A stretch of 24,000 nucleotides of DNA from an uncultured Lachnospiraceae bacterium (GTDB lineage: Bacteria > Bacillota > Clostridia > Lachnospirales > Lachnospiraceae), in NCBI GenBank assembly GCA_946609985.1, contig CAMOCB010000008.1, positions 48,739-72,738 on the forward strand. Direction: 5' to 3'. The notes beneath the pieces are model-generated. The model did not search any database. It had not been told where the DNA came from and worked only from the letters and a program-made list of their open reading frames with translations. The position numbers and the translations under genes were made by a program. Shown piece after piece: positions 1-24,000 of the stretch; positions within the stretch are counted from its first letter, which is position 1; every line of letters begins with the position of its first letter.

Positions 1-1389
1 AATTATAGAGAGATAGCTAGAGAGCTTGCTAAGTATATGAAGGAAATGGGATATACTCATGTGGAGCTTATGCCTATTATGGAACATCCATTTGATCCTT
101 CGTGGGGATATCAGGTGACTGGCTATTATGCACCTACTTCAAGATATGGTAAGCCAACTGATTTCATGTATTTCGTTGATTATATGCATGATCAGGGGAT
201 TGGTGTAATAATTGATTGGGTGCCGGCACATTTCCCTAAGGATGAGCATGGTCTCGGAAGATTCGATGGTACACCGCTATATGAAAATGCTGATCCGCTG
301 AGAGGAGAGCATCCTCACTGGGGAACTTATATATTCGACTATGGACGTAATGAGGTTCGTAACTTCCTTATAGCAAATGCTCTTTATTGGGCAGACAAGT
401 ATCATGTGGACGGTATCAGAATGGATGCGGTTGCATCAATGCTTTATCTGGATTATGGACGTCAGGGTGGAGAATGGAAGCCTAATAAGTTTGGCGGAAA
501 TGAGAATCTGGATGCGGTTGAGTTCATTAAGGAGCTTAACACTAAGATGAACGAGCTGTTCCCAGAGGTTATGATGATTGCGGAAGAGTCTACTGCATGG
601 CCTATGATGACACATCCTGTTGAGGAGGGTGGACTTGGTTTCGACTTCAAGTGGAACATGGGCTGGATGAATGACTTCCTGAATTATATTAGCCTGGATC
701 CATTATATAGAAAGTATCACCATAATGAACTGACCTTCAGTATGGTATATGCATATAGCGAGAAGTTTATACTTGTTCTGTCTCATGACGAGGTTGTTCA
801 TGAGAAGCGTTCAATGATAGAGAAGATGCCGGGGGGATATGAGGATAAGTTCTCAAATCTTCGTACTGCATATGGATATATGGCAGTTCATCCTGGTAAG
901 AAGCTGCTATTCATGGGACAGGAATTTGCGCAGATGAAGGAATTTAGCGAGTCTTCTGAGCTTGATTGGTCACTATTTGAATTCGATGCTCATAACTGTA
1001 TCAGAGAATATGTTAAAGAGCTGAATAAATTCTATAAGAGTGAGCCTGCTCTATATGAGAGGGATGACGACCCAGAGGGCTTCCAGTGGATAGATCCAAA
1101 TGATGCGAATAGATCGCTGCTTTCCTTTGAGAGAAGAGGAAATAAGCCTGAAGATACGCTCGTTATTATTTGTAACTTTACACCAGTTGATGTAAAGAAC
1201 TACAAGCTGGCAGTTCCTTCAGAGGGTAAGTGGAAAGAGATATTCTCCAGTGATCTGCCTAAGTTCGGTGGAGAAGGCCACAACAACAAAGTCGTTAAAC
1301 AATCCAAGGCTGGTAAGGTAAACGATAGAGAGAACTATATATCAGTTACAGTACCGGCACTGTCGATTTCTATATTTAAAAAGAAATAA
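1..1389 (+). CDS. glgB: 1,4-alpha-glucan branching enzyme, C-terminal ~460 aa (5' end lies outside the window)
   Basis: The frame is open from nt 1 ([43 protein letters not shown]). GH13 core motifs are present: [36 protein letters not shown]. Stop TAA at 1387-1389. Confidence 0.93.
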
Positions 1390-1391
1390 AG

Positions 1392-1466
1392 AGAAAATAG
1401 GGACTATGCAAATAGGGACGTTTCTGTTTTGCACATATGCAAAACAGAAACGTCCCTATTTGCATA
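1392..1466. repeat. REP-like units: a truncated 13-nt fragment (1392-1404) plus a head-to-head doublet, L(+) 1407-1433 and M(-) 1438-1464
   Basis: 1405-1433 (tatgcaaatagggacgtttctgttttgca) is the exact reverse complement of 1438-1466, with a 4-nt centre CATA. This gives a 29-bp perfect inverted repeat. The 27-mer is the same as units A and D further downstream. Confidence 0.9.
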
Positions 1467-1554
1467 TACTCATGTCTTTTATATTAATAATATGCTCTTG
1501 ACACGTTTGATACAATTGTAGTTAGAGAAAACTATCTAAGAGGAGGAAAATGCG

Positions 1555-2685
1555 ATGACAAAGATAGATATTATTTCAGGCTTTTTGGGCGCTGGAAAAA
1601 CAACCCTTATCAAGAAGCTTATCGGTGAAGCATTTAAGGGCGAACAGGTAGTACTTATTGAGAATGAGTTTGGCGAAATAGGAATAGATGGTGGCTTCCT
1701 GAAGGATGCAGGCGTTAATATAACTGAGATGAATCAGGGATGTATTTGCTGCTCACTAGTAGGAGATTTCGGTGAGGCGCTTCATAAGGTTGTTACTGAG
1801 TATAAGCCAGATAGAGTAATAATAGAGCCATCAGGAGTTGGTAAGCTGAGTGATGTTATCAAGGCTATCCAGAAGGCGGGAGAAACAGTTGAAATAGCTC
1901 TTAACAGCGCCACAACAGTTGTTGATGTTACTAAGGCGAAAATGTATATTAAGAACTTCGGTGAGTTCTTCTTAAATCAGATAGAGGCTTGTGGAACTGT
2001 TGTTCTTAGTCGTACTCAGAATGTAGATGAGGTAAAGCTTCTTACTGCCGTTGATATGATCAAGGAGCATAACTCAGAGGCGAGAATAATCACAACTCCT
2101 TGGGATGATATTACAGGTGAGATAATTCTTGATGCTATGGAGCATTCTTCATCTATAGAGGATATAATGAAGAACTTCAAGTATGACCCAGAGGTAGATG
2201 ACGAAGAACATCATCACCATCATCATGATCATGAGGAACACGACCACCATCACGATCACGATGACCATGAGCATGAACACCACCATCACGACCATGAGCA
2301 TGAGCATCATCATCATGACCACGATGATCACGAGCATCATGAACATCACTATGATGAGAACGGCGTATGCAGCTGCGGTCATCATCATCACCATCATGAT
2401 GCAGATGAGGTATTTACAAGCTGGGGTAAAGAGACAGCCCACAAGTATAGCACAGAAGAACTGAAGACTATCCTTGATAAGCTTTCTGTAGAAGAAGATA
2501 ACGAGTTCGGTATCATCCTTAGAGCAAAGGGTATCGTTCCTGACAAGGATGGTAACTGGCAGGAGTTTGACCTCGTTCCAGGTGAGTATGAGGTAAGAGA
2601 AGGAAAACCTGACTATACAGGTAAGCTCTGTGTAATCGGAAGCGAACTTAAAGAAGATAAGATCGCAGAACTTTTCGGACTCTAA
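1555..2685 (+). CDS. G3E-family (COG0523/CobW-like) P-loop GTPase with a very long His-rich insert; putative metallochaperone
   Basis: RBS AGGAGG at 1541-1546, 8 nt before the ATG. Walker A GFLGAGKTT, CxCC motif GCICCS, IIEPSGVG, and a CobW-C-like tail (ILRAKGIV...KLCVIG). There are 36 His in the 63 residues encoded by nt 2209-2397. Confidence 0.85.
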   Translation: MTKIDIISGFLGAGKTTLIKKLIGEAFKGEQVVLIENEFGEIGIDGGFLKDAGVNITEMNQGCICCSLVGDFGEALHKVVTEYKPDRVIIEPSGVGKLSDVIKAIQKAGETVEIALNSATTVVDVTKAKMYIKNFGEFFLNQIEACGTVVLSRTQNVDEVKLLTAVDMIKEHNSEARIITTPWDDITGEIILDAMEHSSSIEDIMKNFKYDPEVDDEEHHHHHHDHEEHDHHHDHDDHEHEHHHHDHEHEHHHHDHDDHEHHEHHYDENGVCSCGHHHHHHDADEVFTSWGKETAHKYSTEELKTILDKLSVEEDNEFGIILRAKGIVPDKDGNWQEFDLVPGEYEVREGKPDYTGKLCVIGSELKEDKIAELFGL

Positions 2686-2687
2686 AA

Positions 2688-2780
2688 GTTTACAAAAGAT
2701 GTCACTGGGGACGGGTCCCAGTGACCTCATTTCACAAGAAGTTCACAAAAGTTGTCATTGGGAACCGTCCCCGTGGCATC
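2688..2780. repeat. Two ~40-nt direct-repeat copies (2688-2725 and 2741-2777), each carrying a variant of the REP core. Copy 1 forms a hairpin at 2701-2725.
   Basis: gtttacaaaagatgtcactgggg aligns with gttcacaaaagttgtcattggga. Copy 1 has GGGGACGG at 2707-2714. Copy 2 has GAACCGTCCCC at 2762-2772, whose reverse complement GGGGACGGTTC is identical to 12748-12758 in REP unit E. The copy 1 stem is gtcactggg/cccagtgac with a 7-nt loop. Confidence 0.6.
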
Positions 2781-2792
2781 AAAAGGAGAAAT

Positions 2793-3752
2793 ATGGTTAA
2801 TAGAGAGGTTAAAGAGATTCCGGTATATGTCTTTATGGGATTTCTGGGTAGTGGTAAGACTACCTTTGCAATAGATACGCTTATTAAGCAAGGATTTACG
2901 GAGAGTACTCCGACACTTCTTCTCGCTTGCGAGGATGGAGAGGTGGAGTATGACGTGGAGGAGCTTGAGAAGGAGAATATCCATCTGGAGTTTATTAATG
3001 AAGAAACTCTGTCACAGGATCATTTGCTCGAGCTTGGTGCAAAGTATAATCCTGAAAATGTTATCGTAGAATATAATGGAATGTGGGAGCTGGATAGGCT
3101 CTTCCAGGTAAAAGTTCCAAATGGCTGGACAGTGGTTCAGGTTATCTCATTTGTTGATGCAACTACCTTTGATGTATATGTAAATAACATGAAGAAGATA
3201 ATGATGGATCAGCTGAGAAATGCCGATATGATTATCTTCAATAGATGTGATGAGAATACTAAGACTGCGGAATATAGAAGAAGCATCAGAGCCGTAAATA
3301 GACGTGGCCAGGTTATCTTCGAGGATAAGTCAGGACGTCCGCTTCAGGTGGAGGAGGAAGTTATTCTTCCTTATGATCTAGAACAGCCTGAGATAGTTCT
3401 TGAGGAAGAAGATTTTGGTATCTTCTATATAGATGCAGCGGATAATCCAGATAAGTACCTAGGCAAGAAGATAAAGTTCAAGGCTCAGTTCCATAAGCCA
3501 TCTAATTATGAAGACGGTGAATTCGTTCCAGGAAGATTTGCAATGACTTGTTGTGCGAACGATATAGCATTTATTGGCTTTAAGGCATATTACAAGGGTA
3601 TTGCCGCATTTACGGATAGAGACTGGATAATTGTAGAAGGTACTATCAAGAAGGAATTCTATCCTGAGTTCCAGGGCGAGGGACCTGTAATTTATGCAGA
3701 TAGTGTAGCGATAACAGGACCTGCTAAGGATGATCTTGTATACTTCAATTAA
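2793..3752 (+). CDS. Divergent G3E-like P-loop NTPase fused to a CCxxD-containing C-terminal domain (DUF1980/TIGR03943 C-terminal-like, recalled from memory)
   Basis: The likely start is ATG 2793 (RBS AGGAG at 2784-2788), not the GTG at 2721 used in the ORF track. Walker A GFLGSGKTT and NRCD (NKxD-like) are present, but there is no CxCC motif. The C-terminal part reads GRFAMTCCANDIAFIGF...DWIIVEGTI...PVIYADSVAITGPAKDDLVYFN. Confidence 0.7.
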   Translation: MVNREVKEIPVYVFMGFLGSGKTTFAIDTLIKQGFTESTPTLLLACEDGEVEYDVEELEKENIHLEFINEETLSQDHLLELGAKYNPENVIVEYNGMWELDRLFQVKVPNGWTVVQVISFVDATTFDVYVNNMKKIMMDQLRNADMIIFNRCDENTKTAEYRRSIRAVNRRGQVIFEDKSGRPLQVEEEVILPYDLEQPEIVLEEEDFGIFYIDAADNPDKYLGKKIKFKAQFHKPSNYEDGEFVPGRFAMTCCANDIAFIGFKAYYKGIAAFTDRDWIIVEGTIKKEFYPEFQGEGPVIYADSVAITGPAKDDLVYFN

Positions 3753-3780
3753 TTAATAGTTTACATAATACGAAGAAATG

Positions 3781-3830
3781 ACAGCTTTTGTAGCATAGTT
3801 CACAGAATCTATACAAAAGCTGTTATTTTT
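3781..3830 (+). terminator. Rho-independent terminator candidate after the GTPase pair
   Basis: 12-bp stem acagcttttgta (3781-3792) / tacaaaagctgt (3812-3823) with a 19-nt loop, followed by tattttt. Confidence 0.6.
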
Positions 3831-3902
3831 ATGTTGTAAATCGAAATGCCATTTCATAGAATAATTGTGACGCTCCTGAGAGACGGGAAATGGAGCAAAA
3901 CA

Positions 3903-5450
3903 ATGTATAGTAAAATCTTAAGCGGAACAGCTCTGGGAATTGATGGCATGATAATCACTGTTGAGACGGATATCAGCCTAGGAATACCAGGGCTAAATCT
4001 TGTTGGTTATTTGGCATCCTCTGTTAAGGAAGCAGGGGAGAGGGTCAAGACGGCAATGAAGAATTCGGGCATGCCTATACCTTCACGTAAAATAACTGTC
4101 AATTTATCTCCGGCGGATGTCAGGAAGGATGGCGCAGGCTATGACCTGGCTATTGCAGTAGGAATACTTTTATCTATGGAGATATTTCCTGAAAATGAAA
4201 AACTAAATAGTGATCTGGAGAATACTCTTATTATTGGAGAGTTGGGTCTGGACGGGAAGGTGTTGCCAGTAAGAGGTGTGCTTCCTATAGTCGATTACGC
4301 AGAGAAGCAGGGAATAAAGAGAGTTATTCTTCCTGCTGAAAATGCAGATGAAGCTTCTTTTGTAAAGGGAATAGATATTATTCCAATACTAAGCCTTGAG
4401 GAAATGATAGGTATTATCAGTAGTGGCGTATGGCCCGTCCCCTTTAAGCCAGAAAGGATAGATACATTTGACAGGACAGATACAGCGAATGATCTGGTAA
4501 ATGTAAAAGGCCAGGAGACACTTAAGCGGGGCATTATTATTGCGGTCGCAGGCTTTCATAACATTATAATGACGGGCTCAGCAGGCTCAGGTAAATCTAT
4601 GATAGCTAAATGTATCCCAGGTCTTATGCCGCCCCTTACGTATGAGGAGAGCATGAAGCTTACGAAGATATATAGTGTAGCGGGGCTACTTAATAATGAA
4701 ATGAGATTTATAAGTAAGCGTCCCTTCAGAAGCCTGAACCAGAATATCTCTCAGGTCGCCCTACTTGGAGGAGGCGCAAGTCCGAAGCCAGGAGAGGTGA
4801 GTCTTGCTAATTCAGGGGTTCTATTTCTAGACGAATTTCCGGAATTTAGTAGAGGGATAGTAGAGAGCCTGAGACAGCCTATGGAGGACAAGGTTATAAA
4901 TATTTCAAGAGTTAAGGCCTCATATACATTTCCGGCGGACTTTATGCTGGTTTCAGCAAGAAACAATTGTCCGTGCGGCTTCTATCCGGACAGGAAGCGT
5001 TGCAGATGCAATATGGGAGAGATATATAGATACCAGAATAAGATAAGTCATCCAATAATGGATAGAATCGATATCCGGCTCGAAGTTAGAAATGTAGAAT
5101 TCGATGAACTGATGAGTGATGAGAAATGCATCAGCTCGGCCGAGGCGAGAGAAATGATAAGTCGCGCCAGAGACAGACAGCTTAGACGGTATAAGGACGA
5201 AGACTTTGATTTTAACTCTCAGTTACCCCAGAGTAAGATAGATAAGTACATCCATCTAAGTGAAGGTCAGCAGAAATATTTAAGGGACTATTATGAGAGT
5301 AATGATATATCGGCCAGGGGATATTTTAGGATACTACGGCTCATCAGAACCATAGCTGATATCGAGGATAGAGAGGAGATACTCGACACAGATATAGTGG
5401 AGGCAACATTTTATAGAAATGAATCAGAAGCGGGGAGGAACATGATATGA
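3903..5450 (+). CDS. comM: YifB/ComM-family Mg-chelatase-like AAA+ ATPase
   Basis: The family-typical N-terminus MYSKILSGTALGIDGMIITVETD begins at ATG 3903 (GGAG 7 nt upstream); the ORF-track start at 3846 is probably too far upstream. Lon-like N-terminal domain, Walker A GSAGSGKSM, Walker B VLFLDEFPEF, and a Cys cluster CPCGFYPDRKRCRC. Confidence 0.9.
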   Translation: MYSKILSGTALGIDGMIITVETDISLGIPGLNLVGYLASSVKEAGERVKTAMKNSGMPIPSRKITVNLSPADVRKDGAGYDLAIAVGILLSMEIFPENEKLNSDLENTLIIGELGLDGKVLPVRGVLPIVDYAEKQGIKRVILPAENADEASFVKGIDIIPILSLEEMIGIISSGVWPVPFKPERIDTFDRTDTANDLVNVKGQETLKRGIIIAVAGFHNIIMTGSAGSGKSMIAKCIPGLMPPLTYEESMKLTKIYSVAGLLNNEMRFISKRPFRSLNQNISQVALLGGGASPKPGEVSLANSGVLFLDEFPEFSRGIVESLRQPMEDKVINISRVKASYTFPADFMLVSARNNCPCGFYPDRKRCRCNMGEIYRYQNKISHPIMDRIDIRLEVRNVEFDELMSDEKCISSAEAREMISRARDRQLRRYKDEDFDFNSQLPQSKIDKYIHLSEGQQKYLRDYYESNDISARGYFRILRLIRTIADIEDREEILDTDIVEATFYRNESEAGRNMI

Positions 5451-6604
5451 TACTGGAGGAACTGGCAGGAAGTGAGAGAACGGCAGGCGATATTGCTAAT
5501 ATGTGGCTGAATCACCTGACTACATTTCGAATAAGAGATATACAGATACTCAGAAAGCTGTACGGAGACGAGGTTGAGATAGTAAGGAATCTGAAAGACG
5601 ACAGTGAACTGGACATGCTGGTAAGTAAGGGCGTGCTGAAGCAGAGCACTGGCGCAGAAATAAGGGAGTCAGATATAGCTGGGTGGTACGATAATCTGAC
5701 GAAGCTAATGAATAGTAATAAGATAAAATGCATAACCCCGGCAAATGAGATGTACCCGGATAAGCTTAGGTGTATAGATCATAGTCCCCTTGCTCTATAT
5801 TTTCGGGGAAAACAGGACCTGTTCTACTCGGAGCACAGTATAGCAATAATAGGTAGTAGAAGACCTACTCACTACGGAGTAACTCAGGCGGAGCATTTCA
5901 GCGCAGAGCTTGCTATTAAGGGGATAACAATAATTAGCGGGATGGCTTACGGGATAGATTCCAAGGCACATGACACTGCTATAAAAAATGGCGGAGGTAC
6001 GATTGCTGTCCTTGGCGGCGGAGTAGATATATGTTATCCAAGGACGAATATGTCGATATATCAGGAAATGTGCAACACCCAACTGGTGATTTCAGAGTAC
6101 GAGCCTGGCACCGCTCATATCTCTCAGCATTTTCCTCTTAGAAACAGGATAATAAGTGGTCTATCGGATGGGGTGCTTCTAGTAGAGGCGGCACTTAGGA
6201 GCGGGACTCTTATAACAGCTGACTATGCCCTCGAGCAGGGGAAGAGTATATATGGTATACCAGGTAGACCTACGGATGTGATGTCGAGAGGAGTAAATAG
6301 CATTATCAAGCAGGGGGCAATGCTGGTGGATAGTCCGACGGATATTATTCTGGATATGTTTAAGTCAGAACTGGAGGTGGAGCGGCCAAAGAGGAAGAGA
6401 CGAAAGAAGGAGGCAGAGGAGGATGAAAAACTTAGTGCGACAGAGAAGCAAATAATAGGCATTTTGGGATATGAGCCTCTTTTTATAGATGACATTATCA
6501 GACATAATGAAATGCATGTTGCAGAGACCCTGCAGACCTTAAATGAGCTCGTTTCGAAGGGTAAAATTAAGTGCGTCGAAAAAGGCTACTATATATTAAG
6601 CTGA
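5447..6604 (+). CDS. dprA: DNA processing/protecting protein DprA (Smf)
   Basis: The start overlaps the comM stop (ATGA at 5447-5450). Rossmann-like core IAIIGSRRPT...SGMAYGIDSKAHDTAI...VISEYEPG...FPLRNRIISGLS, with a C-terminal winged-helix-like tail. Confidence 0.9.
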   Translation: MILEELAGSERTAGDIANMWLNHLTTFRIRDIQILRKLYGDEVEIVRNLKDDSELDMLVSKGVLKQSTGAEIRESDIAGWYDNLTKLMNSNKIKCITPANEMYPDKLRCIDHSPLALYFRGKQDLFYSEHSIAIIGSRRPTHYGVTQAEHFSAELAIKGITIISGMAYGIDSKAHDTAIKNGGGTIAVLGGGVDICYPRTNMSIYQEMCNTQLVISEYEPGTAHISQHFPLRNRIISGLSDGVLLVEAALRSGTLITADYALEQGKSIYGIPGRPTDVMSRGVNSIIKQGAMLVDSPTDIILDMFKSELEVERPKRKRRKKEAEEDEKLSATEKQIIGILGYEPLFIDDIIRHNEMHVAETLQTLNELVSKGKIKCVEKGYYILS

Positions 6605-6616
6605 AAAAATCTCCCC

Positions 6617-6645
6617 TTGATAACTCAAAAAAAATGGTGTATAGT
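6617..6645 (+). promoter_or_regulatory. Sigma-A-type promoter candidate for topA
   Basis: TTGATA (6617-6622), 17-nt spacer, TATAGT (6640-6645), about 50 nt upstream of the topA ATG. Confidence 0.5.
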
Positions 6646-6697
6646 GTCGAATCAGCTAACAGGGGTTTTGTTTATATGATAATGATGGAGGACAAAA

Positions 6698-8758
6698 ATG
6701 GCTAAAAATCTTGTCATTGTTGAGTCGCCTACCAAGGCAAAGACTATTAAGAAATTCTTAGGTAAAAACTATGATGTTATTGCCTCAGAAGGACATATAA
6801 GAGATCTTCCTAAAAGTAGTATGGGAATAGATATAGATAATGACTATGAGCCTCATTATATTACTATCAGAGGAAAGGGTGAACTTCTAGCTACGCTCAA
6901 GAAGGCTTCTAAGAAAGCTGATTTTGTGTATCTCGCAACTGACCCGGACCGCGAGGGAGAGGCTATATCATATCATTTATCAGTTGCTCTTAAGCTTGAG
7001 GATAAGAAGTTTAAGAGAATAACATTTAATGAGATTACAAAAAATGCAGTAAAAACTTCTATTAAGAATGCACGTACAGTTGACATGGATCTGGTAGATG
7101 CTCAGCAGGCCAGAAGAGTCGTAGATAGACTTGTGGGTTATGAGATAAGTCCTCTCCTATGGGAGAAGCTTGGTAAGAAGAGTCTCTCTGCTGGTAGAGT
7201 TCAGTCTGTTGCACTCAAGATGATCTCAGATAGAGAGAAGGAAATAGAGGCATTTATTCCTAAGGAATACTGGACTATAGAAGCTGACGTTAAGGTTCCT
7301 GGACAGAAGGGACTTGTTTCCTTTGAATATAAGGGAGAGATAACAGACGGTAAGGAAGCTGAGGATCTAAAGAAGAAGCTTATGAAGAGTGACTTCATCG
7401 TAAGCGACATCAAGACTTCAACCAGAACTAAGAAGGCGCCAGTGCCATTTACAACTAGTACACTTCAGCAGACGGCTGCAAGTAAGATAAATTTCTCTAC
7501 TTCGAAAACAATGAGAGTTGCTCAGCAGCTTTATGAAGGTGTTGAGATAAAGGGTAGAGGAACAGTTGGTCTTATTACATACCTGAGAACAGATTCGACA
7601 CGTATCTCTGAAGAGGCGGACGCAAATGTAAGACAGTATATACGTGATACCTTTGGAGCGGAGTACGAGGCTGAGAAGACGGAGCCTACAGGAGATAAGG
7701 CAAAGAACATCCAGGACGCTCACGAAGCTATAAGACCTACGGATGTAACTATTACTCCTGCAGTACTTAAGGGAAATGTAACTGCTGAGCAGTACAAGCT
7801 GTACAAGCTTATATATGAAAGATTTGTTGGCAGTAGAATGAAGCCTGCGGAATATAGCATTTATACTGTTACTATTTCAGCGGATGATAGTCTGTTTAAG
7901 GCTTCCAGCAGCACAGTTACATTTGCAGGATATCAAAATGTATATAATACAGAAGAGGAGAAGGCTAAGAAGGCTGTAAATCTTGGTGGAATCCAGAAGG
8001 GCGACAAGCTCGACTGCGAAGAAATAAGGACTCTGCAGCATTTCACGGAGCCACCTTCACATTATACGGAATCACTTCTGGTTCGTACGATGGAAGAAAA
8101 TGGTATCGGAAGACCATCAACTTATGCCCCAACTATTGCAACTTTGCTCAATAGGCGATATATTGTTAAGGAGCAGAAAAATCTGTATATAACTGAACTG
8201 GGGCAGGCGGTTAATAATGTTATGGAAACTGCCTTCCCGGAGATAGTAGATATAGACTTTACTGCTAATATGGAAACTCTTCTGGATAGCATAGGCGAAG
8301 GAAAAACAGACTGGAAGGTTGTTGTAAGAAACTTCTACCCAGACCTTGAAAATGAGATAAAGCATGCTTCCGAGAATCTTGAGAAGATCAAGATAGCTGA
8401 CGAGGTCAGCGATGAGTATTGTGAAGAATGCGGAGCTCAGTTGGTCATCAAGTATGGTGCTTACGGTAAGTTTCTGGCTTGTCCAAACTTCCCAGAATGT
8501 AGGTTCACAAAACCATATTTTGAGAAGATTGGCGTGGCTTGTCCTGATTGTGGTGGTGATATAGTTAGAAAGACCACTAGAAAGGGACGCCCATTCTATG
8601 GCTGTATAAATTATCCGGAATGTGAATTCACTTCATGGAATAGACTGGTCAATAAGAAATGTCCTAAATGTGGAAAGTACATGATCATAAAGGGCAAGAA
8701 GATAGTTTGTTCCGATAATGAATGTGGTTACACAGAAGATAGACCGGAAGAGGATTAA
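6698..8758 (+). CDS. topA: DNA topoisomerase I (type IA) with C-terminal zinc ribbons
   Basis: RBS GGAGG. Toprim N-terminus LVIVESPTKAKTI and DPDREGEAIS, active-site region GLITYLRTDSTR, and three C-terminal CxxC...CxxC ribbons (CEECG..CPNFPEC, CPDCG..CINYPEC, CPKCG..CSDNEC). Confidence 0.97.
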   Translation: MAKNLVIVESPTKAKTIKKFLGKNYDVIASEGHIRDLPKSSMGIDIDNDYEPHYITIRGKGELLATLKKASKKADFVYLATDPDREGEAISYHLSVALKLEDKKFKRITFNEITKNAVKTSIKNARTVDMDLVDAQQARRVVDRLVGYEISPLLWEKLGKKSLSAGRVQSVALKMISDREKEIEAFIPKEYWTIEADVKVPGQKGLVSFEYKGEITDGKEAEDLKKKLMKSDFIVSDIKTSTRTKKAPVPFTTSTLQQTAASKINFSTSKTMRVAQQLYEGVEIKGRGTVGLITYLRTDSTRISEEADANVRQYIRDTFGAEYEAEKTEPTGDKAKNIQDAHEAIRPTDVTITPAVLKGNVTAEQYKLYKLIYERFVGSRMKPAEYSIYTVTISADDSLFKASSSTVTFAGYQNVYNTEEEKAKKAVNLGGIQKGDKLDCEEIRTLQHFTEPPSHYTESLLVRTMEENGIGRPSTYAPTIATLLNRRYIVKEQKNLYITELGQAVNNVMETAFPEIVDIDFTANMETLLDSIGEGKTDWKVVVRNFYPDLENEIKHASENLEKIKIADEVSDEYCEECGAQLVIKYGAYGKFLACPNFPECRFTKPYFEKIGVACPDCGGDIVRKTTRKGRPFYGCINYPECEFTSWNRLVNKKCPKCGKYMIIKGKKIVCSDNECGYTEDRPEED

Positions 8759-8783
8759 TAATATATAAAGAGGGAAGAAAAGT

Positions 8784-9842
8784 ATGAATGTTGCAGTTAT
8801 TACACTTATTGTCATCGGTATTATAGCTATCGTAGTAAGCTTTGTTCTTACACCGAAGGAAGAGGAAAAGGTAAATCCTAATATTCCTACAGAGCTCAGT
8901 GATGCTGACAAGAAGCATTTGGAAGGTCTTGCTGATAAGCATATGAAGGAATACAGCAAGAAGAAGATAAAGGAAAATGTATCAAACAGCATTAAAGAAG
9001 CTATTGATGAAGAAATTAAGAATAGTGATAAGGCAATTGGTGAAAAACTCGCTGAGAATCTTGGAAAGATAGATGAGAGAGCAACTGAGGATACTCAGAA
9101 GCTTGAGAAGTACTATAACGAAGTTACAGAAGATATCAATAAGAATAAGGCTGAGCTTGAGGACCTGTACAAGAAGGTCAGCGATAAGGAGAAGGATATC
9201 AAGACATCTCTTGGAATCGTTGATGAATATAAGGAAGGCCTTGATAAGCTTAAGTCAGAGATTCAGGATATGGATTCACAGCTTACAGCTAAGAGAGAAG
9301 AGGCTGAGAAGCTTGCAGCTGCAGCAGCAGCTAGTGCAGCAGTAGCAGCTACTGTTCAGGCAGAGGCTCCAGCGGAGACTCCAAGTAGTGAGGCTGAGAC
9401 AGAAATCCTTAAGGGACCTGTTGAGTTCGTTAATGAAGATATGATAGCTGAGCAGGAGAAGGAATCCAAGTTCGGCAAAAAGAAAAAGAGAAATAAAAAG
9501 AATAAGAAGAAGGTTGCAGAGGCTGCTAAGGAAGAAGCTGCAAAGGAAGAAACTGCAGTAGAAGAGGTTGCGGAAGCTCCTGAAGAGGAAGCTAAGCAGG
9601 AAGAAGCTCCTGCACAGGAAGAAGTAAAGGAAGAGGCTTCTTCAGAAGATTCTTCAAAGGTTGAAACTCCTGATCTTAATGAGATACTTGAGGCTGAGGG
9701 AATAAACCTGGCTGATGGTGATACGGCTGGAAATATAATGGAAATGTTCAACGCTGGACTGAGTATCATAGAGATATCTAAGGTTCTTGGAATTGGTGTT
9801 GGTGAGGTTAAAGCTATTATAGATAAACAGCAGGGAGAGTAA
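8784..9842 (+). CDS. Hypothetical membrane-anchored coiled-coil protein, E/K/A-rich, with a C-terminal HTH-like segment
   Basis: N-terminal TM helix VAVITLIVIGIIAIVVSFVL, a long charged heptad-like region, a basic patch KKKKRNKKNKKK, and a C-terminus GLSIIEISKVLGIGVGEVKAIIDKQ. I recognise no family with confidence. Confidence 0.6.
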   Translation: MNVAVITLIVIGIIAIVVSFVLTPKEEEKVNPNIPTELSDADKKHLEGLADKHMKEYSKKKIKENVSNSIKEAIDEEIKNSDKAIGEKLAENLGKIDERATEDTQKLEKYYNEVTEDINKNKAELEDLYKKVSDKEKDIKTSLGIVDEYKEGLDKLKSEIQDMDSQLTAKREEAEKLAAAAAASAAVAATVQAEAPAETPSSEAETEILKGPVEFVNEDMIAEQEKESKFGKKKKRNKKNKKKVAEAAKEEAAKEETAVEEVAEAPEEEAKQEEAPAQEEVKEEASSEDSSKVETPDLNEILEAEGINLADGDTAGNIMEMFNAGLSIIEISKVLGIGVGEVKAIIDKQQGE

Positions 9843-9847
9843 ATCAT

Positions 9848-10432
9848 ATGAGAAAATATATGCTTAGAGGTATCGGTATAGGTATTCTTATTGGAGCCGG
9901 TGTTATGTACGGTGCATTTGCCACAATCGGTACTGAGGATAAAGGTAAGAATGATAAGGCAGTAGTTGAGACAACAGAGGAAGAGACAACCGAGACAACT
10001 ACTGAAGAAGAAACTACTGAGGCTACTACAGAAGCTACCACTGAGGCAACTACTGAAGCGACCACAGAGGAGGAAACCACTGAGGCTACTACAGAAGCTA
10101 CCAATGAGGAAGTAACTACTGAAGCAACTACAGAGGAAACCACTGAGGCTCAGCCTGAGGAAGAGAAGACCGAGGACAAAGAGGAGAAGAAAGAGGACAA
10201 GAAGGAAGACAAGGCTTCTGGCGATAAGGAGATAACAGTTACTTCCGGAATGACTTCTGAAAATATTGCTTCATTACTGGAGCAGGCAGGACTTGTTGAT
10301 TCTGCAACTGAGTATAACTCATGGCTTATCTCAAAGGGATATGATTCAAATCTGCACATTGGTACATTTAAAATCAAGTCTGGTGCAAGCAACGAAGAGA
10401 TAGCTAAGATCCTTACTACTCAGGGAGAGTAA
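9848..10432 (+). CDS. Hypothetical membrane-anchored protein: TM helix, T/E-rich repeat linker, and a C-terminal YceG/MltG-N-terminal-like (LysM-like) domain
   Basis: The ATG lies 5 nt after the upstream stop. TM helix GIGIGILIGAGVMYGAFATIG, then TTEA/TTEE repeats. The C-terminus ITVTSGMTSENIASLLEQAGLVDSATEYNSWL...GTFKIKSGASNEEIAKIL resembles the small N-terminal domain of MltG/YceG. There is no lytic transglycosylase catalytic part. Confidence 0.6.
   Translation: MRKYMLRGIGIGILIGAGVMYGAFATIGTEDKGKNDKAVVETTEEETTETTTEEETTEATTEATTEATTEATTEEETTEATTEATNEEVTTEATTEETTEAQPEEEKTEDKEEKKEDKKEDKASGDKEITVTSGMTSENIASLLEQAGLVDSATEYNSWLISKGYDSNLHIGTFKIKSGASNEEIAKILTTQGE
9968..10150 (+). repeat. Imperfect 12-nt (4-codon, T-T-E-A/E) tandem repeat inside the CDS
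   Basis: actactgaagct-type units are repeated about 15 times (ETTEEETTETTTEEETTEATTEATTEATTEATTEEETTEATTEATNEEVTTEATTEETTEA). Confidence 0.85.
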
Positions 10433-10463
10433 AAAAGATCTAAAATCTAATAAAGATTCTTAC

Positions 10464-10495
10464 GAAAACCCCTTGCATCAGGGGTTTTCTTATGT
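10464..10495 (+). terminator. Rho-independent terminator after the topA-distal membrane protein genes
   Basis: 10-bp stem gaaaacccct (10464-10473) / aggggttttc (10480-10489) with a 6-nt loop, and T-rich 3' sequence. Confidence 0.7.
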
Positions 10496-10501
10496 TATTA
10501 T
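10473..10501 (+). promoter_or_regulatory. Extended -10 promoter candidate for rpsB-tsf
   Basis: TTGCAT (10473-10478), 17-nt spacer ending in TGt, TATTAT (10496-10501). This would give a leader of about 130 nt. Confidence 0.45.
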
Positions 10502-10640
10502 ACTCGTTGCGGCTTTGGACCGTGAAAATAAACATGTGGATTTTAATATAAGGTGCCACTTGCTCGGTAGTCCTATAGGACTATTTGTGGTGAACATATT
10601 TTAAAGACAGGTCCACAGAAGAAAAACCAGGAGGTATATT

Positions 10641-11384
10641 ATGAGCGTTATTTCAATGAAACAGTTACTCGAGGCAGGTGTTCACTTTGGTCACCAGACT
10701 AGAAGATGGAACCCTAAGATGGATGAGTACATCTACACAGAGCGTAACAACATCCACATCATTGACCTTCAGAAGACAGTTGGTAAGATGGATGAGGCTT
10801 ACAAGGCAGTATTTGATACTGTTGCTAATGGTGGTACAGTTCTGTTCGTAGGTACAAAGAAGCAGGCTCAGGACTCAATCCAGTCTGAGGCTGAGAGATG
10901 TGGTATGTACTTCGTAAACCAGAGATGGTTAGGTGGTATGCTCACGAACTTCAAGACAATTCAGTCAAGAATTGAAACATTCAAGAAGTATAAGAAGATG
11001 GAAGAGGATGGTACATTTGAGGCTCTTCCTAAGAAGGAAGTTGTTAATATTAAGAAGGAAATGGAGAAGCTTCAGAAGAATATCGGTGGTATCGAAGATA
11101 TGAAGAAGCTCCCTGACATTATATTCGTAGTTGATCCTCACAAGGAAAGAATCTGCGTTCAGGAGGCACATGCTCTTGGAATTCCTCTTATCGGTATTGC
11201 AGATACAAACTGTGATCCTGATGATCTTGACTATGTAATCCCAGGTAACGATGATGCTATTCGTGCAGTAAAGCTTATCGTTTCAAAGCTTGCAGACGCT
11301 GTTATCGAAGCTAACGAGGGTGTTACAGAGGCAGAGGAAGAAGTAGAGGCTGAGGCAGTTGAGACAGCTGAAGATGCAGAGTAA
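10641..11384 (+). CDS. rpsB: 30S ribosomal protein S2, with an acidic C-terminal tail
   Basis: RBS AGGAGG at 10629-10634. [22 protein letters not shown]...[31 protein letters not shown]. Confidence 0.98.
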
Positions 11385-11405
11385 TTAATAAGGAGGATAT
11401 TCAAG

Positions 11406-12506
11406 ATGGCTATTACAGCAGCAGACGTTAAGAAACTTAGAGAGATGACAGGCGCTGGTATGATGGATTGTAAGAAGGCTCTTACAGAGACAGACGGCGA
11501 CTTTGATGGCGCAGTTGAGTTCCTTCGTAAGAAGGGTCTTGCAACAGCAGAGAAGAAGGCTGGTAGAATCGCAGCTGAGGGTATCGTTGCAACAGTTCTT
11601 TCAGATGATAACAAAACAGCTACTATCATTGAGGTTAACTCAGAGACAGACTTCGTTGCTAAAAATGAAGTATTCCAGACATATGTAAATGGTCTTGCTA
11701 CACAGATTAATAATAATGATTATGCAGATATGGCTGCATTTATGGCAGCTAAGTCAGATATAGATTCTGCTTCAACTGTAGAAGAGTATCACAAGGCTAT
11801 GGTTGCTAAGATAGGTGAGAACCTTACAATTCGTCGTTTTGAAAAGCTTACAGGCGACGTTGTTGTTTCTTACATTCACATGGGCGGTAAGATTGGTGTT
11901 CTTGTAGAAGCTCAGGCTGATCAGACAGGTGATGCTATAACAGAGGCTATGAAGAACGTAGCTATGCAGATCGCAGCAATGAATCCACAGTATGTATCAA
12001 GAGATGAGATCTCAGCTGATACACTTGCTAAGGAGAAGGAAATCGTAATAGACAGCTCACTCGCTGATCCTGCTTCACTTCCAAAGCCAATCCTTAATGC
12101 AGTTATTACTGAGGCTATTGATTCAAATAAGTGGAGCGATGCTGATAAGGCTGCTTATGAAGAGCAGAAGACAAACAAGTTCTGGTATAACTTCATTTCA
12201 GATGAGGGTATGCAGGTTCTTAGAGATATCGCATCAGATCACAAGGCTGAGTACCTTGATAACAAGATCTTCGCTGGTCTTGTAGAGGGACGTTTTGCTA
12301 AGCACCTTAAGGAGATCTGCCTTGTAGATCAGGCTTATGTAAAGGCTGAGGACAAGGAAAACGTTAAGCAGTACGTTGAGAAGGTTGCTAAGGAGACAGG
12401 TTCTAACTTCGCTATCAAGAGCTTCATCAGATATGAGACAGGTGAAGGCCTTGAAAAGAAGAACGAAGACTTCGCAGCAGAAGTTGCAGCTCAGATGGGC
12501 CAGTAA
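11406..12506 (+). CDS. tsf: Translation elongation factor Ts (366 aa; carries an internal insertion)
   Basis: RBS AAGGAGG. MAITAADVKKLREMTGAGMMDCKKALTETDGD...IIEVNSETDFVAKNE...VEGRFAKHLKEICLVDQAYV...IRYETGEGLEKK. Confidence 0.97.
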   Translation: MAITAADVKKLREMTGAGMMDCKKALTETDGDFDGAVEFLRKKGLATAEKKAGRIAAEGIVATVLSDDNKTATIIEVNSETDFVAKNEVFQTYVNGLATQINNNDYADMAAFMAAKSDIDSASTVEEYHKAMVAKIGENLTIRRFEKLTGDVVVSYIHMGGKIGVLVEAQADQTGDAITEAMKNVAMQIAAMNPQYVSRDEISADTLAKEKEIVIDSSLADPASLPKPILNAVITEAIDSNKWSDADKAAYEEQKTNKFWYNFISDEGMQVLRDIASDHKAEYLDNKIFAGLVEGRFAKHLKEICLVDQAYVKAEDKENVKQYVEKVAKETGSNFAIKSFIRYETGEGLEKKNEDFAAEVAAQMGQ

Positions 12507-12510
12507 ACTA

Positions 12511-12599
12511 TGCAAATAGGGACGTTTCTGTTTTGCACATATGCATATAGGGACGGTTCTGTTTTGCATATATGCAAATAGGGACGCTTCTCATTTGCA
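12511..12599 (+). repeat. REP-like cluster: three direct (+) units, A 12511-12537, B 12542-12568, C 12573-12599
   Basis: A tgcaaatagggacgtttctgttttgca; B tgcatatagggacggttctgttttgca; C tgcaaatagggacgcttctcatttgca. Linkers are CATA and TATA, on an exact 31-bp period. The cluster starts 4 nt after the tsf stop. Confidence 0.9.
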
Positions 12600-12622
12600 T
12601 ATATGATAAATGAATAGTAACG

Positions 12623-12660
12623 AATGAGTCATAAGGTGTATAGCCTTATGGCTCATTTTT
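12623..12660 (+). terminator. Rho-independent terminator of rpsB-tsf, downstream of REP cluster A-C
   Basis: About 14-bp stem aatgagtcataagg / ccttatggctcatt (one G-U pair) with a 7-nt loop, then a TTTTT run. Confidence 0.8.
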
Positions 12661-12709
12661 GCTATTTAGGAAAAAATGCAACGATTTGTTGCGTTATACA
12701 AACTAATTG

Positions 12710-12767
12710 TGCAAATAGGGACGTTTCTGTTTTGCACATATGCAAATGGGGACGGTTCTCATTTGCA
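12710..12767 (+). repeat. REP-like doublet: D(+) 12710-12736 and E(+) 12741-12767
   Basis: D tgcaaatagggacgtttctgttttgca (identical to A, L and M); E tgcaaatggggacggttctcatttgca; linker CATA. Confidence 0.9.
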
Positions 12768-12794
12768 CATATCAAGTGAAGGAGGGGGATTATT

Positions 12795-13535
12795 ATGCCA
12801 AGAACGGCAAGAAAACAAGGAAAAACGGGATTCTATCATATTATTACTAGGGGAAATGCTAAACAAATACTATTTGAAGATAACAAAGATTACAGCTTTT
12901 ATATTTATTTGATTAGCAAATTTAGTAGAGAAATGGGCATAGCAATTAATGCTTATTGCCTTATGGACAATCATGTACATTTATTAGTGTATGATCCAGT
13001 GTTTAACATTTCACAAATGATGAAAAAAATCGATGTAACATACGCGAAATATTATAATGAAAAGTATGAGAGAGTGGGACATCTGTTTCAAGGGAGGTTT
13101 CTCAGTGAGGAAATTGATAATGAATCATATCTTTTGACAGCATTTAGATATATATTGCAAAATCCTGAAAAGGCTGGGGTGGCTATTGCATCTGAATATA
13201 AGTGGAGTAGTTACAGATATTATGATACAATTAACTCGTTTGTAGACACAAGTGTTTTCACCGCTTTAATAGGTGATTGGAAAAACTATACTACTTTTAT
13301 TTCTTTACAAAATAGTGATAAATGTATGGAATTTGATACATTATCCAATGATGATGATTGGGCACTTACTGTTTTAAGGAATACAATTAGTGTTAGTAGT
13401 GGTACGGCTTTACAAAAATTAAGCAAACACGAAAGGGATAAATGTATTCGTAAGCTAAGAGATAAAGGACTTACAATTACTCAAATTGCAAGATTTACAG
13501 GTTTAAATAGAAATACTGTTTCTCAGGCAAAATAA
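12795..13535 (+). CDS. REP-associated tyrosine transposase (RAYT)-like protein, IS200/IS605 TnpA (HUH, Y1) superfamily, with a C-terminal HTH extension
   Basis: RBS GGAGGGGG at 12781-12788. FYHIITRGN, HUH motif LMDNHVHLLV (H60, H62), GHLFQGRF, and the catalytic-Tyr helix FRYILQNPEKAGV (Y119). C-terminus KGLTITQIARFTGLNRNTVSQ. The gene is AT-rich relative to its neighbours. Confidence 0.8.
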   Translation: MPRTARKQGKTGFYHIITRGNAKQILFEDNKDYSFYIYLISKFSREMGIAINAYCLMDNHVHLLVYDPVFNISQMMKKIDVTYAKYYNEKYERVGHLFQGRFLSEEIDNESYLLTAFRYILQNPEKAGVAIASEYKWSSYRYYDTINSFVDTSVFTALIGDWKNYTTFISLQNSDKCMEFDTLSNDDDWALTVLRNTISVSSGTALQKLSKHERDKCIRKLRDKGLTITQIARFTGLNRNTVSQAK

Positions 13536-13539
13536 AATA

Positions 13540-13628
13540 TGCAAATAGGGACGGTTCTTATTTGCATATAGGCAAAAGAGAAACGTCCCCATTTGCATAT
13601 GTGCAAAAGAGAACCGTCCCTATTTGCA
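13540..13628. repeat. REP-like cluster: F(+) 13540-13566, G(-) 13571-13597, H(-) 13602-13628
   Basis: F tgcaaatagggacggttcttatttgca; rc(G) tgcaaatggggacgtttctcttttgcc; rc(H) tgcaaatagggacggttctcttttgca. Linkers are TATA and TATG on the 31-bp period. The cluster starts 4 nt after the RAYT stop. Confidence 0.9.
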
Positions 13629-13647
13629 TAGTACTAATAAGGAGAAG

Positions 13648-14712
13648 ATGATGGTAGATTATACAGAGATACTTACAAATGTTGATGTGGATGCAGTGCT
13701 TATAACGGATCCATATAATTTAAGGTACTATACTGGCTTCCGTGGTGGAGAGGGCGTGGCGCTTATTTCGAAGGGTTCAAAGATACTCATAACTGACTCG
13801 AGGTACACAGAAGCTGCTGGAAAGGAATGCTATGAAGGCTTTATGGTAAGACAGTTTGGAAATGGTATCTCCACGATAAGTATCATCAAAGAGTACATTT
13901 CTTCTGATGGTATAAATACTCTTGGCTTTGAGGATATGTCTATAAGCTATAGTGATTATCAGAAGTTTTCAGGTGGGCTTGGATGTGAAATGAAGCCTAT
14001 AAAGGACGCACTCCTTATTCCAAGACAAATTAAGTCGCCTGAGGAGATAGAACTTCTCCGTGAGGCAGAGCATATCGGCGATATGGCATTTGACGATATT
14101 CTTAGTATATTAAAGCCTGGTATGACCGAGCTCGAGGTTGCAGCAGAGATAGAATACAGTATGAAAAGACATGGTGCAGAGGGACTTTCCTTTGATACGA
14201 TTGCGGCGTCTGGGGTAAATTCTTCCATGCCTCATGCGATTCCTTCTGATAAGAAGCTAGAAAATGGCGATTTTCTTACAATGGATTTTGGGTGCATTTA
14301 TAAGGGGTATTGCTCTGATATGACCAGAACTGTTTGTATAGGTAAGGCTAGTGATGAGCAGAAGAAAGTTTATAACATAGTTTTATCTGCACAGCTTTCA
14401 GTGCTTGAAAATCTTAAACCTGGTATGATGTGTAAGGATGTAGATAGAATAGCAAGAGATTACATAAATGCTCAAGGGTATGGTGATTACTTTGGTCATG
14501 GACTGGGGCATGGCGTTGGACTTTACATTCACGAGTCCCCAGCATTTAACACTCGCGATACTTCGATTGTTAAGCCGGGTATGATAGAAACAGATGAGCC
14601 GGGAATATATTTGCCAGGTAAATTTGGTGTTCGTATAGAAGATATGATTCTAATTACAAAAAATGGTTGTGAACCACTTGCAAGATCACCTAAAGAACTT
14701 ATTGAACTCTAA
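13648..14712 (+). CDS. M24-family Xaa-Pro aminopeptidase/dipeptidase (PepP/PepQ-like)
   Basis: RBS AAGGAG at 13639-13644. The start is ATG 13648 or 13651; the ORF-track TTG at 13624 lies inside REP unit H. Creatinase-like N-terminal domain. Metal-ligand motifs DFGCIYKGYCSDMTRT, HGLGHGVGLYIHE, EPGIY, RIEDMI. Confidence 0.9.
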   Translation: MMVDYTEILTNVDVDAVLITDPYNLRYYTGFRGGEGVALISKGSKILITDSRYTEAAGKECYEGFMVRQFGNGISTISIIKEYISSDGINTLGFEDMSISYSDYQKFSGGLGCEMKPIKDALLIPRQIKSPEEIELLREAEHIGDMAFDDILSILKPGMTELEVAAEIEYSMKRHGAEGLSFDTIAASGVNSSMPHAIPSDKKLENGDFLTMDFGCIYKGYCSDMTRTVCIGKASDEQKKVYNIVLSAQLSVLENLKPGMMCKDVDRIARDYINAQGYGDYFGHGLGHGVGLYIHESPAFNTRDTSIVKPGMIETDEPGIYLPGKFGVRIEDMILITKNGCEPLARSPKELIEL

Positions 14713-14716
14713 AATG

Positions 14717-14810
14717 AGTAAATAGTGTCGTTTCTATTTTGCTCAAAAAGTGAGTAAATAAGAACCGTCCCTATTTGCATATATGCAAAAGAGAACCGTC
14801 TCTATTTGCA
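14717..14810. repeat. REP-like cluster: I(+, degenerate) 14717-14743, J(-) 14753-14779, K(-) 14784-14810
   Basis: I agtaaatagtgtcgtttctattttgct; rc(J) tgcaaatagggacggttcttatttact; rc(K) tgcaaatagagacggttctcttttgca. It has the same (+,-,-) architecture as F-G-H and starts 4 nt after the peptidase stop. Confidence 0.8.
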
Positions 14811-14890
14811 TACTTTTAAGAATTATTTAAGGACATTTGGGAAGGAAATGTGATATATTGACGTTATAAAAGATTTAAGGAGTGAAGGTA

Positions 14891-15643
14891 ATGGCTATTC
14901 AACTAAAAAAGGATAATTCAAATGATGATGGGGCAGAGCGCATAACAGAAGAATTCGTTGAGGAGTATTCCAAGTTTAGAGGTGGAATCGGGGACGGAAC
15001 CGTTGATATTGATAAGATAAATGATCTCCCTGCCTATACGGGTCCATCGGTTATACCTGGGGGAAGTACAGGTCTTAATTCAGGAAAGAAGAAGAGAAAT
15101 ATCATTTCCCTTATTATTGTCGGAGCGATTCTGATTGCTGTAGCATTTTTCATTTATAAGGGTGCTATGTATATGACAAGTTCAAGTGGAAAAGATATTA
15201 CTGATAAGCTGACTATGACTGAGGAAGAGCTTTCTAAGGATATGGGGGTAACCTTTGAGGAGAATGCGGACAAGGTAAGGTCTATATATCAGTATTCTAA
15301 TGGTACTGTAACGGTTAAATCAGCCGAAGACCTAAATATTGTTTACATCAATGGTAAACAGGTGGGTATAAATACTACAAGTAGAAAATACAGATTTTAT
15401 GATATAGGTATAAATGATCCTAACCAGACAGTACAGAAAAAAACCTCTTATAAGTATGAGAATTATACTACTGTACTAAGTGATGTGATAGGTGGTAATT
15501 CTGATGTGTATATTTACTATAATACCCAGAATAATGATTGCCTTTTCTTGATAATAAGTAAGAATACTAATAGAGTCGTTAATATGACTTATTATACTGA
15601 TTGCGACAAAGTAATGGAAAATCTTAGCAGGATTGGTGAATAA
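14891..15643 (+). CDS. Hypothetical single-pass membrane protein
   Basis: ATG 14891 lies 8 nt after AAGGAG (14877-14882), which I prefer to the GTG at 14882. The TM helix IISLIIVGAILIAVAFFIY follows KKKRN. The extracytoplasmic part is Asn/Tyr/Thr-rich. No family recognised. Confidence 0.6.
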   Translation: MAIQLKKDNSNDDGAERITEEFVEEYSKFRGGIGDGTVDIDKINDLPAYTGPSVIPGGSTGLNSGKKKRNIISLIIVGAILIAVAFFIYKGAMYMTSSSGKDITDKLTMTEEELSKDMGVTFEENADKVRSIYQYSNGTVTVKSAEDLNIVYINGKQVGINTTSRKYRFYDIGINDPNQTVQKKTSYKYENYTTVLSDVIGGNSDVYIYYNTQNNDCLFLIISKNTNRVVNMTYYTDCDKVMENLSRIGE

Positions 15644-15650
15644 AAAAAGC

Positions 15651-15679
15651 TTGCATTATGTTGACTAATCTGTTAATAT
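15651..15679 (+). promoter_or_regulatory. Extended -10 promoter candidate for rimP-nusA-infB
   Basis: TTGCAT (15651-15656), 17-nt spacer ending in TGt, TAATAT (15674-15679). It has the same architecture as the rpsB candidate. Confidence 0.45.
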
Positions 15680-15706
15680 ACATGAGAACTTAATAAGAAT
15701 TACTAG

Positions 15707-15739
15707 AGTGGGTTCGGGATACCGAATCCACTTTTGTTT
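15707..15739 (+). terminator. Intrinsic terminator-like hairpin with an interrupted U-tract. It is either the terminator of the upstream gene or a leader attenuator of the nusA operon.
   Basis: Stem agtgggttcgg / ccgaatccact (one G-U pair), loop GATA, then TTTGTTT. A second small hairpin ggggc-tcag-gcccc lies at 15747-15760. Confidence 0.6.
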
Positions 15740-15789
15740 ATGCCATGGGGCTCAGGCCCCTGCTTTCCAGATGAAATGGAGGATGAAAA

Positions 15790-16263
15790 TTGAAAAAGGT
15801 TGAAATTGAAGAGAGGACAGAGGCTCTAGTGCTTCCGATAATAGAATCGGCGGGGCTTGAACTATGGGATGTCGAGTATGTAAAGGAAGGCTCCGATTAT
15901 TATCTCCGAGTTTACATCGATAAATCGGGTGGAGTTAATATTGATGATTGTGTCCTAGTTACAAGAGCTCTTAATGAGAAGCTGGACTCGGATGACTTTA
16001 TCGAGGATGCTTACATACTTGAGGTTAGTTCTCCGGGACTTACTCGTAAGCTTAAGAAAGATAAAGAGTTCGATAAGAGCATAGGTAAGCTGATACGAGT
16101 TAAGCTCTATAAGGCTGAAGAGGGTTCCAAGGAACATGTTGGACGACTTAAGAGCTTCGCTCCAGATAAGCTAACTATAGAAGTAGATGGAGATGACATT
16201 TCGCTTAGTCGTGACAACATATCATGTGTCAGACTTGAATATGAAGAAGCAGAAGAACAGTAA
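15790..16263 (+). CDS. rimP: Ribosome maturation factor RimP
   Basis: TTG start 7 nt after GGAGG (15778-15782). LELWDVEYVKEGSDYYLRVYID...DDCVLVTRALNEKLD...YILEVSSPGLTRKLK. Confidence 0.9.
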   Translation: MKKVEIEERTEALVLPIIESAGLELWDVEYVKEGSDYYLRVYIDKSGGVNIDDCVLVTRALNEKLDSDDFIEDAYILEVSSPGLTRKLKKDKEFDKSIGKLIRVKLYKAEEGSKEHVGRLKSFAPDKLTIEVDGDDISLSRDNISCVRLEYEEAEEQ

Positions 16264-16331
16264 CCAGGTATTAATATAATTATTAGTACAATATATAAAT
16301 ATTCACAAAGGAAGATATATTAAAGGAGGAT

Positions 16332-17540
16332 ATGATGACAGATATAATTGCAGCATTAAATATGCTAGAGGAGGAGAAGAATATTAGCAAGGAAATGATG
16401 ATAGATTCTATAGAGAAGGCTATCATTTCTGCTTGCGAGAGAGATTTTGGAAAGGATGCAGTTAAGGTGCATATGGATCCTGAGACAGGAGAAATCACTG
16501 TAACAGCTCCAAAGCAGGTTGTTGATGAGATAAATGATCCTAATACAGATATTCTCATTGATGAGGCAAAGCACATCGACCCTGACTGTGAAATCAATGA
16601 TTTCGTTGAGTGTGAGATCAAGACAATCGATTTTGGTCGTATAGCTGCTCAGAAGGCTAGAGGAATTATTCTTCAGAATATCAAGGAGAATGAGAGAAAG
16701 GCTGTATATGACTACTTCAAAGATAAGGAAAGAACAATTATCACTGGTGTAGTTCAGAGAAAGGTTGGCTACAATCTCAGCGTAAATCTTGATAACAAAA
16801 CAGATACTATTCTGTCATCAAGAGAAATGATTCCAGGAGAGAAGTACAATCCTGGAGATAGAATCAAGCTTTACATCGTTGGTGTAAAGGAAAATGAGAA
16901 GAGTGGTTTCAGAATCATTACTTCCAGAACACATCCTGAATTTGTTAAGAAGCTCTTCGAGAGAGAGGTTGCTGAAATCGCTGATGGCACAGTTGAGATC
17001 ATGAGTATTTCTCGTGAGCCTGGTTCACGTTCTAAGCTTGCTGTTTGGTCAAATGATCCAGACGTTGATGCAGTTGGAGCATGTGTAGGTCTTAACAGTG
17101 TTCGTATCAATAATGTAGTTGATGATCTGGGTGGTGAGAAGATAGACGTTATTGAGTGGGATGAGGATCCAGCAATCTTCATCGAGAATGCACTTCGTCC
17201 ATCACCAGTTATTTCCGTTGATGTTGATGAAGAAGAAGGAATAGCAAGAGTTGTTGTTCCGGATGAGAAGCTGTCCCTTGCAATTGGTAAGGAAGGACAG
17301 AACGCTCGTCTTGCTGCCAGACTTACAGATTACAAGATCGATATCAAGAGTGAGAGTCAGGCTGCTCAGGATGAGTATAATGATGAAGGATATAGTGAAG
17401 AAGAGTATGAAGAGGAAGAAGGTGCATTTACAGAGGAAGAAGTAAATGCAGCTATCGAAGAACTTGAAAATGAAGAGTCAGAAGTTGATGAGGTTACTGA
17501 AGAGTCAGAGGGGACTGAAACAGGAGAAGACGCAGAATAA
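16332..17540 (+). CDS. nusA: Transcription termination/antitermination factor NusA, with an acidic C-terminal tail
   Basis: RBS AAAGGAGG. LEEEKNISKEMMIDSIEKAI; S1 domain GVVQRKV...; KH domains SREPGSRSKLAVWSNDPDVDAVGACVG and LSLAIGKEGQNARLAARLTDYKIDIKS. Confidence 0.96.
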   Translation: MMTDIIAALNMLEEEKNISKEMMIDSIEKAIISACERDFGKDAVKVHMDPETGEITVTAPKQVVDEINDPNTDILIDEAKHIDPDCEINDFVECEIKTIDFGRIAAQKARGIILQNIKENERKAVYDYFKDKERTIITGVVQRKVGYNLSVNLDNKTDTILSSREMIPGEKYNPGDRIKLYIVGVKENEKSGFRIITSRTHPEFVKKLFEREVAEIADGTVEIMSISREPGSRSKLAVWSNDPDVDAVGACVGLNSVRINNVVDDLGGEKIDVIEWDEDPAIFIENALRPSPVISVDVDEEEGIARVVVPDEKLSLAIGKEGQNARLAARLTDYKIDIKSESQAAQDEYNDEGYSEEEYEEEEGAFTEEEVNAAIEELENEESEVDEVTEESEGTETGEDAE

Positions 17541-17561
17541 TTAAACGAAAGAAGTGCGAGT

Positions 17562-18125
17562 GTGAGTACAAAGAAGAAGAATGTAGGGCGTAAGCCTATG
17601 CGTAAATGTGTATGCTGCGAAGCGGAGAAGCCAAAGGGCGATATGATACGTATTGTTCTGTCCGGACGTAACACTTCTGTTGAAGGTGTTGTTAAGGATG
17701 ACACCGGTAAACAGCATGGCAGAGGCGCATATATATGCAGAAATGACAAATGTATAAATAAGGCATTTGCGGATGGTCTCATAGATGAAACGGTGAGAGA
17801 CATTTGCAGGCAAGAGATGGAAAAGGGCAAGCTCCAGATGCTTTCGCTTGTTATGAAGTCAGGCAGACTGTCTGCTGGTGAGTATCAATGTGAGGAATCC
17901 ATTAAAAAGGGTGCCAGCTATTTCGTAATCATTGCAGAGGATGCCTCAGATAACACTCGTAAGAAATTCGTGGACAAATGTGAATATCGGGACATTCCAT
18001 ATAGGGTATTTGGTAAGAAAGAGGAACTCGGACGCCTCATAGGTAAGGCAGAGAGATCGGTAGTCTCGATAGAAGATGAACAGTTTGGAATTCAGTTTAT
18101 TAGACGATTTGGAGGTAATGAATGA
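17562..18125 (+). CDS. In-frame fusion of YlxR/RnpM (DUF448) and the YlxQ-type L7Ae-family RNA-binding protein
   Basis: The N-terminal half reads KPMRKCVCCEAEKPKGDMIRIV...GRGAYICRNDKCINKA (YlxR). The C-terminal half reads KSGRLSAGEYQCEESIKKGASYFVIIAEDASDNTRKKFVDKCEYRDIPYRVFGKKEELGRLIGK (YlxQ/L7Ae). There is no stop between them. The GTG 17562 start is uncertain (alternative ATG 17598). The stop overlaps the infB ATG. Confidence 0.8.
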   Translation: MSTKKKNVGRKPMRKCVCCEAEKPKGDMIRIVLSGRNTSVEGVVKDDTGKQHGRGAYICRNDKCINKAFADGLIDETVRDICRQEMEKGKLQMLSLVMKSGRLSAGEYQCEESIKKGASYFVIIAEDASDNTRKKFVDKCEYRDIPYRVFGKKEELGRLIGKAERSVVSIEDEQFGIQFIRRFGGNE

Positions 18126-20818
18126 AAATATTTAATTATGCAAAGGAATTAACTAAGGAAGCCGGAAGACAGGTTACCGCAAATGATATAATCAGAGTTC
18201 TTAGTAAGAAGAAGGATGGACTCAGAATGACATCTGAAATAGATGAAGAGCTCATGGAGTATGCTAAGATGATGATTACAGGTAAGGTTCCACCAAAGCC
18301 TGTAAAGAAGGCAGAGCCAAAGCCTGCTCCTGCTCATAAAACACCTAGAAAGCCTAGAACAACAGATGGTCCTAGAGCTTACGAAGGTCCTAGAAGAGGT
18401 GAGGGTCCAAAGGCCAGACCTACAGGCAAGAAGGTGGTTAAGCCTGCTGAAGAAGAGAAGAAGGTAGTAAAGCCGGCTACTAAGTCTGCTGAAGCTGAAG
18501 CAGCAAAAGAGGCAGAGGTTAAAGCTGCAGAAGTAAAGGCTGCTGAGACAGAGGTTAAAACAGAAGCTAAGGTAGAAGAGACTAAACCAGCTGAGAAGAA
18601 GCCAGCTACTAAGACTACCAAGGCTAAGGATGAAGAAAAGCCTGTTGCAACTGAGAATAAGGAGCAAAAGGAAACAAAGACTACTAAGCCTGCCAGAGAA
18701 ATCAAGACTCCTAGAGTTTCTAAGGAAGAGAAGGAAGCAAAGGCTGCTAAGACTACAAAGTCGGCAAAGGGAACAAGAACTTCAGATAAGACTTCTGAGG
18801 ATAAGGCTCCATCAACTAGAAGACCTTCACGCCCAGCTAAGATAGAGACTGCCCCAGCACCGGAAGAGAATCAGAAGAGATCATCAGGTAGAAAGGGCGA
18901 CAAGTCTAAGGATAAGGAAAAGGAAGCTCGTAGAGAGAATAAAGAGTCACGTAACAGACGTGAGGAGAAGAGATCTAAGAAGAACGACTTCAGAGACATG
19001 GATGACATGACTCAGGAGAGAAAGAAGAAGCCTAAGAAGCAGGAGAAGAAGGAAGAGGAAACTATCAAGACAGTTACACTTCCTGAGGTAATGACTCTTA
19101 GTGAGTTCGCTGCTAAGATCAAGCAGCCTGTAAATGCTCTTATCAAGAAGCTTTTCCTTGAAGGCAAGATGTATACAGTAAATACAGACCTTACTTACGA
19201 GGAGGCTGAACTGATTGCGCTTGAGTATAATATTATTTGTGAGCAGGAAGTTAAGGTTGATATCGTAGAAGAGGCCCTTAAGGATATAGAAGATCCAGAG
19301 GATTCACTGGTTGAGAGACCTCCAGTTGTCTGTGTTATGGGTCACGTAGATCATGGTAAAACATCACTGCTTGACGCTATTCGTAAGACAAGCGTTACAG
19401 AAGGCGAGGCTGGTGGTATCACACAGCATATCGGTGCTTACACTGTTAAGGTAAATGGCAAGAAGATAACCTTCCTTGATACACCGGGACATGAGGCATT
19501 TACAGCAATGAGGCTTCGTGGAGCTATGGCTACAGATATAGCTATCCTTGTAGTTGCTGCTGATGACGGTGTTATGCCACAGACAGTAGAAGCTATTAAC
19601 CATGCTAAGGCAGCAGGTGTTGAAATAATCGTTGCGGTTAACAAGATAGATAAGCCAAGCGCAAATATTGAGAGAGTTAAGCAGGAGCTTGTAGAGTACG
19701 GCCTTATAGCTGAGGACTGGGGCGGAAGCACAGTCTTTGCACCTGTTTCAGCAAAGAGCCACGAAGGTATCGACAACCTTCTGGAAATGATCCTTCTTAC
19801 AAGTGATATCCTTGAGCTTAAGGCTAATCCAAAGCGTAAGGCTCGTGGTATAGTAATTGAGGCTAAGCTGGATAAGGGACGTGGTGCTGTTGCAACACTT
19901 CTGGTTCAGAAGGGTACTCTTAAGGTAGGAGACTTTATCGCAATCGGTGAGTCTCACGGACGTGTAAGAGCTATGACAGATGATAAGCAGAGAAGTCTGA
20001 AGGAAGCTACTCCTTCTATGCCGGTTGAGGTTATTGGTCTTTCAACCGTACCTAACACTGGTGAGATATTCATTGCTACAGACACTGAGAAGGAAGCAAG
20101 AAATATCAGTGATGCATTTATCACAAGAGGTAAGGAGAACCTTATCGCAGAGACTAAGGCTAAGATGTCACTGGATGATATCTTCAGTCAGATGCAGGAA
20201 GGAACTCTTAAGGAGCTTAACATCATCATCAAGGCTGATGTACAGGGTTCTGTAGAGGCTCTAAAACAGAGTCTTCTCAAGCTTTCAAATGATGAGATCG
20301 TTATTAAATGTATCCATTCCGGAGTTGGTGCAATCAATGAGTCTGACGTTACACTTGCAGGTGCATCAGATGCCATTATCATTGGATTTAATGTTCGTCC
20401 AGAGCCAATGGCAAAGCAGCTGGCTGACTCAGAAAAGGTTGACATAAGACTTTATAAGGTTATTTACAATGCTATCGATGATATCGAATCAGCAATGAAG
20501 GGAATGCTTGATCCTATCTATGAAGAGAAGATTATCGGACACGCTGTAATCCGTCAGACCTTCAAGGCTTCAGGAGTTGGTACTATCGCAGGTACATTTG
20601 TTGAGGATGGAGCAGTAGAGAGAAATGCATCCGCAAGAATTACTAGAGATGGTGAGCAGATCTGGGATGGTAAGATCGCTTCTCTTAAGAGATTCAATGA
20701 TGATGCTAAGGAAGTTAAGGCTGGCTTCGAATGTGGTATCGTTTTCGAAGACTTTAACGATGTTAGAGAAAATGATACAATAGAAGTCTACAAAATGGTT
20801 GAGGTGCCTAGAGACTAA
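18122..20818 (+). CDS. infB: Translation initiation factor IF-2, with a long K/E/P/A-rich N-terminal region
   Basis: RBS GGAGG at 18111-18115. G domain VCVMGHVDHGKTSLLD, DTPGHEAF, NKIDK, and conserved C-terminal domains to ...IEVYKMVEVPRD. Confidence 0.98.
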   Translation: MKIFNYAKELTKEAGRQVTANDIIRVLSKKKDGLRMTSEIDEELMEYAKMMITGKVPPKPVKKAEPKPAPAHKTPRKPRTTDGPRAYEGPRRGEGPKARPTGKKVVKPAEEEKKVVKPATKSAEAEAAKEAEVKAAEVKAAETEVKTEAKVEETKPAEKKPATKTTKAKDEEKPVATENKEQKETKTTKPAREIKTPRVSKEEKEAKAAKTTKSAKGTRTSDKTSEDKAPSTRRPSRPAKIETAPAPEENQKRSSGRKGDKSKDKEKEARRENKESRNRREEKRSKKNDFRDMDDMTQERKKKPKKQEKKEEETIKTVTLPEVMTLSEFAAKIKQPVNALIKKLFLEGKMYTVNTDLTYEEAELIALEYNIICEQEVKVDIVEEALKDIEDPEDSLVERPPVVCVMGHVDHGKTSLLDAIRKTSVTEGEAGGITQHIGAYTVKVNGKKITFLDTPGHEAFTAMRLRGAMATDIAILVVAADDGVMPQTVEAINHAKAAGVEIIVAVNKIDKPSANIERVKQELVEYGLIAEDWGGSTVFAPVSAKSHEGIDNLLEMILLTSDILELKANPKRKARGIVIEAKLDKGRGAVATLLVQKGTLKVGDFIAIGESHGRVRAMTDDKQRSLKEATPSMPVEVIGLSTVPNTGEIFIATDTEKEARNISDAFITRGKENLIAETKAKMSLDDIFSQMQEGTLKELNIIIKADVQGSVEALKQSLLKLSNDEIVIKCIHSGVGAINESDVTLAGASDAIIIGFNVRPEPMAKQLADSEKVDIRLYKVIYNAIDDIESAMKGMLDPIYEEKIIGHAVIRQTFKASGVGTIAGTFVEDGAVERNASARITRDGEQIWDGKIASLKRFNDDAKEVKAGFECGIVFEDFNDVRENDTIEVYKMVEVPRD

Positions 20819-20819
20819 T

Positions 20820-21176
20820 ATGAGAGGTAATAAATCAAGAGGCGCACGCGTTAATAGCGATGTGCAAAGAGTTATAAGTCATATAATAGAATTTGAGCTT
20901 AAGGATCCAAGAGTAAGCTCTCTTGTATCAGTGGTCAAGTGTGACGTCACCAATGACTTAAAGGAGTGCAAATGCTATATATCTGTACTTGGTTCAGAGG
21001 AGGATGGTGAGAATACCCTGAAGGGTCTTGTCAGTGCCAGTGGATTTATCCGCAAGCGTCTGGCAGAGTCACTTAATCTGAGATATACTCCTGTGATTGA
21101 ATTTAAGCTTGATAAATCTATAGAATATGGCGTAATGATGTCTAAGAAGATAGATGACATTATATCTGGAGACTAG
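20820..21176 (+). CDS. rbfA: Ribosome-binding factor A
   Basis: ATG 20820, just after the infB stop, is preferred to the in-frame TTG at 20799. RVNSDVQRVISHIIEFELKDPRV...ASGFIRKRLAESLNLRYTPVIEFKLD. Confidence 0.9.
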   Translation: MRGNKSRGARVNSDVQRVISHIIEFELKDPRVSSLVSVVKCDVTNDLKECKCYISVLGSEEDGENTLKGLVSASGFIRKRLAESLNLRYTPVIEFKLDKSIEYGVMMSKKIDDIISGD

Positions 21177-21197
21177 TGATTCAGAAAGGATTTTTAA

Positions 21198-22172
21198 ATG
21201 GCGGGAGACATTATTAAGAAGTCAAAAAAGTTACATCAAATGATTTCTTCAGCTAATTCAATAGCCATTATAGGTCATAAGCATCCTGACGGGGATTGCA
21301 TAGGATCTAATCTGGCTATGTACAATTATATAATTGATAATTATAAGGATAAGAAGGTTCAGGTATATGACGAGAGCTTTTCAGCAAGCTTCAAATTCCT
21401 TAATGGTTCACGCAAGATAAAGCATGAGCCAAATGATGAGAGATATGATTTGGCTATATCCATAGATGTTTCAGATATGGATAGACTTGGAAAGTTCCTG
21501 GATATCTATAAAGATGCGATTTCCACCGTCTGTATAGATCACCATGTCAGCAATCCAGGCTTTGGCGATCTCTGCTACATTGATGGAGATGCGTCCAGTG
21601 CCTGCGAAGCTATGTGTGACCTGATCGATATGGATAAGGTTAGCGAGAAGACTGCTAATTGTCTGTATCTTGGAATGATACATGATACAGGTGTATTCAA
21701 GTATTCCAGCACTACCAGAAAAACTATGGAGCTCGCCGGACTTCTTCTCGAAAAGGGTGTTAAGGCGGATGTAATAATCGATGACACATTTTATAAGAAG
21801 TCTTATAAGCAGAATATGCTTATGGCTAGAGTTATTCTTGAGTCAAGACTTCACAGCGAAGGTAAGATTATCTCTGGACTCATTACTAAGAGTATGTTTA
21901 AAGAGTTCAAATGTACCACCATGGATACAGATGGAATAGTTGAGCAGCTAAGACTTACAGACGGAGTTGAGGTGGCTATATTCTCATATCAGCTTACTAA
22001 GAAGTCTTATAAGTTCAGTCTTCGTTCTAAGTCTTTAGTGGATGTGAGCGAGATTGCTTGCTCCTTTGGTGGTGGCGGTCATATAAGAGCTGCAGGATTT
22101 GAGACTGAGGAAGATTATGAGGAAACACTTAAAAAGGTTATCGAAATGGTGGAAACTCAGTTGACTAAATAA
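21198..22172 (+). CDS. DHH/DHHA1-family phosphoesterase (NrnA-like oligoribonuclease/pAp phosphatase)
   Basis: HKHPDGDCIGS, DVSD, IDHHVSN (DHH motif), and the DHHA1 motif GGGGHIRAAG. Confidence 0.85.
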   Translation: MAGDIIKKSKKLHQMISSANSIAIIGHKHPDGDCIGSNLAMYNYIIDNYKDKKVQVYDESFSASFKFLNGSRKIKHEPNDERYDLAISIDVSDMDRLGKFLDIYKDAISTVCIDHHVSNPGFGDLCYIDGDASSACEAMCDLIDMDKVSEKTANCLYLGMIHDTGVFKYSSTTRKTMELAGLLLEKGVKADVIIDDTFYKKSYKQNMLMARVILESRLHSEGKIISGLITKSMFKEFKCTTMDTDGIVEQLRLTDGVEVAIFSYQLTKKSYKFSLRSKSLVDVSEIACSFGGGGHIRAAGFETEEDYEETLKKVIEMVETQLTK

Positions 22173-22183
22173 AGGTTTGTCTA

Positions 22184-23134
22184 ATGTTTAATGGAATAGT
22201 AAATGTATATAAAGAGCAGGGCTATACTTCGCATGATGTCGTAGCTAAGCTTCGTGGTATATATGGTCAGAAGAAGGTGGGTCATACTGGTACACTTGAT
22301 CCTATGGCTGAAGGTGTTCTGATAGTTGTTCTTGGACAGGCTACCAAGCTCAGTGACATTATAGTTTCTGGTACTAAAAGGTATATAGCTACCATGAGAC
22401 TTGGTCTCATAACTGAAACAGATGACATTACTGGTGAGATAAAAAAGTCTTATTCAAGAGACGAACTGATGAATAAATTTTCATTCTTATCTGATGAAAT
22501 CAGTATCAGAAATGAGATACACGACGTAATGATGAAATATTTAGGGAAATCTATGCAGGTTCCCCCTATGTATTCTGCTATCAAGGTAAATGGTAAGAAG
22601 CTATATGAATATGCCAGAGAAGGCAAGACTATAGAGCTACTTCCTAGACCAATTGAGATATATAGTTTAGATGTTCTGAGCGTTGATATGGACACACTGG
22701 ATGTAAGATTCGGCGTTGTTTGCTCAAAGGGAACATATATAAGAAGTCTTATACGTGATATCGGAAATGATCTCGGTACTGGCGCCACAATGTCTGCGCT
22801 CCTAAGAGACGAGGTAAATGGTATTCGTTACGAAGATGGTTATAAGATAAGCGATCTTCAAAAGTTAAAGGAGATAGATAGACTTGCTACTTCAGTACTT
22901 CCAATGGATGAGATACTTAAAGATACTCCAGCGGTAAATATTAAACCTTCTGGTGAAAAGTATCTAGATAATGGAAACAGACTGAGGCAGGATGATTTCG
23001 ATATTCAGGGAGAAGCAAGTATTTATACATTAAATGCTTCTCAATTCTTCAGAGTATATTCAGAGGGTAAATTAAGAGCTCTCTATGTATACGATAATGT
23101 AAAAAATGATTATAAGGTATATAAGATGCTATGA
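22184..23134 (+). CDS. truB: tRNA pseudouridine(55) synthase
   Basis: GIVNVYKEQGYTSHDVV, catalytic motif GHTGTLDPMAEGVL, QVPPMYSAIKVNGKKLYEYAREG. Confidence 0.95.
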   Translation: MFNGIVNVYKEQGYTSHDVVAKLRGIYGQKKVGHTGTLDPMAEGVLIVVLGQATKLSDIIVSGTKRYIATMRLGLITETDDITGEIKKSYSRDELMNKFSFLSDEISIRNEIHDVMMKYLGKSMQVPPMYSAIKVNGKKLYEYAREGKTIELLPRPIEIYSLDVLSVDMDTLDVRFGVVCSKGTYIRSLIRDIGNDLGTGATMSALLRDEVNGIRYEDGYKISDLQKLKEIDRLATSVLPMDEILKDTPAVNIKPSGEKYLDNGNRLRQDDFDIQGEASIYTLNASQFFRVYSEGKLRALYVYDNVKNDYKVYKML

Positions 23135-24000
23135 ATGGAGCAGCAGTAACAATAGGTAAGTTCAACGGATTTCATCTTGGGCATCAGATTCTGCTAGATA
23201 GTGTAGTGGATGAAGCTCTAGAAAAAGGATACGACGCCTATTGTATAAAGCTTGTTTTCTCAAATGAAAGGATATTTACTTCCGAAGAGGAACAGGAGAT
23301 ATTAAACGAGAAATATAATAAAATGTCGCTCGAATGTATATCCTTTACACCAGAATTTGCAAGTCAAAGTCCAGAAGATTTTGTAAGGACTATTCTATTA
23401 GATAAATATAATGTTAAATATATATCTGTTGGTAAGGATTTCAGATTCGGAAAGGATAGAACTGGAAATACAGAGCTTCTGACGGAACTAGGTAATCGCT
23501 ATGGTTTTGAAGTTAAGGTTTTTGATAAGCTTAGCATTGATGGCGAAATAGTTAGCTCTACTAGAATTAAAGAGAAAATGGCTGAAGGCAATATGCAGGA
23601 AGCCAGCCGTTTACTGGGAAGACCATATAGTATATCTGGAATAGTAGAGGGCGGAAAAAAGCTAGGAAGAAGTCTTGGCTATCCAACAATTAATCAAAAA
23701 TTAGCTTCAGATAAAATATTACCTTTATTTGGAGTTTATTCCAGCGACGTTTTGGTATATAATAGTACAGGTGATTTTTCGAAATACAAGGGAATTACCA
23801 ATATTGGTATCAGACCATCCGTGGATGATGGCGATATACCAACCGTAGAAACCTTTATATATAATTTCAGTGATGATATATATGGATACAAGGTTAAAAT
23901 TATTCCTAAAGTATATATTAGACCAGAGAAGCACTTTAATTCGCTAGAGGAATTAACCGAACAAATATCCCGGGATACGAAGTACGCAGATAGCTTATAA
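23131..24000 (+). CDS. ribF: Bifunctional riboflavin kinase / FMN adenylyltransferase
   Basis: The start overlaps the truB stop (ATGA). IGKFNGFHLGHQ, GKDFRFGKDRTG, SSTRIKE; kinase half GGKKLGRSLGYPTIN...PTVETFIYNF. TAA at 23998-24000. Confidence 0.92.
   Translation: MNGAAVTIGKFNGFHLGHQILLDSVVDEALEKGYDAYCIKLVFSNERIFTSEEEQEILNEKYNKMSLECISFTPEFASQSPEDFVRTILLDKYNVKYISVGKDFRFGKDRTGNTELLTELGNRYGFEVKVFDKLSIDGEIVSSTRIKEKMAEGNMQEASRLLGRPYSISGIVEGGKKLGRSLGYPTINQKLASDKILPLFGVYSSDVLVYNSTGDFSKYKGITNIGIRPSVDDGDIPTVETFIYNFSDDIYGYKVKIIPKVYIRPEKHFNSLEELTEQISRDTKYADSL

Follow-up and report, generated by a model that had tools for sequence, protein, structure and literature searches.

Short palindromic units scattered between the genes of an uncultured Lachnospiraceae bacterium are best explained as REP-like extragenic hairpin repeats belonging with a Y1 transposase gene at positions 12795-13535, an arrangement of the REPtron or TIRtron kind; we put the probability of this reading at roughly three in four. 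The repeat family is dispersed over related genomes, the arms of its units covary around a conserved loop, and inverted units systematically flank homologues of the transposase gene. It is a REP-like system of a known type, previously undescribed in rumen Lachnospiraceae. Positions are those of the window, that is, the whole stretch of 24,000 nucleotides that was analysed.

Repeat units in the window

A first-pass annotation, made from the letters alone, had described thirteen copies of a 27-bp imperfect palindrome and likened them to REP/BIME elements. A consensus search allowing up to three mismatches recovered twelve of them at identical positions and on the same strands, with none expected from 100 dinucleotide-preserving shuffles. 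The thirteenth, unit I (14717-14743, +), which had been called degenerate, differs from the other units by 6-9 mismatches and is still recognisable.

Units L (1407-1433, +) and M (1438-1464, -), both with no mismatch, compose a perfect (+,-) doublet. The direct array A-B-C is opened by A (12511-12537, +), 5 nt past the tsf stop codon, and continued by B (12542-12568, +) and C (12573-12599, +), with one mismatch each. On the 5' flank of the transposase gene lie D (12710-12736, +) and E (12741-12767, +), which ends 27 nt before the ATG. F (13540-13566, +) starts 5 nt past the transposase stop codon and is followed by G (13571-13597, -) and by H (13602-13628, -), the inverted partner of the upstream units, whose end is 20 nt short of the pepP start (ATG at 13648). 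In the last cluster, I has sister-class arms GAGTAAA...TTTGCTC and a mutated core GTGTCG, J (14753-14779, -) is a hybrid with the 5' arm TGCAAAT and the 3' arm ATTTACTC, and K (14784-14810, -) matches the consensus within three mismatches.

Comparison of the units bore out that A, D, L and M are identical across 27 nt. Within clusters the unit starts are 31 nt apart, the exception being I-J with 36 nt; CATA, TATA and TATG serve as linkers, as had been described, and TA stands 5' of the unit, read in unit orientation, in 11 of 13 cases, D and I having TG. Every cluster lies between ORFs and on the 3' side of a gene, as had been proposed, with its first unit 4-18 nt beyond the stop of that gene (glgB, tsf, the transposase gene or pepP). 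Misassembly does not account for the arrays, because three independent public assemblies that are 100% identical over this stretch (GCA_002368685.1, AUXO012275715.1 and a scaffold in ENA) together carry all units from A to K at unchanged relative positions. Recent local tandem duplication of the arrays is unsupported, since array neighbours differ as much from each other as do units at a distance of 11 kb (3.3 versus 2.9 mismatches; A = D = L = M); an older duplication followed by gene conversion is a possible origin.

Besides the transposase gene, the first-pass annotation had missed three elements with other arms. A half-unit at 1392-1404 (+), the truncated 5' half of a sister class (GAGAAAATAGGGAC), is broken just past the core and abuts the TA flank of L, and TACTC at 1467-1471, after unit M, is the remnant of its matching 3' arm. 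Two orthologous loci (L018 and L029) read GAGTATATAGGGAC and then TATGCAAAT at the half-unit site, and both keep the L-M doublet at the equivalent site. The second element, at 2700-2725 (+), belongs to a third arm class (TGTCACTGGGGACGGGTCCCAGTGAC), whose arms GTCACT/AGTGAC keep the family register, and is placed between the stop of a cobW-like gene (2685) and the next ATG (2794). The third, at 2754-2778 (-), is of the same class with degenerate arms (reverse complement TGCCACGGGGACGGTTCCCAATGAC) and, when read in unit orientation, has the class-specific tail aacttttgtgaac after it. This third class is also present in loci L005, L009 and L019.

Unit anatomy and hairpin covariation

The true unit is 31 nt long, with 8-bp arms T[A/G]TGCAAA...TTTGCA[C/T]A around a 15-nt loop, and the conserved loop core is (A/G)GGGACG(G/T)TTCT. 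The 27-bp unit with a 4-nt linker thus stands as a repeat but not in its boundaries: the linker consists of the outer 2+2 bp of abutting 31-nt units, namely TA or TG on the 5' side and CA or TA on the 3' side.

Covariation was evaluated on an ungapped, core-anchored alignment of 101 distinct units flanking transposase genes. The eight arm pairs are 78.6% paired; the figure is 44.5% in shuffles, none of the 500 attaining 78.6%, and 29-47% in slid registers. All eight vary on both sides, with a covariation score of 0.773 (shuffles: 0.205). In the same alignment the arm columns hold almost no sequence information and the loop core is invariant. The flanking units share the GGGGACGGTTCT core while their arms differ and covary, and each is therefore a hairpin with a conserved loop. 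The bases preceding the core, which are inside the loop, are ATAG/ATGG in this lineage alone, and the column information there is 0.13-0.55 bits over the family.

Folded as single-stranded DNA, a lone unit is predicted to form a weak hairpin (-3.7 kcal/mol, z -2.2) and the L-M doublet a 29-bp hairpin (-34.6 kcal/mol, z -16.9); in the predicted fold of F-G-H, F is paired with H and G forms a separate hairpin. A search of the whole window against Rfam at gathering thresholds returned no family.

Dispersal, spacing and turnover in related genomes

The relatives were three incomplete rumen Lachnospiraceae genomes, 92-96% identical to the window where the fetched stretches overlap. The family is not confined to the window: a strict pattern gave 77 exact matches on about 40 stretches of many contigs, with 29, 33 and 15 per genome as lower bounds, in loci that overlap as orthologues between the three genomes and were chosen for containing the pattern, so that these counts are non-independent and no census. 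Extragenic units are 113 of 129 (88%), in sequence of which ORFs cover 89%.

The preference for 31 nt also extends beyond the window: whatever the orientation, this spacing is the mode, with 31 of the 67 neighbour pairs. The fixed 31-bp register that had been claimed therefore holds as a mode and not as a rule, because about half of the neighbour pairs are spaced otherwise, among them (+,-) pairs offset by 42-74 nt. Units standing alone are the most frequent arrangement (22 clusters), and (+,-) clusters number 19; direct arrays (++, +++) and ++- triplets are also frequent, and the (+,-,-) architecture, seen to recur in the window, occurs 13 times among the related loci. Orientation is strict: neighbour pairs up to 150 nt apart are (+,-) in 34 cases and (-,+) in none. 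A 4-nt loop was found in 13 of the 20 (+,-) doublets matched.

A comparison of related strains for presence or absence of clusters had been suggested. Among the relatives a 57-nt insertion stands opposite an empty site, and there are differences in copy number, a nested insertion and a deletion scar. At the junctions, one insertion follows ACATA and one deletion lies between AGGGA microhomologies, and several units are broken just past the core; these junctions are suggestive of a cleavage or target site. Searches for closer strains added no new polymorphism, the exact Tsf protein not being on record and the exact transposase sequence leading only to 100%-identical copies of the window.

The transposase gene and its flanking units

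The gene at 12795-13535 (+), between D-E and F-G-H, encodes a protein of 246 aa which, judged from its sequence and modelled fold, is a Y1 HUH transposase of the REP-associated type (RAYT/TIRYT). Its presence inside the densest cluster bears out the comparison with REP/BIME elements. The protein has the HUH motif H60-V61-H62, the catalytic Y119, N123-P124, which complete the Y---NP signature, and, at about 205-244, a putative C-terminal helix-turn-helix; across an alignment of 21 homologues HUH, Tyr119 and the Asn-Pro that begins at Y+4 show no variation. Pfam Y1_Tnp is matched with E 2.8e-14, and the best NCBIfam family is REP_Tyr_transpos (NF047646), at 54 bits, under its cut-off of 80. The AF2 model (pLDDT 85) has as its top Foldseek match in the PDB 4er8_A, the E. 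coli TnpA_REP with a REP hairpin (E 3.7e-7, TM 0.73 on the target), which outranks the TnpA of IS608 and ISDra2. By sequence, 4ER8 is reached in the PDB at E 0.48 with the single sequence, and a family profile finds none at E <=0.01, so that of the PDB comparisons that of the fold was the informative one. In the C-terminal region HTH_23 matches residues 217-244 (E 4.9e-4; 20.3 bits against a gathering score of 24.6) and, weakly, 5 of the 21 homologues, HTH_28 weakly matching one of the 21; G225, Q230, R233, T235 and G236 are invariant, and the region is predicted to be helical with pLDDT 80-90.

Of the 13 units, eight are found no more than 300 nt from this gene, those upstream being + and those downstream the (+,-,-) cluster, so that D and E (+) on the 5' side are inverted with respect to G and H (-) on the 3' side. 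Elsewhere, more than 80 homologous transposase loci (transposase identity 32-55%) are flanked by units. For counting, 69 homologue loci of 32-55% identity with at least 100 nt on each side were used: the GGGAC[GA] core is on both sides in 43 of them, with a + core upstream and a - core downstream in 41, and its density is 5.4 per kb in the flanks versus 0.91 per kb elsewhere. In two of the loci (L051 and L053) cognate units are also spread through the surrounding 20 kb. Moreover, at the tsf-pepP locus of the related genome RUG12167 a 79%-identical allele is flanked by units with other arms, GAGTATA/TATACTC.

The + upstream, - downstream geometry of the 41 loci would also suit an autonomous insertion sequence composed of the gene and its inverted flanking units, the dispersed units being solo ends or miniature derivatives left by its movements instead of a repeat population served by one resident gene. 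This fits the finding of the gene in unrelated neighbourhoods in other genera, the location of many homologues on very short contigs (1-4 kb), and the tsf-pepP locus, where the whole 1.1-kb module, present in the window and in RUG12167, is missing from the related genome bin.117. We nevertheless consider it unlikely. The bin.117 intergenic sequence is non-homologous and offers no clean empty site, and the number of units is far above that of the gene copies seen, no second copy having been found in the fetched loci except two diverged alleles at one site (RUG12167; 98% and 79%). A point against the REP-like reading is that bin.117 keeps at least 33 units with no module at this locus; units therefore persist without the neighbouring gene, which may lie elsewhere in that incomplete genome. 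The known IS200/IS605 elements have ends that are not inverted repeats, and transposases of about 130-150 aa with Q near the tyrosine. The present system shares with IS608 and ISDra2 the catalytic fold, and by analogy recognition of single-stranded DNA hairpins and one-tyrosine cleavage and rejoining would be expected; it differs in its longer protein, in N rather than Q after the Tyr (the RAYT signature), in the lack of a tnpB-like ORF beside the gene, in its inverted-repeat ends and in showing no multiple identical gene copies in the fetched loci. The transpos_IS200 model gives the protein 26 bits against a cut-off of 55.

Possible roles in RNA or as duplex sites

Units just past stop codons are very probably transcribed into 3' UTRs as a consequence of their position, and they might be taken for host RNA elements, hairpins for mRNA stability or termination with the transposase as an incidental neighbour. 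The array A-B-C, for example, has the tsf stop on its 5' side and, on its 3' side, a terminator-like hairpin (12622-12663, +; a 16-pair stem and then a T-run). This hairpin probably marks the end of the tsf transcript or is an insulator ahead of the transposase module; it is kept upstream of the transposase gene in locus L025, and the module-less bin.117 has a different terminator there. The stops are 4-18 nt away, the (+,-) doublets are very stable hairpins, and copies of the core in Bacillus consist of a hairpin and then a T-run. A primary host RNA function is, even so, still less probable than an insertion sequence: the 12-nt loop is conserved whichever strand is transcribed, which would give two different RNA loops, and such a function alone leaves unexplained why units flank transposases across homologues of 32-55% identity. 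In the window, no unit is followed by a T-run and none is itself called as a terminator, and intrinsic terminators were rejected on this ground, the sole gene-strand terminator-like site near the clusters being the separate hairpin at 12622-12658. The units may act secondarily as RNA hairpins, a role compatible with the REP-like reading.

It is very improbable that the arrays are phased duplex binding sites, for the helix-turn-helix domain or a host protein, whose 31-bp register (about three helical turns) is selected for regulation or nucleoid structure, because, even if 31 nt is modal in every orientation, the putative C-terminal helix-turn-helix is conserved and the core is invariant while the arms drift, the abutting, spacer-free 31-nt units fully account for the period, half of the neighbour pairs have other spacings, lone units (22 clusters) are the commonest state, and the arm covariation indicates intrastrand pairing, for which a duplex site has no need.

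Other candidates were rejected on structural grounds. CRISPR arrays are not compatible with 4 nt between 27-nt cores, no unique spacers of tens of nt and mixed orientations. A MITE with TA target-site duplication (IS630/Tc1-like) would leave direct repeats, and the doublet flanks instead extend the palindrome: the outer flanks of 20 (+,-) doublets are TA..TA in 10, TG..CA in 4, TG..TA in 4 and TA..CA in 2, with no TG..TG or CA..CA. CGTC-tagged REPs were considered since the reverse complement of the core contains CGTC. Their tag, in the sections of PMC3733652 that treat them, is an unpaired terminal CGTC, with stems of 8-9 bp, loops of 4-5 nt and a CCA tail, whereas CGTC is inside the loop here. 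A literature search for the core string returned only unrelated primer sequences.

Relation to published systems

The family is not an annotated MITE or operator array, examples named beforehand of known elements that might have accounted for it, yet it falls within a thinly published class. The closest is that of the TIRtrons and their TIRYT proteins (PMC3733652), equated, in the sections of these papers that bear on it, with TnpA_REP subclass 2.1 and especially 2.1.2 (PMC6006769), and with RAYT group 1 (PMC5581495); our assignment to 2.1.2 is by features only. As far as the TIRYT descriptions extend, the likeness consists in a long RAYT-like protein, the Y---NP signature, which is that of class-2 TnpA_REP (PMC6006769, PMC3333891), and a C-terminal helix-turn-helix of the HTH_23/HTH_28 type, which is putative here because the matches to those families are weak. 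Inverted repeats with a G-rich motif flank the gene in both, the motif given in the TIRtron section being GGGGWSAS and that of the present core GGGGACGG, which agrees at 7 of 8 positions (G for A at position 7); the GGGGACAG of many homologous loci agrees at all 8, and the window units mostly have AGGGACGK at the equivalent site. In some of the TIRtrons described there the repeats are self-complementary, moderately abundant and found in dimers or clusters, as here, and the present repeats differ in forming abutting 31-nt arrays.

RAYT group 1 occurs in Clostridia according to the relevant part of PMC5581495, and the TIRtron examples named in the corresponding part of PMC3733652 come from Proteobacteria and Acidobacteria; the words Firmicutes and Clostridia are absent from that text by Di Nocera. 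In the portion of Quentin et al. concerning subclass 2.1, automatic and manual searches are reported to have found no REP-like structures beside its genes (PMC6006769). The loci described here differ from the subclass as published in being flanked by a stem-loop whose arms covary strongly around a conserved loop of 12 nt. Our search of the literature on TIRYT and subclass 2.1 found no biochemistry and no description in Firmicutes.

Canonical REP elements with their RAYTs (PMC2817692, PMC3333891, PMC3479197, PMC8266576) are likewise short extragenic palindromes downstream of genes, clustered in mosaics, with a Y1 HUH gene between two oppositely oriented copies of the repeat that belongs to it; repeat and protein diverge in step, and the best structural match of the present protein, 4ER8, is of this type. 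The unit of 27-31 nt is within the size of REP repeats, imperfect palindromes of 20-40 nt forming a stem-loop. Several features set it apart: there is no 5' GTAG tag, the 5' flank being TA or TG; the motif is in the hairpin loop and not beside the stem; the stem varies by lineage while the loop is constant, whereas the identity of a classical REP family resides in the stem; and the protein has an additional, putative helix-turn-helix domain and scores below the NCBIfam cut-off. Copies per genome are at least 15-33 here, as a lower bound, versus about 600 REPs in E. coli (PMC3333891). As in REPINs (PMC3116915), the commonest multi-unit form is two inverted units making one long hairpin, and one orientation strictly dominates; direct arrays and ++- triplets are, unlike in REPINs, also frequent, and movement of the doublet as one unit is hypothetical here.

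A possible mechanism

The units have probably been spread by the neighbouring transposase, and we infer that it would bind and cleave them. Where DNA is single-stranded, for example at the replication fork, a unit would fold into a hairpin, and the transposase would read the loop core with its catalytic domain, with the putative helix-turn-helix at its C terminus or with the two together. It would then cut and rejoin the DNA at or beside units, which could thereby be created, moved or deleted. If the end of an existing unit were a preferred site, abutting 31-nt arrays and tail-to-tail (+,-) doublets would be generated; if the loop were a preferred site, nested units would result.

A wider proposal, which we advance tentatively and would not ourselves bet on, is that the GGGGACGGTTCT-loop hairpin is the missing DNA substrate of the large, uncharacterised TnpA_REP subclass 2.1/TIRYT clade and defines a third, Firmicutes-wide REP-like superfamily beside the GTAG- and CGTC-tagged ones, in which a protein made of Y1 and helix-turn-helix domains would read the loop motif while the stem drifts, and new copies would target the ends or loops of old ones. 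If true, such targeting would explain at once the zero-spacer 31-nt arrays, the strict (+,-) rule and the nested units.

Significance

To our knowledge, what is understood of REP elements and of the domesticated transposases that go with them comes almost wholly from Proteobacteria. The present findings leave the basic picture of REP systems unchanged. Subclass 2.1 is, in the section of PMC6006769 devoted to it, the second largest subclass of these Y1 transposases, present in 14.9% of strains, and the loci described here supply it with a concrete candidate substrate, a short stem bearing a conserved loop of 12 nt. Naturally occurring covariation and polymorphic sites are available there too, in Clostridia that abound in the rumen and gut. 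The repeats could fragment metagenome assemblies, and two RUG12167 contigs appear to end near unit clusters; they could also act as strain markers. For the bacterium itself, the system places strong hairpins in the 3' UTRs of the core genes tsf, glgB and pepP.

The repeat unit and its 31-nt register

A search of the 24-kb window with the consensus TGCAAATAGGGACGKTTCTSWTTTGCA, allowing up to three mismatches, returned 12 sites against 0 expected in shuffled sequence. These are, at exactly the same positions and strands, 12 of the 13 imperfect palindromes of 27 bp listed by the first-pass annotation (units A to M, grouped as L-M, A-B-C, D-E, F-G-H and I-J-K); the thirteenth, unit I (14717), has degenerated and its core is mutated, and A, D, L and M share one and the same sequence. 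The geometry described there also holds: neighbouring starts are 31 nt apart with the sole exception of I-J (36 nt), the linkers are CATA, TATA or TATG, and TA directly precedes 11 of the 13 units. Three independent public assemblies match this stretch at 100% identity and between them have units A to K all in place, and thus the arrays are not assembly artefacts.

The register follows from the ends of the palindrome. Among 79 units with the arms of the window units, TGCAAA/TTTGCA, the two preceding bases are TA in 51 and TG in 27, and the two following bases are CA in 49 and TA in 29, giving arms of 8 bp (T[A/G]TGCAAA ... TTTGCA[C/T]A). A target duplication is ruled out as the origin of these flanks: across 20 doublets the outermost dinucleotides read TA..TA, TG..CA, TG..TA or TA..CA, with no case of a direct repeat (TG..TG, for example); the flanks are part of the palindrome. 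All linkers seen consist of the 2+2 flank bases of adjoining units; this puts the length of the true unit at 31 nt and makes the 31-nt phase an abutment with zero spacer.

Units within an array are no closer in sequence than units of different loci (3.3 mismatches between array neighbours versus 2.9 between loci). This pattern is compatible with separate insertions beside existing units, and old arrays homogenised by gene conversion are possible; recent local duplication would not be expected to give it together with the identity of A, D, L and M.

The window holds two more units of this superfamily, absent from the first-pass list. They lie at 2700-2778, between a cobW-like gene and the gene that follows it, the first on the plus strand (TGTCACTGGGGACGGGTCCCAGTGAC) and the second on the minus strand (GTCATTGGGAACCGTCCCCGTGGCA, with the class-specific tail aacttttgtgaac). 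They have a third class of arms, which also occurs in the comparison stretches L005, L009 and L019. The gene at 1555-2685 encodes a CobW/G3E-family GTPase with a very long insert rich in His, Asp and Glu (roughly residues 217-283, for instance HHHHHHDHEEHDHHHDHDDHEHEHHHHDHEHEHHHH) that looks like the metal-binding tract of a metallochaperone, and it is followed by a second cobW-like gene (2794-3752). Elsewhere, two adjacent genes (8784-10432) encode low-complexity products, one Lys/Glu/Ala-rich (352 aa) and one with repeated TTEATTEA tracts (194 aa).

A REP-associated type of transposase among the units

The first-pass annotation overlooked an ORF (12795-13535) that is bracketed by D-E (12710-12767) and F-G-H (13540-13628). 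Its 246-aa product matches Pfam Y1_Tnp (IS200-like; E 2.8e-14), and its top NCBIfam family is REP-associated tyrosine transposase (RAYT) at 54 bits, below the 80-bit cut-off, with IS200 at 26 bits. Alignment with 20 homologues shows no variation in the HUH motif H60-V61-H62, in Tyr119 or in Asn123-Pro124; Y---NP is the signature that sets REP-associated transposases apart from IS200/IS605 transposases (PMC3333891; PMC6006769). A structure model (pLDDT 85) is closest to Escherichia coli TnpA_REP with its REP hairpin (4er8_A, E 3.7e-7), followed by the IS608 and ISDra2 transposases, and the C-terminal ~40 residues form a conserved helix-turn-helix with weak HTH_23/HTH_28 matches. The nearest of about 2000 homologues are ~245-aa proteins of rumen Lachnospiraceae, including Butyrivibrio isolates, annotated as "transposase" or, by JGI, as "REP element-mobilizing transposase RayT". 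Eight of the 13 units lie within 300 nt of the gene, with plus units on its upstream side and an inverted pair on its downstream side, as in a classical REPtron.

Conservation of the gene-repeat link and of the hairpin

The association of repeat and gene extends to homologues in general, as seen at loci with 32-55% identity, 3 found by exact protein and 80 by metagenome scan. Within 300 nt of the gene, the core GGGAC[GA] has a density of 5.4 per kb, versus 0.91 per kb elsewhere. It is found on both sides in 43 of the 69 loci having both flanks, and in 41 of those 43 a plus core stands upstream and a minus core downstream. The flanking units share (G)GGGACGGTTCT, and their arms differ yet stay complementary (GAGTCA/TGACTC, GTGTCA/TGACAC, GTGCCA/TGGCAC, AAGACA/TGTCTT and TGGACA/TGTCCA).

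In an ungapped, core-only alignment of 101 distinct units, pairing across the eight arm positions stands at 78.6%, versus 44.5% in shuffles (0/500 reach it) and 29-47% in slid registers. Each of the eight varies on both sides, with a covariation score of 0.773 versus 0.205 in shuffles; the arms hold 0.14-0.55 bits per column and the core columns are invariant. The unit thus forms a hairpin whose loop is conserved. Folded as single-stranded DNA, a lone unit gives a weak hairpin (-3.7 kcal/mol) and a (+,-) doublet a perfect 29-bp hairpin (-34.6 kcal/mol, z -16.9).

The core AAAT(A/G)GGGACGGTTCT with other complementary arms is present in Bacillus, Neobacillus, Desulfosporosinus, Pelotomaculum, Thermohalobacter and Clostridium genomes (loci L013, L038, L050 (Bacillus sp. 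FJAT-27225); L014; L027, L045; L031; L023, L039; L040). At L014 and L038 a doublet GGGACGGTTCT...AGAACCGTC(C/T)(C/T) is followed by a T-run and resembles an intrinsic terminator; at L040 a fragment of a transposase homologue lies 170 nt from the unit.

Dispersal and orientation

Scanning one genome per species for the exact pattern yielded 50 stretches, about 40 of them from three rumen Lachnospiraceae MAGs, in which matches are spread over many contigs: at least 29 in Eubacterium sp. RGIG4997, 33 in bin.117 and 15 in RUG12167. The window-overlapping stretches of the latter two are 92-96% identical to the window. In the scanned stretches and the window, 113 of 129 units fall outside ORFs of at least 120 aa, which make up 89% of the sequence. 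The family is thus not confined to the window, and the earlier comparison with REP/BIME elements is borne out by extragenic dispersal together with a REP-associated type of transposase gene.

Among neighbour pairs within 150 nt, 31 nt is the modal distance: 9/17 ++ pairs, 5/16 -- pairs (two more at 29 nt) and 17/34 +- pairs (further offsets of 42-74 nt recur), while the -+ arrangement is absent at 31 nt and at any distance within 150 nt in the scanned stretches. Clusters comprise 22 single units, 19 +-, 13 ++-, 6 ++, 2 ++--, 2 +++++ and 1 +++; the ++- type is the recurring (+,-,-) architecture of the first pass read on the opposite strand. Several stretches are orthologous and all were chosen for containing the pattern, so that the counts are non-independent; the 31-nt mode, the recurring architectures and the missing (-,+) pair are clear despite this.

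Co-divergence and turnover

RUG12167 holds two transposase alleles, with 98% and 79% amino-acid identity to that of the window (stretches L010, asm_14, and L025, asm_29, versus window 12604-13563). Both lie beside tsf/pepP sequence with their own arm class, on contigs that seem to end near unit clusters. The 79% allele, at the tsf-pepP locus, is flanked by units with GAGTATA/TATACTC arms, a class to which the arms of window units I and J also belong. The two alleles could reflect a strain mixture in the bin or two tandem modules.

Presence and copy number of clusters differ among related genomes. At the tsf-pepP locus bin.117 lacks the whole 1.1-kb module (A-B-C, the hairpin 12622-12658, D-E, the gene and F-G-H), although it keeps at least 33 units elsewhere; where the window has 12507-13647, it has just a different, ordinary terminator (GGTGCCAGTAGG...CCTACTGGCACTTTTTTT; L033 3709-3777). 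The two intergenic sequences are non-homologous, which makes this a replacement and not a clean insertion. A 57-nt insertion of the third arm class follows ACATA in L019 (7112-7172), with the empty site in L047 (5881-5885); a composite cluster differs in copy number among L005, L009 and L049; a three-unit cluster (L008 1421-1542) is cut down to TGCAAATAGGGA in L034 (7128-7168); and comparison of L041 with L043 reveals a doublet nested inside another unit and edged by a duplication of 11 nt (tatgcaaatgg).

Four sites, separate from one another, have a TGCAAA-class unit or doublet, TA/TG flank included, directly behind a GAGTA-class unit broken just past its core (window 1392-1404, before unit L, and 1467-1471; L018, L029; L043 6484; L036 7374; L001 6037). 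The junctions read GGGAC|TA, GGGACGG|TA, GGGACGG|G-TG and GGGG|TG, and this arrangement suggests that the loop beside the core is a preferred insertion or cleavage point.

Relation to known systems and possible functions

The observation is real and its explanation is a known kind of system. The nearest published class is TIRYT/TIRtron, which comprises RAYT-like genes with flanking inverted repeats sharing GGGGWSAS, some of which are self-complementary and occur in moderate numbers as dimers or clusters (PMC3733652). Quentin et al. equate the TIRYT class with TnpA_REP subclass 2.1, whose branch 2.1.2 has HTH_23/HTH_28/DnaA-like C-termini, and with RAYT group 1 of Bertels, and found no REP-like structure beside subclass 2.1 genes (PMC6006769). 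Group 1 is reported to occur in Clostridia, and its flanking 16-mers recur only about 12 times (PMC5581495). In the searchable literature the term TIRYT is used by Di Nocera et al. and Quentin et al. only, and no description of TIRYT/TIRtron in Firmicutes was found in the literature searched.

The window locus has inverted flanks like this class and resembles it in protein architecture, with its weak HTH matches; the core partly fits the GGGGWSAS motif, at 7/8 positions here and at 8/8 in many relatives. Unlike canonical REP/RAYT systems, the locus has no GTAG tag and its transposase falls below the NCBIfam cut-off. The most apt description is thus REPtron-like in working and TIRtron-like in kind, with a putative subclass placement by features. 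To the TIRtron class it adds the orientation rule, zero-spacer arrays, a Lachnospiraceae/Firmicutes-wide representative and a covariation-backed hairpin with the motif in its loop.

By analogy with E. coli TnpA_REP (PMC3333891; PMC8266576) and IS608, and with the 4ER8 and IS608 complexes as structures, the transposase would recognise the folded single-stranded unit, probably through the loop core, and would cut and rejoin DNA at or near units; this would yield abutting arrays, tail-to-tail doublets and nested copies. A secondary role of the units in RNA is plausible: they begin 4-18 nt past stop codons, and the single terminator-like hairpin that the gene strand has in that stretch stands downstream of A-B-C; no T-run follows any of the window units.

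The value of the system is that it offers a concrete, testable candidate DNA substrate for the uncharacterised subclass 2.1/TIRYT clade.

Follow-up and report, generated by a model that had tools for sequence, protein, structure and literature searches.

The analysed window, by which the whole stretch of 24,000 nucleotides is meant, contains a RAYT-like HUH-Y1 gene located between tsf and pepP and surrounded by short palindromic repeats (REP units). The features are presented in Table 1. The coordinates of the open reading frame, of its HUH motif and of Y119 (codon TAT, nt 13149-13151, inside FRYILQNPEKAG), which had been put forward in a sequence-only reading of this DNA, were reproduced. The GC content of the RAYT gene was 31.0% (GC3 22.7%), compared with 40.4% for the whole window and 35-45% (GC3 29-46%) for the neighbour genes; the hand counts of that reading were also obtained, namely 35 G+C among the first 120 nt of the gene and 27 among the first 60 nt of tsf. 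The hairpin and T-run that follow the tandem units are probably the terminator of tsf. The sigma-70 promoter scan of 12300-13800 gave 8 sites compared with 6.3 in shuffled sequences, and no promoter is claimed for the RAYT gene.

Table 1. Features of the tsf-RAYT-pepP locus and repeats elsewhere in the window.
Feature	Position	Strand	Remarks
Three tandem REP units, period 31	12511..12599	+	between tsf stop codon and probable tsf terminator
Intrinsic-terminator-like hairpin (12622-12658) plus T-run	12622..12668	+	context feature; also kept in second-allele loci
Left 58-nt doublet, two REP units 5' of RAYT gene	12710..12767	+	
RAYT/TIRYT-type HUH-Y1 gene	12795..13535	+	246 aa; Y1_Tnp domain N-terminal, HTH C-terminal
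HUH motif H60-V61-H62	12972..12980	+	nt CATGTACAT = HVH
Catalytic-Tyr motif Y119-ILQ-N123-P124 (Y---NP)	13149..13166	+	direct reading and conservation
C-terminal helix-turn-helix, residues ~205-246	13407..13532	+	weak Pfam matches, AF2, conservation
REP unit 4 nt 3' of RAYT stop codon	13540..13566	+	0 mismatches to consensus
Right 58-nt doublet, two REP units	13571..13628	-	ends ~20 nt 5' of pepP start codon
Dispersed REP doublet (+)(-), 4-nt spacer	1407..1464		18 nt 3' of upstream gene's stop; 29-bp hairpin, -34.6 kcal/mol
Palindrome GTCACTGGGGACGGGTCCCAGTGAC	2701-2725		core identical to REP units
Second repeat family ..GTGGGGACGGTTCCCAATGACAACTTTTGTG	2744-2781	-	core identical to REP units
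REP cluster 3' of pepP	14715..14810		degenerate (+) 14715-14745; (-) 14753-14779; (-) 14784-14810

The 27-mer TGCAAATAGGGACGGTTCTNNTTTGCA was represented by 12 units in the window (at most 3 mismatches), whereas 0.00 were expected from 100 shuffles. The REP unit is a 27-31-nt imperfect hairpin with a lineage-specific outer stem, T(A/G)TGCAAA...TTTGCA(C/T)A, and an upper stem and loop which form the conserved core (A/G)GGGACG(G/T)TTCT. In most window units this part reads AGGGACGG, the first G of the G-rich motif being usually A. No GTAG (GT(A/G)G) tag is present at the foot of the hairpin; the conserved part is the apical core. The predicted fold of a single unit was more stable on the (+) strand, -5.0 kcal/mol, than on the (-) strand, -3.4 kcal/mol, because of the G.T pairs in the core, and the doublets reached about -34.6 kcal/mol.

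Five (+) units are located upstream of the RAYT gene and the order (+)(-)(-) was found downstream. The sequence-only reading had described the gene as bracketed by two inverted 58-nt doublets. These doublets do bracket the gene, and their similarity was reproduced: 13571-13628, when reverse-complemented, was identical to 12710-12767 at 53/58 positions, the CATA linker included. The pair was also recovered by a repeat search as an inverted repeat of 63 nt with 90% complementarity. However, the downstream side is not a plain doublet, as the (+) unit at 13540-13566 precedes it; this unit is closer to the gene than the ATGGGGACG unit at 13571-13597, which had been taken as the gene-proximal one. 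On the upstream side the bracket does not end at 12710 but is extended by three overlooked (+) units at 12511-12599. A (+) unit flanks the gene on each side (12741 and 13540). The 13540 and 13602 units were predicted to pair with each other and to form the outer stem in a hairpin of -34.7 kcal/mol.

Elsewhere in the window, the doublet upstream in the stretch is nested in a truncated outer unit, remnants of which are GAGAAAATAGGGAC at 1391-1404 and TACTCA at 1467-1472. The middle unit of the cluster 3' of pepP carries arms from two subfamilies. A CRISPR-like array was ruled out by the period of 31 without spacers and by the occurrence of units in both orientations. Rfam at gathering thresholds gave no match anywhere in the window, and the tRNA scans of loci with a second GGGGACGGTTCC element were negative.

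The 246-aa protein was compared with profile models, as the sequence-only reading had proposed for Y1_Tnp, and scored 53.7 bits with this Pfam family ('Transposase IS200 like', cutoff 23). The best NCBIfam match was REP_Tyr_transpos (NF047646) with 54 bits, which is below the curated cutoff of 80 and indicates a divergent relative rather than an equivalog. The score with the NCBIfam IS200 model was 26 bits (cutoff 55). REP_Tyr_transpos was matched by 32/32 aligned relatives, whereas the IS200 model was matched by 8/32, weakly. The HUH and Tyr residues were retained in these relatives: H62, Q99, Y119, N123 and P124 were invariant and H60 was conserved in at least 90%. The Y---NP arrangement is the signature of class 2 (TnpAREP-like) enzymes (Quentin et al. 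2018, PMC6006769). The HVH motif aligns with HMH of E. coli TnpA(REP) and the Y---NP motif with YIYINP of 4ER8.

The C-terminal part gave weak matches to Pfam HTH_23, HTH_7 and Sigma70_r4, all below cutoff (HTH_23 E 4.9e-4). Among the 32 relatives, 7 had a match to HTH_23 and 4 a match to HTH_28, and R214, G225, R233, T235 and G236 were invariant in this region. The AF2 model (pLDDT 87.7) has three helices at the C terminus. Its top fold match in the PDB was 4ER8, E. coli TnpA(REP) with a REP hairpin (E 7e-8, TM 0.71 on target), and the fold also resembles those of IS608 and ISDra2 TnpA. The sequence and profile searches against the PDB were marginal, with E 0.16-0.48 for 4ER8 and one spurious dynein-associated match. 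Sequence and predicted fold together identify the protein as a class-2 TnpA(REP)/RAYT-like enzyme that has a C-terminal HTH, probably of the TIRYT or subclass 2.1 type, and not as an IS200 transposase. The protein does not group with IS200 TnpA, as judged by the higher score of the REP model, the Y---NP motif and the 4ER8 fold match.

The exact 246-aa protein was found on 3 contigs, all of which were inspected and carried the tsf-RAYT-pepP locus. In the REP-bearing stretches from three related metagenome-assembled genomes (MAGs) RAYT occurred only at this syntenic slot; since all the genomes are MAGs or metagenome contigs, the counts of genes and units are incomplete. No RAYT was present in the stretches fetched from two of the three REP-rich MAGs, where the enzyme may be absent or just unassembled. 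Nothing pointed to multiple full-length copies of near-identical sequence, which had been named beforehand as the mark of an ordinary active insertion sequence.

Three alleles, designated A, P0003 and P0002, use the one chromosomal slot. The second allele has 80% amino acid identity (80-82% for the alleles found at this slot), and all the local units at second-allele loci carry another stem, TGAGTATAT..TTACTCA. The dN/dS between RAYT alleles was 0.10, and the gene is under strong purifying selection. In the same genome pair, the dS of the RAYT cassette was about 1.1 (1.10), compared with 0.09-0.31 for six neighbour genes, and the divergent block begins exactly at the tsf stop and ends exactly at the ribosome-binding site of pepP. 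The low GC content (31% compared with 40% for the window) was seen in both alleles. Given how strongly the cassette has diverged compared with the genes beside it, a horizontal replacement is possible; the high dS and the low GC content fit such a replacement better than a quiet vertical domestication. The B allele is accompanied by A-type repeats downstream on contig L031, a combination which indicates recombination. The description of the gene as domesticated is only partly borne out.

The 27-mer proved to be abundant outside the locus, as had been anticipated. The numbers of exact-pattern 27-nt units in three related rumen Lachnospiraceae MAGs were 29, 33 and 15, on many contigs; these are lower bounds, as a single strict pattern favouring one stem type was used. 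The REP clusters were intergenic in 51/53 cases. All the clusters with both flanks typable bordered a gene 3' end and none was situated between divergent 5' ends; the commonest form was the (+)(-) doublet. The arms of units within genomes agreed (A-A 75, B-B 29, true hybrids 4). The hybrid-arm units, 4 of about 129, represent 2 independent events, and as evidence of exchange at the core they were set aside, the number being too small to weigh. An occupied and an empty REP site were found 3' of the gene at 14882-15643, and close relatives differed by 31 nt, i.e. one period. Units are gained, lost and type-switched between close relatives.

The homologues with 30-55% identity reside in other gene contexts, and many of them have hairpins on their flanks in which the core GGGGACGGTTCT is kept while the stems differ and covary. 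A homologue is also carried by Butyrivibrio sp. NC2002, a cultured relative. Those with 48-54% identity are found in unrelated contexts, each with its own hairpins and a GGGGAC(G/A)G core. The flanks were usable at 55 loci from metagenomes and genomes. Strict hairpin units were determined at 32 of them; at the other 23, mostly those of the most distant homologues, no unit was recognisable by the strict criterion. Upstream units were mostly (+) and downstream units mostly (-). The exact core GGGACGGTTC was common to 43 loci. In the stems, 80.5% of cells were paired across loci compared with 46.6% after shuffling (0/500 shuffles as high), and the covariation score was 0.823 compared with 0.13-0.20 when the partners were slid. 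In an unselected set, Watson-Crick pairs amounted to 6.89/11 within units and 3.61 between loci. By these comparisons, the association of the gene with repeats was found to recur, with covarying stems, in many independent lineages.

The family, which is frequent in rumen and gut Clostridia, amounts to about 800 clusters when clustered at 50% identity (E<=1e-30). It was detected in 20/72,556 plasmid records, all with less than 43% identity, and at 6 loci on viral contigs; carriage by phages or plasmids is negligible by these counts.

Taken together, the locus is most probably a RAYT/REP system of the REPtron/TIRtron type, in which a single RAYT-like gene is embedded in the repeats that its enzyme would act on. 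Systems of this kind are known, but none had been described from the present bacterial group. The C-terminal HTH and the GGGGACGG-type core would place it with TIRYT/TIRtron (Di Nocera, De Gregorio & Rocco 2013, PMC3733652), which was equated with TnpA(Y1) subclass 2.1 by Quentin et al. 2018 (PMC6006769). The additional C-terminal HTH of TIRYT / subclass 2.1 proteins is of the Bac_DnaA_C, HTH_23 or HTH_28 type, and the present RAYT-like HUH-Y1 protein shares an HTH of HTH_23/HTH_28 type. The flanking repeats are inverted and carry a G-rich motif in both cases: the published TIRtron motif is GGGGWSAS (PMC3733652), to which GGGGACGG and the AGGGACGG form of the window correspond at 7/8 positions and GGGGACAG of some relatives corresponds exactly. 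Some published TIRs are also self-complementary, and some moderately abundant families occur as dimers or clusters. In contrast, Firmicutes are absent from the main text of PMC3733652 and PMC6006769, and Quentin et al. (PMC6006769) saw no REP-like secondary structures by the subclass 2.1 genes, whereas the present repeats form clear hairpins, the apex of which is conserved over 12 nt and the stems of which covary, and they reach tens of copies.

With the RAYT and REP/BIME/REPIN systems of E. coli and Pseudomonas (Nunvar 2010; Bertels & Rainey 2011; Ton-Hoang 2012; structure 4ER8) the locus shares a class-2 HUH-Y1 enzyme with Y---NP, single-copy (here one slot seen, in MAGs) and flanked by repeats. 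The repeats are likewise short extragenic palindromes that outnumber the gene and often form inverted doublets 3' of genes, the type of repeat follows that of the enzyme, and 4ER8 is the top structural match. The differences are the lack of GTAG at the hairpin foot, with the upper stem and loop conserved instead; a protein about 80 aa longer, with an HTH and marginal sequence similarity to 4ER8; and direct tandem (+)(+)(+) arrays of period 31 beside the inverted doublets. The earlier assignment to a RAYT/REP system therefore stands, although not to the E. coli GTAG-REP type which it had been likened to, as the HTH and the GGGGACGG-type core are found instead. None of the four refuting outcomes that it had named was observed.

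RAYT Group 1 (Bertels, Gallie & Rainey 2017, PMC5581495) is reported to be widespread, including Clostridia, with low copy number and flanking 16-mers of about 12 occurrences. Compared by description, this modest abundance is of much the same order as that of the units here, of which there are tens; however, no clostridial repeat sequence is given in PMC5581495. The expectation that such a system would be largely undescribed in clostridia was fair, except that Group 1 had already been noted there. The literature search for the core motif resulted only in unrelated eukaryotic primer sequences and that on RAYT in Firmicutes only in irrelevant matches.

In the proposed mechanism, the enzyme would recognise the folded core on transiently single-stranded DNA, and its tyrosine would cut and rejoin, so that units and inverted doublets could be copied, deleted or swapped in a REPIN-like manner. 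The units and doublets would build up just 3' of stop codons, and the gene would stay at its single site, tsf-RAYT-pepP. Binding, the role of the HTH and any host benefit are likewise presumed, and the cleavage might occur at GGGAC or directly beside it. There are three independent places in the genomes where an intact unit or doublet starts exactly after GGGAC (two) or GGGACGG (one) of a truncated outer unit. Two of these nested sites were found in at least two genomes each, and in them a mirror-image break (GTCCC... or CCGTCCC...) lies on the opposite side; free-standing stem-GGGGAC-N-GTCCCC-stem palindromes also occur. A more far-reaching proposal, rather doubtful at present, which draws on these sites and on the alleles that share one slot but have each their own repeat stem, is that in this clade the conserved hairpin apex and not a foot tag is the site of recognition as well as of cleavage, joining and insertion, that pairs of enzyme and repeat specificity are swapped as cassettes, and that REPINs home into REPs.

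The locus could also represent a still-selfish REP-RAYT-REP cassette (TIRtron) and not a domesticated gene of long residence. Such a cassette would pass from lineage to lineage in one piece, either through its own activity or through recombination in the conserved genes that flank it. The elevated dS, the confinement of the divergence to the interval between tsf and pepP, the low GC content of both alleles, the unrelated contexts of more distant homologues and the pairing of the B allele with downstream A-type repeats in L031 are all in line with it. Still, this is unlikely, as three alleles share one chromosomal slot, multiple copies were not seen, the family is near-absent from plasmids and viral contigs, and dN/dS indicates strong purifying selection; such a reading is nevertheless compatible with the RAYT/REP explanation. 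The units located few nt 3' of stop codons, with those of tsf in the transcribed 3' end before the terminator, as well as the very stable doublet hairpins and the conserved C-terminal HTH, could alternatively suggest that the repeats belong to the host, as RNA or DNA elements (3'-end mRNA stabilisers, terminators or protein-binding sites) which spread and persist for reasons of the host, and that the protein is mainly an HTH regulator with a non-catalytic link to them. This has little probability: the HUH and Tyr residues, which a pure binder would not need, are invariant and under purifying selection, the stem covariation and the strand-asymmetric core favour folded single strands over a duplex operator, and Rfam gave no match. 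A side function at the RNA level could coexist with the RAYT/REP explanation.

The least probable reading, largely refuted, is that of an ordinary active IS200/IS605 insertion sequence with the flanking hairpins as its left and right ends. IS608 and ISDra2 TnpA have the same HUH-Y1 fold and recognise imperfect hairpins on single-stranded DNA, the Pfam domain bears the IS200 name, and the (+) units at 12741 and 13540 resemble same-strand IS ends. These transposases, however, are class 1 with another Tyr motif, multi-copy, with same-strand ends and often with tnpB, none of which applies here: the Tyr motif is Y---NP, the IS200 score is below its cutoff and below that of the REP model, the locus is single and syntenic without a tnpB partner, the ends are usually inverted in relatives, and the multiplied item is the short unit and not the 0.9-kb segment.

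The general picture of RAYTs is unchanged by the locus as a RAYT/REP system. Nearly all the work on REP/RAYT has so far been carried out in Proteobacteria, and the most recent broad survey saw no REP-like structures by the genes of the HTH-bearing subclass. The present locus, together with its relatives, demonstrates such structures for a large family: beside many members there are hairpins with an invariant apex of 12 nt and stems that covary freely, and in some lineages these hairpins have multiplied to tens of copies. The locus offers a concrete DNA substrate for biochemistry, and the two alleles with two stems at one locus constitute a natural specificity experiment. The repeats are also a marker of strain-level variation in rumen Lachnospiraceae.

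The open reading frame at 12795-13535 was borne out and encodes a protein of 246 aa, in which direct reading of nt 12972-12980 gave HVH of the HUH motif and that of nt 13149-13151 the catalytic Y119, as the sequence-only reading had proposed. The gene had also been described as AT-rich; its GC content was 31% (GC3 23%), compared with 40% for the window and 35-45% for the other genes, and all figures given earlier were reproduced. With the window protein, the Pfam Y1_Tnp model scored 53.7 bits (cutoff 23). The best NCBIfam match was the REP-associated tyrosine transposase model with 54 bits, under its equivalog cutoff of 80, and the IS200 model resulted in 26 bits. The REP model was matched by all 32 aligned relatives and the IS200 model, weakly, by 8 of them. 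H62, Q99, Y119, N123, P124 and W137 were invariant in these relatives and H60 was at least 90% conserved. The Y-x3-NP motif, the signature of all class-2 (TnpAREP-like) proteins (Quentin et al. 2018, PMC6006769), is present in the window protein. The top fold match of the AlphaFold model (pLDDT 87.7) was 4ER8, E. coli TnpA(REP) with a bound REP hairpin (E 7e-8), followed by the IS608, ISDra2 and IS200 transposases. The window protein is shown to be a TnpA(REP)-class HUH-Y1 enzyme that is conserved and under selection.

The C-terminal ~40 residues form a helix-turn-helix (HTH) with weak matches to HTH_23, HTH_7 and sigma-70 region 4; HTH_23 or HTH_28 was matched in 11 of the 32 relatives. Judged from its sequence, the architecture of Y1 with a C-terminal HTH is that of subclass 2.1, which was equated with the TIRYT proteins of Di Nocera et al. 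2013 (PMC3733652) by Quentin et al. 2018 (PMC6006769). The family comprises 797 clusters (50% identity) at E<=1e-30 and 12,515 at E<=1e-10, and is nearly absent from plasmids (20 of 72,556 records, every one below 43% identity) and viral contigs (6 loci).

The gene had been described as bracketed by inverted 58-nt doublets of a local palindromic repeat. With up to three mismatches allowed, 12 copies of the 27-mer TGCAAATAGGGACGGTTCTNNTTTGCA were counted in the window, where none would be expected by chance. Both doublets are present, and 53 of 58 positions, the CATA linker included, are identical between 12710-12767 and the reverse complement of 13571-13628. The inventory of units was incomplete, as a (+) unit right after the stop codon, which makes the downstream cluster (+)(-)(-), and three (+) units behind tsf had been overlooked. 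The latter lie upstream of the terminator-like hairpin (units and hairpin together 12511-12668) and therefore would be transcribed in the tsf 3' end. As ssDNA, a single unit folds into an imperfect hairpin with the outer stem TGCAAA/TTTGCA, a bulged T, the inner stem AGGGA/TCTCT with a G.T pair, and the loop CGGT. Its energy was -5.0 kcal/mol for the (+) strand and -3.4 kcal/mol for the complement, where G.T is turned into A.C. When two units lie as a (+)(-) doublet 4 nt apart, they pair into a 29-bp hairpin, for which about -34.6 kcal/mol was obtained.

The common core is also found, between other flanks (..GTGGGGACGGTTCC(T/C)nnTGACAACTTTTGTG), in a second family of intergenic repeats. Six exact matches to this family were found in related MAG stretches (L011, L015, L021, L025, L027, L030), and in L025 an inverted pair of it flanks both a small ORF and a REP doublet.

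Coordinates of repeat features in the window and in compared genome or metagenome stretches (L numbers)
Feature	Location	Strand	Context
Three (+) units	12511-12599	+	between tsf stop codon and terminator-like hairpin
tsf terminator-like hairpin	12622-12658		
(+) unit	13540-13566	+	directly 3' of RAYT stop codon
Second-family copy	2744-2781	-	upstream of cobW-like gene; adjoins the palindrome at 2701-2725
GGGGAC/GTCCC palindrome	2701-2725		adjoins the second-family copy
Second-family inverted pair	L025 6547-6582, 7121-7156		
Nested site	1391-1472		orthologues: L024 6805-6905, L035 4018-4118
Nested site	L010 ~7890		
Nested site	L047/L049		
Core copies, distant Firmicutes	L019, L044, L056		Bacillus sp. 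FJAT-27225
Core copy, distant Firmicutes	L020		Neobacillus
Core copies, distant Firmicutes	L033, L051		Desulfosporosinus
Core copy, distant Firmicutes	L037		Pelotomaculum
Core copy, distant Firmicutes	L045		Thermohalobacter

Homologues with 48-54% identity came from Butyrivibrio sp. NC2002, a further isolate genome and a contig of a metagenome. Their gene neighbourhoods are unrelated, and each homologue has its own flanking palindromic units, in which the GGGGAC(G/A)G core is kept and the stems differ. The metagenome scan added 80 loci with 30-49% identity. The exact core GGGACGGTTC was detected in 43 loci; the 6-11 nt arms vary between loci but pair inside each unit. In the ungapped alignment of 42 units, a biased set of representatives picked by best stem, 80.5% of the cells were paired versus 46.6% after shuffling, and none of 500 shuffles reached 80.5%. 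Double changes were found at all 11 pairs, with a covariation score of 0.823 versus 0.13-0.20 when the partners were slid by 1-3 columns. The unselected set (113 units, 41 loci) gave 6.89 Watson-Crick pairs out of 11 within units versus 3.61 between loci. Of 55 loci whose flanks could be used, 32 have units by the strict hairpin criterion. The (+) orientation prevails before the gene and the (-) orientation behind it, with the core at a median of 79 nt ahead of the start codon and 36 nt past the stop codon. Recognisable units are often missing at the most distant homologues. The association of gene and hairpin is general across lineages, the gene being constantly linked in many of them with hairpins of fixed apex and free stem.

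The same exact protein was detected in the rumen-type MAG GCA_002368685.1 and in ENA metagenome contigs, each time flanked by tsf (EF-Ts) and the M24 aminopeptidase gene pepP. The surroundings are a housekeeping run (topA, rpsB, tsf ... rimP, nusA, infB, rbfA, truB, ribF), which is, like the RAYT gene, all on the + strand with a positive GC skew throughout. Two alleles from other metagenomes, P0003 and P0002, 80% and 82% identical to the window protein, respectively, occupy the same tsf-RAYT-pepP slot. All their units, both those behind tsf and those on either side of the RAYT gene, have the stem TGAGTATAT...TTACTCA (B-type), which replaces T(A/G)TGCAAAT...TTTGCA (A-type), the core being unchanged. 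Between the window and the P0003 genome (L057/L058), six neighbouring genes showed 95-100% protein identity and dS of 0.09-0.31, whereas the RAYT values were 80%, dS 1.10 and dN/dS 0.10. The divergent block is bounded exactly by the tsf stop codon on one side and the ribosome-binding site of pepP on the other. Purifying selection therefore acts on the cassette, which is nevertheless much older than its surroundings. This pattern of divergence suggests either that recombination replaced the cassette or that the alleles have been maintained for a long time. The GC content of the cassette is ~10 points below that of its neighbours.

In related MAGs the A-type and B-type stems both occur dispersed, and a unit nearly always has matching arms: 75 A-A, 29 B-B and four true hybrids (two events). 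Behind the gene at 14882-15643 the window carries GGTGA-AT-AAAAAAAGC without a unit, L031 a unit at the stop codon (GGTGA-GTAAATAAGAACCGTCCCTATATACTC-AAAAAAAGC), and L058 two units. The length difference between the arrays that follow pepP in relatives is exactly one 31-nt period, and their stem types differ too. Units have thus been gained, lost and type-switched recently between close relatives. The arm of the inserted unit in L031 and L058 overlaps the last codon and the stop (window 15641-15650), changing GAA TAA to GAG TAA with the same protein.

Occurrence of the 27-mer outside the locus was corroborated by 29, 33 and 15 exact matches on many contigs of three rumen Lachnospiraceae MAGs; unit and gene counts come from MAGs or metagenome contigs. 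The pattern AAATRGGGACGNTTCTNNTTTGC, which favours one stem type, was scanned once over 185,579 species-representative genomes and gave 50 stretches, nearly all from these three MAGs. A looser core search in these stretches placed 51 of 53 clusters in intergenic DNA. A gene 3' end adjoins every cluster with both flanks typable, often at a distance of no more than ~20 nt; no cluster was placed between divergently oriented gene starts, and the commonest arrangement is the (+)(-) doublet. This is the classical REP distribution, with hairpins amplified in extragenic DNA beside gene 3' ends.

The tblastn search over all fetched stretches located the RAYT gene in MAG RUG12167 only, on two contigs and both times at the tsf-RAYT-pepP slot. 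The alleles, L016 (CACYQC010000014) and L031 (CACYQC010000029), had identities of 98% and 79%, respectively, with the window protein. Since the slot is carried on two contigs, this bin is probably a two-strain mix. No RAYT was found in the fetched stretches (L007-L053) of the incomplete MAGs JAFVAQ01 and CAMKQB01, which have ~30 units each, and no NCBI-sourced protein of at least 80% identity is on record for them. Either the gene was lost and the repeats were kept, or the bins are incomplete. The core AAAT(A/G)GGGACGGTTCT with other or similar stems was observed also in distant Firmicutes, where a Desulfosporosinus copy, TGCAAATGGGGACGGTTCTTCTTTGCA, is nearly identical to the window unit; the 8-kb stretches with these copies yielded no RAYT homologue.

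At three independent nested sites an outer unit is truncated behind GGGAC or GGGACGG and an intact unit or doublet follows directly, and the two sites present in more than one genome have the mirror half (GTCCC... or CCGTCCC...) on the far side. Free-standing stem-GGGGAC-N-GTCCCC-stem palindromes occur in the window (2701-2725) and beside homologues in L086 and L109. As a hypothesis, the nested junctions would fit breakage and joining at the conserved core; short identical cores that recombine, or the processing of palindromes, could have produced them as well. By analogy with E. coli TnpA(REP) and IS608 TnpA (Quentin et al. 2018, PMC6006769), the enzyme would recognise the folded unit on ssDNA, e.g. 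at replication forks. Cleavage by Y119 using the HUH-held metal site, followed by rejoining, would mobilise units or doublets while the gene stays put. The HTH might perhaps keep the protein attached to the double-stranded core or to a partner. A putative effect on mRNA ends is plausible because the units sit inside 3' untranslated regions.

The closest known kind appears to be the TIRtron/TIRYT group (Di Nocera et al. 2013, PMC3733652). TIRtrons are RAYT-like genes flanked by inverted repeats with the common GGGGWSAS; self-complementarity and moderate abundance are each seen in some of these repeats (Di Nocera et al. 2013, PMC3733652). The window repeats match this motif at 7 of 8 positions. 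Firmicutes are not mentioned in the main text of that paper or of Quentin et al. 2018 (PMC6006769). The latter reported no REP-like structures beside subclass-2.1 genes, whereas clear REP-like structures adjoin the genes here. The system follows the logic of the E. coli and Pseudomonas RAYT/REP systems, except that it lacks the GTAG tag and that the conserved part is the hairpin apex. Group 1 RAYTs have already been noted in Clostridia with modestly abundant flanking 16-mers (Bertels et al. 2017, PMC5581495). Because of this record and the TIRtron likeness, the system would belong to a known kind, TIRtron/TIRYT, as placed by architecture and motif. Useful new detail comes from the 12-nt core, which is conserved while the stems covary, from the stem types specific to alleles, and from the nested junctions.
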